This document shows positions 1 to 64,000 of a DNA stretch of 64,000 nucleotides, piece after piece. The stretch is taken from positions 23,385 to 87,384 of IMG/VR virus record IMGVR_UViG_3300009104_000008; one strand, written 5' to 3'. A program made the position numbers and the translations under genes. Numbering within the stretch: the first letter of the stretch is position 1; the number at the start of each line of letters is the position of its first letter. Below the pieces are notes generated by a model, which saw only the letters and a list, made by a program, of their open reading frames with translations, did no database searches and had not been told where the DNA came from. The DNA comes from a virus.

Positions 1-159
1 TAATCCACTAGCGGCACTAAACGGGTTTGATGCGGCATCATGGGGCGTTCCGAATCCACCAACAACACCAGAACTCTTCAATAGAGCATTACCAGCAGGG
101 CCAGTTAATCCGTATGTTGCGGCTTCTAAGTCTTTTAATGTGTTTGTATATCCTGTCAT
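1..159 (-). CDS. Probable major capsid protein, N-terminal part (runs off window)
   Basis: ATG at 159 with GGAGATGA RBS, open to the window edge (MTGYTNTLKDLEAATYG...), directly downstream of the prohead protease; assignment by synteny. Confidence 0.6.
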   Translation of the reverse strand, partial: MTGYTNTLKDLEAATYGLTGPAGNALLKSSGVVGGFGTPHDAASNPFSAASGL

Positions 160-172
160 TTAATTCATCTCC

Positions 173-1366
173 TTAAAATTTCCTCGCTAAATTGTGAATA
201 TCTCCCCATGACATATCTGATAAATCATCTATGCTTGTTGGGAAGCCTTCAGGTAGAGAAACTGTTGATTCCTCTTTTACTATTTGCGAATTTTCTGTTG
301 TTAATGATTTGCGTAGGTCTGCGAACTGCTCCTTTAGTTCGGCTACTTCTGAACGAGCGTCATATTCATTTCGCTCTACAGTTGCCTTTCTAACTGATTG
401 CTCTGTAGCAAACCTTTCCTCAAATTGCTTGTTCATACTATCATAAGCAATCTTTTCTAGTTGTTCTGCCTTATACTGTTCGTATGCCTTTTCGACATTC
501 TCTGCAGTTAAGTCAAGCGTGGTGAATTCAGCCGAATCCCATTCTTTTGAAACCTTTAGTGGAGCAGGTGTTGCAGTTGGCGTTCCACCACTTACTACTT
601 CTTCTCCGGCTTCATAATCACGGGTGCTATCTTCATCCAGTGCTTTTTCTGCTTCATCTTCGCCTAAAGACTCGTCAGATAACTCTAACTCCTCTTCGGC
701 ATCACTCTCAGTTTCCATGTATTCCATGTCTGCCTCAAGTGGCGTTTCTTCCTCCTTTTGGAGTTCATTAACCTGCTTCATTAGGTCATTCAACTCCTCA
801 AGGGCTTTTTCCAATTTTTCTGTCATTTTCTTTTCACCTTTGTTTTTTTCTTCTTTTAATATGTCAAATTTTGCTTCGGGGTTTATTCCTTTTTCACATA
901 TTGTGACTTCGTGTAACTCTAACTCGTCAATTTCATTATATTCGCCAAAATCATCTGATTTTCTTTTGCGCTTTGAAATTGCTTGTCCTCCTATACTAAA
1001 TGAGCGTAATGTGCCTTTTCTAATACTTCTTGATATTTCTTTGGCCTTTTCAATATCATCTCTTAATTTAATAACAACATAAAATCCTACATCATCAACA
1101 TGAGATTTATGGACTACTCCGTTCTTATCTCTATAAGAATCTACTACTTCTCCTACTTGAACATTTGAATGATTAGACATTACATTTCTGAATTTCTTTT
1201 CTCCCATGTAATCTTTAACTGCTTTTTGTAATGCTTGTAAAGTAATTAAATCATTTTGCTTGTCTACCATTTCTATTGAAGCATATCCACCTATAATTAA
1301 ATCATCTGACTTTAGTATTGTGAAGCCTTTGGTTTCTTGTTCCATTAGAACTGGTTGCTCTAACAT
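173..1366 (-). CDS. HK97-type prohead protease with C-terminal acidic/coiled-coil scaffold region
   Basis: IIGGYAS...DKQND, MSNH, LRSFSIGG, LHEVTICEKGINPEA motifs, followed by an acidic helical tail. Confidence 0.9.
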   Translation of the reverse strand: MLEQPVLMEQETKGFTILKSDDLIIGGYASIEMVDKQNDLITLQALQKAVKDYMGEKKFRNVMSNHSNVQVGEVVDSYRDKNGVVHKSHVDDVGFYVVIKLRDDIEKAKEISRSIRKGTLRSFSIGGQAISKRKRKSDDFGEYNEIDELELHEVTICEKGINPEAKFDILKEEKNKGEKKMTEKLEKALEELNDLMKQVNELQKEEETPLEADMEYMETESDAEEELELSDESLGEDEAEKALDEDSTRDYEAGEEVVSGGTPTATPAPLKVSKEWDSAEFTTLDLTAENVEKAYEQYKAEQLEKIAYDSMNKQFEERFATEQSVRKATVERNEYDARSEVAELKEQFADLRKSLTTENSQIVKEESTVSLPEGFPTSIDDLSDMSWGDIHNLARKF

Positions 1367-1395
1367 GAACTACACTTCGACTTTCACTATATGAA

Positions 1396-3942
1396 CTAAG
1401 CGGGGTTGCCTTCGGGCAGGGGTAAATTTTTATACCTATCTTCAGTAATATCCCATAAACCATCGTCTTCTTTTGATTCTAACATAGTTTGTTTTGTTCC
1501 TGTCCAAACAACCCAATGCTTTTTATCATTCAAAGGAACGACCCTAAGATGTAATCTAGTGTCAAATTTATCCCCTTGTATCTTAAATTCATGATAACCG
1601 TGTCTTTGAACGCCAAGAGTAATAATTCCTTTATCTAATATTTTACCTTCTCTAGCATTACCTAAAACAACTTTGGCAGGAAATTTATTAGATTTACCAA
1701 ATAAGTTATAAACATCAGAAGTATCTTCAATATCTATTAACCACGCTAGTCTTTTTTCATTTACAATATAAATTAATAAAAGATTATCATCTTCAGTAGT
1801 TGTAATTGTGAATTTACCTTTTTTTGGGTTAATTTTCTCATCTTTTGCTATTGCAGATGGGTTTGCTGAAAATTTATCATTAGCGCGGTCATAAACAATA
1901 TCTTCTTGTTTAATTAGCCACTTTTTCAATTTCTTAGAATCTCCATCAAACGCTGGCCCTTCAAAATGTTCAATATAATTTTCTAACACAAATTCTTGTA
2001 TTGTATCAAATTCTACTTGGTCATCCCATTCAATTAATTTATTTTTAATGCCCATTCTTAATTCAGAACGCACACTTTTAAGCGCAATTTGTAAATCTTC
2101 TTTCCAAACATCTATATCATATAGTGCTTGTTTCTCCATTAAACTATCACCATTAAAACCGTAAATAGTAAATCCATCTAAATTAGATTTCATAAGAATT
2201 TCTGCTTCCCCATGTATTTCATCAGTAATATACATTTTCTTTACGCCTTTTAATTTATATTGAAATGGCTTATCTAAATCTTCCCAAATTGATTTCTTGG
2301 CTTTGTCTGATAACAACTCTAAAGTCTCTAATTTATCTGATTGAGTTACTTCAGGGATTTCAATAACCTTTGCTGAAAATAAACTAAAACCTTCTTTAGT
2401 TTTCTTTACCTCATCCACCTTAACTCTAACAATACTACCCACCTTAACAGATTGCTTAGTATTTAGTGCTTTACCTACAGAAAGATAGGCTTTATCTTTT
2501 AATTCTACAGTCTTATATGAACGGGCTTGTTCAGCAGTTAATGGGCCTATACCTAAAGTATATGAATGAAGCCCACTTTTTGTTTCTTTACTATCTAAAA
2601 TAATAACATCTAAATCAACAAATTTCTTCCATTTAACCCACTTAGGGTTTTTCTTAGAACCTAACTGGTAAGTAGATTCAATGTCCTTAATTACAACTCC
2701 CTCAGAAGCAGGTAAATTCATTATTTCCTCCGCATAATCACCTACTTCTTTTATAGAATCTGCAATTCTAGTATCTTTCTTTGAAGGATATGCCAATTCT
2801 TCAGATGAATGTTGGGCATATTGATATAGCAGAATATTAATTCTTTCTCTCAAAGGTTCATCTAATAAATCCTTATCATCATGTTCCATAATATCAAATA
2901 CATGAAGCCTTAATTGACCACCCTCAATGGGCTTCTTAAAAATGTGTGAAATTGTGGCGGCTCTATGAAGTGCTTTACCATTTTTAAATAGCATTAACTC
3001 CCCATCTAAAATACAATTGCCTATATGTTTCTTATCTAACCTTTCTATTTGTTCTGAACATTTATCAGAAATATCTTTTTGATTATAAGAAAGGATTTTA
3101 ATTGTTTTACCGTTTTTATGAATTTGCACTCTCATGCCGTCATATTTTTCTTGAATTACATATTCACCAGAAAAACCTTTCAGTTGCTCTAGGTCTTTTA
3201 ATTCAAATATCCTATACATTGGTTTATTAGGAACTAGGAAATTAATCTCTGACTTCTCAGCCTCGCTTTTCTCAGATTTTTTAATATCTATCTCAATTAA
3301 CGCATTCCATTCCTTTTCATTATATTCCTCAAGAAACACCTTTTTTAGTATAGATAAAACACTCTTAAATTTGGTTTTGATGCGCTTAGTATCTTTATCT
3401 TCCCCATAGTGCTCTGAAATGTATAAGGGTATATCTTTCATCTCTAAATCTAATCCATTTGCATTTTGAGTTATTTCATCGGGCTTAAGGCCGTGTTTTT
3501 CCCATGCCGATGCGGGGATTGGTAGGGAATGTTTGCGAAGGGCATAGTGAATAAAGGCGGCGAAGACACTAGAATTACTGAGTAATACATCAATTACTTC
3601 TTCGCCTAACTGATTAGCGAATGGGTCGCCAACTTCTTTAGAATCAAACCTCATTTCTTTGACTGCATCATATAGCCTCTTGGCTTGAGTTGATTCAGGG
3701 TTTTCAGCCCCATCATCAAATAAGTTATCTTCATCAATGTATTTCTTTAATACTCTAGTAAAAGAATCTAAACCATCAAACGACTCACGAATAGACTTAA
3801 CTGTTGCTCTCCATTTTTTACCGTATTTATTTGGGTCTTCTTTTGCAGATAAGTAAGAATAGCGAGTCCTCTCAAAGAAATCTAAAACACGCTTGGATAG
3901 CGCATTTTTTTCTTTTTCAAAGGAAACGCCAGATATAGCCAT
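1396..3942 (-). CDS. Large ATP-dependent DNA ligase-domain protein with N-terminal extension and C-terminal LigD phosphoesterase-like region
   Basis: QEKYDG, ILDGEL, VFDIM, EGVVIK, WVKWK motifs plus OB domain; C-terminal ILDKG...HEFKIQGDKF...HWVVW. Confidence 0.8.
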   Translation of the reverse strand: MAISGVSFEKEKNALSKRVLDFFERTRYSYLSAKEDPNKYGKKWRATVKSIRESFDGLDSFTRVLKKYIDEDNLFDDGAENPESTQAKRLYDAVKEMRFDSKEVGDPFANQLGEEVIDVLLSNSSVFAAFIHYALRKHSLPIPASAWEKHGLKPDEITQNANGLDLEMKDIPLYISEHYGEDKDTKRIKTKFKSVLSILKKVFLEEYNEKEWNALIEIDIKKSEKSEAEKSEINFLVPNKPMYRIFELKDLEQLKGFSGEYVIQEKYDGMRVQIHKNGKTIKILSYNQKDISDKCSEQIERLDKKHIGNCILDGELMLFKNGKALHRAATISHIFKKPIEGGQLRLHVFDIMEHDDKDLLDEPLRERINILLYQYAQHSSEELAYPSKKDTRIADSIKEVGDYAEEIMNLPASEGVVIKDIESTYQLGSKKNPKWVKWKKFVDLDVIILDSKETKSGLHSYTLGIGPLTAEQARSYKTVELKDKAYLSVGKALNTKQSVKVGSIVRVKVDEVKKTKEGFSLFSAKVIEIPEVTQSDKLETLELLSDKAKKSIWEDLDKPFQYKLKGVKKMYITDEIHGEAEILMKSNLDGFTIYGFNGDSLMEKQALYDIDVWKEDLQIALKSVRSELRMGIKNKLIEWDDQVEFDTIQEFVLENYIEHFEGPAFDGDSKKLKKWLIKQEDIVYDRANDKFSANPSAIAKDEKINPKKGKFTITTTEDDNLLLIYIVNEKRLAWLIDIEDTSDVYNLFGKSNKFPAKVVLGNAREGKILDKGIITLGVQRHGYHEFKIQGDKFDTRLHLRVVPLNDKKHWVVWTGTKQTMLESKEDDGLWDITEDRYKNLPLPEGNPA

Positions 3943-3957
3943 TAACTACACTCTCAA

Positions 3958-4413
3958 TCAATTCTGAGCGTGACCGGATAATCCAGAAACATCTCTTAAT
4001 TCAAATAATTGGTTATTAAGTCGCTTTGCTTCTGCAAAAAATCTATCTTCTGATATTAACTTATTAGTGTATTTATTTACTAATTCACTATATTCTTCAT
4101 GTAACATCGCTACCGTATCTCGTAATTCATCTTCACCTGTATAATCATATTTTGCAAACGCATCAAATACAGCATTTAAAGATTTAATTATGTCATCTGC
4201 TTTACCAACATAACCATATCCTTCATCACCTGTTGGATTTTTTATCTTTTCTTCAGATGGATTTTTCTTAGGTCTTTTTAATTTAATATCTTCACCCATT
4301 GTATCTGCATCATTAGCCACAGTAGTTCCATCTTGGAACTCGGCTAATACTTCCTTCGCTTTCATTATTGCTACTTCAACTAATTTTTCTTCTTTTGTTA
4401 CTTTTTCAGGCAT
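3958..4413 (-). CDS. Hypothetical head-module protein
   Basis: ORF with GGTGA RBS in a tightly packed operon. Confidence 0.7.
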   Translation of the reverse strand: MPEKVTKEEKLVEVAIMKAKEVLAEFQDGTTVANDADTMGEDIKLKRPKKNPSEEKIKNPTGDEGYGYVGKADDIIKSLNAVFDAFAKYDYTGEDELRDTVAMLHEEYSELVNKYTNKLISEDRFFAEAKRLNNQLFELRDVSGLSGHAQN

Positions 4414-4414
4414 T

Positions 4415-4654
4415 TCAATTCACCCCTAATTGTTCAACGATTTTATGTATGTCATCCCATTCCATCTTAGAAATAATATCACCTGTTGGGGTTGCATTAT
4501 TACCCATTGCTGGTTTAGGAGTATTAACCTTAACATAACCAGATTTCATTAATAGGTTATCTTGATTATACACCGTTTCTTCTAAACTTTTTACTTTTTC
4601 TACTAACTCTTTTAAGAGCATTAACATTTCATTTTCTTCTGTCATTTTATTCAC
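4415..4654 (-). CDS. Hypothetical protein; C-terminus (MEWDDIHKIV) resembles the protease/scaffold C-terminus (MSWGDIHNLA)
   Basis: ORF with GAGGTGA RBS; motif similarity. Confidence 0.7.
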   Translation of the reverse strand: MNKMTEENEMLMLLKELVEKVKSLEETVYNQDNLLMKSGYVKVNTPKPAMGNNATPTGDIISKMEWDDIHKIVEQLGVN

Positions 4655-4655
4655 C

Positions 4656-4976
4656 TCAATATCGTGGGTCTATTCCCAATTCCTTATAATCTCTTTCCAT
4701 CAATTTTTCTAATAAACGAAATTCTTTTGAGTTATCATCAAATGGGTTTTCATTCCAAATTTTTTCAAGTATTACTCTTCCACTATTTTGATATTTATCC
4801 TGCATATCATTTAGTTCTCTAAAATCTGCTTCTCTGCTTTCCATATATTCCTTCACTGATTTTTCTGTAGTTTGTCCTTCTTCAAATTCTGCTTGATTTA
4901 GTTCTAACCAAGTTTGAAACGAATACTCTTTCTTAATTGTTTTATCTTTTTTAACTGTTGTTTTCCAATCATTCAT
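4656..4976 (-). CDS. Hypothetical protein with N-terminal W-motif (MNDWKTTVKK)
   Basis: In-operon ORF; start refined to 4976. Confidence 0.65.
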   Translation of the reverse strand: MNDWKTTVKKDKTIKKEYSFQTWLELNQAEFEEGQTTEKSVKEYMESREADFRELNDMQDKYQNSGRVILEKIWNENPFDDNSKEFRLLEKLMERDYKELGIDPRY

Positions 4977-5223
4977 GTTCTTCATCTTCCTCATATTCAA
5001 AATCTTCTAACAGCATATCTTCATATTCAGATAATCCTATTCTATATGCTGTGGAATCTACTTGTTCTAAAACCCAAGATGGAGAATAGGATAAACTACC
5101 TATTTTAATTTCACCTTGTTCATCTAACGCTTCATTAAATAAATCTCTAATATCTGATTCACTATATTCCTCACGAAACGCTTTCTCTTTTTTATCTTCT
5201 TTTAATATATCTTTCCAACTCAT
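4969..5223 (-). CDS. Acidic hypothetical protein with W-motif (MSWKDILKE)
   Basis: ATGA overlap with upstream gene, GGTGA RBS. Confidence 0.7.
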   Translation of the reverse strand: MSWKDILKEDKKEKAFREEYSESDIRDLFNEALDEQGEIKIGSLSYSPSWVLEQVDSTAYRIGLSEYEDMLLEDFEYEEDEEHE

Positions 5224-5765
5224 TTCATATCACCTTTACTTTTTGGATATACAATCCCTCTTAATTGATTGTATAGAGTTTCATAATCTTTTCTTAATTC
5301 TGCGGCAGATGCTACAATATCTAAATTAGTTTCTTCAAAACCTTTCATCTTTTTAGATAATTTTTCATCTGACTTAATCAAATCTAACTTTTGCATTTCA
5401 TCTATTAAATTAGATAGTTTAGTTAAATCTTGTCCAAAGTATTCAGTTGGTTGAGCAGACTGTAATACTTTCTTTAATCTCTTTTTCTCCTTACCTTCTA
5501 ATTTAGAAAGAAGACCAATATCTGCCTTTTCAAGTGTTTTCTTTTTATCTGGCATAAATAAGAAAGGGTCAAGGTCTTTAGTCCAATCTTTAGTAGGTAA
5601 ATCTAATTCATTATAACAACTCTCACAAAGGGTTGCGCTTTCTCCTTTCTTGCCCGAATGAAAGTCTTTTGGCATAGACTCGACAGGATGGGATTCTCCA
5701 TCTTCAATTCTATCCCCACATTCATCACAAAATTCATCTGCTTTTAATATATCTTTCCAACTCAT
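5220..5765 (-). CDS. W-motif protein with CxxC...CxxC zinc finger and helical C-terminal domain
   Basis: MSWKDILKA, CDEC, CESC; ATGA overlaps. Confidence 0.7.
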   Translation of the reverse strand: MSWKDILKADEFCDECGDRIEDGESHPVESMPKDFHSGKKGESATLCESCYNELDLPTKDWTKDLDPFLFMPDKKKTLEKADIGLLSKLEGKEKKRLKKVLQSAQPTEYFGQDLTKLSNLIDEMQKLDLIKSDEKLSKKMKGFEETNLDIVASAAELRKDYETLYNQLRGIVYPKSKGDMK

Positions 5766-7123
5766 TCTTTTTCCCCCATTTCTTCAAATGCTTCTTTAAC
5801 ATATTTGAATTTCTCTTCTAATTTATCTTCTGAATAATCATCAGAAATATCATTAACCAATAAAGAACTATCTAATTTTATTCCTCTTAATTTAGCAATA
5901 TAATATATAAAAGCATACTGTTCTGTTGTGGCCTTTATTTCAGATTGATATTGAGGTTTCTGTAAATCTGCTATTCCAATTTCTAATTTTGGTTTCTTCT
6001 TTTCTTCACCAAATAATTCTTCATATTCTTCTGGTTCAATTTCATCAGGAACAACATTGTAATAGTATTCCACTTCTTCTTCATCGTCTAATAAATCAAG
6101 TAGTCTCATTTCAATTGTTTCTCCATAATCTAAAAGTGTATTTTCTTTTATATTAAAGTAAAATTTAATTTCATCAAAACCTGCACTAGGATTTAGTGCC
6201 TTTTCAATATCTTTTAATAATTTAGATAAACTAAGGTTAAAGAAATCATGTATTTTAACTTCTTCTGCAAACTTAAATCGCCTTGTTTTCATACCTACAT
6301 CTTTTAATATAGCCTTAAATATTTCTATTCCTGTTTCACCATCAAATTCATCATTTAAAATAGCAAGAGTTGATTGTGCTAATTTACCATCTTCATAATT
6401 TTTTAAGAAAATATCAATTGTTTTTTGTGAATTAAAACCAGAAGAATTAGACAAGTCTGTATAATGACCATACCAATTTTCTTTTAAATCACTTATTGCA
6501 TATTCTTTAATTACTTTTTCTAACTTATTATTGAAATTAGTAAAGTCTTTCTTTTCAGGTTTTATACTTCTTTTATATCTCTTAATAAATTCCTTCAAAG
6601 TTCCTATGGCTTTATCTATCTCTTTAACAATTTTAGGATTTTCAATTAATAAATCTGCTATATCATCTGATACAAATTCACGAAGAGAATCAGGATTGTC
6701 TAATCTTCCTTCATTTAACACAATCAAATATGTATCTGGAATTTTATTTATCTCATTTAATACAGAAGAAAACACATCTATGTGATTGTTAATAGCAACA
6801 ATAAGAGAATCTTTATCCAAAACCTTTGGTGCAAGTTCTCCTGTTTTTGTATTTATTTTTCGCTCATTAGCATATTTTCCTTTTCTAGAAGGAACAACCA
6901 TTAAATCGCTATCTGTAAATTTTCTTCTAACCTTTCCCATAAAGGAATCTGGAGTATTGTTTATTGTCCTTTCTAAATTGCGAATAAAATGTGGTTCTAT
7001 ATCCAACTCATCTCTTAATATATCTTTAACATTACCACTAAGTTCTTTTAAGATTTCATCTGAAGCAGGTCGGGAAATCTCCCTAAATAGTTCTGCTTTA
7101 GATAAAACTGGCATATTCACCAC
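5762..7123 (-). CDS. Hypothetical protein (453 aa)
   Basis: Long ORF in operon; no motif recognised. Confidence 0.75.
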   Translation of the reverse strand: MVNMPVLSKAELFREISRPASDEILKELSGNVKDILRDELDIEPHFIRNLERTINNTPDSFMGKVRRKFTDSDLMVVPSRKGKYANERKINTKTGELAPKVLDKDSLIVAINNHIDVFSSVLNEINKIPDTYLIVLNEGRLDNPDSLREFVSDDIADLLIENPKIVKEIDKAIGTLKEFIKRYKRSIKPEKKDFTNFNNKLEKVIKEYAISDLKENWYGHYTDLSNSSGFNSQKTIDIFLKNYEDGKLAQSTLAILNDEFDGETGIEIFKAILKDVGMKTRRFKFAEEVKIHDFFNLSLSKLLKDIEKALNPSAGFDEIKFYFNIKENTLLDYGETIEMRLLDLLDDEEEVEYYYNVVPDEIEPEEYEELFGEEKKKPKLEIGIADLQKPQYQSEIKATTEQYAFIYYIAKLRGIKLDSSLLVNDISDDYSEDKLEEKFKYVKEAFEEMGEKE

Positions 7124-7356
7124 TTATTTTCAGTTCGCCTTTTTTTCTTAGGCATTAGTATAACATCAGGAATATCATTAGAATCTGGAATCTTTTTCTC
7201 AACAGTTGTAGATATATCAATACCTACTGCGTCTAAATTCCGATTTATTTCTACTCTGTTATTATTGTGCATTTCTGCTCTTGCGTCTGCTAATTGCTTT
7301 TCTAATTCTTTTACTTTTGTTTCATCCATAATCTCACCTATTTCTTTTTTCTTCAT
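7117..7356 (-). CDS. Hypothetical protein
   Basis: In-operon ORF; probable start at MDETK after a GGTGA RBS. Confidence 0.6.
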   Translation of the reverse strand: MKKKEIGEIMDETKVKELEKQLADARAEMHNNNRVEINRNLDAVGIDISTTVEKKIPDSNDIPDVILMPKKKRRTENKW

Positions 7357-7594
7357 TTAAATTTCTTGTTGCCCTATCAATTAAACTTTGTTTTGGTTTA
7401 GGAAAATTACTAGCATATCTAGCATCAGGCAATGCAGGGCTTAAAGGGTTTTGAGTATACATTAAACAACTCCCATTATCACTAATAGTTACTTCTGACA
7501 AAGAACATTTAAATCCTTTATTATGTTTACATTTAGAAGCATAACAAACTGTTACTCGGCATTCAGCCTTATTTACTATATCTTTCCAACTCAT
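7334..7594 (-). CDS. Small Cys-rich W-motif protein (DUF1540-like Cys spacing)
   Basis: MSWKDIVNKA; C-x4-C-x4-C-x-HN-x3-C...C pattern. Confidence 0.65.
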   Translation of the reverse strand: MSWKDIVNKAECRVTVCYASKCKHNKGFKCSLSEVTISDNGSCLMYTQNPLSPALPDARYASNFPKPKQSLIDRATRNLNEEKRNR

Positions 7595-7595
7595 A

Positions 7596-9248
7596 TTAAC
7601 CTACTCTCCTTTCAGTTCTTTTATCCACATTTTCATTTCCAGCGTCTTTAGGTAAACCGCTAAATCTCTTGTCTGGCCCTACATTCATAGAGGGTTTATT
7701 CCTTGTGGCTGGCGGGTTCTCTTGGGGCTTACTTTTATTACCGGATAATGCTTCTTCTTGAAGTTGTCCTAATTGGGATGCATCTACATTAGTTCCTGCA
7801 TAAGGGTCTGTTTCAACTTCTCCCTCTTCTTCTTTTGGCCCTTGCATTTCAGGCTCAGGTTTAGTATAAGAAAATCTACCTTCATCATCCATTTCTATTT
7901 CAAATCCTAAATTTTTAATTGATGCAGCAATATTAACTTGCATTTCTCTTAACCTTAATTTAGCCATTTCATCTTCTTCTTCGGATGGTGGAAGTTTTAA
8001 TTTCCAATCAGTAACTCCAAATTCTTTAGTTACAAAGGGGAATACATAATTATTCCAAATTGTCTGAGCCATTTCTACTGCTCGATTAGTAACAAGTATC
8101 TGCATACCTTCATTATTTAGCCCACCGCTTGCAGAGTTATCGGCCATGAAGATTTTACTTACACCATAAAAACCAGAAACTCTATCCCTTAAGTCATCCT
8201 TCACAGATACATAATCCATTTCTTTTAGGCTATCCATGAATTTAATCCATTCAATAGACCCTTTCCCACCCTCTGATTCTATTCCCATGACAGGGATAAA
8301 GTGAGGGTCTTGTTCCATCTTCTCTTTGACTCCACGCCAAAATGATTTCATAGATTCAATGTTTCTAGTTTGAACTGCTAACAATCCTCTCGGCATTCTT
8401 GCCTTAGTATAAGATGAATTGATATAGTTATCCATAGCAATTAAAGTGGTAACGCTATTCCATAATGTAATTATAGGAGATAGACCATATAAACGGCTTG
8501 GTGTATATTTACTAAAGTGTAATACTTCTCCTTCTAAGAAATATTGTTCTTCCCCGTTTACTCTATTAACATAATGAATAGGATAAAGAACACTTGTATC
8601 GCAATGCTGGCAACGCCCTACCGCATCGTCTGAAATAAAATCACGATGCCTTAAACAAGTAAATCCGTTATTCCCCCGCTCTCCTTTTTCATCAGCATAA
8701 ATATGCATTGTTACGGGGTCGCCTCGATATACTTCATTAATGCGATGCATTGCGATTTCTGAATCGTTATCTAAGAAATATTCCTTTACTAGCACTAAAT
8801 AAGCATCATCCATTATGTTCAAATCATCTTCCATTTCTTTGAGAACATCAATAAACATTTGTTCTGAACTATTTATATATCCATCTAATAATTTTAGAAC
8901 ATATTTAAGTTGTTTAGGGTCGGGTTTACTTAACTTAGTCGAACCACATTCCACACATTCTACAGTAGGGGCTTGGTGTTCTTTACAACAACTATCACAT
9001 TTAACTACGAATTTTTCTTCCCAAAAATAACCTCGCCTAAATACTTCATTCTTAAGTTGAGTTACACAAGTTCTAACAACAACAGATTGATTTGCTATAT
9101 GATAAATAACTGGAGAAGTTAACATATAGGAGTTGTCTTTCTCTTGAATTCCCGGATTAAACACTTTCCTATCTACGGGCGTAGGAGTGCTTCTTCTGAA
9201 TAAGTTAGTAATACTAAACCTACGCTTTTCTTCTACCATAGTTGCCAC
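7596..9248 (-). CDS. Portal protein with zinc-ribbon insertions
   Basis: EVLHF...SRLYGLSPI and downstream portal-like segments; position between TerL and protease; CxxC pairs. Confidence 0.85.
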   Translation of the reverse strand: MATMVEEKRRFSITNLFRRSTPTPVDRKVFNPGIQEKDNSYMLTSPVIYHIANQSVVVRTCVTQLKNEVFRRGYFWEEKFVVKCDSCCKEHQAPTVECVECGSTKLSKPDPKQLKYVLKLLDGYINSSEQMFIDVLKEMEDDLNIMDDAYLVLVKEYFLDNDSEIAMHRINEVYRGDPVTMHIYADEKGERGNNGFTCLRHRDFISDDAVGRCQHCDTSVLYPIHYVNRVNGEEQYFLEGEVLHFSKYTPSRLYGLSPIITLWNSVTTLIAMDNYINSSYTKARMPRGLLAVQTRNIESMKSFWRGVKEKMEQDPHFIPVMGIESEGGKGSIEWIKFMDSLKEMDYVSVKDDLRDRVSGFYGVSKIFMADNSASGGLNNEGMQILVTNRAVEMAQTIWNNYVFPFVTKEFGVTDWKLKLPPSEEEDEMAKLRLREMQVNIAASIKNLGFEIEMDDEGRFSYTKPEPEMQGPKEEEGEVETDPYAGTNVDASQLGQLQEEALSGNKSKPQENPPATRNKPSMNVGPDKRFSGLPKDAGNENVDKRTERRVG

Positions 9249-9294
9249 TCTCCCTTATCAAGACGATAACGCAATTCCATATTAATGTTTGGAT

Positions 9295-10665
9295 TCATAT
9301 TTCTTCATCCCTATTTTCCTTAGTAATTACGCCCGACTGTTCTAATTCATCCATAATAGCCATTTTATTATTTTCTTCTAACTTATGAATATTATCAACA
9401 TCAATATCTAATTCACTAAAATCAAATCTAGTATTATCACTATGATTATAGTATTTCATTAATTTATACAATTCTCGTAATCTATTCTTAGACCACTTTT
9501 CCTTTTTAAAATGTTTTTTAATCCTAACTAATTCTAATAGTGCCTGTGCATTTTTAGATTTGAGTTTAAAATGTGGTGCACATTTAGTCAATAAATCATG
9601 TATATCTCCTTGTGAATAAAAATTTAATCTATTAACTGGTCTAGTATCTTGTGGAGATTTTTGGTCTAAATGCAACCTACCCATACCTAATGATTTATGC
9701 ATCTCTAACATAAATGCTTTCCCTCTATCTCCAGTAGCAACTAATCCTACTCTAGGATTAAAATTCTTATCTATAGTAATAAACCCATCTGAATCAATAA
9801 ATGCTGCGGTATATGCCCAAATGTTTTTCTTAATAGAATCATCTAATTTATAATATGCTCCATTTACATTTGTTATGTGTTGTGTCTTTGCTAATTTTGC
9901 AATCATATTAGGAGTGCTTTTAGATTGTAAATTAACAGGTAATGCTTCATGCATTTGTCTTGCAGAAATTCCGGGATTATTACAAACAGATTTTAATATT
10001 GACTCTTTAATCTTAGACTTCATACCAACAGTAGTGCTTTGCTTTCTAATAATTGATTTAAAGTTCTTTTTGCTTTGTGACATTTCTTTATTTAATTTAG
10101 CATATTCACCATTAAAGGGTAAGTCTTTCTGTTCTAATTTAGATTCCCAATATTTACATAGATTATCTATAATTTCTCTTCTTGTAGGCTCATCATAAAT
10201 ATTACCTAGTTTAATTATATCTTTTTCACTACAAACCATTTCTTTAACCAGAGGCTTATATTTATGAAGCCAATAAATACTATCAATGCTTTTATCTAAA
10301 TGGTCAGTATAAGCATCTATTAAATTATCAATAGACTTTGTTATATTTATTTTTGTGTCGCCCTTTAATGTTCTTCTAAACATACGCATATCTTTAATTA
10401 TATCGGGTATATTCTTATCCTCAATTATATATTCCTTTAATGGATTCTTTAATATGTTGTTTGCATTAGTGTAAGATAATTTAAACTCTTTAGCATAGTC
10501 CTTAACAATAGTAGCATGGTCAATAAGAGGTTGCTCTAATAACCATTCTTTACGCTGTAAATCACTTTCAATATCTTTTTGTTCCTCAGTCAATCTCTCG
10601 ACTTCTTCAACCTTATCTGCTAATTCTCTTAATTTTTGAGACTTTTCTCCGACCATCTTATTCAC
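9295..10665 (-). CDS. Protein with helical N-terminus, winged-helix and C-terminal LAGLIDADG endonuclease domain
   Basis: YTAAFIDSDGFI motif; CAPHFKLKSKNA typical of LAGLIDADG C-terminal half; NPGISARQMH wHTH-like. Confidence 0.8.
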   Translation of the reverse strand: MNKMVGEKSQKLRELADKVEEVERLTEEQKDIESDLQRKEWLLEQPLIDHATIVKDYAKEFKLSYTNANNILKNPLKEYIIEDKNIPDIIKDMRMFRRTLKGDTKINITKSIDNLIDAYTDHLDKSIDSIYWLHKYKPLVKEMVCSEKDIIKLGNIYDEPTRREIIDNLCKYWESKLEQKDLPFNGEYAKLNKEMSQSKKNFKSIIRKQSTTVGMKSKIKESILKSVCNNPGISARQMHEALPVNLQSKSTPNMIAKLAKTQHITNVNGAYYKLDDSIKKNIWAYTAAFIDSDGFITIDKNFNPRVGLVATGDRGKAFMLEMHKSLGMGRLHLDQKSPQDTRPVNRLNFYSQGDIHDLLTKCAPHFKLKSKNAQALLELVRIKKHFKKEKWSKNRLRELYKLMKYYNHSDNTRFDFSELDIDVDNIHKLEENNKMAIMDELEQSGVITKENRDEEI

Positions 10666-10673
10666 CTCATGCT

Positions 10674-12113
10674 TTAAAAATTTAAACCCAATAAACCCGC
10701 ATTTGGGGCAGTTTGTTGGCTAGTTGGGCCATCGAATATCCCTATGTCATCGAGCAGTATGAAGGTATCTGTAGCCACTTGAGAAGCGGCGTTAGCAAGT
10801 GCTAATCCCATCACCAAATCGTCATGCGCACCTACTCCTTCAAACCTTCCAGATTCAGTAATAGAGAACATTGAGAGTTCTTCTATTAATGCGCTTGTCA
10901 TTTTTTTGCTATTATTATCCCCATAAGGGAAGATTAACTTACCATTTTCAATGTTCATTTGTAAGTTGAGAATTATCTCCTGTTTCTTTTTTCTAGTTGT
11001 ATTAAAATCCTTAATATTCAAATCAGATATATTTCGTAATTCTTGAGTAAATGCCTTAGCAAAGGTATTAGTTTCATATAATATTGCTTCGGGTTGATAG
11101 AGTTTCCCAATTAATCTAATTTTTTCTATATTTTCTCTAAACTCTACATTCTTAGACCTATCAACATGAACAATCGCCTTATTCATTTCTTCATCTACTT
11201 CTAGCACCATAATTACATTATAGTCACCATCAGTAGATATAGCAGGGTCTACACCAACATAATATTTATATCCCTTATCCCTTCTATTGCCTAACTTAAG
11301 TATATATTCTTTATTCTTACAAGCATTAACATAGTCAGGGTCGAATAAAGCAGTTCCGGTTGATACAGGAATACACAAGTATTCTCTTGTGAATTTCAAC
11401 GAGCCTATTTCTGACTTTCTTTGCATTAAAGCATCATAAGCCCAACGCTCAGGCCATAGTGGTTCATTAAGGGAATTTAGACAAGGGTATTTCCTTACAG
11501 TATAGGCTTCATTTTCTTCTAATTGTGAGAAAATATCAGTATATGTAAAGGGAGTGCCTATCATTCTTAATGAAGCAGTATGATGAAGAGTAGGAATCAT
11601 ATCTCCAAAGAACCAATCTGTTACTCTTTGAATACCCGACATACTAAACTCCTTCAAGGGGTCGTCAATAATAATCTCTTGAGGGTGAAGACCACGAATC
11701 TGAGAACCGATTGAACGCTCTAATATAGCATTACCATTAGTTAATTGAATATTTCCGATAGCCCATCCTCTTGAAGGTTTATATTTTTTAAGGGCTGGTA
11801 AGTTAAAGTATCTATCAATCTCTCTCATATGAACAAGTGTCTGCTTTTGGTTAGAGGATATGTATAGCATTTGAAATGGGGGCTCTTCAAACACTAATTT
11901 CCAAACTACCCATGAATGCATAAATACTGATTTTCCGTGGTCACGACTACATACAATTACAGTTCTATCAGTTGTTTCCATTAATTCTTTCCACTCTTGC
12001 ATATAGTCAGGATATTGCATTCCTAATACATTTTGAAAGAAATATGGGAATGAATTTTTAGATAACTCCATGTCCATTGCAGACATAAAATCTAATTGCG
12101 CTACTTCAGCCAT
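10674..12113 (-). CDS. terL: Terminase large subunit
   Basis: Walker A SRDHGKS, Walker B IIIDD, motif IGTP, RNase H GVDPA and HDDLVMGLALA. Confidence 0.95.
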   Translation of the reverse strand: MAEVAQLDFMSAMDMELSKNSFPYFFQNVLGMQYPDYMQEWKELMETTDRTVIVCSRDHGKSVFMHSWVVWKLVFEEPPFQMLYISSNQKQTLVHMREIDRYFNLPALKKYKPSRGWAIGNIQLTNGNAILERSIGSQIRGLHPQEIIIDDPLKEFSMSGIQRVTDWFFGDMIPTLHHTASLRMIGTPFTYTDIFSQLEENEAYTVRKYPCLNSLNEPLWPERWAYDALMQRKSEIGSLKFTREYLCIPVSTGTALFDPDYVNACKNKEYILKLGNRRDKGYKYYVGVDPAISTDGDYNVIMVLEVDEEMNKAIVHVDRSKNVEFRENIEKIRLIGKLYQPEAILYETNTFAKAFTQELRNISDLNIKDFNTTRKKKQEIILNLQMNIENGKLIFPYGDNNSKKMTSALIEELSMFSITESGRFEGVGAHDDLVMGLALANAASQVATDTFILLDDIGIFDGPTSQQTAPNAGLLGLNF

Positions 12114-12117
12114 ATAA

Positions 12118-12669
12118 TCATCTCCTATATATTAATACTTTATTACCATGCTTAAGAGTCATCCACCAATTATTAAGTTTCAACTTTTGTAATGCGCCAA
12201 TAGTGCCGTTTGCCTTTGCTTCTTCTAATTCATCTAAAATATCTTCTGGTAATTTTTCTTCATTGATTTCTTTAAAACCATACTGTCTATATTTTTCCAT
12301 TGCTTTAGGGTGTGAAAAGGCTACCACCATTGTTTTACTTCCTTTTTGTTTTAATAATTCATTAAGAAGCAAATCGAATACTCCATCATATCCATCGCTT
12401 TTTCTATATCCCCTTCTAACATGAACGCCAGAACCCAATAAGAAATTTTGAAACTTAGAAAAACCTACTACGCCAATTGGTTGTTCCGTTTTTGTTAAAA
12501 ACGCAACAAATTGTGTTTCAGGTGAATTAGCAAATATTCCATCAGTAGGTAACTTCTGGTATCTATTTATTCTAGTTTTATATTCATTATACCCATCATC
12601 CTGAAATACCTTAACGGCATTTTCTTCAGACATATCTTCAAAATATATGTCTTCTTGAGTAAGTTTCAT
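12118..12669 (-). CDS. GNAT-family acetyltransferase-like protein
   Basis: PIGVVGF, GVHVRRGYRK..G motif A, AMEKYRQYGF motif B. Confidence 0.65.
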   Translation of the reverse strand: MKLTQEDIYFEDMSEENAVKVFQDDGYNEYKTRINRYQKLPTDGIFANSPETQFVAFLTKTEQPIGVVGFSKFQNFLLGSGVHVRRGYRKSDGYDGVFDLLLNELLKQKGSKTMVVAFSHPKAMEKYRQYGFKEINEEKLPEDILDELEEAKANGTIGALQKLKLNNWWMTLKHGNKVLIYRR

Positions 12670-12673
12670 TTAA

Positions 12674-15388
12674 TCACCTAAAGTTTGCTTTAATAAAATA
12701 CACCACTTCAGCAGAAACACCGTGTTTTCTACCTATGTCTTTGTATGCACCAAATTCAGAATTAATATTTTCTACATCTAAAGCAGTTAAATTAATATTA
12801 TAATCCTCTTTAGCAACATCAATTGTTTTAGTTATATCATCAAAACTATCAATGTTTCCTAATCCATAATATATAGGTTTATTTATCATCTTTCGTATTG
12901 AATCATGAGCCTCAAGAATTTTATATTCTAAATCACTTTTAATTAATAATTTCTTTCTAATAAGATTATCATAAGCCTGAATAACTCGGCCTATTAAATC
13001 TTCATCTTTTGTTTCTCCTTCTTCGGTTGCTGCACCACGACCTAATCCTTTATCTTGTTTTCTTCCCGATAAATGTTTATCAGTTCTAAATAATGACTCT
13101 TGTTTCTTTATGGTTTTAATTAAAGCCGCAAGCGGATAAATTTGTGCTTCTCTTTTACTTTGATATTTCTTATATAGTTTATTTACATTTACACCATTAA
13201 ATTCTAAATCAACATCAAGGTTATTCTTAGCACGAATCTCATAAAGAGATGCTCCAAATTCTTCAGCAATATCATCTGTATGTTGGAAATCATATATTCT
13301 ATCTAATTGCTTTGCTAGTTGTTCCATTGAAATTTTAATTCCCTGTAAATTTTCTCCAACTTTAATATTTCCTAACTGAGTTAATAAATTTGCTATCTGT
13401 TTTAACGCCTTTTTTGGCAGTATTGCTGTTCCCATATCATTCATTCTATGGGTTAAAGTAGATAAAGCATCACCAGTAGATTCTGCATTTTCTGTTATAA
13501 CTTTTAATTGCTTATTAGTTATAAACGCAAATTCAGTTTCATCAAAAGGCATATATTCGCTTTGTAATGGCCTAACCATAGAAGAATAAAGCACATCAAT
13601 AAGTTCTTTTAATTGTTCTATAAGAGCATCAACGCTTTCATCAGAACTTTGCTGTCTACCCCTATCAAAAATATCTGCTAGGCCTTCTCCCTTTCTTCTA
13701 GCAACAAAAGATTGATACTTGGTTCTTCTTGCGCTTTTTTCTCCCACTTTACCAGAAGAAATATCAGTAGCAAGTTCGCTCCTACTTTTCCCACCCAAAT
13801 CATATAATTGTGTAACTAATTCAAAATAGGTCTTTAATTTCTTTTCAATTTGTTTTTCTCTTGGTATTTTAAATTCAGACATAACCTTATCAGTTAATGG
13901 TAAATAATAATTTGCATCTGCTTCTCCAGAAAATGCTTCTCTACTTAAACCCTCAATATATTTATCTAATTCTTCTAATTCACTTTCATCTAATTCAACA
14001 GTTAATCTTTTACTTGCTGATTTTATTCTCCTGTGTATTTTAGATATATCTTTTTTAAACATCGGAACTCTATCAAATGCTCCTTGTGACCAAGCATAAT
14101 AAAATAGCGGGTCAGTTTCCTTTGTTGTTTTGATATTATTTATCCCATCTAATATTGATTTGACCTTTTCAGTAGTGGGCATTATTTCTGCCCTTTCAGT
14201 TTCAGTTCGGGTTTCTTCTACTCCTTTACCCCTTGCTGTTATAGCACCCTCTTCTGGGTCTTTATCTATATCTTCATCATCAGCAAAAACAAACTCAACA
14301 TCATTAGAATCAATTGATAAAAAGTCTTCTAATAAAATTGCTGCTGTATAATTTAAATTGTCTTTATCTACTTTTTGCTTTGGAACACTAACAATATAAT
14401 TATCTGCTTCTGTTAATTTATTAGCCTCAATTTCTTTAATTAAATCAACAATTATTGTTTCTTCTGCATCTGCTAATATTTTTAATAAACCTTTTAATGC
14501 CCTATTTTGGATATAAATAAAATCATCAAATGATTTATGTTTCTGCCGCCAATATTCATAAATTTTATCTCTCCTATCAAATGACTTTAGAGATAATGAA
14601 CCAACTAATAAATCAACTTCGCTTGTTTTTATTTCATGTTTATTAGCACCAGCAATATATTTTAATTTAGACACGAATGGCTTAAGTCTACTTGCAAGTG
14701 TAGTATATTGATTCATAGTTTCTGTTAATACATCAATGTCTAATTTAATGTTATCGCGGGTTGAATATTCTGTTTTCCCAAATTCATTAAGTGTTATTTC
14801 ATGAACTGATACAGGAGAAACTCGCTTTAGTTTTTCATATGAAATTTTCATTCCTCTCACTTTAAATTTCTTAAGCACATCTTTAATTGCATCTTTTTGA
14901 ACTTGTGATGAAGTAATCGGCCCTATATCCTTATAAGAAGCAGATAATAAATTGTAAAATACAATTTGTAATTCTCTCTTTTTTGATGTAGCCATTAGTG
15001 TTAAATTATAACTATCTAACATATCTCTAACCATAGATTTGTATTTATGTATATCTGCTTCTTGAATACTTGATTTACCTTCTAATATTTTAGCAAGAAC
15101 TTGAGGGGTAATAATTAGTTTATTGCCGCTACTATCAACTTGAATTAAACCCTCTGGTTTTTTAGATTCAACATCTGCAATAGACACACTTAGATACTTA
15201 GCAGATTTATCTTTAAATATAGTGGATAATAATTCTCTTTTATTAGGCCTAAATCTTCCCTCTAATATTTCTGGATAAGTTTGTTTTAAATAATCATTAA
15301 TTCCTCTATCATCTGTAAGATACATCTCTAATATTTTATCAACTGCCTCATGGTCAGTTTTTATTTGGTTATATATTGCTTGTGTCAT
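12674..15388 (-). CDS. Large hypothetical protein (904 aa), possibly an internal virion protein
   Basis: Long helical ORF in head module; HTH-like C-terminus (YKDIGRKHGVSAEVVYFIK). Confidence 0.75.
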   Translation of the reverse strand: MTQAIYNQIKTDHEAVDKILEMYLTDDRGINDYLKQTYPEILEGRFRPNKRELLSTIFKDKSAKYLSVSIADVESKKPEGLIQVDSSGNKLIITPQVLAKILEGKSSIQEADIHKYKSMVRDMLDSYNLTLMATSKKRELQIVFYNLLSASYKDIGPITSSQVQKDAIKDVLKKFKVRGMKISYEKLKRVSPVSVHEITLNEFGKTEYSTRDNIKLDIDVLTETMNQYTTLASRLKPFVSKLKYIAGANKHEIKTSEVDLLVGSLSLKSFDRRDKIYEYWRQKHKSFDDFIYIQNRALKGLLKILADAEETIIVDLIKEIEANKLTEADNYIVSVPKQKVDKDNLNYTAAILLEDFLSIDSNDVEFVFADDEDIDKDPEEGAITARGKGVEETRTETERAEIMPTTEKVKSILDGINNIKTTKETDPLFYYAWSQGAFDRVPMFKKDISKIHRRIKSASKRLTVELDESELEELDKYIEGLSREAFSGEADANYYLPLTDKVMSEFKIPREKQIEKKLKTYFELVTQLYDLGGKSRSELATDISSGKVGEKSARRTKYQSFVARRKGEGLADIFDRGRQQSSDESVDALIEQLKELIDVLYSSMVRPLQSEYMPFDETEFAFITNKQLKVITENAESTGDALSTLTHRMNDMGTAILPKKALKQIANLLTQLGNIKVGENLQGIKISMEQLAKQLDRIYDFQHTDDIAEEFGASLYEIRAKNNLDVDLEFNGVNVNKLYKKYQSKREAQIYPLAALIKTIKKQESLFRTDKHLSGRKQDKGLGRGAATEEGETKDEDLIGRVIQAYDNLIRKKLLIKSDLEYKILEAHDSIRKMINKPIYYGLGNIDSFDDITKTIDVAKEDYNINLTALDVENINSEFGAYKDIGRKHGVSAEVVYFIKANFR

Positions 15389-17184
15389 GTTATCACCTGT
15401 ATTGCCCCTAAACTCTGTAGTTTTACTAGGGGTTCTATTACTCCCTTTTCTTTAATAGAATAATTTGTATCAACTAAATGCCTAATTGAATCATTAACTT
15501 CTTCACGCATATTTTTTCTAATTTTAGCATAGTGATGATTATTAACAAGTTCATACATAATTTTGTCAAATAATTCACCTTTATCATCCCTACTATTTCT
15601 TCGCTTAAATCGTGTCCATAATTTAGAAAATTCTGATTTTTCTTCTTCATCCAAATCATCTAAAGTAATTAATATATCTTTGAATTGTCTAAATGTAGCA
15701 TCAACTGTTTCAGTTGTTTTATTTGGGCCAGCAGAATAAAGTTCTAATAGTGTTTGTTTAATGTCTTTATCAGGAGTGCCAAATAATCTAGATAATAACC
15801 CCTTATGGCTTGTAGTAACTGGCATAACAACTGTTGCTTTTTCACCATCTAATTTCCATTTTTTAAACATAGCATCCCACGCTATTTCTCTTTCGCTATC
15901 TTCTTCTAACCATTTTTCAAAATCTTGGCCATCTTCAAACCCATATTCTATAGCCATAGTATTATCTAATTTATCTAATTTATCATAATCTTCTATTGGG
16001 ATTTTATATATCTTAACATCAAGTTTAGAATTCATAATAGCAAACTGGCGTTTCTCATCAGTATTTAAGGAATCTATAAAACGAAGGTCTATTTTATTTC
16101 TTTTATTCTTTACTTTTTTATCTGAATAATATTTTTGCACCTTAGCCATTTTAGTTTGTAAATTAGAATATTCGGATTCTTGTTTGTTTTCTCTTAATAT
16201 GCGTAGTGCTTTTATTTTAGCAATAGATTCTTTAACAGGTGGATTTTCAAAAGTATTGGTATCATATTTTAATTCAGGTTCTTTTAAGATATAATCTAAT
16301 GCTCTTGGTAATTCTGTATAGTCCTTACCAAATACCCCTCCTAATTCAGGAAGTAAATCCTTTCTATATTTTCTTGGAACATTACCAAACACAACATATT
16401 TAATATATTTATTTAGGTTTTCTGCACTAAGACCCGAACCTCGCATTAAGTATTTGGGTTTAGAAGGGGCTGCAAACCCGTATTTCTCTTGGAGAACTGC
16501 GGATAACTTTTTTCTATCTGTGTCATTTAATTCCTTAAGACCATTTAATATTTTATTCTTATTTTTCTTTACAAGTGATTTTATGAAATCAGTATTTTGC
16601 CTATTAACTTCTTTAGTAAGTAACCCTAACATTTTATCTACTTTACCACTATTCAAATCTTCTATTGCTGCTTTCATGCTAGGTTCATATTTAGCACTAG
16701 TAGTTTCCATCTCTTCCAGCATATCAATAGTTTCTGCAACTCTCTCTTCAAAACCCGGAACTTGAGATAGAGGATATTTGTCTTTATCTTTCATAAACTC
16801 TTCAAGTGCTCTTTTTAGATTTGCTCTTCTTAATGGTTTGATATCTTCAATAAAAGTATCTCTAGCGTTATCAGTAGTCATTTGATTTAAGTAATCTTCG
16901 ACTCCTTTATTAATATCCATCTCCCCTACTTCAAACTCTCTTTCTTCCCCTAAATGATTAAACTTGTAGTTAAAATTAACCATAACAAAACCATGAGCAT
17001 CTTCTACAGAATCATTTATTGCATCTAAAACATCGTCATCATTATCTAAATCAGTAGTGCTTGGAATGTAATAGACTCCAACATCAGGTAAAGGCATTCT
17101 ATCTTTTTCATACTCCGTAGCATCCCATTCAATATCATACACATATATTTCATATGTGGATTTTAGGGTAGCAAACCAAGTCAT
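15385..17184 (-). CDS. Hypothetical protein (599 aa) with W-motif (MTWFATLKS)
   Basis: Long in-operon ORF. Confidence 0.75.
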   Translation of the reverse strand: MTWFATLKSTYEIYVYDIEWDATEYEKDRMPLPDVGVYYIPSTTDLDNDDDVLDAINDSVEDAHGFVMVNFNYKFNHLGEEREFEVGEMDINKGVEDYLNQMTTDNARDTFIEDIKPLRRANLKRALEEFMKDKDKYPLSQVPGFEERVAETIDMLEEMETTSAKYEPSMKAAIEDLNSGKVDKMLGLLTKEVNRQNTDFIKSLVKKNKNKILNGLKELNDTDRKKLSAVLQEKYGFAAPSKPKYLMRGSGLSAENLNKYIKYVVFGNVPRKYRKDLLPELGGVFGKDYTELPRALDYILKEPELKYDTNTFENPPVKESIAKIKALRILRENKQESEYSNLQTKMAKVQKYYSDKKVKNKRNKIDLRFIDSLNTDEKRQFAIMNSKLDVKIYKIPIEDYDKLDKLDNTMAIEYGFEDGQDFEKWLEEDSEREIAWDAMFKKWKLDGEKATVVMPVTTSHKGLLSRLFGTPDKDIKQTLLELYSAGPNKTTETVDATFRQFKDILITLDDLDEEEKSEFSKLWTRFKRRNSRDDKGELFDKIMYELVNNHHYAKIRKNMREEVNDSIRHLVDTNYSIKEKGVIEPLVKLQSLGAIQVIT

Positions 17185-17186
17185 AA

Positions 17187-17378
17187 TTATTCCTCTGTAT
17201 ATCTATCTAATGATATTTGTTTTGTAGAATCATCTAATTTTTGTGGCTTAGATTTTGAAGGCTTCTTTTTGAACCATTGTTCTATAGGAACTTTTGAAAC
17301 ATGAGCACCTTCAACTAACTCTTTAGGTAACTTACCTTGTTTAGTTTTATCTTCTTTAAGTGTATTAAACCAACTCAT
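17187..17378 (-). CDS. Small W-motif protein with PIP-box-like segments
   Basis: MSWFNTLKE; KVPIEQWF and KQISLDRY. Confidence 0.6.
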   Translation of the reverse strand: MSWFNTLKEDKTKQGKLPKELVEGAHVSKVPIEQWFKKKPSKSKPQKLDDSTKQISLDRYTEE

Positions 17379-18031
17379 TGTAACTTCTCCTCCATCTTAC
17401 TTTTAACATCTAACCATACTTGAGGGTGATTTTGAGCCAATACTTCTTGAACAATTTGCATTTGGGCAACAATAACAGTATCTTGCCTTCGATGCACTAA
17501 TTTACCCTTAAATTCCATAACATATTTTAATGATTCCCTAACTTCTCTTGCTAACTTAGTCAAACTGTCAATATATTTAGGGTCAGTTCCACCTTCATTG
17601 AATAATTCGTCTAATTTTGTGTCTAAACGATTAATACTGTGTTCTAAAGTTGCAATTTCATCAACTTGTTTCTGTGCAATGATATTTGCCGCTGATTTTT
17701 GAACTAAAGGCTGTAAATGTCGGCTTAAATGCCTTAAAATCTGGTCTTCTGAGCATAATAACATTTCTGACACCATTTTCGTGTCTAATCTGCCCTCTTC
17801 TATCTCCTTTTCAAGGTCTATTCGTGCAGGGCTTATGCAAAAAGCGCATCTTGGGTTAGAAGAATTGTGATAATCACCCATATGATTTCTTTGATGCCTA
17901 GATGTAGTGCCACTAGGCCAATTATTGTCAATATCAATACTATCTGCATCTACTTGCATATTTTCAAGCATATCTTCTATGCCCTCTCTATCATCATGGT
18001 TGCATACTACGCATCTTTTTCGTGTTACCAT
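17375..18031 (-). CDS. Candidate terminase small subunit (tandem Zn/HTH repeats plus coiled coil)
   Basis: Two CxxC...RH repeats then helical oligomerisation region; upstream of TerL. Confidence 0.5.
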   Translation of the reverse strand: MVTRKRCVVCNHDDREGIEDMLENMQVDADSIDIDNNWPSGTTSRHQRNHMGDYHNSSNPRCAFCISPARIDLEKEIEEGRLDTKMVSEMLLCSEDQILRHLSRHLQPLVQKSAANIIAQKQVDEIATLEHSINRLDTKLDELFNEGGTDPKYIDSLTKLAREVRESLKYVMEFKGKLVHRRQDTVIVAQMQIVQEVLAQNHPQVWLDVKSKMEEKLQ

Positions 18032-18059
18032 TTTATCACCTATCTCGCACCGTGTGTCG

Positions 18060-18341
18060 TCAATAACTTGAGTCTGGTGGGCCTTTCCTTTTCATTTCAT
18101 CAATACTATATTGTATTTCTTCTTTTACAGTATTTAGAAAAGACTCAGGAATATCTTCAAACTTAAATCCATGTCTAAATTCATACATGAATTTATCAGT
18201 TAAATCTTCAATAATATAGTCATATACTTCACCTTCATTTAGAGGCATATTACTTTTTTTCCACATTTCTTTCACAACTTCTCTATATTTATTCGCATCT
18301 TCTAATTCATCATACTTTCTTAATGTATTTTTCCAACTCAC
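18060..18341 (-). CDS. W-motif hypothetical protein (GTG start, SWKNTLRK)
   Basis: GGTGA RBS then GTG at 18341 overlapping upstream TGA. Confidence 0.65.
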   Translation of the reverse strand: MSWKNTLRKYDELEDANKYREVVKEMWKKSNMPLNEGEVYDYIIEDLTDKFMYEFRHGFKFEDIPESFLNTVKEEIQYSIDEMKRKGPPDSSY

Positions 18342-19462
18342 GCAATCACCTTCATTACAGTTCTCCAATCTCTAACATCTCTATTAGCACTTGTTAATTT
18401 CTCACCCTCGTCTTCTTTAGGTTGTTCTTCTTCTTTCTCTTTATTTTTCATATATGCAGATTCAGGGTGAGGTTTCCATCCTGCTAATTTAGCCATATGA
18501 TTGAGTTGTCTTCTTGAGATGTAAATATAAAAGTCCTCTACTTGGCCCGGAGTTCCTTTTGCAGCCAATAATGTTTTAACATTTTCACTTTCTTTATTAT
18601 TTCGGACATTATATGGTATCTTCATTAATCTAGTCCTTGCAGCCTTTGTTGAGAAATTGCCCATTTTAGTTGTATATCTTGGGTCTTTTACCATTCTATC
18701 CATAGCAGTCTTTACTTCGGACAATCCTTCATATGCGAATTTAGCAGCACCTGCACTTTCTATTGCTACAGGGTCACTTTGAATAATATGATGTTTTACA
18801 TTTAATAATCCTTTAACCGCTTCTGTAACAACTGCAGTTAATCCCTGAGTTGAAAAGGGTTCTTTAGTTCCATCTCCATATACTGCTTGCCACATTGGAG
18901 GCTCTGCTGTTCCCTTTTGTTGATTCCACCAAGTATCGTCTACAGCCTCTAATTCATTTTTATCCTTGTAAGTTTCTCTATATTCAACATAATCATCTGT
19001 GCGATAATGCCCGTAGATAGGTTTCTTTATTGGCTTTCCACCCCTAATACGAACAATTCCCTCAAATGCTATATTTCTTGGATTTAAGTCGCTTTGTTCT
19101 CCACCATAATTATTCAGTGTTTGAATAATGCCTTCTAATTGTTTCATCTCTGATGGCTTAAATTTGGGTTTCTTTGCTAAACTCGCTAAGAATTTTAATT
19201 CCTTCCCAATTCCGGGAGTTTCTTTAGGGCCAGAATTACCCATTATTCTTCCTGTTATTCCGTGTTCGGCTAACATTTCATATAAACTCCCCTTAAACTT
19301 ACTAATTCCCATATCAGTTGCTGAAATGCCTCTTGCAGTTGTTTCCCATTCTTTCCATAATTCTACAAATGATTCTCCTTTGTATTCAACGCGAGAAGTT
19401 CCTTTACCCATAGTAATTTTAGGTTGTCTTTTTGTTACACTTTTTGCATCTTTCTTTGCCAC
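18338..19462 (-). CDS. Hypothetical protein (374 aa) with C-terminal W-motif (DWRTVMK)
   Basis: GGAGGTG RBS, GTG start. Confidence 0.75.
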   Translation of the reverse strand: MAKKDAKSVTKRQPKITMGKGTSRVEYKGESFVELWKEWETTARGISATDMGISKFKGSLYEMLAEHGITGRIMGNSGPKETPGIGKELKFLASLAKKPKFKPSEMKQLEGIIQTLNNYGGEQSDLNPRNIAFEGIVRIRGGKPIKKPIYGHYRTDDYVEYRETYKDKNELEAVDDTWWNQQKGTAEPPMWQAVYGDGTKEPFSTQGLTAVVTEAVKGLLNVKHHIIQSDPVAIESAGAAKFAYEGLSEVKTAMDRMVKDPRYTTKMGNFSTKAARTRLMKIPYNVRNNKESENVKTLLAAKGTPGQVEDFYIYISRRQLNHMAKLAGWKPHPESAYMKNKEKEEEQPKEDEGEKLTSANRDVRDWRTVMKVIA

Positions 19463-19565
19463 AAATACACCTCCCCATTACTGATTGATTATTGAATAGA
19501 TTACTTGTTCCTGCGGAAGTTGTTGTTACTGCGCCAGTCATTTTTAATTGGTCAAACCAATTCAT
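19419..19565 (-). CDS. Small W-motif protein (48 aa, MNWFDQLKM...CICGKERCKKC), not in ORF track
   Basis: ATGA overlap with upstream stop; shares the N-terminal motif. Confidence 0.55.
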   Translation of the reverse strand: MNWFDQLKMTGAVTTTSAGTSNLFNNQSVMGRCICGKERCKKCNKKTT

Positions 19566-19822
19566 TTCTTATTCCTCCTTTTAGCCCTACGAGCCTCTCG
19601 CTTCTTTCTATTTCTCATTTTCTTAGAAGGTGTTTTTGATGCTCCCATTTTTTTATCGTAATACTTTTGCTGATTAGCAGTAAACGGGCGTTTATGATGT
19701 TCACTACCAAACCCACAATCTTTACAATGGTGAGTATATCGCTCATGTTTTGGCGTTTCTTCAAAATTCTCCCCACGACATAAATCGCATTTTTTATTTT
19801 TTATTACAGTAAACCACTTCAT
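19562..19822 (-). CDS. W-motif zinc-ribbon protein with basic tail
   Basis: MKWFTVIKN; CDLC/CKDC; K/R-rich C-terminus. Confidence 0.65.
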   Translation of the reverse strand: MKWFTVIKNKKCDLCRGENFEETPKHERYTHHCKDCGFGSEHHKRPFTANQQKYYDKKMGASKTPSKKMRNRKKREARRAKRRNKK

Positions 19823-19873
19823 TGTCTAAATCTCCCCCAACACCATATTCCATATAGTAAATCCCAAATAAAT

Positions 19874-20137
19874 CTAATCATTATTATTCAATATATTCCT
19901 AGCCGTCTGACAGCAAAATCTAATTTTTTGAGTTGATTGTAATGTCCAAAAAGAATCTTTTTCTAATTTAAATTTATTTTCAATATGATTACATAATTCA
20001 TATCTACTCATTAATTCAAAATCATCATCTATTTTTAATCCTAAAATTGGACCTACTTCATGTTCTATTCTTTTATCCAGCCAAACATAAGTATTACCCA
20101 TAAACGAGATTAACTTTTTAATTAACCATTGTTTCAT
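19874..20137 (-). CDS. Hypothetical protein
   Basis: ATGA-coupled ORF. Confidence 0.6.
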   Translation of the reverse strand: MKQWLIKKLISFMGNTYVWLDKRIEHEVGPILGLKIDDDFELMSRYELCNHIENKFKLEKDSFWTLQSTQKIRFCCQTARNILNNND

Positions 20138-20535
20138 ATTAACCCTGCCTGTCTTTGAATATCTTTATTCTCAATCATTTTTTTGAATATTATTACTTGC
20201 ACATTATACATTGCAATCCTATTAATCATAGTTTCAGTGTTTGCTATTTGATAATATTCTTCTTTGTGTCTGCCCATATATTTATTGTCCGGTAATTCTA
20301 TTACTTGATACGCGTCTGGTAATTTAATGGGTTCTAAAGTGTCCGGTAGATTTTCATTATACTTTTCAACTAATTTAATTAAGTATTTTTTATGATTATC
20401 TAATTGGTCATGAATATGGGCTATTAATTTCTTTTCTGAACTTACTGTATATTGGTTCATCAATTTGCTGCGGGCTATTAATTCCCTAAATGGAAGTGCA
20501 TCAACATCTTCTTTAAAAACATTAAACCACTTCAT
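20134..20535 (-). CDS. W-motif hypothetical protein (MKWFNVFKE)
   Basis: GGGGGA RBS before ATG 20535. Confidence 0.65.
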   Translation of the reverse strand: MKWFNVFKEDVDALPFRELIARSKLMNQYTVSSEKKLIAHIHDQLDNHKKYLIKLVEKYNENLPDTLEPIKLPDAYQVIELPDNKYMGRHKEEYYQIANTETMINRIAMYNVQVIIFKKMIENKDIQRQAGLI

Positions 20536-20577
20536 ACTTAATCCCCCATGTAAATGTAAATCCACCAATTTAAATAA

Positions 20578-20727
20578 TCATTCGCCACTATTCCAATACC
20601 ATTCATAAAGCGCATCAATAATTTCTTTAGTTTCATTTCTATAATCACGCCAAATCTTCTTCTTTTTCTTTAATAATTTATATCCTTCTATTTGCGCTTT
20701 CCAATACTCATCCATTTGACTAGTCAT
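20578..20727 (-). CDS. Small hypothetical protein (49 aa)
   Basis: MTSQMDEYWKAQ...; first ORF of the leftward head block. Confidence 0.45.
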   Translation of the reverse strand: MTSQMDEYWKAQIEGYKLLKKKKKIWRDYRNETKEIIDALYEWYWNSGE

Positions 20728-21243
20728 TCTTCCCAATTCCATTAATTATCCAAATTATCGGTTTGGGTAACATTAATAGAAATGTCCGACTTATCATAAA
20801 ATACCCCATATAATTTTTACTATTGAATTTAAAGAAAAAGTCTCAAAAAATGGGCTGTAATTTATTTGGCACTTGCGAAATTTTTATTTTTAGTTTAATT
20901 GCATTACCAGAATAAAAATAGTCTTTCAGTTTTATATACATAATAACATCATAATAGAATCATATTAGGCGAAAAAAACAAGTTTTTTTCTTTGGCTTAT
21001 TTATATTTAATTAGAATATTTATGTAGTCTATATGAGCCAATAATACATATCTACAGCCGTCTAATCTTGGGATATATTAGAGGAACATAAAGGTAATCT
21101 TCAAGAGGATTAAATTTTATGCCCACAACACATAAAAAGAAATTAATTTAATTGTTTTAATAAATCAAATAAAAAAAATTTGTTCCCCTGCTACGCACCC
21201 ATTCCCCAGTTACTCCCATATGATAGGATAATTGTATTATCAC

Positions 21244-21285
21244 ACCATATGGTTGGTGCTTTGCTACCACCCCATTTTAATTAAA
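21244..21285 (+). promoter_or_regulatory. Copy of repeated promoter-like element ACCATATGGT-N5-CTTTG-N5-ACCC-TATA-like
   Basis: Matches copies at 23867, 24574, 24837. Confidence 0.55.
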
Positions 21286-21294
21286 TGAAAATTC

Positions 21295-21360
21295 GTGAGC
21301 AGGGGCGATAAGCATACTAAAAGCCTACTAAAGGCCTATTTCGCGCTTGTTTCACTTATC
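21295..21360 (+). ncRNA. Candidate small structured RNA
   Basis: GTGAGCAGGGGCGA pairs with TCGCGCTTGTTTCAC; loop has tandem GCNTACTAAA; lies just downstream of the promoter element. Confidence 0.3.
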
Positions 21361-21411
21361 GTCTTACTCAGTCATTTCCGTATGGTGGCAGCCATGCTTC
21401 ATATTGGAATC

Positions 21412-21636
21412 TTATTCTTCTTCTTGTATAGGATGCCCATTTTCATCAACTATTTCTATGGTATCTATCTCAACAACATCACCATACTCACTATCTAACA
21501 CATCTATCCATTCAATATCCATTTCATGTAAATCGTCAATAGTTAATGTAAGAGGGTCTTTATCAGTCTTTAAAACTACAAACCGCTTATTCCATATTAT
21601 TTGCTTTTCCCAGAAAGTTAAATGATATTCTTTCAT
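21412..21636 (-). CDS. Small acidic hypothetical protein
   Basis: GGAGATGA RBS, ATGA coupling. Confidence 0.65.
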   Translation of the reverse strand: MKEYHLTFWEKQIIWNKRFVVLKTDKDPLTLTIDDLHEMDIEWIDVLDSEYGDVVEIDTIEIVDENGHPIQEEE

Positions 21637-21773
21637 TCTTCTTCATCTCCAAATATAAATCTATATAATTCATCTACAAATGTGTCATCAAACATATGAA
21701 TTGCAATATGTTGTTGTATTCTATATATTTTCCACTCAGATTCTTCCCATTCTTCATAATTTTCGTCTTTCAT
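21633..21773 (-). CDS. Small hypothetical protein (46 aa, ends FGDEEE)
   Basis: Fills the gap exactly with ATGA overlaps at both ends. Confidence 0.6.
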   Translation of the reverse strand: MKDENYEEWEESEWKIYRIQQHIAIHMFDDTFVDELYRFIFGDEEE

Positions 21774-22036
21774 TCTTCTTCCTCTTGTAGCATCTCTATC
21801 AATTGGTCGCGTGTAAATTGGGCATTACAAGTTTGACAATAATAACCTGTGATTTCGCCATCAATAGCATCAACAGTTCCAAACTCCCATTCATATTCAA
21901 TATTCCCATCAACTAAATATGAATATGGAAATATCTCTGTATTACAGTATTGAGTTTCTAAAGCCACTATGCGACATATATCACCATCATTCTTATTTTC
22001 TCCACATTCAAACTCTAATGGTTTAACTTTACTCAT
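21770..22036 (-). CDS. Small Cys-containing hypothetical protein
   Basis: CQTC; in operon. Confidence 0.6.
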   Translation of the reverse strand: MSKVKPLEFECGENKNDGDICRIVALETQYCNTEIFPYSYLVDGNIEYEWEFGTVDAIDGEITGYYCQTCNAQFTRDQLIEMLQEEEE

Positions 22037-22220
22037 TATTTCCTCTCCTTTTTATTTGAATAGTTTCTATAAATTTACTTCTATTGTAATTAGGATTAGA
22101 CCCTACTAATAGTTTAGATAAGTTATACACTTGATGATTAGTTAATTCCAAATCAACACACATATCAACTAACCATTCATAATGCCTTCTTGTAAATAAA
22201 TTACTCTTGTATTCTCTCAT
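22029..22220 (-). CDS. Small hypothetical protein
   Basis: In-operon ORF (FTRRHYE...NPNYNRSKF). Confidence 0.6.
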   Translation of the reverse strand: MREYKSNLFTRRHYEWLVDMCVDLELTNHQVYNLSKLLVGSNPNYNRSKFIETIQIKRRGNNE

Positions 22221-22405
22221 TCTATCACATCATATCCATTTAACTTTAAACAACCTTCACAACATTCAGTTGTATCGGGATGGCAATTATGACCTTCTAT
22301 TGTTTTAAACATCTTTTTATCCTCCAATCTGCATTGTTTTAAATGCTCTCTCCACGCTATTATTTCCAAATGAATGCTCATTTCATAATCACCCATCTGC
22401 AACAA
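22217..22405 (-). CDS. Small Cys-rich hypothetical protein
   Basis: In-operon ORF; probable start at MSIH after GGTGA. Confidence 0.55.
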   Translation of the reverse strand: MLQMGDYEMSIHLEIIAWREHLKQCRLEDKKMFKTIEGHNCHPDTTECCEGCLKLNGYDVIE

Positions 22406-22565
22406 TCTTCGGTTTTAATTCGTAATTCTGTTATTTTCATTCCACAGTTTTCACACTTCATATTATTCACCTCTTAATTCCACATGATGTGGGTTCTCAT
22501 AATATTGTTTAATTAAATATTTCCAATAACAATTAATGCACATATCTTTATGATAAATTTCTTTA

Positions 22566-22898
22566 TCACACTTGCACATCAAATACACGCCCCAAATAAC
22601 CATCACTAAAACAATTATCACATATGGGGGTATCATATTCTGGCCATGCAGGATTAGCCCCATTCCAATTATCTACATAAATCAATTTATTACATTGACC
22701 GCATCTAAATCTAACTCTATCATTCATAATAGTTAGACATTGAGTAATATAAAACTTAGCAGGGGCATAATCTCTAACATCAATTAAAGCATAACCCCGT
22801 TCTGAATTATCGGGAACTTTCAAAAGATACATTCCTATCTTATAACTTCCCACACCATCTTTATCTAATAAATTAAACATACCATATTTAGCCATCAA
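22566..22898 (-). CDS. Zinc-finger hypothetical protein
   Basis: CGQC...CDNC. Confidence 0.6.
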   Translation of the reverse strand: MMAKYGMFNLLDKDGVGSYKIGMYLLKVPDNSERGYALIDVRDYAPAKFYITQCLTIMNDRVRFRCGQCNKLIYVDNWNGANPAWPEYDTPICDNCFSDGYLGRVFDVQV

Positions 22899-23098
22899 AG
22901 CATCTCCGGCAAATTAAGTTGTTTTATGATTGGTTCAATATCACGCATTACAATAAGAGTTGCATCATTTAACTCATCGGTGCAATCTGCTCTTATTTTA
23001 ACGCTCTTAACAATCCAAACATGATAAGAACCAGATTTTGATTGCCCGAATTCAACTGTATATCTAAAATTATCTTCTTTAACTTCTATATTGTTCAT
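22895..23098 (-). CDS. Small hypothetical protein
   Basis: GGAGGT RBS, ATGA coupling. Confidence 0.6.
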   Translation of the reverse strand: MNNIEVKEDNFRYTVEFGQSKSGSYHVWIVKSVKIRADCTDELNDATLIVMRDIEPIIKQLNLPEML

Positions 23099-23817
23099 TC
23101 CATTACCTCCGTTATTCTATGTAATGTAGCATCTGCAATATCTTGAGAACAAGCCTGAGATGTATGATTCATACACTCAAACCTACAATCTAATACAGGC
23201 TCATTAACTATAATATCATATTTTAACAATGAATCAACAAGAACCTGTTGAATATGTGCTATCTCAGAAATAAAATAATCATTCATTCTGCTTTCTATTT
23301 CTTTAGGTGCTCTTTTCTCATCAGTAGTCCATTCAACCTTATAATTAATAGTTAATTCGTTGCGCCAACTATAGGTGGTTAAATATACATTAAGAACCAT
23401 ATCTTCCCCTACAATAGTATAATGTGTAAGTTCATCACTATCTGTAAGATATAATGAAGCCAAAGAAGGAATTTCATTTTCAACTATCTTTGTCTTTTCT
23501 TCAACTCTTTCAACCACTTCATGAATAAAACCGTTGTTAGTTAATTGCTCAGATATATTTCCTGCCTCATATTCATAAGATGTTGAAAACATTTCATCTC
23601 CCTCTTCATTAGTGGATAAAGAGTCTTTTATGAAAAAAACATAATGCGACTTTAATTGCTGTTCTGTAGTAGGCACATAATAATCCTCTTTCTCACAATT
23701 CTTAAATTCACCCAAAAAGAAATCTTGTTTTTGCATTTCAATAAAGAAATCTCTTATTTTCTCTTCTTCTTTTATTGGGAATTCAATGCTTATGCTTCTT
23801 TCATATCTCAAACTCAT
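23095..23817 (-). CDS. Hypothetical protein (240 aa), probably leaderless first gene of an early operon
   Basis: ATG about 25 nt after the TATA-like part of the promoter element; no RBS. Confidence 0.75.
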   Translation of the reverse strand: MSLRYERSISIEFPIKEEEKIRDFFIEMQKQDFFLGEFKNCEKEDYYVPTTEQQLKSHYVFFIKDSLSTNEEGDEMFSTSYEYEAGNISEQLTNNGFIHEVVERVEEKTKIVENEIPSLASLYLTDSDELTHYTIVGEDMVLNVYLTTYSWRNELTINYKVEWTTDEKRAPKEIESRMNDYFISEIAHIQQVLVDSLLKYDIIVNEPVLDCRFECMNHTSQACSQDIADATLHRITEVME

Positions 23818-23835
23818 ATACTACACCAACAACGA

Positions 23836-23876
23836 TAGGGGTTATCAAGGGTAATAGCAAAGCATTACCATATGGT
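23836..23876 (-). promoter_or_regulatory. Repeated promoter element (ACCATATGGT...CTTTG...ACCCTTGATAACCCC)
   Basis: Palindrome 23867-23876, CAAAG 23858-23862. Confidence 0.65.
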
Positions 23877-23924
23877 TGGATAATGGAACTTTGTGAATGC
23901 TTAAACCCCAATATGGCCCAGAAG

Positions 23925-23954
23925 GGCCAATTGAGGCGTAGGCGGGGAAATCAC
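23925..23954. repeat. Inverted-repeat arm (3' UTR of gene 23957-24484), complementary to 24511-24537
   Basis: Perfect core GTAGGCGGGGAA (23938-23949) vs TTCCCCGCCTAC (24515-24526). Confidence 0.8.
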
Positions 23955-23956
23955 GC

Positions 23957-24484
23957 TTATTCGGAATCCTCCGAATCTGCCGATGGTTGGGTTAGAACAA
24001 CGGGTAATTCTCCATCCCACCAATACTCGGCTTCTGTGTCGTTTGCGGCCATAGATGAATAGGCCTTCTTGAGTCTTGCATTTACAGGCTTTGAAACTGC
24101 TTCGCCATATTCGGAAGCATCCTCATAAAGACCGCCACCACTGCGCCCATGTCGGGTCATCAGTGAAGCGACTATCTCATTATCGCTGTATGTTGCGACC
24201 ATTACCGCATTTAGGTCTTGAGTCGCACTGTCTGCATTTGCTACAACTTGTGCTGGTAGGCTTGAAGTCTTGCCCTTTCGGAAGGGTGCGCCCTCAATAC
24301 CAGCGAAACAAGCCCTAATAGCGTCATACATTGACTGTGCTGATTCATCGCTTGTGCGACCAATAGTCAGCAGTTGGCTCAATACCGCCAACTTAGGGTA
24401 TTCTGTCGAGTAGTCTGGATTAACATTCATCCAAGCCTCGATTTCTTCTGCTTTGTTATCAAATTTCACTCTAATATCTGTCAT
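23957..24484 (-). CDS. Hypothetical protein, paralogue A of divergent pair
   Basis: Shares AI....G.P[FW]RKG, T.HGRS, Y.D...YG, WDG and acidic tail with 24941-25444. Confidence 0.85.
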   Translation of the reverse strand: MTDIRVKFDNKAEEIEAWMNVNPDYSTEYPKLAVLSQLLTIGRTSDESAQSMYDAIRACFAGIEGAPFRKGKTSSLPAQVVANADSATQDLNAVMVATYSDNEIVASLMTRHGRSGGGLYEDASEYGEAVSKPVNARLKKAYSSMAANDTEAEYWWDGELPVVLTQPSADSEDSE

Positions 24485-24510
24485 ATTTCTTCTCTCCTTA
24501 TCTCCCGTAG

Positions 24511-24537
24511 GTTATTCCCCGCCTACATCTAATGGCC
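24511..24537. repeat. Inverted-repeat arm (5' UTR of gene 23957-24484)
   Basis: Complementary to 23925-23954. Confidence 0.8.
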
Positions 24538-24540
24538 GAG

Positions 24541-24583
24541 TATAGGGGTTATAGGGTGTTACTCAAAGTTCACACCATATGGT
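24541..24583 (-). promoter_or_regulatory. Repeated promoter element upstream of paralogue A
   Basis: ACCATATGGT 24574-24583, CAAAG 24564-24568, ACCCTATAACCCC on minus strand. Confidence 0.65.
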
Positions 24584-24629
24584 AGTAATTGGTTTAATTA
24601 GATTAATTTAATTATTATGTCTAACTTTT

Positions 24630-24700
24630 GCAGTCGGGCAGGAAGCAGATAAGGTATGACAACAGGAGATTACAATGTTGCTATTGGTTATGATGCTGGA
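24630..24700 (+). pseudogene. Short remnant of a tail-fibre repeat unit (AVGQEA/MTTGDYNVAIGYDAG)
   Basis: 30/38 nt identical to fibre segment 62649-62686, mismatches mostly third-position; frameshifted. Confidence 0.5.
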
Positions 24701-24836
24701 ATTGCATATATTTGCAGTGTAGAAATTGCACTAAGAATAATAACTTGGATTTTCAATATGTTAGCGTCATCCGTCAATGAAAAACGCTACTTTCTTTTGA
24801 ATACCACTTTTCCACTTTTCCAATGTTTCCAACCCT

Positions 24837-24875
24837 ATCATATGGTTCGACTTTGTTCCGAACCCTTCATATAGG
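24837..24875 (+). promoter_or_regulatory. Repeated promoter element upstream of paralogue B
   Basis: ATCATATGGT-N4-CTTTG-N6-ACCCTTCATATA. Confidence 0.65.
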
Positions 24876-24893
24876 CTTACTCGATGGGATATA

Positions 24894-24921
24894 TTGCCCC
24901 TACAAGGCGACAGATAACTCA
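24894..24921. repeat. Inverted-repeat arm (5' UTR of gene 24941-25444)
   Basis: TTGCCCCTACAAGG perfectly complementary to CCTTGTAGGGGCAA (25454-25467); extends imperfectly inward. Confidence 0.85.
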
Positions 24922-24940
24922 GTTATCAGAGGTAATTATT

Positions 24941-25444
24941 ATGGCAGAAAGTTGGAATGATACACTATTAAAGGCACAACAAATGATTGACGCAGATGAG
25001 GCTGGAAACATCACTAATGATGTTAGACAGGCTTTTGAGATGCTAAGTAATGTTGGTAATCAACAGTATGAAGCAACAGGAGAAACACCTGAATCTATAC
25101 AAAAGGCGATTAAGGAGACATTAAGGAATTATCCCGGATATCCTTGGAGAAAGGGCGGTGGCGGCGTATTGCCAGCAACTGCACTTAGCGTTGTTGATTC
25201 ACTCGGCACAGATGCCGCCAATTCATTTGGTCGCGCATTCGATGAGTGTGGGGAGGGTATTCGTGCTTTCCTTACACCACACGGTCGTAGCAGTAAACAA
25301 TCCTATTCGGATGGTGCTGACTATGGAGCATATATTAGCAAGTCTATCAAAAAGACTGCAACAAGCCTATACAAGGCTGGAACATGGGATGGAACATTAG
25401 ACGGTCTATCCTCCGCTATTATGGAGGATGACGAATCAGAGTGA
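24941..25444 (+). CDS. Hypothetical protein, paralogue B of divergent pair
   Basis: GAGGT RBS before ATG 24941; motif identity with paralogue A. Confidence 0.85.
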   Translation: MAESWNDTLLKAQQMIDADEAGNITNDVRQAFEMLSNVGNQQYEATGETPESIQKAIKETLRNYPGYPWRKGGGGVLPATALSVVDSLGTDAANSFGRAFDECGEGIRAFLTPHGRSSKQSYSDGADYGAYISKSIKKTATSLYKAGTWDGTLDGLSSAIMEDDESE

Positions 25445-25467
25445 TTCTGTTGACCTTGTAGGGGCAA
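25439..25467. repeat. Inverted-repeat arm (3' end of gene 24941-25444) followed by T-tract
   Basis: Complementary to 24894-24921; CTCTTTTTATT follows. Confidence 0.85.
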
Positions 25468-25479
25468 CACACTCTTTTT

Positions 25480-26125
25480 ATTCAATTCATAATATAATCA
25501 AATTATGAGGTGTTTATATTTCAAAGCAATATAACACCATATGATTGTATTTACTTAAAATTAACATTAGGTCGGAGTCGCGGGAGCATCTTTTATAACC
25601 CCCTTCGTGAATCTTGTATTGTTAATCAATACCAACCAATTCCAAGAGAAGGTTTAATCAGAACATATCTTATAAGGTATCTTAATTATGTTTCTAAATT
25701 TCTCTTCCAAATTAACAGGTATTTCTAACACCTTCATTAACAGATGAATATCTATAAGATATTAATATGTATACCAATATCCTATATTGTATATCCTATA
25801 TATTATACTATAAGAACAATCAAATGTGGGTCAATATGCAACACTTCCAGTTTTCCAGTATCGTTGGAAAAGATAAAGTGAAGCAAAATGAACCACATAT
25901 AAAAGATATCTTATACAATATAATCATTATTCTAATTTCCAATTATTACAATACTATATACCCCTCCTTCTCTCTCCCTTCTCTCTCTCCCTATTCTCTA
26001 TGGGGTGGGCTGGAAAAGTCGGAATAGTGGAATAGACGAGAATCATGCTCAATATGAATCACATATACCATAATATGTATAACAAAATGAAGTTTCTAAC
26101 CGATTGGAAAGATAGCAGAAAAGTC
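25480..26125. other. AT-rich, probably non-coding region with TTCCA/TGGAA repeats and a polypyrimidine tract (candidate origin or control region)
   Basis: TTCCAGTTTTCCAG, TTGGAAAAG, TGGAAAAGTCGGAATAGTGGAA; CT tract 25961-25998; near strand switch. Confidence 0.35.
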
Positions 26126-26128
26126 GAG

Positions 26129-27064
26129 ATGGCTAAAATGACAGACAAAAAATATAAATTAACATTAGAAGAATTTAAGAGTATTCAACAGCGAAAAGCC
26201 AAAGGTAGTTCTTGGGCTGCTATTAGAGATGATATGTTTTACACATATACAGAAGGATATCTGATTACTATTTCAGATTTATCAAGACAATATTATCAAT
26301 TGAAATATAAACAAAATGACCCAGTTAAACCAACAAGAGGTCAATGGTCTATGTCTGAAACTCAAGCACTTATTGGTATGTTCAATACTGGAATACCCCG
26401 AAAACACATGATGGCGGCTCTTAATAGAACTTATGCTCAAGTAGCGTCTAAAATTGCTAATCTTAAGAAGGGTAATAAATTAGTTGGGAATGACATAAGA
26501 GAAAGGAACGCTAAGGAAGTAAGGGCATTACCTGCATCAACAATAGAAAAGAGGGCAATGATGTTTCATGGTCTATATTCAACAGTTCCAATTGGAAATG
26601 TAGATACTTTAAAAGAAAAATCTGAACAGGTTATAGCAGATGTAAAAGAAATGCTTAAAGAAACACCACCTGATGTAAATTTAGATGAAAAGAATAATCC
26701 ATTCCTTTACAATCTAATGAAACCAGAAATTCAAAATACTGAGGTAAAAACATCATTTAAACAAAGTAATCCTACAGTTGTAGATAACGAAGGTAATCAA
26801 TTGAATAAGGTTTCTCAAGATATTGTAGAACAATGTCAATATATTTGCGACCTATTATTATCAAAGAATAAACAATATGGTAATTCAGTATCAGAACCTG
26901 TAAGAATTTTCTCAAAGGCTGATACTAGTGAGCAAATCAAAGTTAGAATTGATGATAAGATTAGCAGGTTAATTAGGGGCGATGATTCCTTAGAACCTGA
27001 TGAAGATATAGTTGATGATTTAATCGGATATTTAATCTTATTAAAGATTCAAATGGATAAGTAA
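26129..27064 (+). CDS. Myb/HTH-like protein fused to DUF1599 (Nmad1-like) domain
   Basis: QWSMSETQALI...LNRT; C-terminal LLSKNKQYGNS...RIDDKISRL...DDLIGY; start uncertain. Confidence 0.65.
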   Translation: MAKMTDKKYKLTLEEFKSIQQRKAKGSSWAAIRDDMFYTYTEGYLITISDLSRQYYQLKYKQNDPVKPTRGQWSMSETQALIGMFNTGIPRKHMMAALNRTYAQVASKIANLKKGNKLVGNDIRERNAKEVRALPASTIEKRAMMFHGLYSTVPIGNVDTLKEKSEQVIADVKEMLKETPPDVNLDEKNNPFLYNLMKPEIQNTEVKTSFKQSNPTVVDNEGNQLNKVSQDIVEQCQYICDLLLSKNKQYGNSVSEPVRIFSKADTSEQIKVRIDDKISRLIRGDDSLEPDEDIVDDLIGYLILLKIQMDK

Positions 27065-27142
27065 CATTCACATGGTCTTAGAGTGGCCAAGACGCAACTA
27101 TGGCGTTTTTAAAGAAATTTTTAAACAGATTTAGGGGCAACT

Positions 27143-27280
27143 ATGTGGAATAGTAGGTTTATCAAACATAAAAAGATTCAAAGATATAAAAAAGAGGAAA
27201 AACGAAGGCCAATCGTTCTTAGGCAACTAAGGAGTATGAAGGTGAAGACTTTACTAATCCCTATCAAAGTTCCAATGTAA
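27143..27280 (+). CDS. Small basic hypothetical protein (45 aa)
   Basis: AGGGG RBS; MWNSRFIKHKK... Confidence 0.4.
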   Translation: MWNSRFIKHKKIQRYKKEEKRRPIVLRQLRSMKVKTLLIPIKVPM

Positions 27281-27623
27281 AGCGGTTACTATGGTATGGT
27301 ATGGCGACTCTAGGTTTATTAGAAAATCTCAATCCTCTAACCCAGATACGGGCATAGAACCGGAATCTTCCTACATCACACTTTAGTGGTTTTATCAAGT
27401 AATAAATGCAAACTCCTTCTTTAATTAGATAATTGGGCCTTTCTTCTCCAATGCATTTTTCCACATTACACTCAAAATACCACACGGGATTAATTTCCAC
27501 GCGGGTATACTGGGTAGAGTTTACCAAATAAAAAAGATAAATTACTTCATATTTTGTTAGGCATAATCATATAAATGGTAAGGGGATTACTCAAGTTCCT
27601 ATCTTTCTCTATCCGATTAATAA

Positions 27624-27710
27624 TGCGAGATACCCAAGTTTGGTCAAAGGGGCAGGACTTAAGATTCTGTGCGTAGTGCTTCGGGAGTTCAAATCTCCCT
27701 CTCGCAACCA
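27624..27710 (+). tRNA. tRNA-Leu(TAA), CCA encoded
   Basis: TGCGAGA/TCTCGCA acceptor stem, CAGGA-CTTAAGA-TTCTG anticodon arm, long variable arm, GGGAG-TTCAAAT-CTCCC T arm. Confidence 0.92.
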
Positions 27711-27955
27711 TTAAACTCCAAAGGCCCGTATAGCAGCCTACTTTCATTTAATAGGGAATGGTGGAGAAAACCTATCAAGTTGGGTGAGAAGCCCACATTA
27801 CCTATTCAAAACAGGCGTTAACCCTGTTCAATAATTAAAAGTTAAAGTAACCTATATAAGGAAACGCAAGTATGTAGTCTTACCTAAGACAAACAATATC
27901 ACTCGTCAAAGTTAAACATAATGAAAAAGAAGGGAATAAAAAATGAGGAAGAAAT

Positions 27956-28606
27956 ATGCCAACAAGAGAATGTAATTATCAATTAGAAAACGGATTTAGA
28001 TGTAAAAAAACATTTACTGTTCCGAGTAATACTTGGAAAAAATATAGATGTCCAGAACACGAACATCATAGTGCTAATCGAGGAAACCTTCGTGCGGCAA
28101 GTGCAACTTTAAGTCAACAAAAAATAGACTTAAGAAAATTTGTTCAAGATTTTAAAGATGATACCTTACCTGACATTCAAGTTAAATTGTTAGAGGGCAT
28201 TCACGAAAGAGAAGAACTATCAAAAAGAATAGATGAAATTACTGAAGGAGAATGGCAAGGTTCACTAGCACCAACATCATTAGAAGACCTTATTCGTAGT
28301 GCGCCAGAACTAAGTTTAGATTTTGCTGAGTATAAAGTGCAAGTAGATGAATTTTATGACGAAATGAGTAAAGTTCATAGTGCTTATATTAAGCAAACAA
28401 AAACAGCACATTCTAATTCTATGTCAGACTTTAGGACATTAAAGAAAGAAATTGATGATAAAATAAATGATAAGTTAGATTCATTTTCATTAAAGGCAGA
28501 AGTAATTAATAGATTCGCTAATCAAATAAATATTATTAATAATCGTAATATTGGTTATGAAAAGCGTATTGCTGAATTAGAGAATAAAATTGAAAAATTA
28601 AGTTAA
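27956..28606 (+). CDS. Zinc-finger plus coiled-coil protein
   Basis: C...C...CPEH N-terminus; heptad-rich C-terminus. Confidence 0.7.
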   Translation: MPTRECNYQLENGFRCKKTFTVPSNTWKKYRCPEHEHHSANRGNLRAASATLSQQKIDLRKFVQDFKDDTLPDIQVKLLEGIHEREELSKRIDEITEGEWQGSLAPTSLEDLIRSAPELSLDFAEYKVQVDEFYDEMSKVHSAYIKQTKTAHSNSMSDFRTLKKEIDDKINDKLDSFSLKAEVINRFANQINIINNRNIGYEKRIAELENKIEKLS

Positions 28607-28683
28607 AGGTCTGTGGCGCAGTCAGGTAGCGCAACGGGCTTTTAACCCGTTGGTCGCGGGTTCAAATCCTGCCAGACCTACCA
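28607..28683 (+). tRNA. tRNA-Lys(TTT), CCA encoded
   Basis: AGGTCTG/CAGACCT acceptor, GCGC D stem, ACGGG-CTTTTAA-CCCGT, GCGGG-TTCAAAT-CCTGC. Confidence 0.95.
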
Positions 28684-28700
28684 ATTCAAGAGGAATAAAT

Positions 28701-28844
28701 ATGATAAAGATATGTGTAATATGTAAAAAGAAATATGAGGGTTATGGAAATAATGCCGCACCATTCACAATAGGAAGATGTTGTGATAATTGTAATTTAG
28801 CAAAAGTTCTCCCTTATAGAATGAAAAAGGAGTTTGGAATATGA
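28701..28844 (+). CDS. Small zinc-finger protein
   Basis: GAGG RBS; CVIC...YGNNAAP...CCDNCN. Confidence 0.65.
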   Translation: MIKICVICKKKYEGYGNNAAPFTIGRCCDNCNLAKVLPYRMKKEFGI

Positions 28845-29047
28845 AGAATAAAACATTATGTAGATGGTGTGGAGTAAAAGTTCATTGGGGTCATGATAGG
28901 ACAAGAAAATGCGAGGCTTGCAAATGAAATGTAAGAAATGTATTAAAGGAGTAATCATGAAACAAATTTCATTAGGGGAATTTGAACCAATTCCCTGCGA
29001 TTGCTCAATAGAAAAATGGTTCGAAGGATTAAAGAAGAGTTGAAGAA

Positions 29048-29293
29048 ATGAAAAATACACATTATGAAGTATTTAAGGAGTTATATGATAAAATCATGAA
29101 GAAAGAACTCTCAATATGTGAAACCTGCGATACATTTTTCAAATATACTCCTCAAAAAATATTCTGTGATGAATGTGCGCATGAGAGGAGAAAATCGAGA
29201 AAACTCAAGTATAGCGAAAAGAATCGTGAGAAGAAAGCGGCGTATGACCGCAAGTATTACGCAAAGAAAAAACAAAAGAGGGATAAAAAATGA
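29048..29293 (+). CDS. Zinc-finger plus basic helix protein, paralogue of 51894-52235
   Basis: CETC...FCDEC followed by K/R-rich helix. Confidence 0.65.
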   Translation: MKNTHYEVFKELYDKIMKKELSICETCDTFFKYTPQKIFCDECAHERRKSRKLKYSEKNREKKAAYDRKYYAKKKQKRDKK

Positions 29294-29529
29294 GTTTGAC
29301 AATTTATACGGCTACATGGTGTGGGCCATGTAAACAAATAAAAGCATGGTTAGTTCACACTAATGGCGATTTGGATAAGGTTCATTTTGTAGATATTGAT
29401 AATCCGAATGAAACTATTCCACTAGAGATTAAAAGTGTTCCAACTTTAATTGACACAGAAAGTGAAAAGATTATTTCAGGTGCTAATGCGATTATTGATT
29501 ATTTAAAAGAATGGAGAGATGAAGAATGA
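29290..29529 (+). CDS. Thioredoxin/glutaredoxin-like protein
   Basis: YTATWCGPC, IKSVPTL. Confidence 0.85.
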   Translation: MSLTIYTATWCGPCKQIKAWLVHTNGDLDKVHFVDIDNPNETIPLEIKSVPTLIDTESEKIISGANAIIDYLKEWRDEE

Positions 29530-29738
29530 GTGAAGAAACAATTAAGAAATTCGAGGAAGTAAAATTCCATTTTAATAGAATGATAGAAGCATATGAGGAA
29601 TTACCTATGTTAGCAAGTAATGTTCAACGGGTAATTTTAGAAGATGCAATGACTGCAATAGCGGCAGTATTTGAAGGTATTAACCAACAGATATTAGATG
29701 TTATTGAAATTATAGATGTAGAGGTGAAAGAAAAATGA
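29526..29738 (+). CDS. Hypothetical protein
   Basis: ATGA-coupled ORF. Confidence 0.6.
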   Translation: MSEETIKKFEEVKFHFNRMIEAYEELPMLASNVQRVILEDAMTAIAAVFEGINQQILDVIEIIDVEVKEK

Positions 29739-30094
29739 ATAAATGTATTAGATGCGGTGAGTCAACAAATATTAATTTATATGAAGATAGAAAAAATATT
29801 TATTACGGTGAGTATTTATGTTACGATTGTAATTCAATAATAACTGCTGAGTGGGGATTGGATAAAGAAACGCAAGAAACCATGATGAGATTTGTGAAAG
29901 AAGATGATATTAGTGTAATGGAATATGTAGCCATCGCAGTGCGAAGGCAAATAAATAGATTGAACAATATGACGAATATTGTTGGTAACACAGAAGAAGC
30001 GTTGGATTTAATAGCGGTGGATGATGAAGCGACCTACAAAGAATACATTAAACTCAAATCATTAGTGGAAAAAATGAAAGGTGAAGAAGAATGA
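29735..30094 (+). CDS. Zinc-finger hypothetical protein
   Basis: CIRC...CYDC; GAGGTGA RBS. Confidence 0.65.
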   Translation: MNKCIRCGESTNINLYEDRKNIYYGEYLCYDCNSIITAEWGLDKETQETMMRFVKEDDISVMEYVAIAVRRQINRLNNMTNIVGNTEEALDLIAVDDEATYKEYIKLKSLVEKMKGEEE

Positions 30095-30321
30095 TGAGTA
30101 AAGAATATTATGAAATGAAGACAGACAGTGGCTTAACAACAATTAGATTAAGTGATATATCAGCAGTAACAACAGAAGGTTCTGGTGGTATATTAACAAA
30201 AGAAACTTTTAAGATTGCTATACATTTAGTTAGTGGAACTATATTCACTGGACAAATGAGTAAAGACGATAAAGATTCTTTTATGAAAGCATGGAAAGAG
30301 GCATGGAAATATGCAGTATGA
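30091..30321 (+). CDS. Small beta-rich (PH-like?) protein
   Basis: IRLSDISAV...IHLVSG pattern. Confidence 0.55.
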   Translation: MMSKEYYEMKTDSGLTTIRLSDISAVTTEGSGGILTKETFKIAIHLVSGTIFTGQMSKDDKDSFMKAWKEAWKYAV

Positions 30322-30565
30322 TATAGCAATAGTATCTGCAATAGTATTATTAGGAATGATTATTGAATATAAACTAGGAATATTATTCAGAATAATATTA
30401 ACTTTTAGAGTCCATAAAATGCTAAAAGAATCAGGCGAATTTACATTTAATGTAAAAGAAAGGTTTGAGTTTCAAGAATCATTAGAAGAGCCAGAAGTAT
30501 TAGATACTTTAGATTCAGATGAAGAAAATAAAACGATAATAGATAATTGGGATAGAGGTGAGTAA
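30311..30565 (+). CDS. Small membrane-anchored protein
   Basis: N-terminal hydrophobic helix. Confidence 0.6.
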   Translation: MQYDIAIVSAIVLLGMIIEYKLGILFRIILTFRVHKMLKESGEFTFNVKERFEFQESLEEPEVLDTLDSDEENKTIIDNWDRGE

Positions 30566-30827
30566 AATGAAAGGCATATTAGATATAAATAATGATGGTC
30601 AAGTAGATTACAAAGACTTTAGACATATGCTTATGAGATATGAATGGATTGTGGTAACTGGTTTAGCACTGACAATTATACCAATGGGTAATGTGTTGGG
30701 CTATACCAATATTGATTCTGATTTCTTTTGGGCTTTGGCCGGATTGTGTTTAACAGTTGAAGGAGTAATCGAATTGTATTACGAGCAGAAATACTGGGAT
30801 AAGCAGAAGAAGGGGGAACAAGAATGA
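30558..30827 (+). CDS. Membrane protein with EF-hand-like loop
   Basis: DINNDGQVDYKD followed by two hydrophobic segments. Confidence 0.6.
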   Translation: MSKMKGILDINNDGQVDYKDFRHMLMRYEWIVVTGLALTIIPMGNVLGYTNIDSDFFWALAGLCLTVEGVIELYYEQKYWDKQKKGEQE

Positions 30828-31026
30828 ACATAAAACCCTATGGTAACTGCAAAAACCCTATTGCTCATGGTAGAGTCAATGGAGAATCTCATTGTAGGAT
30901 ATGTAAAAAAATGGAGGAAGAGGAATGAATAAAATAGTATGTAAAACTTGTTTGGAGAAGGTTATAACAATTCGCTCAAAGCGAGGCAATATAATCTGCA
31001 CAAGATGTAATGGAATAGTGATGTAA

Positions 31027-31269
31027 ATGATGGAACTACCAAAGAAAGAAATTGAATTAAGAATAGTTAGAGATGAAGAATTACCGCCAATTGTAATCAC
31101 AATGGATGAAAATGATGAGATTAAGGTTATGATAAATGAAAACCATAAGACTTGGTTAGCAATTCATAGGAAAACAATCGGTGGATTATCTCCTGTAATT
31201 TATGAGAAAATAGATGAACTTTTATTGGCTACCTTAAAAGAAACAAGAGCATTTGAGAGGTTGGAATAA
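31027..31269 (+). CDS. Hypothetical protein
   Basis: In-operon ORF. Confidence 0.6.
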   Translation: MMELPKKEIELRIVRDEELPPIVITMDENDEIKVMINENHKTWLAIHRKTIGGLSPVIYEKIDELLLATLKETRAFERLE

Positions 31270-31314
31270 TGGCCAAACGAAATTGTAAAGTTTGTGGATA
31301 TGGTTTAGCACGAA

Positions 31315-32514
31315 ATGCTAGGTCATGTTCACAATGTAGAAAGAGGAATAGAAATGGATGAAGAATGGAAAAGAGAATTAGGAAATGGTAGATGGGATAA
31401 AATCCTAAAAAGAAAAATGACAGAATTATCTGTATCAGATGATTACGATGAGGCTAAACATGAATGGGTAGCAACAGGTAATGTTTGGTGGAGAGGTTGT
31501 GGAGAAGAACGCCCACATTGGGCTATGGAACACCCTGACCAATGTTTATGCACACATAATATTGTATATCATTTTGAAATTCATAATACTGAAAATCATA
31601 TTAGAGAGTGTGTGGGTTCAGACCACATAAACTCATATTTGATTATTAGGGCTATTGAAGAAGAGCAGAATATTTCCAGAGAAGCAATCACTGAAGAAAT
31701 GATTGAAGAATGGGTTAAAGTTAATGTTGCCACTATGAAGAAAAATGCTTGGTGGAATAATAACGGCGAGCGATTTGAATCAATGTTTAATGAAATTAAA
31801 GACTTAGATTTGAGAGTTAATGTTAGGACAAAGGGAAATTATTATGACCCTAAAGTTAAAAAATATGTTCCTAAAACAGTAATTAGAAAAACTAGTTCTG
31901 GCCAATATGGGAGTGCGTTATATAAAATGGGTTCAATTGTTTGGAGATGGAATCATCCTGATAACCCTAAAGCACAAATTCATTCAAGAGGTTATCCTAC
32001 TGAGAAACTAATGAATGATTTGAGTTTATTCTTTGCACTTCTTCAACAACATAAAGACAAAACCGAAGCAGAAGATAAGGAATATCAAGATAGAGTCATT
32101 GAGGTTCAAAAGCAGGTTGCTTTACTTAAAGAGCAAAATGTGGCTAACCAAAGAAGAATAGCCGAAAACCGCGTATTGGCTGAAAATATGAGGGCTGATA
32201 CTGAAGATGCTGAATTTACAGAGAATTGTAAAAGGTATGGTTTATTGCCTTTTAGTGAAGAAAGTGCTTCTAATGATTGGGAACGAAAGTTCTTAAGGTC
32301 GGTTCGGAGTTGGATTCTTAGCGACAGAGAGCCTACAACGGCGCAAGTTGCTACCCTTGAGAAAATTATCAATAGCGAAAGAGATTTTGTTAGTGCAACA
32401 GATAAGCAATGTGCATTCTTATTAAAGTTAGGATTTGATGGCGATATATCAAAACTATCTAAAAGACAAGCATCAAATGAAATTGATAATTTATTAAAAG
32501 AAAGGGAGGATTAA
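31315..32514 (+). CDS. Hypothetical protein with CxCxH...VGS metal-binding domain and C-terminal ATDKQ helical motif
   Basis: CLCTHNI...VGSDHI; ATDKQ..FL..LG....LSK.QAS..I. Confidence 0.75.
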   Translation: MLGHVHNVERGIEMDEEWKRELGNGRWDKILKRKMTELSVSDDYDEAKHEWVATGNVWWRGCGEERPHWAMEHPDQCLCTHNIVYHFEIHNTENHIRECVGSDHINSYLIIRAIEEEQNISREAITEEMIEEWVKVNVATMKKNAWWNNNGERFESMFNEIKDLDLRVNVRTKGNYYDPKVKKYVPKTVIRKTSSGQYGSALYKMGSIVWRWNHPDNPKAQIHSRGYPTEKLMNDLSLFFALLQQHKDKTEAEDKEYQDRVIEVQKQVALLKEQNVANQRRIAENRVLAENMRADTEDAEFTENCKRYGLLPFSEESASNDWERKFLRSVRSWILSDREPTTAQVATLEKIINSERDFVSATDKQCAFLLKLGFDGDISKLSKRQASNEIDNLLKERED

Positions 32515-32515
32515 T

Positions 32516-32605
32516 ATGAGCAAATTAGGAAACTTAGCAAGATTTGCAGTAGGTGTAGTTGTTGTATCAACATTATGGCCTATTGGATTATTTGGAGATG
32601 AGTAA
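32516..32605 (+). CDS. Tiny hydrophobic peptide (29 aa)
   Basis: GGAGG RBS; fills gap. Confidence 0.4.
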   Translation: MSKLGNLARFAVGVVVVSTLWPIGLFGDE

Positions 32606-32606
32606 A

Positions 32607-32855
32607 ATGGTAAAACAAAAGAAAACAGACAACACTGAAAACGAAAAGCCTAAACTAACTAAGGCCGAACTAGAAGAATTAGTAGCAGAAATGAACGGAC
32701 AGTTGATGAATGCTCAATCTATAGTTAATGATTTGGTTAGTCAAGTAAATGCACATAAAGCATTGTGTGCTCATTATGAGAAAACAATGAATGTGCTAAC
32801 AGGGCGTTTACTTGGATTAGAACAAGAATTACAACAGCAAAACGAGGTGCAATAA
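32607..32855 (+). CDS. Coiled-coil protein
   Basis: GGAGATGA RBS; heptads. Confidence 0.65.
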   Translation: MVKQKKTDNTENEKPKLTKAELEELVAEMNGQLMNAQSIVNDLVSQVNAHKALCAHYEKTMNVLTGRLLGLEQELQQQNEVQ

Positions 32856-32856
32856 T

Positions 32857-33057
32857 ATGAAACTAAAAATATTAAATGAAACAGGACACACTGAATTAGA
32901 AGTAACACAGAAAGAAGTCATAGACCAAATTAATGAACACCCTACACATTGGGTATTCTTAGATGGTGAAATGGTTTCTCGTCAAGAAATTACACAAGTT
33001 TCTTGGGATGATGTAGAAGTAGTTACACTAACTCAGGCTATTGTCGGTGGACAATAA
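32857..33057 (+). CDS. Ubiquitin-like (beta-grasp, ThiS/MoaD/SAMP-type) protein ending GG-Q
   Basis: 66 aa; MKLKIL, WVFLDGE, VVTLTQAIVGGQ; GAGGTG RBS. Confidence 0.75.
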   Translation: MKLKILNETGHTELEVTQKEVIDQINEHPTHWVFLDGEMVSRQEITQVSWDDVEVVTLTQAIVGGQ

Positions 33058-33069
33058 ACAAATTAAATT

Positions 33070-33112
33070 GAAAGGTTGGGGGCATAGCCCTATGTTCCCT
33101 CCTTTCTTTTTT
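33070..33112 (+). terminator. Hairpin plus T-tract after Ubl gene
   Basis: GAAAGG..GGGGGCATAG / CTATGTTCCC.CCTTTC then TTTTT. Confidence 0.6.
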
Positions 33113-33124
33113 GGGGGGATAGCG

Positions 33125-33517
33125 TTGCTATTAGATAATAATAATTTTATACCAATCAATACAATAGGAGTAGTTTTAAATGCTTTTGGTTGGTCACATT
33201 CAGAATCAAAAAACTATACTACTAATGAAGAATTAGTAACAATAGTTAAACCAGACTTTTATCCTAATGGTCATGTATTGGCCGTTAGTAAAAAAGCAGT
33301 CATTATTTGCGATGGTGAAAGTCAGTTTGAATATCAAGGTAAAGAATATAATGATGTTCAAGAAATAATCGGAGAATACGGAATAAAAATAATAGAAACA
33401 TTCCCAGAATGGAATTTCACCATTGAAAAGGAATGGACAATAATGAGAAATGGACAATATGTTCATTCATTTAGTTCTTTAAAAGAACTAAGACACAGAA
33501 AAAAATTAAGGTGTTAA
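33125..33517 (+). CDS. Hypothetical protein
   Basis: Probable TTG start after GGGGGGA. Confidence 0.6.
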   Translation: MLLDNNNFIPINTIGVVLNAFGWSHSESKNYTTNEELVTIVKPDFYPNGHVLAVSKKAVIICDGESQFEYQGKEYNDVQEIIGEYGIKIIETFPEWNFTIEKEWTIMRNGQYVHSFSSLKELRHRKKLRC

Positions 33518-33520
33518 ATA

Positions 33521-35404
33521 ATGGAGAAAGGAATCAAGGCATTAGGAGATTTAGTCAAATTTACTAAATATTCTAAGTGGATAGAAGAAGAAAATAGAAG
33601 AGAAACATGGGAAGAAATGTGCTTTAGAAACATGGAAATGCATTTAAAGAAATTTAAACATTTAGGAGAGGAATTTTGTAATGAAATTAGAGAGACATAT
33701 GAGAATTTTGTTATACCGATGAAGGTATTGCCTTCAATGCGTTCAATGCAATTTGCAGGTAAGCCAATAGAATTATCTCCTAATAGATTGTATAATTGTG
33801 CTTATTTGCCTATTGATTCAATTGATGCGTTTTCAGAATCAATGTTCTTATCGTTGGGTGGAACAGGCGTAGGTTTTTCTGTTCAAAAACATCATGTTAA
33901 TAATTTACCAGAGATATTAAAACCAAAGTCTACCAAATATAGGAGAATTTTAATTAACGATTCCATCGAAGGGTGGGCAGATGCAGTTAAAGTATTATTC
34001 GAGTCATATACAGGCAAAAGAACATCAACCCCAAGATTTGATTATGGTGATATTAGGCCAAAAGGTTCTAGATTAAAAACTAGTGGTGGTAAAGCACCCG
34101 GACCTGCACCATTAAGGGAGTGTTTAGTTAAAATAGAGAATATGCTTCTAGAAAAGGAAGATGGAGTGCAACTATCTCCAATAGAGTGTCATGATATGAT
34201 GTGTCATATTGGTGATGCTGTTATATCTGGGGGAATTAGAAGGTCTGCAATGATTTCTTTATTTAGTGTAGATGATATGGCAATGGTTACTGCTAAATCT
34301 GGTTCATGGTTTGAAAAAGCACCTTATAGAGCAAGGGCAAATAACTCTGCAGTAATTTTAAGACACCGAATAACAAAACCATTTTTCCATGAATTATGGA
34401 ATAGAATAAAAAAAGGTGGTCAAGGAGAACCCGGAATTTATCTTTCTAATGATAAAGAATGGGGAACAAACCCTTGTTGTGAGATAGGATTACGGGCTTT
34501 TCAGTTTTGTAATTTATGTGAGGTGAATGTTTCTGACATTATTTCTCAAGAGGATTTTGAAGAGAGAGTAAAAGCGGCGAGTTTCTTAGGAACAATGCAA
34601 GCCGCCTACACAGATTTTCATTATTTGCGTGAAATTTGGTCGAAAACCACTGAAAAAGAAGCACTAATTGGTGTGTCAATGACCGGAATAGCGAGTAATA
34701 AGGTAATGATGATGGATATTGAACACGCCGCAGAACAAGTAAAGTTAGAAAATTCTAGAGTGGCTAAATTAATTGGAATAAATGAGGCCGCTAGAACAAC
34801 TTGTATTAAACCATCAGGAACAACAAGTCTGGTTTTAGGAACATCATCAGGAATTCATGCTTGGTGGTCTGAGTATTACATTCGCAGAGTAAGGATTTCT
34901 AAATTAGAACCTGTGTATAAATTCCTATTAAAGAATGCTCCAGAGTTTATTGAAGACGATTACGATAATATCAATGATGCGGTATTTTCAATTCCCGTTA
35001 AATCTCCAAAAGGAGAAGGGGAATTTAAACCAATAACCCGAAGTGAATCTGCATTAGATATTCTAAATAGAGTTAAGAGATTTTCTATTCGTTGGGTTCA
35101 GCGAGGACATAGAAAAGGAACAAATACACATAATGTATCTGCGACAATTAATGTCCGTGATAGTGAATGGGATGGAGTTGGAGAATGGATGTGGATGAAT
35201 CGGCATTATTACAATGGATTATCCGTATTCCCCTTTGACGGGGGTTCATATAGTCAATCACCTCACGAAGCAATTGATAAGGAAACATATTTAGATATGG
35301 AAAATAGATTTCCTGAATTAGATTTTACAGTTATCACTGAAGATGATGACTTCACAGATTTTACAGGCGAAATTGCTTGTGCAGGTGGACAGTGTGAAAT
35401 ATAA
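33521..35404 (+). CDS. nrdJ: Class II (adenosylcobalamin-dependent) ribonucleotide reductase
   Basis: RRETWEE, LPSMR, YNCA, GTGVGFS, TNPCCEI, FCNLCE, KPSGT, C-terminal ACAGGQCEI. Confidence 0.93.
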   Translation: MEKGIKALGDLVKFTKYSKWIEEENRRETWEEMCFRNMEMHLKKFKHLGEEFCNEIRETYENFVIPMKVLPSMRSMQFAGKPIELSPNRLYNCAYLPIDSIDAFSESMFLSLGGTGVGFSVQKHHVNNLPEILKPKSTKYRRILINDSIEGWADAVKVLFESYTGKRTSTPRFDYGDIRPKGSRLKTSGGKAPGPAPLRECLVKIENMLLEKEDGVQLSPIECHDMMCHIGDAVISGGIRRSAMISLFSVDDMAMVTAKSGSWFEKAPYRARANNSAVILRHRITKPFFHELWNRIKKGGQGEPGIYLSNDKEWGTNPCCEIGLRAFQFCNLCEVNVSDIISQEDFEERVKAASFLGTMQAAYTDFHYLREIWSKTTEKEALIGVSMTGIASNKVMMMDIEHAAEQVKLENSRVAKLIGINEAARTTCIKPSGTTSLVLGTSSGIHAWWSEYYIRRVRISKLEPVYKFLLKNAPEFIEDDYDNINDAVFSIPVKSPKGEGEFKPITRSESALDILNRVKRFSIRWVQRGHRKGTNTHNVSATINVRDSEWDGVGEWMWMNRHYYNGLSVFPFDGGSYSQSPHEAIDKETYLDMENRFPELDFTVITEDDDFTDFTGEIACAGGQCEI

Positions 35405-35696
35405 AAAATATACAAAGGCAACCCTATTAAAAATTGAATCAGAGGTTTATGATTCCTTTGATAATATCAAGGTGAAGGCTTCTATTAATAGAAGATATAA
35501 ATTGCTTAAGGAAGATAAAATGTCAAATGCAGTTTTTACTCACTTCTTAGTGAGAAGTTTTATGTCTATACTTGATTTATCAAAAGATAGCGCATTTAAT
35601 TATTTAGACGAGTTAGTAAAATTTAAAGTATACAAAGAAACCAATAATATAGGTGATAAATATGAAAATAAAAATACAAATATCATCTCCAGATGA
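35343..35696 (+). CDS. Hypothetical protein (true start probably near 35394)
   Basis: In-operon ORF. Confidence 0.55.
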   Translation: MMTSQILQAKLLVQVDSVKYKKYTKATLLKIESEVYDSFDNIKVKASINRRYKLLKEDKMSNAVFTHFLVRSFMSILDLSKDSAFNYLDELVKFKVYKETNNIGDKYENKNTNIISR

Positions 35697-37080
35697 TAGT
35701 TCAGACAGTTACGAAACAAGTTTTTTATTCCGCACAAATTCCCCTCCGCGTAAGCGTGGGAATTATGGGCAAATGAATCAATTTGGTGAAGTTGTTTTGC
35801 GTTGTTCTCCGAGAATGACAGATGCAAAATCAATTGACCCAGTTATTCATTCTTTACAGGGAATTATTGAAACTCAACTTCTTATAAAAAGAAGAGGTAG
35901 GAATTATCAACGAGTTAATTATAGATATGCTTACGAAGAACCACCTAAACCTAAAAATATCATAAGCGTATTTACTTGGAAATTTAAAGATGGTAATTTT
36001 ACAATAGTTTATCAAAAGACAAAGTCTCAATTTCATATTAATGGAATTAAATTAAATAAAGCAGACATAATGACAATTATATCAAAATTAATATATAAAA
36101 CCTGCTTTACTAGAAATAGCGCAGATTTGTATAAATACTTAAATCAACTAATTGTTGTTCCTCCCAATGTAATGTATTGTATAGAAAACAGAACGCCCTA
36201 TTCTTTTTGGGATGTTCGCCCAGACCATATGCAAACTAATTCTGTAAGGGGTAAGAAGTATTCTGTCACATTAAACACACAAATCATTTCAGAAACAGAA
36301 TGTGCATTAGAAATTTCTGAAAACATATGGGCAACAATTAAAATTAAGGACTTAAATCAGTTTATCAATTATCATAAGTTTGATAAACAGCGTTCAAAGA
36401 AATGGGCCTTAATGCCTGAAAACTTGTGGTGTGCTTTATTTGGAAGTATGCCTTCATATTCTCAAATGAATCTAATGTATTCTTTCCTCCAACAAAATAG
36501 AACTCAAGATAGGATTGAAGAAAGAGCGCAACAATTACTTGTAGATTTAACTAAGGAACACCCTAATAAAATCTATAAATTTGAGAGCATAGCACAAGGT
36601 AGAAATGGAAAAGTTATATCTTCTAATTCTTTATTCGTTAAAGGAGATTTATGTGATTGGTTATTAATTCCAAATAACAGTCGAACTATGCATCAAAAGG
36701 TAAATGCATATAAGATAGAAAAAGTATTTATTGAAGGGAATAATAATTTAGATTCACCCAACTCATTAGATGGGTGGATAAATACACCTAGAAAATATAC
36801 ACCTTTATCTGTCTTTAAATTAGGAAAAAGAAACCCAATTGTTATTTTTGCTATGACTGGCCCTGTATGTATAGATACTTTACACGGTAATTCGAGTGAA
36901 GGTGACCAAATGGCTTCAAGGGCATTAGCCTTAATGAACGATGAATTAACGGGTAAGTATATTAAAACACTAGCACCCTATTTAAGGGATAGATGTCTAA
37001 GAGTCTCAGACCAAATAATAACAAACTTAGTAAAATATGGTTCAGTATATGATTCAATAAAGCGCCCAATGGAGGGATAG
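35653..37080 (+). CDS. Hypothetical protein (475 aa) with GPVCID motif in C-terminal domain
   Basis: Long ORF; GGTGA RBS near 35653. Confidence 0.75.
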   Translation: MINMKIKIQISSPDDSSDSYETSFLFRTNSPPRKRGNYGQMNQFGEVVLRCSPRMTDAKSIDPVIHSLQGIIETQLLIKRRGRNYQRVNYRYAYEEPPKPKNIISVFTWKFKDGNFTIVYQKTKSQFHINGIKLNKADIMTIISKLIYKTCFTRNSADLYKYLNQLIVVPPNVMYCIENRTPYSFWDVRPDHMQTNSVRGKKYSVTLNTQIISETECALEISENIWATIKIKDLNQFINYHKFDKQRSKKWALMPENLWCALFGSMPSYSQMNLMYSFLQQNRTQDRIEERAQQLLVDLTKEHPNKIYKFESIAQGRNGKVISSNSLFVKGDLCDWLLIPNNSRTMHQKVNAYKIEKVFIEGNNNLDSPNSLDGWINTPRKYTPLSVFKLGKRNPIVIFAMTGPVCIDTLHGNSSEGDQMASRALALMNDELTGKYIKTLAPYLRDRCLRVSDQIITNLVKYGSVYDSIKRPMEG

Positions 37081-37083
37081 ATA

Positions 37084-46599: not shown

Positions 46600-47850
46600 A
46601 TGGAAAATGAAAATATAGAAAGACTGAATGAAGAAGTAGCCGCTTCTGCTGAAATGCTCGGATTGAGCATGGAGGAAGCAAAAGAGAAGATTGTTGAAAT
46701 ATGCAATCAAAATGGCTTAGATGTATCTAATAATGATGATGCATTGGTCATACTTAATTTGTGGAGACATTACTTCGCAAGCGTAAAAATGGCTCAGAAA
46801 AACACTGACCCAGAAACCCCACAACAAACAACAACTGCTTCATGGTATAAGAAGGCATTTGGAATGTTTATCTATCTTGAAGAATCAAGAGATATGATGG
46901 CTCTACAACGCGACAGACTAAAGAAAGAATTTATGATGGATGCAGAAACAACAGTTAAGTCTGGAAAGGCGGCATTAGCAACAATGAATGATGATGAAAC
47001 ATACACTATCGTTAGATATTTTAATTCAGAAAGGCAGGAAAGGGTTGTTGAAACACTACCAGAAAGCGCAATGGATTCTGAAAGAGAAGATAATCAATGG
47101 ATTATTCCTCTTGATTCAATGGCTAGTTATAGTAGTGGGCCTAATGCTAATTATGGTAAGCCGTTAGCGAAAGAAGAATATAGACGGGGCGGAGTGTTTA
47201 TTGGTGAAGTTGATGGAGTATTCGGAAGATACTTCTTTAATTACAAAGGAACTGCTAGTCAAACATTTGTTCCTAAGACTTTTGAATGGGTGCATTTTGT
47301 ATGTATCATTAATAGTGGAGATTCCTCCAAGATTCATGGTGTTAAAGAAACCACTCTTAATTCATTAGTGTATAATGATACTCTTACTGAAGAAGATGCA
47401 GAGTATAAGGATATGTCAGATGTAAATAAGAAGCAAATATTAATGAAGTATTGTGAAGACCACTATGCTCCTATTGTAGATTTAGAGCGAGTTCATGGTA
47501 TGAATGCATCTAAGCCCTATAACGAGAAGTTCGTATTTGTTGATGGTAATGTTGGTAATATGAATCTTAATGGAGAGCGCAAGAGGCTAAGTATTTCAGA
47601 TTTACACACTGATTTTGACCCAGATGCAAATGAATACTTTGGAACAACTTGTTGGATTCCTCCACATATTGATGTTGATTTTGGTATATCTTCTGATATT
47701 GTTGTAGTCGGCAGAACTTCTCAACAGACTATGGATGATGGAACATTAGGCTCATGTAGCATAAATGTGTTCGGTATCTATGTTGAAAAGAATCGAGGAA
47801 AGATAGTCGAACAGACTATTGAGATTGTTGAGTCAGAAGATTGGTGGTGA
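46600..47850 (+). CDS. Probable OB-fold ssDNA-binding protein (RPA-like)
   Basis: C-terminal OB-like strands (IVVVGRT...SINVFGIY), acidic aromatic tail; replisome context. Confidence 0.55.
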   Translation: MENENIERLNEEVAASAEMLGLSMEEAKEKIVEICNQNGLDVSNNDDALVILNLWRHYFASVKMAQKNTDPETPQQTTTASWYKKAFGMFIYLEESRDMMALQRDRLKKEFMMDAETTVKSGKAALATMNDDETYTIVRYFNSERQERVVETLPESAMDSEREDNQWIIPLDSMASYSSGPNANYGKPLAKEEYRRGGVFIGEVDGVFGRYFFNYKGTASQTFVPKTFEWVHFVCIINSGDSSKIHGVKETTLNSLVYNDTLTEEDAEYKDMSDVNKKQILMKYCEDHYAPIVDLERVHGMNASKPYNEKFVFVDGNVGNMNLNGERKRLSISDLHTDFDPDANEYFGTTCWIPPHIDVDFGISSDIVVVGRTSQQTMDDGTLGSCSINVFGIYVEKNRGKIVEQTIEIVESEDWW

Positions 47851-48127
47851 TTACATAACATTTAGCATTACTAATTCTGTAATTCACGGTAATAGTTTTG
47901 CGGTAGGTTTTGCGCAGGTGGAGTTCATTACATGGAGAATGAATGATGAAACCGGCCAATACTGGCTTAAATTACATACTGACTCTTCTAAAGAAATTAG
48001 AGTTAAAGTGACTTTAACTAAATTAAATACTATTCTATCGGAATGGTCAAAATATAAATTTGGAGCGATAACAGAAGATAATCCTCCGTATTACAATGGT
48101 GATAAAAATGTCTTGGAATACAAGTGA
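47819..48127 (+). CDS. Hypothetical protein
   Basis: In-operon ORF; start uncertain. Confidence 0.55.
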   Translation: MRLLSQKIGGDYITFSITNSVIHGNSFAVGFAQVEFITWRMNDETGQYWLKLHTDSSKEIRVKVTLTKLNTILSEWSKYKFGAITEDNPPYYNGDKNVLEYK

Positions 48128-48977
48128 AAATAAAGATGAAGAAATAACATTTGAACAAAGAAAGCAACTGATATTGAATCAGGTTCAGAAGAGAAATCAA
48201 AGGGATTCTCACTTCTTATGCTGTTCTATTACAGGTAATCCTAAAGTCGGTAAGACTGGATTAGCCTTAGATTGTAGGACAGAAGCAGAAATAGAAGAAG
48301 GCTATAAAATAGCAGTCTTAGATTTCGATAAGGGTGCTGAACCAACATGGAGTTCATGTTGGAATAAAGATGAGAATATAATTATATTTGAACCTGTTGA
48401 ACTTAATCGTGATGGTTCTACTAATTGGGAAGAATCAATGAATAATGCTTTAGCATTTCTAACTTTTGTTGAAGAAATGATTGAATCCGGTGAAAAGGTA
48501 AAGGCCTTTATTCTTGATGGAGTAGATAAATTATATGAGGGTGCAGGTGATTTATTGAGAAGTCATCTAGCAAAATCAAATAAGAGAACAGGACAGATTA
48601 TTCTTGAAACTGATTCTATTAAAGTTAACCCGTTAGATTGGAAAATTAGAAATAGGATTAATGATAGAATTTTAGATATGGCTTGTAATTTAGAAACTAA
48701 TAGATTCTTTATTACGCACATGAAGCCTATTTATGGTGATATCTATAATCCCGTTCCGGTGGGGGAAGTTCCAGATTGGCATAAAAGCACACCCGCAAGA
48801 TTTAATCAAATGTTACATATTGTTAAAATAAAAGATAAAGGTGTAACAACATATAGTGCTACATTAGAAGCAAGCAAAACTAACTCTAAATTAGTTGGAA
48901 CTACTTGGCCTATATTCTCTACTAATGGAGATAATCAATGGTCTGGTATTCCCGAATTACGGGAAGGTAAAATATGA
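48096..48977 (+). CDS. RecA/AAA_24 (Sak4-like) P-loop ATPase
   Basis: GNPKVGKT, VLDFDKG, FILDG, FITH. Confidence 0.8.
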   Translation: MVIKMSWNTSENKDEEITFEQRKQLILNQVQKRNQRDSHFLCCSITGNPKVGKTGLALDCRTEAEIEEGYKIAVLDFDKGAEPTWSSCWNKDENIIIFEPVELNRDGSTNWEESMNNALAFLTFVEEMIESGEKVKAFILDGVDKLYEGAGDLLRSHLAKSNKRTGQIILETDSIKVNPLDWKIRNRINDRILDMACNLETNRFFITHMKPIYGDIYNPVPVGEVPDWHKSTPARFNQMLHIVKIKDKGVTTYSATLEASKTNSKLVGTTWPIFSTNGDNQWSGIPELREGKI

Positions 48978-49738
48978 AAATATCAATAAATAATAAAACA
49001 TTATTAGACGGATTAACTGCAGTATTATTAAAAGGTAAATATCCTAGCGGCATTTCAACTAAAAACAAAAGCATATCAGATTATGCTTTATTAGAAGTAT
49101 TAGATAATAGAATTGAAATATATAACGCAGACGCTACAACTGGCTGTTGTTATTCTATACCTACTAATAATGATGTTGTGTCAATAGACATGGGGCATTG
49201 TATTCTTGATATCCCTAAAACAGTTAAATATTTAAAAGCATTTAAGGGAAATGTTACAATAGAAGTAGATGATGTGGTAAGGTTTAATTGTAGTGGCAAA
49301 AACGCTACAATACCCCTCACATTACTACACCCCCATCTTGACATGATAAACATGGTTAGGGAAATAAAATTGCCTACTGATGATACTATGCCTACATTTG
49401 GTAAAAAACAAACACCATTTGAATGTAAAGTATTAGTGCAATCTGCTTTATTAGTTGATGCAACTAATACCTGTGATGTAACTAATACAGGATTATATAA
49501 CTTAGATGTTTCTGATGATGGTCTATGTATTACTAGCCCATCAGATAATAATGAATCAGTAACAGTTACTATTGATACTATTCAAGTGGAAGGAGATGAA
49601 GCAGGTGTTTCTATTGCAGGGCCGTTTGCTAACTTTTTGAATTCAATTGTAATTATTTATATGAAAGATGATTTCCCAATACTAATGGTAAGCCCAAATA
49701 GATTATTATTAAAAGCCCCAAGATTTAGCCCAAGATAG
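48974..49738 (+). CDS. pcn: DNA sliding clamp (PCNA-like)
   Basis: 254 aa two-domain pattern, C-terminal DFPILM....LLLKAPR; between RFC and PolB. Confidence 0.75.
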   Translation: MKISINNKTLLDGLTAVLLKGKYPSGISTKNKSISDYALLEVLDNRIEIYNADATTGCCYSIPTNNDVVSIDMGHCILDIPKTVKYLKAFKGNVTIEVDDVVRFNCSGKNATIPLTLLHPHLDMINMVREIKLPTDDTMPTFGKKQTPFECKVLVQSALLVDATNTCDVTNTGLYNLDVSDDGLCITSPSDNNESVTVTIDTIQVEGDEAGVSIAGPFANFLNSIVIIYMKDDFPILMVSPNRLLLKAPRFSPR

Positions 49739-49745
49739 TGATTAT

Positions 49746-51440
49746 ATGATAATATCAAATACAAATAAAGGTATATATTTTGCATGGCGAGATGAAAATA
49801 AAGAAAGGAAATCTGAGATAATACCATTCTTAGATAACCCACCTTATTTTTACATCAAAGAGTCTGCATTTAAACCAGACCAAATATTTAAAAATGATAA
49901 ATGGAAAAATAGTAAAGTATATTCTATGCGATATGAAGAAGGCGATTGGTATAACTTAGAAGGTGAAAAACTAACAAAGGTAATTTGTAATCATCCATCT
50001 GAAATAAAAGTTGTTTCTAAAGAAATGTCTGAAAATTATGATACTCAAACATATGAAGCAGATATTCAATATCACTATAGAGCATCAATTGATAAATTCA
50101 AAGATGGTGTTCCTTATCATGAATATGATATGCGTAAGTGGTATTGGGATATGGAATGGCAACAGGGTGGAGAACATGATGGTAAAATTACCTGTATTGT
50201 TTGTTATGATACCCATGATGATGAATACATAATCTATTGTTGGTTTCCATCTGATGACTTGTATGAGAGAGATACCCCAATAATTGATACTGATTCTCAA
50301 ATAACAATGATTACTTCTGCAAATGAAGAAGACTTATTAAGAACATTCATAAATTATTGTGCCGCAAAAGACCCAGATATGTTAATTGCATGGTTTGGTA
50401 ATAGATTCGATTTACCTAAATTATTAGAAAGGTGTGCAATTTACAATATTGATGCGAGAATATTATCTCCTGTATTAGAAGTTTCTAATTATGTATATAA
50501 TGCTAAAGATAGTAAATTCAAAAGAGATTTCTTTGGCCCTAAAGAACAACCAATTAAAGGTAGGATTGTTGTTAGTTTAGATTTAGCATTTGAGCGACAA
50601 TGGATTGATTCTCAAAGAGGAACACTACCAACCTTATCACTTGATTATGTTTCAGAAACAATATTAGGCAATAAGAAACTTGTTAGTGAAAAGTTCCCAG
50701 AGAAAAATGAGTTCTTTAGGAGAGCATGGTTAGAAGATACAGATAACTATTTAGAATATGCTTTGATAGATGTTGATTTAATTAGAAAGATAGATGAAAC
50801 TAATAACTTAACAGAAGCAATGATTTCTTTACAAAGAATATTGAAAGCACCATTTGAAGCGTGTTTTCATGCAACGCACATGGCTAATATTTATTTTACT
50901 CGTAATGCTTCTTGGAAAGTGTTAACAGGGGGAAATAAATATGAAAAAGATTATGAAGGGGCATTAATTTATGACCCAACATCTGAAGGAACAAATGGAT
51001 TACATCTTAATGTGGCGGCATTTGATTTTGCAGGTCTATACCCATCAATGATGATTGCCCGTAATATTTCATGGGAAACTAAATCTATTGAACCTACTGA
51101 ATTTGCTGTGAATATAGCAACACCAAGAGATTTTTCTCCTGTTGAAAAACATGAGATGTTATATTACAAAACAGATAAGTTAGGATTACTTCCTCGTTCT
51201 GTTATGGAATTGAAAACATTAAGGAATCAGTATAAAACTAACATGAAAAATTCTTCCACTAAAGAAGATTACAATAAGTGGAATAATAACCAAATGGCAG
51301 TTAAAAGATTAATGGCCTCTTTCTACGGTATTGTTGGTAATAAAGGGTTTGGTTGGTGTGATATTGATTTAGCCGCTAGTATTACTGCTAGTTCAAGAGA
51401 AGCGATTAGAGAAGCGGCATTCAAGGTGAGAGAATTATGA
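49746..51440 (+). CDS. polB: Family B DNA polymerase, N-terminal subunit (exonuclease, motifs A and B)
   Basis: WDME, AWFGNRFDLP, YALID, FDFAGLYPS, QMAVKRLMASFYG. Confidence 0.93.
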   Translation: MIISNTNKGIYFAWRDENKERKSEIIPFLDNPPYFYIKESAFKPDQIFKNDKWKNSKVYSMRYEEGDWYNLEGEKLTKVICNHPSEIKVVSKEMSENYDTQTYEADIQYHYRASIDKFKDGVPYHEYDMRKWYWDMEWQQGGEHDGKITCIVCYDTHDDEYIIYCWFPSDDLYERDTPIIDTDSQITMITSANEEDLLRTFINYCAAKDPDMLIAWFGNRFDLPKLLERCAIYNIDARILSPVLEVSNYVYNAKDSKFKRDFFGPKEQPIKGRIVVSLDLAFERQWIDSQRGTLPTLSLDYVSETILGNKKLVSEKFPEKNEFFRRAWLEDTDNYLEYALIDVDLIRKIDETNNLTEAMISLQRILKAPFEACFHATHMANIYFTRNASWKVLTGGNKYEKDYEGALIYDPTSEGTNGLHLNVAAFDFAGLYPSMMIARNISWETKSIEPTEFAVNIATPRDFSPVEKHEMLYYKTDKLGLLPRSVMELKTLRNQYKTNMKNSSTKEDYNKWNNNQMAVKRLMASFYGIVGNKGFGWCDIDLAASITASSREAIREAAFKVREL

Positions 51441-51535
51441 GTAAAAAAATAGTAGCGACAAGTTTCCCATATAATCCTATACTCAAATGTATGCAAACAG
51501 GAATGTATATTGCTTATGGAGATGAAGAAGAATGA
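51437..51535 (+). CDS. Tiny ORF (32 aa, ends YGDEEE) inside the polB split
   Basis: ATGA overlaps at both ends. Confidence 0.5.
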   Translation: MSKKIVATSFPYNPILKCMQTGMYIAYGDEEE

Positions 51536-51897
51536 CGGAATTAATCAATTTAACAAATCATGATATTACATTAGTAAGAACGGTTAAAGGTGAACAAAAA
51601 AAGACTACAATAAAACCCAGTAAAATGTGGGCTAGAATGAATCCACAATCTAGCGTTAAGGTGGATTCTTTAGTTGTAGATGGATTTGAAATAGATATAT
51701 TTGAGCAAAGTGATTATTATACCAATGTTAACTGGCGTTCACGAAAGTTTGGTTTACCTTCTCCCCAGAAAAATACATACTATATTGTTAGTAGGATTGT
51801 TGCTCTTCATAACTTAGAAAGAAGAGATTTACTAATACCGGAAACTAATTCTAATAAAAATATGAAGTATCTTTTTAGGATAGGGAAAGAATTATGA
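51532..51897 (+). CDS. Hypothetical viral protein (NLTxH...GLP...YIVS type)
   Basis: LINLTNHDI, GLPSPQKNTYYIVS, RRDLLIP. Confidence 0.7.
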   Translation: MTELINLTNHDITLVRTVKGEQKKTTIKPSKMWARMNPQSSVKVDSLVVDGFEIDIFEQSDYYTNVNWRSRKFGLPSPQKNTYYIVSRIVALHNLERRDLLIPETNSNKNMKYLFRIGKEL

Positions 51898-52235
51898 GTG
51901 ACTTAGATATAGAAACTAAACTTTTTGTTCAAAAAATATTAGAAGGTCATATAGAAAACAAAGAAATAACTGAATGTGAAACTTGTGATGAATATTTTGA
52001 ATATATACCTCGAAAAAGATATTGTGATAATTGTGCTGAGGAAAGAAAAAAGTCTTATTGGAAAAAATATCACCAAAAACATCAAAATAAAATACTGATG
52101 AATAAGAAAAAACACTACTATGAAAATCAAGAAGCGCAAATAGAACGCAAGCGTAAATACCGTGAAGAGAATAGAGATAAAATTAAAGAAAGTAATCGTA
52201 AACATTACTTAAAAAGAAGGGGTAAAAAAGAATGA
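51894..52235 (+). CDS. Zinc-finger plus basic helix protein, paralogue of 29048-29293
   Basis: CETC...YCDNC plus K/R/Y-rich repeats. Confidence 0.7.
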   Translation: MSDLDIETKLFVQKILEGHIENKEITECETCDEYFEYIPRKRYCDNCAEERKKSYWKKYHQKHQNKILMNKKKHYYENQEAQIERKRKYREENRDKIKESNRKHYLKRRGKKE

Positions 52236-52363
52236 ATGGTGAAGATATAGATAAATGGTCAGAAAAACATGTAGGCAGTTTAGCCTTAACAAGAACTATT
52301 GTTGGTTTTGTTAATGTATTATTAAGCATCATAGTAGTGGCAAAATTATTTGGGTGGATTTAG
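52232..52363 (+). CDS. Small membrane peptide (43 aa)
   Basis: ATGA-coupled; hydrophobic C-terminal helix. Confidence 0.55.
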   Translation: MNGEDIDKWSEKHVGSLALTRTIVGFVNVLLSIIVVAKLFGWI

Positions 52364-52364
52364 A

Positions 52365-53270
52365 ATGGAAGTAGTTTATGGACATACTGATTCAATTTAC
52401 TGTAAAGTAGATTCTGTTGAACAAGCAGAAGAAATAGTAGTTAAATTAAATGAAGAAGTTAGAAAAATATTCCCTAATGTGTTAGGATTAAAAGAACACC
52501 CTGTAGTGCTTGAATTTGAAAAGTATTTCAGTAGTCTGGGAGTAGGCGCAACTAAAAATAGAAATGCCGGTTTAATTTCTTGGAAAGATGGAAACTATTT
52601 AAAAGAAGAAGAATTCTTTATGACTGGCTTTACTGCAAAAAGAATATCAGAAACTAAATTAGCAAAAGAAATTCAAATAACTACATTAAAGATGTGGGTT
52701 AATGGGTGCACTAAAATAGAAATTCTAGATTATCTTCGTGAAAGATACAATGGTGTATTGAATGGTGATATTGAATTAAATCAAATCATCAAGCGAAGTA
52801 GTTATAAGGAAGAACGCTTCCATGTGTATTGTGAAAATTGTAAGAGGGCATTTCATATATTTGAAGATAAACCTTTATCTGTTGGAGAATTAAAACATGA
52901 ATATACAGGCGCAATGAAGACAGGTAAATATTGGAAATCAAATGGTAAAAGGGTTTCTTTTGGGGCAGGTTTAATGGGGGCTTATTTTTATAACCATGTT
53001 ACAGGGAATGAAATTAAAGATTCTTTCTTGTTTATGAAAATTAACCAAAAGCACAATAAACTATTAGAACATCCATTAACAGGTAATTATATTAAGCCTG
53101 ATTATATATCGGGTATCTTGGAAGAAGATTTTGAAGGTTATACTCCTAATTGGGAACACTATTCAGAAGTAGTAGTAAGAAAGGCCGCACCTATATTTGA
53201 GGCAATGAATTGGGATATTAACGATATTAAGAAAGACTTGAAACAAAGGTCATTAGATGAGTGGTGGTAA
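52365..53270 (+). CDS. polB: Family B DNA polymerase, C-terminal subunit (motif C, thumb, PIP box)
   Basis: VVYGHTDS, LEFEK, KNRNAG, C-terminal QRSLDEWW. Confidence 0.9.
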   Translation: MEVVYGHTDSIYCKVDSVEQAEEIVVKLNEEVRKIFPNVLGLKEHPVVLEFEKYFSSLGVGATKNRNAGLISWKDGNYLKEEEFFMTGFTAKRISETKLAKEIQITTLKMWVNGCTKIEILDYLRERYNGVLNGDIELNQIIKRSSYKEERFHVYCENCKRAFHIFEDKPLSVGELKHEYTGAMKTGKYWKSNGKRVSFGAGLMGAYFYNHVTGNEIKDSFLFMKINQKHNKLLEHPLTGNYIKPDYISGILEEDFEGYTPNWEHYSEVVVRKAAPIFEAMNWDINDIKKDLKQRSLDEWW

Positions 53271-53271
53271 A

Positions 53272-54144
53272 ATGAAAGAATTTACATACGATTGGGATTA
53301 TACAAAAGACGAACCGATATTAAAAATAAGCAAATCCTCTATGGGGTCATTTAATTGGTGTCCTATGAAATATCAATTCTCATATATTGAAGGAAGGAAA
53401 ACAGACCAAACCGAAGCCATGTTAAAAGGTAGCATTGTTCACAATAGTAGAGAAGATTGGTTTAATCAAGTTGACATTGCTAAGGCAGAAAATATGTCTG
53501 AACAAGAGTTAAAGGTATATTTTATGAGTTTATATCCTATTGATGGATATTCAGATATTTATTCTGTAATGGCTTCTAACTCTGCATCACTATTTTTAAA
53601 TGCAAAATTAGAAGATAAAGTGGATAACTTTTTACCAGTAGTTAATGAAGTTATGTTAGATGCTGAAATACTTATCCCAAAAGACATAAATCCAAAAATT
53701 CCACTACATCAAGATTATACAGTTCATCTTCAAGGTATTATTGATAGAATGTATATTGAAAATAATCAATACATACCAATGGAGTTAAAAACAGGAGCAT
53801 GGAAAGATTATAAGACAACCAATATGAGAAAGGAAATGGCTTTCTATAAATTACTATTTGATAATTGCCCAAATGAATCTTTAGTTGAAAATGGTTTAGA
53901 CCCTAATATAGATATAACACATTGGGGTTGGTATTATCCAGAGTCAAACTATACATATGTTGAACCAATTAAAAAGAGTAGCACAAATGCTGTATTAAGA
54001 GCAATAACTAAATTAATTAAAGCATATGAAGATAAAATTGATGGTGATGCAGATTTCCCTCCTAAGTTTTATGCAAAGACTTGTGTTCAATATTGTGATT
54101 TCTATAGCATATGCCCTGCGGCATTAGATGATGGGTGGACTTAA
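53272..54144 (+). CDS. Cas4/AddB-like PD-(D/E)xK exonuclease with Fe-S cysteines
   Basis: SKSS..FNWCP, GIIDR, ELKTG, C-x3-C-x5-C. Confidence 0.85.
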   Translation: MKEFTYDWDYTKDEPILKISKSSMGSFNWCPMKYQFSYIEGRKTDQTEAMLKGSIVHNSREDWFNQVDIAKAENMSEQELKVYFMSLYPIDGYSDIYSVMASNSASLFLNAKLEDKVDNFLPVVNEVMLDAEILIPKDINPKIPLHQDYTVHLQGIIDRMYIENNQYIPMELKTGAWKDYKTTNMRKEMAFYKLLFDNCPNESLVENGLDPNIDITHWGWYYPESNYTYVEPIKKSSTNAVLRAITKLIKAYEDKIDGDADFPPKFYAKTCVQYCDFYSICPAALDDGWT

Positions 54145-54162
54145 AAGTAAAGGTGAAAAATA

Positions 54163-54546
54163 ATGAATGATAAAATTAAAGAATTAGTAAAACAAGAATT
54201 AAATAAAAAAGTATGGTCTTTTACGGAAATAGCAAATGTATCATCTACGATAGATAATATATCTGAATCAATTTATGAAGATATACCTACAAAAGATAAA
54301 TTAAAAATGGTGTGGAATGTTGATGTTTTTGCAGAAGAATTAACACCATTTGGACAAATATATAGTAATGTAATAAGAAAGACTTTGAAAGAAACAGTTG
54401 CAGAAATTGTGAAGAATGAATTACAAGAAGCAAAGGTATCGTTTAAGGAGGATAATAAAAATGAAGTTTCCGAAGGAAGTTTGGGCAGGAAGTCATCTAA
54501 AACACGCACCCCAAATGAAAAGAGAACTGATGATGAACAAGAATGA
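54163..54546 (+). CDS. Hypothetical protein
   Basis: GGTGA RBS. Confidence 0.65.
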   Translation: MNDKIKELVKQELNKKVWSFTEIANVSSTIDNISESIYEDIPTKDKLKMVWNVDVFAEELTPFGQIYSNVIRKTLKETVAEIVKNELQEAKVSFKEDNKNEVSEGSLGRKSSKTRTPNEKRTDDEQE

Positions 54547-55483
54547 TTTACAGAATTTTGTTAATTTGTATAATGGTAAAATGAATGTTTATTATACGAT
54601 TTATGATTTTGAGGCATTCACTGATAAATTAAAAATAGATTCTTCAGTTATATTAGATAGAGCCTTTTTAGATTTTGATGCACATAATACAATTACAATA
54701 GAAGAAGCCTATGAAGATTTTAAATTAGTTGTGTTAGATTTCTTAGATAAAGATATTAAGTTTGATATGTTTTTTAGCGGTAAAGGTTTTCATGTGATTG
54801 TTTATGGAAAGAAAGCAGATGAAATCCGTGAGATACAATCATGGTTTAGAGGATTAAAAAATACAGGGCTTTCTACATTAGATGATAGCGGCATTCAAAT
54901 TAATAGACTAAGAAGAGTTCCAAATACTGTTAATCTAAGTAGTGAAGATGAAACTGGAGAGCCTTATTTTTGTATTCCTATATTGAAAGAAGATTTATCT
55001 GAATCTATAGATTATATATTAGAATTAGCAAAAGCACCAAGAATGGTATTAAGTAGATACGGTAATAAATTAGTGGAATGGCCTACTGTTAAGCCTATAG
55101 AAATGTCTGATATTGAAGTGGATATTGTTAGGCCTGTTAAATCATTGCCTATATTACCCTGTTTAAATAATTCTATTATGGTTCAAAATCCCGGCCATTA
55201 TGCTAGAGTTTATTTAGTTCATTGGTATAGAGATTTATTGGCTATGGGTCAAAGAAATTTAAACCAAGAGAAAGAAAAGGAAGTAATAGAAATTATTATG
55301 GCCGAATTAAAAGAAATTGCATCAAAACCAGATGTTTGGTTAGATTGGGATGAAAATAAAACAAGACATCATGTTAGTTTTATTGTAAGGGGAGGTTATT
55401 CAGCACCGAGTTGTTATAAGGTATTAATTCCACAGGGATATTGTATTGGTAAGTGTTGGAGGTATCACGATGTTAGTAATTGA
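54461..55483 (+). CDS. Archaeo-eukaryotic primase, PriS catalytic domain fused to PriL-like Fe-S domain
   Basis: FLDFD, FSGKGFH, RLRRVPNT; LPC...H..R...PSC...GYCIGKC. Confidence 0.88.
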   Translation: MKFPKEVWAGSHLKHAPQMKRELMMNKNDLQNFVNLYNGKMNVYYTIYDFEAFTDKLKIDSSVILDRAFLDFDAHNTITIEEAYEDFKLVVLDFLDKDIKFDMFFSGKGFHVIVYGKKADEIREIQSWFRGLKNTGLSTLDDSGIQINRLRRVPNTVNLSSEDETGEPYFCIPILKEDLSESIDYILELAKAPRMVLSRYGNKLVEWPTVKPIEMSDIEVDIVRPVKSLPILPCLNNSIMVQNPGHYARVYLVHWYRDLLAMGQRNLNQEKEKEVIEIIMAELKEIASKPDVWLDWDENKTRHHVSFIVRGGYSAPSCYKVLIPQGYCIGKCWRYHDVSN

Positions 55484-56153
55484 TAGTAGAGAGAATTCAG
55501 AATTAGCAAATAGAATCATACATGAGTGTGATAGAATAGGCGTTCCAACAACAAAAGAATGGTTAAATGTTGGCGACTACATTATTGATGATGTTTGTTT
55601 TGAAGCAAAGTCTAGTTTTGATTTCTTACAATCAGTAATGAATAAGAGAATTTGGCAACAAATAGATAATATGGATAGAAACTTCGATAACCATAGTGTA
55701 ATTTTGTATGGGTCAATGGAAGATGCTATTGCAGAATTTAGAAGCAGAGTAAACCCATCATGGGGATATGCTCATTTACATAATCGGTATTTATCTGCAA
55801 TCGGAAAAATTATATTAGATACTGATTGTAAAGTAATACTAACAGATGACGCAAAAAGGGCGGCAAAGGTAGTCAGTGCCGTAGCAAAAATGAAGCCTAT
55901 GGATAGAGCAGTTTATAATCCTAGGCTAATAAAACAAAAGAAAATAAGCACAACTGATTTAAGGGTAGATGTGTTAATGACTATAAAAGGAATAAGTGAG
56001 AAAAAAGCAAAGTCCTTAATTAAGGAGTTTGGTTCTATTATGGAAATTGGGGAGGCAACTTCAACTGAACTGTCTAAGTTAGATGGAATTGGAGCAACTC
56101 TAGCAAAAAGAATAATAGATGTATTAAATTCAGAATCAAAACAGGTGATATAA
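55470..56153 (+). CDS. ERCC4/XPF nuclease with HhH2 domain
   Basis: IDSRE, VGDY, FEAKS..DF..S; IKGIS and LDGIG HhH. Confidence 0.88.
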   Translation: MLVIDSRENSELANRIIHECDRIGVPTTKEWLNVGDYIIDDVCFEAKSSFDFLQSVMNKRIWQQIDNMDRNFDNHSVILYGSMEDAIAEFRSRVNPSWGYAHLHNRYLSAIGKIILDTDCKVILTDDAKRAAKVVSAVAKMKPMDRAVYNPRLIKQKKISTTDLRVDVLMTIKGISEKKAKSLIKEFGSIMEIGEATSTELSKLDGIGATLAKRIIDVLNSESKQVI

Positions 56154-57584
56154 ATGGCAGTAATAGATGAATATTTTGAGGAATTCCCAGAAATGGCGGG
56201 AGAGTATAAAATGCAATTGCCTAATTTAATTAGGGCATATGTTAAAGATGGAACTGATGTATCTAAATATAATGAAGTTCCTGCAACACTAACATTTTTT
56301 AATTTATTAGGGCAAATAGTAAAAGATAAGGTTGTAATTGTAAGGGGTAAAGGTAGAGAAGATACTAGAGTTCCTATATTATGGTTACAAACTTCAGGAA
56401 CAGGTAAAACTGAATTGTTTAATTTCTATGGACCAATTGCAGAAAAGGTATTTGAAATATTAAATACTAAATATGGGCATGAATATGATATATTTGATAT
56501 CACTGATTTTACTGATGCGGCTTTAATTGGTTCTATGAAACAAGAAAGACAAACATCAGAAGATGAAGATGGAAACCCTATTACTACTTTTGTTGATGTT
56601 CAAACCAAAGGAGCATTAGAAGGTAGTGGGTTAATGGTATTCGATGAGTTTGAGTATTCGGGTGTATTTAAGCAATCACAACATAAAGAAAATGTTATTG
56701 TATATTTGAATAAATTAATGAATACATTACATGGCAATAACTATGTTATTAAGAAGAAATTGAAAGATGGAGATACTCCTATTATTTGCGATTGTCGGCG
56801 TTCACCATATGCTACTTCTTATATTCCTAAAGGGCTTACTACCGTTATTGCAGAAAAAGGTGTCCTACAAAGAATGTTAATTTATATTTATGAAGTTCCT
56901 CAAGAAATTCAAGATGAAATAAGAGAAAAATTGCTAATGGAAGTAGGCCATGAAATAGACCAACAAATGCCCATTACAAGGTATGCAAATGCATTTGTTA
57001 AAATTTATGAAACCTTAGATGAAAGGTATGAAGAAGTTGGGGAAAATCCTAAAAAGGTTATTCAATATAGTGATGGATTCAACGATGCTTTAGTTAGGGA
57101 ATACCATTCTATGCGAGATTATGTTAGCCACAGTAGGCCAGAAGTTTTTGAAGTCGCGGGAAATTTTATCACCAGATTGAACAATCACATGATTAGATTG
57201 GCTGTTCTATGTTGTATCGCAGAATCGCCCGGAATTGAAGATAAAAGTAAGAGATTTATTTGCACCCCTAAACATATTACTCAGGCTTCTTCACTCATTC
57301 GACATTGTTATAAGAGCCTTGTATCTTGGCTTGATGACGCACTCCGAGTTGAAAAACAAGTCGCGCAAGATAACGCCAATATGGGAGCATTTAAGCAAGC
57401 ATATACTGAATTGAAAGATAAAGACGGTTGGGTTAATAAAGCAAGATTAATCAGCAGAGTAAGGGAAATAACAAAGAAGAGTCAATCAACTCTATATAAT
57501 TGGTGGGATATAGTCGGAGTAAACTTTGAAGAGGACACAATTTCTCGAAAGAAATATGTTAAATTAAAAGAGGTTAAAATATGA
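56154..57584 (+). CDS. AAA+ ATPase, probable replicative (MCM-like) helicase with C-terminal wHTH
   Basis: TSGTGKT, TDAALIGS, VFDEF, GVLQR arginine finger. Confidence 0.7.
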   Translation: MAVIDEYFEEFPEMAGEYKMQLPNLIRAYVKDGTDVSKYNEVPATLTFFNLLGQIVKDKVVIVRGKGREDTRVPILWLQTSGTGKTELFNFYGPIAEKVFEILNTKYGHEYDIFDITDFTDAALIGSMKQERQTSEDEDGNPITTFVDVQTKGALEGSGLMVFDEFEYSGVFKQSQHKENVIVYLNKLMNTLHGNNYVIKKKLKDGDTPIICDCRRSPYATSYIPKGLTTVIAEKGVLQRMLIYIYEVPQEIQDEIREKLLMEVGHEIDQQMPITRYANAFVKIYETLDERYEEVGENPKKVIQYSDGFNDALVREYHSMRDYVSHSRPEVFEVAGNFITRLNNHMIRLAVLCCIAESPGIEDKSKRFICTPKHITQASSLIRHCYKSLVSWLDDALRVEKQVAQDNANMGAFKQAYTELKDKDGWVNKARLISRVREITKKSQSTLYNWWDIVGVNFEEDTISRKKYVKLKEVKI

Positions 57585-57871
57585 AAACAACAGAAGAAGT
57601 TAAAGCAATGGAATATGAAGATTTAGAGTTATACTATTTCTTAAGAAGGTCATGGTGGGAACTTGATGAGTTCTTGGCCTTAATTAAAGGTAAGAATAAT
57701 AACCATCAGCACATATTATTTGGAACATTCCATACAATCGCAAACGAGGAAAGGAAAGTTATTAATAGTATGGTATTAAAGGCTAAAAAGGCCAAGCACC
57801 ATGATGATGTTTATGCTTCAATAAAGATAATAACAAATCATTGTAATAAAGATTATTGTGATTGTGAGTGA
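57581..57871 (+). CDS. Hypothetical protein
   Basis: GAGG RBS, ATGA coupling. Confidence 0.6.
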   Translation: MKTTEEVKAMEYEDLELYYFLRRSWWELDEFLALIKGKNNNHQHILFGTFHTIANEERKVINSMVLKAKKAKHHDDVYASIKIITNHCNKDYCDCE

Positions 57872-58118
57872 TAATATGGATAAATATGAACATGACTTTA
57901 TGATTTTTAAAGTCACTGATGGGCCAAAGGTTATTACTGAGGCACTTAATACTAAAGGTAAAGATGGTTGGAATATGAGAGGCGTAATTAATATAGGCAA
58001 TCTAAATTTATGTATTTGGATTGTTAGAAACATTACATCTAAAACACCTGACCCAGAGGCGGCAGAAAAAAGTATGCTATCTGAGTTATGGTCAGATATG
58101 AAAGACATTGTAGATTAA
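57858..58118 (+). CDS. DUF4177-like small protein
   Basis: KYEH...LNTKGKDGW. Confidence 0.55.
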   Translation: MIVSDNMDKYEHDFMIFKVTDGPKVITEALNTKGKDGWNMRGVINIGNLNLCIWIVRNITSKTPDPEAAEKSMLSELWSDMKDIVD

Positions 58119-58724
58119 ATGGTGATTGAAATGAGCGTATTAGCAATAGACTTAGAAACAAAAAACTATTCACATGAAATTGGCGGGTGGGGTAATACTC
58201 ATATGTTTAAAGTTTCAACTGTATGCACTTGGGATGGGGATAAAGGCACAATATATATTGATAAGGCAATAGATGATTTAAAGAAATCTAATGTTGAAGT
58301 GAAACCAATATCAGAATTAAAATATGATTTAGATAACCATAAAGAAGAAGGTGGAGTATTATTAGGACATAATATTGTGGGCTTTGATTTACCTGTATTA
58401 AAAAATGCATTAGATATTTATTGCATAAAAAAATACTTAGATGATAAGTCTTATGTTGATACTAGCCATTACTTAAGTAAAGAACATGGTGAAAGATATA
58501 GTTTGTCTAATCTAGTATTTAACACGCTAGGTTCAGATAAACTAATGAATAGTGAAGATGCCCCTAAAGTATGGAAATCGGGTGGCTATAGTGAAGTTGC
58601 TGAATATTGTTTGAAAGACTGCCAATTAGTATATGATTTATGGCGGCATGGTCAAGATAATGGGGTTGTTAAAGGCCTATCAATAAAAGAAGAAGAAGTG
58701 TTAGATTTAAAAGTGGAGTGGTAA
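58119..58724 (+). CDS. DEDD 3'-5' exonuclease (RNase H-like)
   Basis: IDLET, GHNIVGFDLP, YCLKD. Confidence 0.85.
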   Translation: MVIEMSVLAIDLETKNYSHEIGGWGNTHMFKVSTVCTWDGDKGTIYIDKAIDDLKKSNVEVKPISELKYDLDNHKEEGGVLLGHNIVGFDLPVLKNALDIYCIKKYLDDKSYVDTSHYLSKEHGERYSLSNLVFNTLGSDKLMNSEDAPKVWKSGGYSEVAEYCLKDCQLVYDLWRHGQDNGVVKGLSIKEEEVLDLKVEW

Positions 58725-58727
58725 AAA

Positions 58728-58883
58728 ATGGATACTATGGAGATAATTATGTGGATTCTCTTTGTCCTTATAATTTCCTTGTTGTTTTTCGCAGCATTTG
58801 GAAATTCTAAGTATAGTGAGAGTTCTATTGAAGAATATATGCAAAAATTGATAGAAGAGGAAAAAGGAAATGGCCCTTCGTGA
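58728..58883 (+). CDS. Small membrane protein (51 aa)
   Basis: Hydrophobic N-terminal helix. Confidence 0.55.
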   Translation: MDTMEIIMWILFVLIISLLFFAAFGNSKYSESSIEEYMQKLIEEEKGNGPS

Positions 58884-59013
58884 ACAATGTTTTTTATGTG
58901 GCGAGCATACAATTCCAAAAAGAATACATGGAGTTTATATCGGTTCACCTAAAACATTGAAGATTTGGGAATGTAGGGAATGTAAAGCCTTATGGTCAGA
59001 ACACGCTGATTAG
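58870..59013 (+). CDS. Small zinc-ribbon protein (47 aa)
   Basis: CFLC...WECRECKALW. Confidence 0.6.
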   Translation: MALREQCFLCGEHTIPKRIHGVYIGSPKTLKIWECRECKALWSEHAD

Positions 59014-59050
59014 TGTGTTTTGGCTATAGGGTAGTTTTTTTTTAGGTTTT
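59000..59050 (+). terminator. Probable terminator of the replication operon
   Basis: AACACGCT/AGTGTGTT hairpin then a long T-run. Confidence 0.5.
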
Positions 59051-59104
59051 TGAAATGTCAAAAAAATGAATGAAATTCGATTAATTGTAACAAAAGGTGA
59101 TTAA

Positions 59105-59407
59105 ATGGCATTAAAAGTAAATGTAGCAACAGGAATGGGTCTTCTCGCAATAGATGCTCATGTAGTAATAAAAGAGATAGCACTTCAAAAAGAAAAGAAA
59201 GAAGACGGAACTGTTTATAGAGTAATCTATGGCGGTTTAGTTTGGTTAAGTGAAGATACTTACAAAGAAGAAAAGAACCCTATAGAAGGATTCAACTATT
59301 TCTTTGAGTTAAATGTTAATCCTAAAAAGAATCATCATAATATTTGGAAACAATGCTATATGCACCTTAAAAAGCAAAAAGAGTTTGAGCATTGCGTTGA
59401 TGTATAA
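59105..59407 (+). CDS. Paralogue of tail-associated protein 59668-59967, opposite orientation
   Basis: MAL...KQCYxHLK...D shared; GGTGA RBS. Confidence 0.75.
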   Translation: MALKVNVATGMGLLAIDAHVVIKEIALQKEKKEDGTVYRVIYGGLVWLSEDTYKEEKNPIEGFNYFFELNVNPKKNHHNIWKQCYMHLKKQKEFEHCVDV

Positions 59408-59667
59408 TCCTCTTATTTGCGGAGTTTAAATACTCTCAAGTTTTGGATTGAAATGTTAGTCCAAAAGGCTAATAAGTTAATCCAATGAAGTGCTGTTCTC
59501 CGGCATTTTATTACCCACCCCTTAGATGCCCTAGTTTGGGCCTATACTTGTGCCGCATACCCCAGATAGAGATGGATATTGGGCCTGTTTAAGTTCGTTT
59601 TAGGGGGCTAAAAAAACTCAAAATGATAGGCATTTTTTTGTGTTTTTATTTATGCAAATAAATTATA

Positions 59668-59967
59668 TTAACTATCTATTGCATCAGTAAATCCGTCTTG
59701 TTCCTTTAAGTGAAGGTAACACTGTTTCAGTAAATTATACTGTGTCTTAGCATTAGCGATATTTAGTGTGGTTGTATAACTCTTACCACCAAAGGGATGT
59801 TCTCCTTCTTCTTTCGCTTCTTCGTTCTTGTAGAGTTTAACTGTGTAACTCACATTAACTCCATCATCATTTTCCATATTATCAAAAGACGCTCTCGCAA
59901 TCTTTGCATATACATTGGGGATTGTTACCCCTAATTCTTCGTGTTCATAGTCTAGTTCTAACGCCAT
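59668..59967 (-). CDS. Small tail-fibre-associated protein (chaperone-like)
   Basis: Last gene of fibre operon; KQCYLHLK motif. Confidence 0.65.
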   Translation of the reverse strand: MALELDYEHEELGVTIPNVYAKIARASFDNMENDDGVNVSYTVKLYKNEEAKEEGEHPFGGKSYTTTLNIANAKTQYNLLKQCYLHLKEQDGFTDAIDS

Positions 59968-59993
59968 TTTATCATCTTCTTTTTTTCTTTTAT

Positions 59994-60608
59994 CTAATTT
60001 GTCCATTCTAGTTTAATGGTTAGAGTGTCTGTAGTAGAACCGCCTTCATCTTCAACTATTGCATTAAAATTAAAGGTTAAATAATCACCTGCTTCGGGAG
60101 TAACTATTCCTCCTTTACCTGAAGGAAATATCATTCTTAAGTTTATTTCATAACCATCTCCATCTGCTACACCGCTTGTTCCATCTGCTACCTCAATGGG
60201 AGTTCCCGAAGAAGAAGCACTAGTAAAGTAATTCCCTGTTTGGTCCATATTATCAGTATCTATTGCATCTATAGTATATTCATAACTTTGAATAGTTCCT
60301 ACACCAGCAACAGCCCTTGTATAACCACCTAAGTAAATCCTACTAGAACCAGACCCTAAATCATTTTGTGCAGCAAAAAATTCATCTTGGTCTAAAGAGA
60401 AGGTTAAATGCGGAGAACTAGAACTTGCACTACCACCAGTATATGATATATATGGCGGGTCACCCGGTAAATCGGCTATTATTTCTGAATATACTATCAT
60501 ATCATCTGCATAATTACCAGAAGAAGATGTAGATATATTTACAGTTGGCGCACCTCCACCTTGATTCCCTTGTTGGGCTACTACCCCAACTGTGCCTATG
60601 AAACTCAT
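59994..60608 (-). CDS. Tail/fibre-associated beta-rich protein
   Basis: Gly/Ser/Thr-rich; ATGA-coupled to fibre gene. Confidence 0.65.
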   Translation of the reverse strand: MSFIGTVGVVAQQGNQGGGAPTVNISTSSSGNYADDMIVYSEIIADLPGDPPYISYTGGSASSSSPHLTFSLDQDEFFAAQNDLGSGSSRIYLGGYTRAVAGVGTIQSYEYTIDAIDTDNMDQTGNYFTSASSSGTPIEVADGTSGVADGDGYEINLRMIFPSGKGGIVTPEAGDYLTFNFNAIVEDEGGSTTDTLTIKLEWTN

Positions 60609-63600
60609 GCTCCCACCTGAACCCAATGGCTTGCATTATTTATTGTTGCAACGCAAACATAGGATGTAGCATCATTATCTGCTACTGCTGCATTAGTAGC
60701 CCAATTAGCCACAATACCATCTGAAACATCGCCAACTGCTACTGTTCCACTTGAACCTGTATTATTGAATATGGTAAATTGAGTTCCAACTGCCGCATCT
60801 GTTGGTAATGCTAAATCACCTGCTGTCCAATATACATATGAACCGCTTTGTGCCTGTGTTAATACTGTGCTACTTCCTGATGCTAATACAACATCTGCTA
60901 ATTGATTTAATGATACATTACCGTTTGAATCACCTGTAATCCAAGTTGATGTTGTCGAACCATCATTACCTGCAATAATGAGTTGTCTATCGTCACTATT
61001 ATTCGGAGCATCAACATCATAACCGATGATAACGCATCCATCGCCTGAGAGATTTGGTGTTTGTGCTGATGTGCCAATAGCGATATTCTTGTCACCACTT
61101 ACATACCATCCCGCATTATCTCCAATGAATGTGTTTGACCCACCTGTTGAGTATTGACCTGCTCCATATCCTACATACACAGTATAACTACCATCTCCAC
61201 CTTGACCAGCAAAACTTCCAATTGAAGTAACTCGCCCGCCTTGTTGATTATTCTGAGATGCGCTATATCCTACTGCTACATTGTATGATACTGCTTCTGA
61301 ATCTTTGGCACTATATGTTCCAATAAATGTATTAGAGTGTCCTGTCGTTAATCCCGAACCTGCATCATAACCAACCAAAACATCATTTGAACCACTTGTC
61401 TTATTATCTCCGGCATAGTTTCCAATTGCGACATTCTTCGCTCCGCCTGCAACAGAACCGCCTAAAGCATCGTAACCTATTGCTATGTTATCTGATTCGG
61501 TGTCAAAGCCATCTCCGGCTTTCATACCAATCAAAGTGTTTCTTTCTCCGGTTGTGATATTTTGACCTGCACTTGCCCCAAGCGCAGTATTATCGCTTCC
61601 GGTGCTAATCTCTCTTAGTGAATACCTACCTACTGCGGTATTTTCATCGCCCTCCGTAAGTCCATGCATTGATTGGGCACCAATAGCGATATTTCTCTTT
61701 ATGTTGTTTGTAGCAGAAGCACCAATAGCCAAATAACCAATTGCTATATTCTCAGAACCCGTAGTATGATACCTTAATGCGCCCTGTCCTATTGCGATTT
61801 GGTTGCTTTCAGTAGTAATATCACTTAATGCTTGGTCGCCTAAAGCGATATTATTGCTTCCACCAGTTAATGCTTCAAGAGCCGTTAGCCCGAAACCAAT
61901 GTTATTATCGCCGGAAGTTAATGCTTTGAATACATCTTTACCAATACCTATATTGTTTGTCGCCCCATCCAATGTTCCTGTTGTTGGTGCTGAACCATCA
62001 CTATTAGTCTGTATTAGAATTGAATCGGTAAAGTTAGTATCATCCATTAATACATCTGATAAATCATCTAATGCAGAAGCACCGCCACTTGAAAGAGTGG
62101 CCCAAGTTAATGTTCCACTACCATCGGTCTTGAGGTATTGATTTGCTGAACCATCTGCGGCAGGGAATGTAAATGCGTCATTAAAAGTAATTGCCCCTGC
62201 TGATGTTCCATGAATCCATTTGGTTCTTCCTGTTCCATCAAAGTTCGCTATTGCTAATTCACGACCTGTTGTAGCACCTGTCATACCATCATCATTACCA
62301 ATGACTATTTTTCCATCTCCGGTTGTAACATTTGTTCCGGCATTATTACCTATCATTACATTGTAATTGCCTTCTGTTACCCCTATACCACATTCATAAC
62401 CAAGTATGGTGTTGCTAATTCCAGTTGTAATTGCTTTTCCGTTATCATATCCGAATAGAGAGTTTCTTTGCCCCGAAGTCATTAATGTTCCTGTTCCATA
62501 ACCAACAGCAGTATTGAAATCCCCTGTAAGAGCCGCATCAAGTGAAAAGTTACCAATGGCGATATTCTTTTCTGCACCATCAATAGCACCACCGAGAGCA
62601 CCCCTTCCAATGGCTAAATTATTACTTTCTGTGTCTGCACCATCTAATGCTTCATATCCTATAGCGATGTTATAATCACCTGTTGTATTTGCCGCTAAAG
62701 CACTCTTACCAATGGCTATATTGGAATCTGCGCCTGTTGCCGAGCCAAGTGCAGAACGACCTATTGCTACATTGTAAAATCCCGTCAAAACACCATCAAG
62801 TGTTTCTGTGCCTATACCTATGTTATCCTCTCCGGATGTAGCATTTCTGAATGATTGGAAACCTAACCCGATGTTTCTATGACCCGTTAAAACACCTGTT
62901 TCATTTGCTTCATATCCCATCATAATGTTGTAATCGCCCGATGTTATCGCTTTGAAAACATCTTTACCAATGCCGATATTACCTGTTGCGCTACTTAGAG
63001 TTCCTGTTGTCGGTGCTGAACCATCACTATCTGTTTGAAGTAAAAATCCATCAACCCAATTAGTAGCATCCATCAATACATCGTCTAAACTACCAATAGC
63101 AGAAGCACCGCCACTACTTGCGGCTTCCCAAGCAACACCACTTCCTGTTGAAGTTAGAACATCACCATCAGAACCTTGCGCTCCACCAATAGTTAAGTTA
63201 TCTGTTTCTAATGTTCCATCAACATCAACATCACCGGATATATCAAGACTTGTTGCTTCTACTTCTCCTGATGCTTTCATTTTTATTACAGGAGTTTCAT
63301 TGTTAGTTTTGAAATGAATTTCATTATCTGTAGTAAAATCTATATTGTTATGTGCATCTCTACCAATAACTCTTGCTGTGTTATAATCAGTAGTAATTCC
63401 TGTTTGTGCACCAGAAACAGCAATAGTTCCTGTTGTTGTAATTGTTCCACCTGAAAGGCCTGTTCCTGCAACTATTTGTGTAACAGTTCCAGTTGAACCT
63501 GCACCACTTAATGTCTGCCATGTTCCATCTCCACGCAAATACTTTGCTGCATCACCTGTTTCTGCTATTGGAACTAAACCAGCAGTAGAACCAATAGAAG

Positions 63601-64000
63601 AATCAGCACCTCCAAATTCAGGAATATATGAATCTTCAGCAGTTGAACTAGCATCAGTCTTTGTTATTCTAATAGTTCTATGCGCTTTAGCCTTTAATGC
63701 TGTATTTACAGTATGAGCAGCAGCAGTTGTTCCTCTTGCGGCTCTTGTAACTTTTAATCCATGATTAACATCGTCTCCTGCATTATTAGTTGGTGTGGAT
63801 GCTTCGGTAGAAGCCTTCTTTATTAATCTAACTTCTTCATTATCTATTTTTAATATCTGTCCAAAAAGATGACCAAACTTTGCTTCTTGTGTTGAGGTTA
63901 ATACAATCCAAATATCTTCTTCATCCATTGCTTTTTCTATTTGTTCACTAAGTTCTTCTGTTATTCCTGCATCTGCTATACTACTAATACCAGAATCATA
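60605..64000 (-). CDS. Tail fibre/adhesin with N-x-A-I-G-x-x-A (~14 aa) beta-roll repeats, 5'-truncated by window
   Basis: Dozens of NxAxG repeats; LKTDGSGTLTW and YLRGDGTW fibre motifs; frame open to 64000. Confidence 0.85.
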   Translation of the reverse strand, partial: YDSGISSIADAGITEELSEQIEKAMDEEDIWIVLTSTQEAKFGHLFGQILKIDNEEVRLIKKASTEASTPTNNAGDDVNHGLKVTRAARGTTAAAHTVNTALKAKAHRTIRITKTDASSTAEDSYIPEFGGADSSIGSTAGLVPIAETGDAAKYLRGDGTWQTLSGAGSTGTVTQIVAGTGLSGGTITTTGTIAVSGAQTGITTDYNTARVIGRDAHNNIDFTTDNEIHFKTNNETPVIKMKASGEVEATSLDISGDVDVDGTLETDNLTIGGAQGSDGDVLTSTGSGVAWEAASSGGASAIGSLDDVLMDATNWVDGFLLQTDSDGSAPTTGTLSSATGNIGIGKDVFKAITSGDYNIMMGYEANETGVLTGHRNIGLGFQSFRNATSGEDNIGIGTETLDGVLTGFYNVAIGRSALGSATGADSNIAIGKSALAANTTGDYNIAIGYEALDGADTESNNLAIGRGALGGAIDGAEKNIAIGNFSLDAALTGDFNTAVGYGTGTLMTSGQRNSLFGYDNGKAITTGISNTILGYECGIGVTEGNYNVMIGNNAGTNVTTGDGKIVIGNDDGMTGATTGRELAIANFDGTGRTKWIHGTSAGAITFNDAFTFPAADGSANQYLKTDGSGTLTWATLSSGGASALDDLSDVLMDDTNFTDSILIQTNSDGSAPTTGTLDGATNNIGIGKDVFKALTSGDNNIGFGLTALEALTGGSNNIALGDQALSDITTESNQIAIGQGALRYHTTGSENIAIGYLAIGASATNNIKRNIAIGAQSMHGLTEGDENTAVGRYSLREISTGSDNTALGASAGQNITTGERNTLIGMKAGDGFDTESDNIAIGYDALGGSVAGGAKNVAIGNYAGDNKTSGSNDVLVGYDAGSGLTTGHSNTFIGTYSAKDSEAVSYNVAVGYSASQNNQQGGRVTSIGSFAGQGGDGSYTVYVGYGAGQYSTGGSNTFIGDNAGWYVSGDKNIAIGTSAQTPNLSGDGCVIIGYDVDAPNNSDDRQLIIAGNDGSTTSTWITGDSNGNVSLNQLADVVLASGSSTVLTQAQSGSYVYWTAGDLALPTDAAVGTQFTIFNNTGSSGTVAVGDVSDGIVANWATNAAVADNDATSYVCVATINNASHWVQVGA

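What the first reader, a model, noticed from the sequence alone, without database searches (positions are those of the whole stretch)
23925..25480. Two divergent paralogous genes, each enclosed by its own complementary 5'/3' UTR 'panhandle'
Seen: ORFs 23957-24484(-) and 24941-25444(+) are paralogues (G.P[FW]RKG, T.HGRS, Y.D...YG, WDG, acidic tail), visibly more GC-rich than their neighbours, and each has the same promoter element. Gene B's 5' UTR TTGCCCCTACAAGG (24894) is the exact complement of CCTTGTAGGGGCAA (25454) just after its stop. Gene A's arms share a 12-bp perfect core (23938-23949 / 24515-24526). Both duplexes extend imperfectly to about 25-30 bp. Stem sequences differ between the genes, yet both end inward in the same motif, 5'-RAUAAC / GUGAUUY-3'. 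Each 5' arm also has a competing local hairpin beside the RBS (GATAAC-TCA-GTTATC; GTAGG...CCTAC). Inference: the mRNA ends pair over the whole ORF, giving a conserved RNA element for end protection, circularisation, a translation switch, or binding by the encoded protein. I know of no described system like this.
Basis: partly seen in the sequence, partly recalled or inferred. Interest (0 to 1): 0.88.

Follow-up and report, generated by a model that had tools for sequence, protein, structure and literature searches.

The report
End-paired mRNAs in an archaeal virus
Two sister genes of an ocean virus of archaea make messages whose first bases pair with the bases just after the stop codon, a design kept by matching mutations in related viruses and probably used to shield or reuse the message.

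Summary
Genes A (23957-24484, -) and B (24941-25444, +) are paralogues. They are the two most GC-rich ORFs of the genome. Each is bracketed by its own perfect 12- or 14-nt inverted repeat.

The window comes from a virus with group-B magrovirus features (halovirus-like portal, two ligases, split PolB, TFIIB-like gene). The shared "promoter element" is therefore read as archaeal.

In 40 of 68 evaluable family genes the 5' UTR pairs with the first ~40 nt after the stop. The arm sequences differ between clades. The other 28 genes form one clade and have a local 5' hairpin instead.

In gene B's clade, 4 of 21 pairs show compensatory changes. G.U outnumbers A.C 15 to 3. Contigs from RNA libraries reach into all four arms. 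No recombinase, RNase III or RtcB gene was found.

Best reading: a terminal mRNA panhandle that hides the ends, and possibly brings the stop codon next to the ribosome-binding site. Function is inferred, not shown.

Precedents exist only in bacteria (hbs, icaR, RNAIII). This scan already found the same design in other magrovirus genomes. I found no paper describing it.

The parts
23957..24484 (-). Gene A, 175 aa, member of an unnamed all-helical protein family with an acidic C-terminal tail
   Evidence: ORF. Paralogue of B. The family has 207 clusters at E<=1e-3. No Pfam, PHROG, NCBIfam or PDB match. AF2 model pLDDT 83.
24941..25444 (+). Gene B, 167 aa, paralogue of A
   Evidence: The start at 24941 was chosen by alignment with homologues.
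24515..24526 (-). Gene A 5' arm core (GUAGGCGGGGAA in the RNA), at -42..-31 from the AUG. The predicted transcription start lies within about 2 nt of its first base.
   Evidence: I22. Promoter spacing (TATA centre + about 26.5 nt; the spacing rule is recalled knowledge). Paired in the MFE and centroid folds.
23938..23949 (-). Gene A 3' arm core (UUCCCCGCCUAC), at +8..+19 after the stop codon
   Evidence: I22; fold. An RNA-library contig reaches 23943.
24894..24914 (+). Gene B 5' arm: outer helix 24894-24907 and inner helix 24908-14. The predicted transcription start is at about 24894-24897.
   Evidence: I17. 21 pairs, 95.2% paired, 4 with compensatory changes. Fold. An RNA-library contig starts at 24902.
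25446..25467 (+). Gene B 3' arm, +2..+23 after the stop, with one bulged A at 25453
   Evidence: An RNA-library contig reaches 25465.
24913..24927 (+). Gene B local hairpin GAUAAC-UCA-GUUAUC, directly 5' of the SD. It overlaps the inner end of the long-range helix.
   Evidence: Read. 6 pairs, 97.9% paired, 1 compensatory pair in L003 (58 of 500 shuffles reach it, so support is weak).
24507..24526 (-). Gene A alternative local hairpin GUAGG-(10 nt)-CCUAC. It uses the first 5 nt of the 5' arm.
   Evidence: Read. It becomes UGUGG...CCACA in the 65%-identity subclade. Energy about -5 kcal/mol, z about -1.5.
24494..24499 (-). Gene A Shine-Dalgarno-like AAGGAG, left unpaired by the panhandle
   Evidence: Read. 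(G)AGGUGA-type motifs lie 7-9 nt before the AUG in the other clades.
24929..24933 (+). Gene B Shine-Dalgarno-like GAGGU
   Evidence: Read.
24539..24581 (-). Gene A promoter: CCATATGG palindrome, CTTTG, ACCCT, and the TATA-like CTATAACC (24547-24554)
   Evidence: The same architecture stands upstream of family genes in other clades.
24838..24874 (+). Gene B promoter: the same composite motif, with the TATA-like TTCATATA at 24866-24873
23915..23928 (-). GC hairpin (GGCCC-UUCU-GGGCC) downstream of gene A's 3' arm; possible 3'-end element
   Evidence: Read. Conserved in 6 close relatives. No RNA contig was laid on it.
25475..25479 (+). T5 tract 8 nt after gene B's 3' arm; candidate archaeal termination signal
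   Evidence: Read. A T4 or longer tract stands at +30..+32 in 5 of the 8 distinct gene-B-clade genes (window, L003, L043, L045, L047). The three genes of the L049/L050/L052 subclade have none before +70. That oligo-T terminates archaeal transcription is recalled knowledge.

Best explanation
Each gene is transcribed by the archaeal host machinery from a TATA-type promoter. The transcript is monocistronic and leadered. Its first 12-21 nt pair with the 12-22 nt that begin 2-8 nt after the stop codon, so the roughly 600-nt mRNA is closed into a terminal panhandle. The Shine-Dalgarno site and the AUG stay free.

The most likely role is end protection. A base-paired 5' end, with the 3' end held in a helix, denies single-stranded entry to 5'-3' and 3'-5' exonucleases. 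That would give long-lived, abundant messages for a strongly expressed gene family. As a secondary effect, the helix places the stop codon beside the ribosome-binding site, which could favour re-initiation.

Shown: the complementarity, its specificity, its conservation with covariation, and that RNA-library contigs cover the genes and enter the arms. Inferred: the exact transcript ends, that the helix forms in vivo, and the function.
For: 1. Specific complementarity. 37 of 65 family genes have a cognate 5'UTR x 3'-flank duplex of -30 kcal/mol or stronger (mean -38.9). For 1108 non-cognate pairs the mean is -19.6 and 2.8% reach -30. Cross-pairs between paralogues of one virus give -5 to -28. 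Three of 3 further, more distant genes with whole flanks are also positive.

2. Divergent arms. Arm sequences are unrelated between clades, while position is kept. The 5' arm ends at -19..-37 from the AUG and the 3' arm starts at +1..+11 after the stop in all but one positive arm set (L040: -22, +20).

3. Covariation in gene B's clade (8 sequences). 21 pairs are 95.2% paired. Four pairs changed on both sides. All one-sided changes go through G.U. 0 of 500 shuffles reach the covariation score. Partners slid by 1-3 columns give 39-50% paired and no compensatory pair. Gene A's clade has three arm haplotypes, all complementary.

4. Sense-strand bias. Isolated mismatches inside the helices are G.U 15, A.C 3. 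Tandem G.U/U.G pairs occur in the L004-L006 clade.

5. Whole-RNA folds. The panhandle is in the MFE and the centroid fold of both RNAs, z -6.6 (B) and -5.0 (A).

6. Promoter spacing. The conserved promoter block ends 27-28 nt before the arm start in A and B. TATA-like boxes stand at similar distances in other clades. With the canonical archaeal spacing (recalled), the transcription start falls within about 3 nt of the arm start.

7. RNA libraries. Contigs of 4 RNA-library runs from 3 studies lie on both genes and reach 23943, 24519, 24902 and 25465. All four positions are inside the arm cores.

8. Signs of high expression. A and B are the two most GC-rich ORFs of the genome.

9. The one clade without a panhandle (28 genes) has a GC hairpin at the predicted 5' end instead. 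That fits 5'-end sequestration as the common need.
Against: No transcript ends are mapped. The RNA data are contigs, which cannot show starts, ends or strand.

The transcription starts are predicted from a spacing rule, not measured.

The sense duplex is not significantly more stable than the antisense duplex when wide flanks are folded (22 of 34 more stable, Wilcoxon p=0.13).

The G.U/A.C count is not phylogenetically independent.

In several D-clade genes the local stems at each end are perfect while the long-range helix has mismatches at the same positions. There, two kissing hairpins may be the selected form rather than one long duplex.

28 of 68 genes do without the panhandle.

Nothing tested here measures stability or translation.

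The decay enzymes of the presumed host (Poseidoniales) were not examined.
Confidence: 0.6

Rival explanations
1. Translational device rather than stabiliser. The panhandle brings the stop codon next to the SD/AUG, so terminating ribosomes re-initiate on the same message (an RNA-only closed loop). Alternatively, it works as a switch: a terminating ribosome melts the inner helix, and the freed 5' strand refolds into the local hairpin beside the SD.
For: The 3' arm begins 1-11 nt after the stop in all but one positive arm set, so the inner helix lies under a terminating ribosome. The footprint size is recalled. The outer core lies outside it, and the SD is always left free. Local hairpins that overlap the inner helix exist in A and B and change compensatorily in relatives. 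Termination-reinitiation is described for archaea (PMC6728339; title and abstract start seen in the listing). A functional 5'/3'-UTR interplay in translation is described for haloarchaea (PMC2636863, abstract).
Against: The local hairpins are weak and not general (mean z -1.0; 6 of 29 below -1.64). There are no ribosome or translation data. This reading is compatible with the stabiliser reading rather than exclusive of it.
Confidence: 0.2
2. DNA-level inverted repeats: ends of an invertible or mobile cassette, or paired binding sites for a DNA-binding protein (possibly the encoded one). No RNA role.
For: Perfect inverted repeats flank a GC-rich gene in an AT-rich genome. Recombination between arms could also keep them complementary. 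The wide-flank sense/antisense energy test is not significant. Family genes occur in both orientations relative to their neighbours.
Against: Where orientation differs (L020 against L014, L018 and L024), the promoter travels with the gene, so whole transcription units moved. In none of the positive arm sets shown (one row per distinct upstream context) does the ORF face away from a promoter block upstream of the 5' arm. No serine or tyrosine recombinase was found in the 92%-complete genome. G.U exceeds A.C 15 to 3 on the sense strand. The arms are anchored to the predicted transcription start and to the stop codon, not to gene-independent sites. The arm sequences drift freely, unlike protein-binding sites.
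Confidence: 0.07
3. Processing or circularisation signal. The helix is cut, like the stems that flank archaeal rRNAs or RNase III sites, and the ends may be ligated into a circular mRNA.
For: The helix brings the 5' and 3' ends together. The RNA-library contig ends at 23945 and 24519 are base-pair partners in A's helix (my arithmetic). The structural-module ligase also scores on the RNA_ligase model (30.9 bits against 108.7 for the DNA ligase domain).
Against: The A and B helices have no bulge-helix-bulge geometry; there is only a one-base bulge. The virus encodes no RNase III and no RtcB. The RNase III model matched 8 bacterial and none of the archaeal control genomes. No back-splice or other joint appeared in the RNA contigs, though contigs drop rare forms. 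Contig ends are not molecule ends.
Confidence: 0.06
4. The duplex, with its conserved inner motif, is a binding platform for a protein. That could be the encoded protein (autoregulation) or a host dsRNA or K-turn binder.
For: A and B share the same inner motif geometry although their outer helices differ (my reading). Each paralogue has private arms.
Against: The motif is not kept in the D clade and varies elsewhere. There are no tandem G.A pairs, which a K-turn needs (recalled definition). The protein has no recognisable nucleic-acid-binding fold or family.
Confidence: 0.07

Closest known systems
B. subtilis hbs mRNA 5'/3'-UTR interaction (Braun, Durand, Condon 2017, PMC5737220; abstract read)
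   Same: A long-range helix (14 bp) between the 5' and 3' UTR of one monocistronic, highly expressed mRNA. It modulates RNase access to the 5' region and is tied to a strong SD.
   Different: hbs is bacterial. It is a single gene, not a family-wide covarying design. Its helix is internal to structured UTRs, not at the predicted first nucleotide. The RNases involved (RNase Y, J1) are bacterial. The case here is an archaeal virus, the helix is 12-30 bp and terminal, and it starts 1-11 nt after the stop.
S. aureus icaR and RNAIII 5'UTR-3'UTR pairing (review PMC7821165; passages read)
   Same: The 3' UTR pairs with the 5' UTR of the same mRNA.
   Different: icaR's UCCCC motif masks the RBS, represses translation and creates an RNase III site. 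RNAIII pairs only 7 nt. Here the SD is left free, and neither the virus nor the archaeal control genomes showed an RNase III gene. One gene of the panhandle-less clade (L032) may pair its SD region with its 3' flank. This was not followed up.
Haloarchaeal 5'/3'-UTR functional interaction in translational control (Brenneis and Soppa 2009, PMC2636863; abstract read)
   Same: In archaea, both UTRs together are needed for regulation, which implies communication between the mRNA ends.
   Different: The abstract reports no base pairing between the UTRs. It concerns cellular genes and growth-phase regulation.
Processing stems flanking archaeal rRNAs, with bulge-helix-bulge motifs and circular intermediates (recalled, not checked in a paper here)
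   Same: A long-range helix between sequences flanking a whole functional RNA in archaea.
   Different: No bulge-helix-bulge geometry in the A and B helices. The enclosed RNA is a translated ORF.
Panhandles of segmented negative-strand RNA virus genomes, and the eukaryotic cap-poly(A) closed loop (the first recalled; the closed loop is described in PMC7821165)
   Same: Terminal complementarity, or end-to-end closure of a translated or replicated RNA.
   Different: Those are genome promoters for an RNA polymerase, or protein-bridged loops. Here it is an RNA-RNA helix in an mRNA of a dsDNA virus.

Membership tests
mRNAs with 5'UTR-3'UTR base pairing (hbs / icaR kind) | Complementary segments in the 5' UTR and 3' UTR of the same gene, more than chance gives | tested here: met
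   cognate mean -38.9 against non-cognate -19.6 kcal/mol. A and B are the only such genes among 113 ORFs of the genome.
mRNAs with 5'UTR-3'UTR base pairing (hbs / icaR kind) | Both segments lie inside one transcript | tested here: inconclusive
   RNA-library contigs reach into all four arm cores, but contigs show no ends or strand, and no single contig spans a gene. Transcription starts are predicted only from promoter spacing.
mRNAs with 5'UTR-3'UTR base pairing (hbs / icaR kind) | Pairing is under selection (covariation) | tested here: met
   (4 of 21 pairs compensatory; 0 of 500 shuffles reach the score).. Different arms in each clade.
mRNAs with 5'UTR-3'UTR base pairing (hbs / icaR kind) | Pairing changes mRNA decay or translation | not testable with these tools
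   Needs reporter and half-life experiments.
Invertible DNA segment (inverton) | Both orientations of the segment between the repeats occur | tested here: not met
   No positive arm set shown has the ORF facing away from a promoter block upstream of the 5' arm. Where the orientation to neighbours differs, the promoter moved too. No strand-switch joints in the RNA contigs (weak).
Invertible DNA segment (inverton) | A site-specific recombinase is encoded | tested here: not met
   PF00239 and PF00589: no match in the 87-kb, 92%-complete record. The controls matched 12 and 14 of 14 genomes.
Archaeal bulge-helix-bulge processing stem | Two 3-nt bulges on opposite strands separated by 4 bp (definition recalled) | tested here: not met
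   B: 21 pairs with a single 1-nt bulge. A: 12 contiguous pairs, then an asymmetric loop. Other clades were read only by eye.
RNase III processing site | A dsRNA-specific RNase III is available in the virus or host | tested here: inconclusive
   None in the virus. The model matched 8 bacterial and none of the archaeal control genomes. Poseidoniales genomes themselves were not searched.
Known RNA families (Rfam 15) | Match to a covariance model | tested here: not met
   0 matches at E<=1 in 21000-26200. A helix split by a 560-nt ORF is in any case outside what such models cover.
Magroviruses, group B (Philosof et al. 2017, PMC5434244; passages read) | Halovirus-like morphogenetic genes | tested here: met
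   The portal's best tblastn hits are Haloarcula tailed viruses, 28% identity, E 2e-53.
Magroviruses, group B (Philosof et al. 2017, PMC5434244; passages read) | Two ATP-dependent DNA ligases, one in the structural and one in the replicative module | tested here: met
   1396-3942(-) beside the portal and terminase genes, and 42072-43634(+).
Magroviruses, group B (Philosof et al. 2017, PMC5434244; passages read) | Split family-B DNA polymerase gene (7 group-B genomes in the paper) | tested here: met
   49746-51440 (exonuclease domain and start of the polymerase domain) and 52350-53270 (rest of DNA_pol_B). No phylogeny against named magrovirus genomes was made.

The most novel reading that the evidence does not exclude
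The panhandle is an RNA-only closed loop, a functional counterpart of the eukaryotic cap-poly(A) loop in a system without caps or tails. The 5'-terminal and 3'-terminal hairpins first kiss through complementary loops and then zip into a duplex. That duplex parks the stop codon beside the Shine-Dalgarno site. Each terminating ribosome melts the inner helix and is handed back to the start of the same message, so one protected mRNA is translated repeatedly. The design would then be a general and portable way for archaeal viruses, and perhaps archaea, to make hyper-productive mRNAs.
Probability: 0.15. Interest if true: 0.85.

Novelty: new variant of a known kind. Interest (0 to 1): 0.7.

Why it matters
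Pairing between the ends of one mRNA is known from a few single bacterial genes. Here it is a family-wide, covarying design. It sits at the predicted first nucleotide and right after the stop codon, in viruses of one of the most abundant archaeal groups of the surface ocean.

If confirmed, it would be the first sequence-defined case of direct 5'-3' mRNA pairing in the archaeal domain that I could find. It would make an open question testable: how do archaea, which have no cap or poly(A) tail, protect and reuse messages? The test is simple arm and compensatory mutants.

It would also mark this unnamed protein family as a probable high-expression product of magroviruses, and would give a candidate module for stable expression in archaeal hosts.

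It is not new to this scan. At least seven follow-up reports on other magrovirus genomes describe the same design. This window adds four things:
- RNA-library contigs that enter the arms;
- a sister clade without the panhandle;
- the G.U bias;
- the negative searches for recombinase, RNase III and RtcB genes.

Tried and rejected
Protein function. These searches gave nothing usable:
- Pfam, PHROGs and NCBIfam;
- PDB by sequence profile;
- Foldseek against PDB;
- VIA wide, best Z 6.7 on generic three-helix pieces;
- the ESM Atlas.
BFVD gave one unnamed viral protein (E 9e-6).

Similarity to deposited phages. blastn and tblastn of the locus found no match.

Bacterial reading. Sigma-70-like sites are not enriched (6 found, 7.4 expected), and no intrinsic terminator was found. 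I dropped the bacterial reading.

Sense versus antisense duplex energy is not significant. Wide flanks add spurious outer pairs, for example between promoter DNA and downstream sequence of gene A.

My first duplex scan with 90 x 60 nt flanks gave inflated energies for all pairs. I replaced it with narrower flanks.

RNA cover. No contig of the four RNA-library runs was laid on 23600-23942, 24520-24901 or 25466-25800. No joints were listed, but contigs drop rare forms.

Literature. 'panhandle' + 'archaeal virus' + 'mRNA' gave 2 irrelevant papers. 'archaea' + 'mRNA circularization' + UTR terms gave none on this subject among the 10 listed. Three magrovirus papers, searched by term, do not mention the family, its promoters or its expression. 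Supplements are closed and could hold gene-level expression tables.

No covariance model was built, because the arms lie about 560 nt apart, beyond the 400-column limit. The MAFFT alignment of gene A's clade (A4) misaligns the arms of the 65%-identity subclade, so I did not count pairs on it.


Full report
WHAT IS THERE

The region holds two divergent ORFs: A (23957-24484, minus strand, 175 aa) and B (24941-25444, plus strand, 167 aa). They are paralogues (BLASTP E=1e-12, 32% identity). They are also the two most GC-rich of 89 ORFs in the 87,384-bp virus record that contains the window: 0.47 and 0.44 against a mean of 0.33, sd 0.04.

One is 14 nt perfect, at 24894-24907 / 25454-25467. The other is 12 nt perfect, at 23938-23949 / 24515-24526.

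I scored every one of 113 ORFs of the genome for complementarity between its 5' and 3' flanks. A and B stand alone, with scores of 24 and 31. The next best ORF scores 18 and the median is 13.

WHAT KIND OF GENOME

The portal protein's only hits among deposited phage records are tailed viruses of Haloarcula (28% identity, E 2e-53) and a Methanomassiliicoccales virus. The window also encodes:
- two ATP-dependent DNA ligases, one beside the portal and terminase genes and one in the replication block;
- a family-B DNA polymerase split into two genes;
- an RFC-like clamp loader;
- a TFIIB-like protein, just under Pfam's cut-offs.

Halovirus-like morphogenesis genes, the two ligases and the split polymerase are what Philosof et al. 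2017 describe for group-B magroviruses, viruses assigned to Marine Group II (Poseidoniales) archaea (PMC5434244, passages read). I made no tree against named magrovirus genomes, so the group assignment rests on these features.

The consequence is that promoter, termination and RNA decay must be read in archaeal terms.

THE PROMOTER

A composite motif (CCATATGG palindrome, CTTTG, ACCCT, then a TATA-like box) occurs five times in the window against 0.6 expected. It precedes both genes, and the same architecture precedes family genes in other viruses.

The conserved ACCCT block ends 27-28 nt before the first base of the 5' arm in both A and B. With the canonical archaeal distance from TATA centre to start (about 26-27 nt, recalled knowledge), transcription should begin within about 3 nt of the arm's first base.

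THE FAMILY

A profile of 12 members finds 207 clusters at E<=1e-3 among 1.84 billion representatives. None carries a Pfam, PHROG or NCBIfam name, and no solved structure matches convincingly. An AlphaFold model (pLDDT 83) is all-helical with a disordered acidic tail. The proteins' function remains unknown.

IS THE PANHANDLE CONSERVED?

I collected 66 distinct family genes from IMG/VR and metagenome contigs, and later 4 more. For each I folded the 5' UTR (-70..-9) against the first 45 nt after the stop.

- Of 65 genes with complete flanks, 37 give -30 to -45 kcal/mol.
- The other 28 give -8 to -25 kcal/mol.
- 1108 non-cognate combinations average -19.6, and 2.8% of them reach -30.
- The 5' UTR of one paralogue does not pair with the 3' flank of the other in the same virus (-5 to -28).
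- Three of 3 more distant genes with whole flanks are also positive.

The 28 negatives are exactly one well-supported clade of the protein tree (99/96). These are the orthologues of the second paralogue in many other magroviruses. They carry a short GC hairpin (GCCC-N4-GGGC type) at the predicted 5' end instead.

The positive genes fall in at least six clades with unrelated arm sequences. Geometry is kept throughout. The 5' arm ends 19-37 nt before the AUG, leaving a (G)AGGUGA-type Shine-Dalgarno site free. The 3' arm begins 1-11 nt after the stop in all but one arm set (L040, +20).

COVARIATION

In a virus whose B protein is 95% identical, the 14-nt arm differs at four positions, and all four are compensated.

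On the alignment of 8 genes of B's clade:
- 21 pairs are 95.2% paired;
- 4 pairs changed on both sides;
- every one-sided change passes through G.U;
- 0 of 500 shuffles reach the covariation score or the paired percentage, although 21 of 500 reach 4 compensatory pairs;
- sliding the partners by 1-3 columns gives 39-50% paired and no compensatory pair.

The tool warns that related sequences can beat shuffles without structure. The slid control and the cross-clade result are therefore the stronger arguments.

Gene A's clade has three arm haplotypes, all complementary. One is entirely different and includes a G.U pair.

RNA OR DNA?

Four results favour RNA on the sense strand.
- Isolated mismatches inside the helices are G.U 15 times and A.C 3 times (these counts are not independent events).
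- Tandem G.U/U.G pairs occur.
- The arms are anchored to the predicted start and to the stop codon.
- Both full-length RNAs put the panhandle in their MFE and centroid folds, with z -6.6 and -5.0.

Three results speak against a DNA-level inversion or mobile cassette.
- The genome has no serine or tyrosine recombinase gene.
- In no positive arm set shown does the ORF face away from a promoter block upstream of the 5' arm.
- Where a family gene has the opposite orientation to its neighbour, the promoter moved with it.

One test did not help. Sense and antisense duplex energies over wide flanks do not differ significantly (22 of 34, p=0.13).

RNA DATA

Six RNA-library runs share words with the stretch. 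I laid four of them, from three studies. Eleven contig pieces lie on gene A (23943-24519) and gene B (24902-25465). Their outermost ends fall inside all four arm cores, and no joints were reported.

Contigs cannot show true ends, strand or level. This shows only that sequence of both genes, arms included, is present in RNA libraries.

ALTERNATIVE LOCAL FOLDS

In B, GAUAAC-UCA-GUUAUC sits directly 5' of the SD and overlaps the inner helix. One relative changes it compensatorily.

In A, the first five arm bases can pair locally with CCUAC. The diverged subclade keeps this as UGUGG/CCACA.

In several D-clade genes both ends are hairpins with perfect stems and complementary loops. The long helix has mismatches exactly where the local stems are perfect. 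This suggests a kissing-hairpin form.

Across 29 distinct 5' arms the local folds are only modestly better than shuffles (mean z -1.0). I therefore treat a switch as possible, not shown.

HOW IT MOST LIKELY WORKS

This part is inference. The message starts inside a helix and ends just beyond it, so neither end offers single-stranded entry to exonucleases. The SD and AUG stay open.

The outer core lies outside the footprints of both an initiating and a terminating ribosome, while the inner helix lies under the terminating one (footprint sizes recalled). The helix therefore tolerates translation and holds the stop codon near the start.

End protection is the simplest common denominator, because the panhandle-less clade also has a structured 5' end.

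Processing or circularisation is less likely, for three reasons:
- there is no bulge-helix-bulge geometry;
- the virus has no RNase III or RtcB gene;
- the RNase III model matched only bacterial control genomes.

COMPARISON WITH WHAT IS KNOWN

The closest described case is the 14-bp 5'/3'-UTR helix of B. subtilis hbs mRNA, which modulates RNase Y access (PMC5737220, abstract). icaR and RNAIII of S. aureus pair their UTRs too, with repressive or unknown effect (PMC7821165, passages). In haloarchaea both UTRs are jointly required for translational control, but the abstract reports no pairing (PMC2636863).

I found no paper on end-paired mRNAs in archaea or their viruses, and none of three magrovirus papers searched by term mentions it. 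Supplements were closed.

Within this scan the same design has already been reported by follow-up agents on at least seven other magrovirus genomes. Those notes agree with this report but are not independent evidence.

VERDICT

A selected RNA panhandle is very probable (about 0.85). Its function as an end shield is plausible but untested. Overall confidence in the combined statement is 0.6. I class it as a new variant of a known kind.

Noticed in passing
window 25522-25543 (-) and 21246-21263 (+): Two of the five copies of the composite promoter motif point inward, against the local gene direction. The copy at 25522-25543 reads leftward. With its TATA-like TCATAATT (25501-25508) it would start an RNA near 25478 that is antisense to gene B's 3' arm, and so carries the same sequence as B's 5' arm. 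The copy at 21246 faces the minus-strand small genes.
   Followed up: partly
Its fold is no better than shuffles (-19.9 kcal/mol, z -1.26).
   Followed up: partly
window 37084-37947 (+): A virus-encoded TFIIB-like protein: Zn ribbon 28.5 bits against a cut-off of 29, and cyclin repeat 22.3 against 23.6. It could direct host RNA polymerase to the composite viral promoters.
   Followed up: no
window 49746-51440 and 52350-53270 (+): The family-B DNA polymerase is split into two ORFs about 900 nt apart, as reported for some group-B magroviruses. I did not examine what lies between the halves.
   Followed up: no
window 1396-3942 (-): An 848-aa protein in the structural module with an ATP-dependent DNA ligase domain (108.7 bits). 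It also passes the RNA_ligase model's cut-off (30.9 against 27 bits). About 600 residues outside the ligase domain are unassigned.
   Followed up: no
L006 / L008 / L010 / L012 (IMGVR_UViG_3300025127_000017 and 3300030116_004952): Some relatives carry three paralogues of the family. Two have private panhandles and one has none.
   Followed up: partly
L032:2425-2992 flanks: One gene of the panhandle-less clade has a borderline duplex (-25 kcal/mol). In it the 3' flank just after the stop seems to pair with the GGAGGA Shine-Dalgarno region, an icaR-like anti-SD arrangement.
   Followed up: no
3' flanks of several clades (e.g. L014:1298-1320, L006:2158-2180): The first 10-20 nt after the stop often hold further UGA triplets in the other two frames (UGAGUGAUUGA type). 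They overlap the recurring GUGAUU motif of the 3' arm.
   Followed up: no
window 24600-24830: The 350-nt spacer between the two divergent promoters is AT-rich. It holds only a 72-aa ORF (24656-24874) that overlaps B's promoter. The cumulative GC skew has its minimum at about 25000-26000, where the gene direction switches.
   Followed up: no
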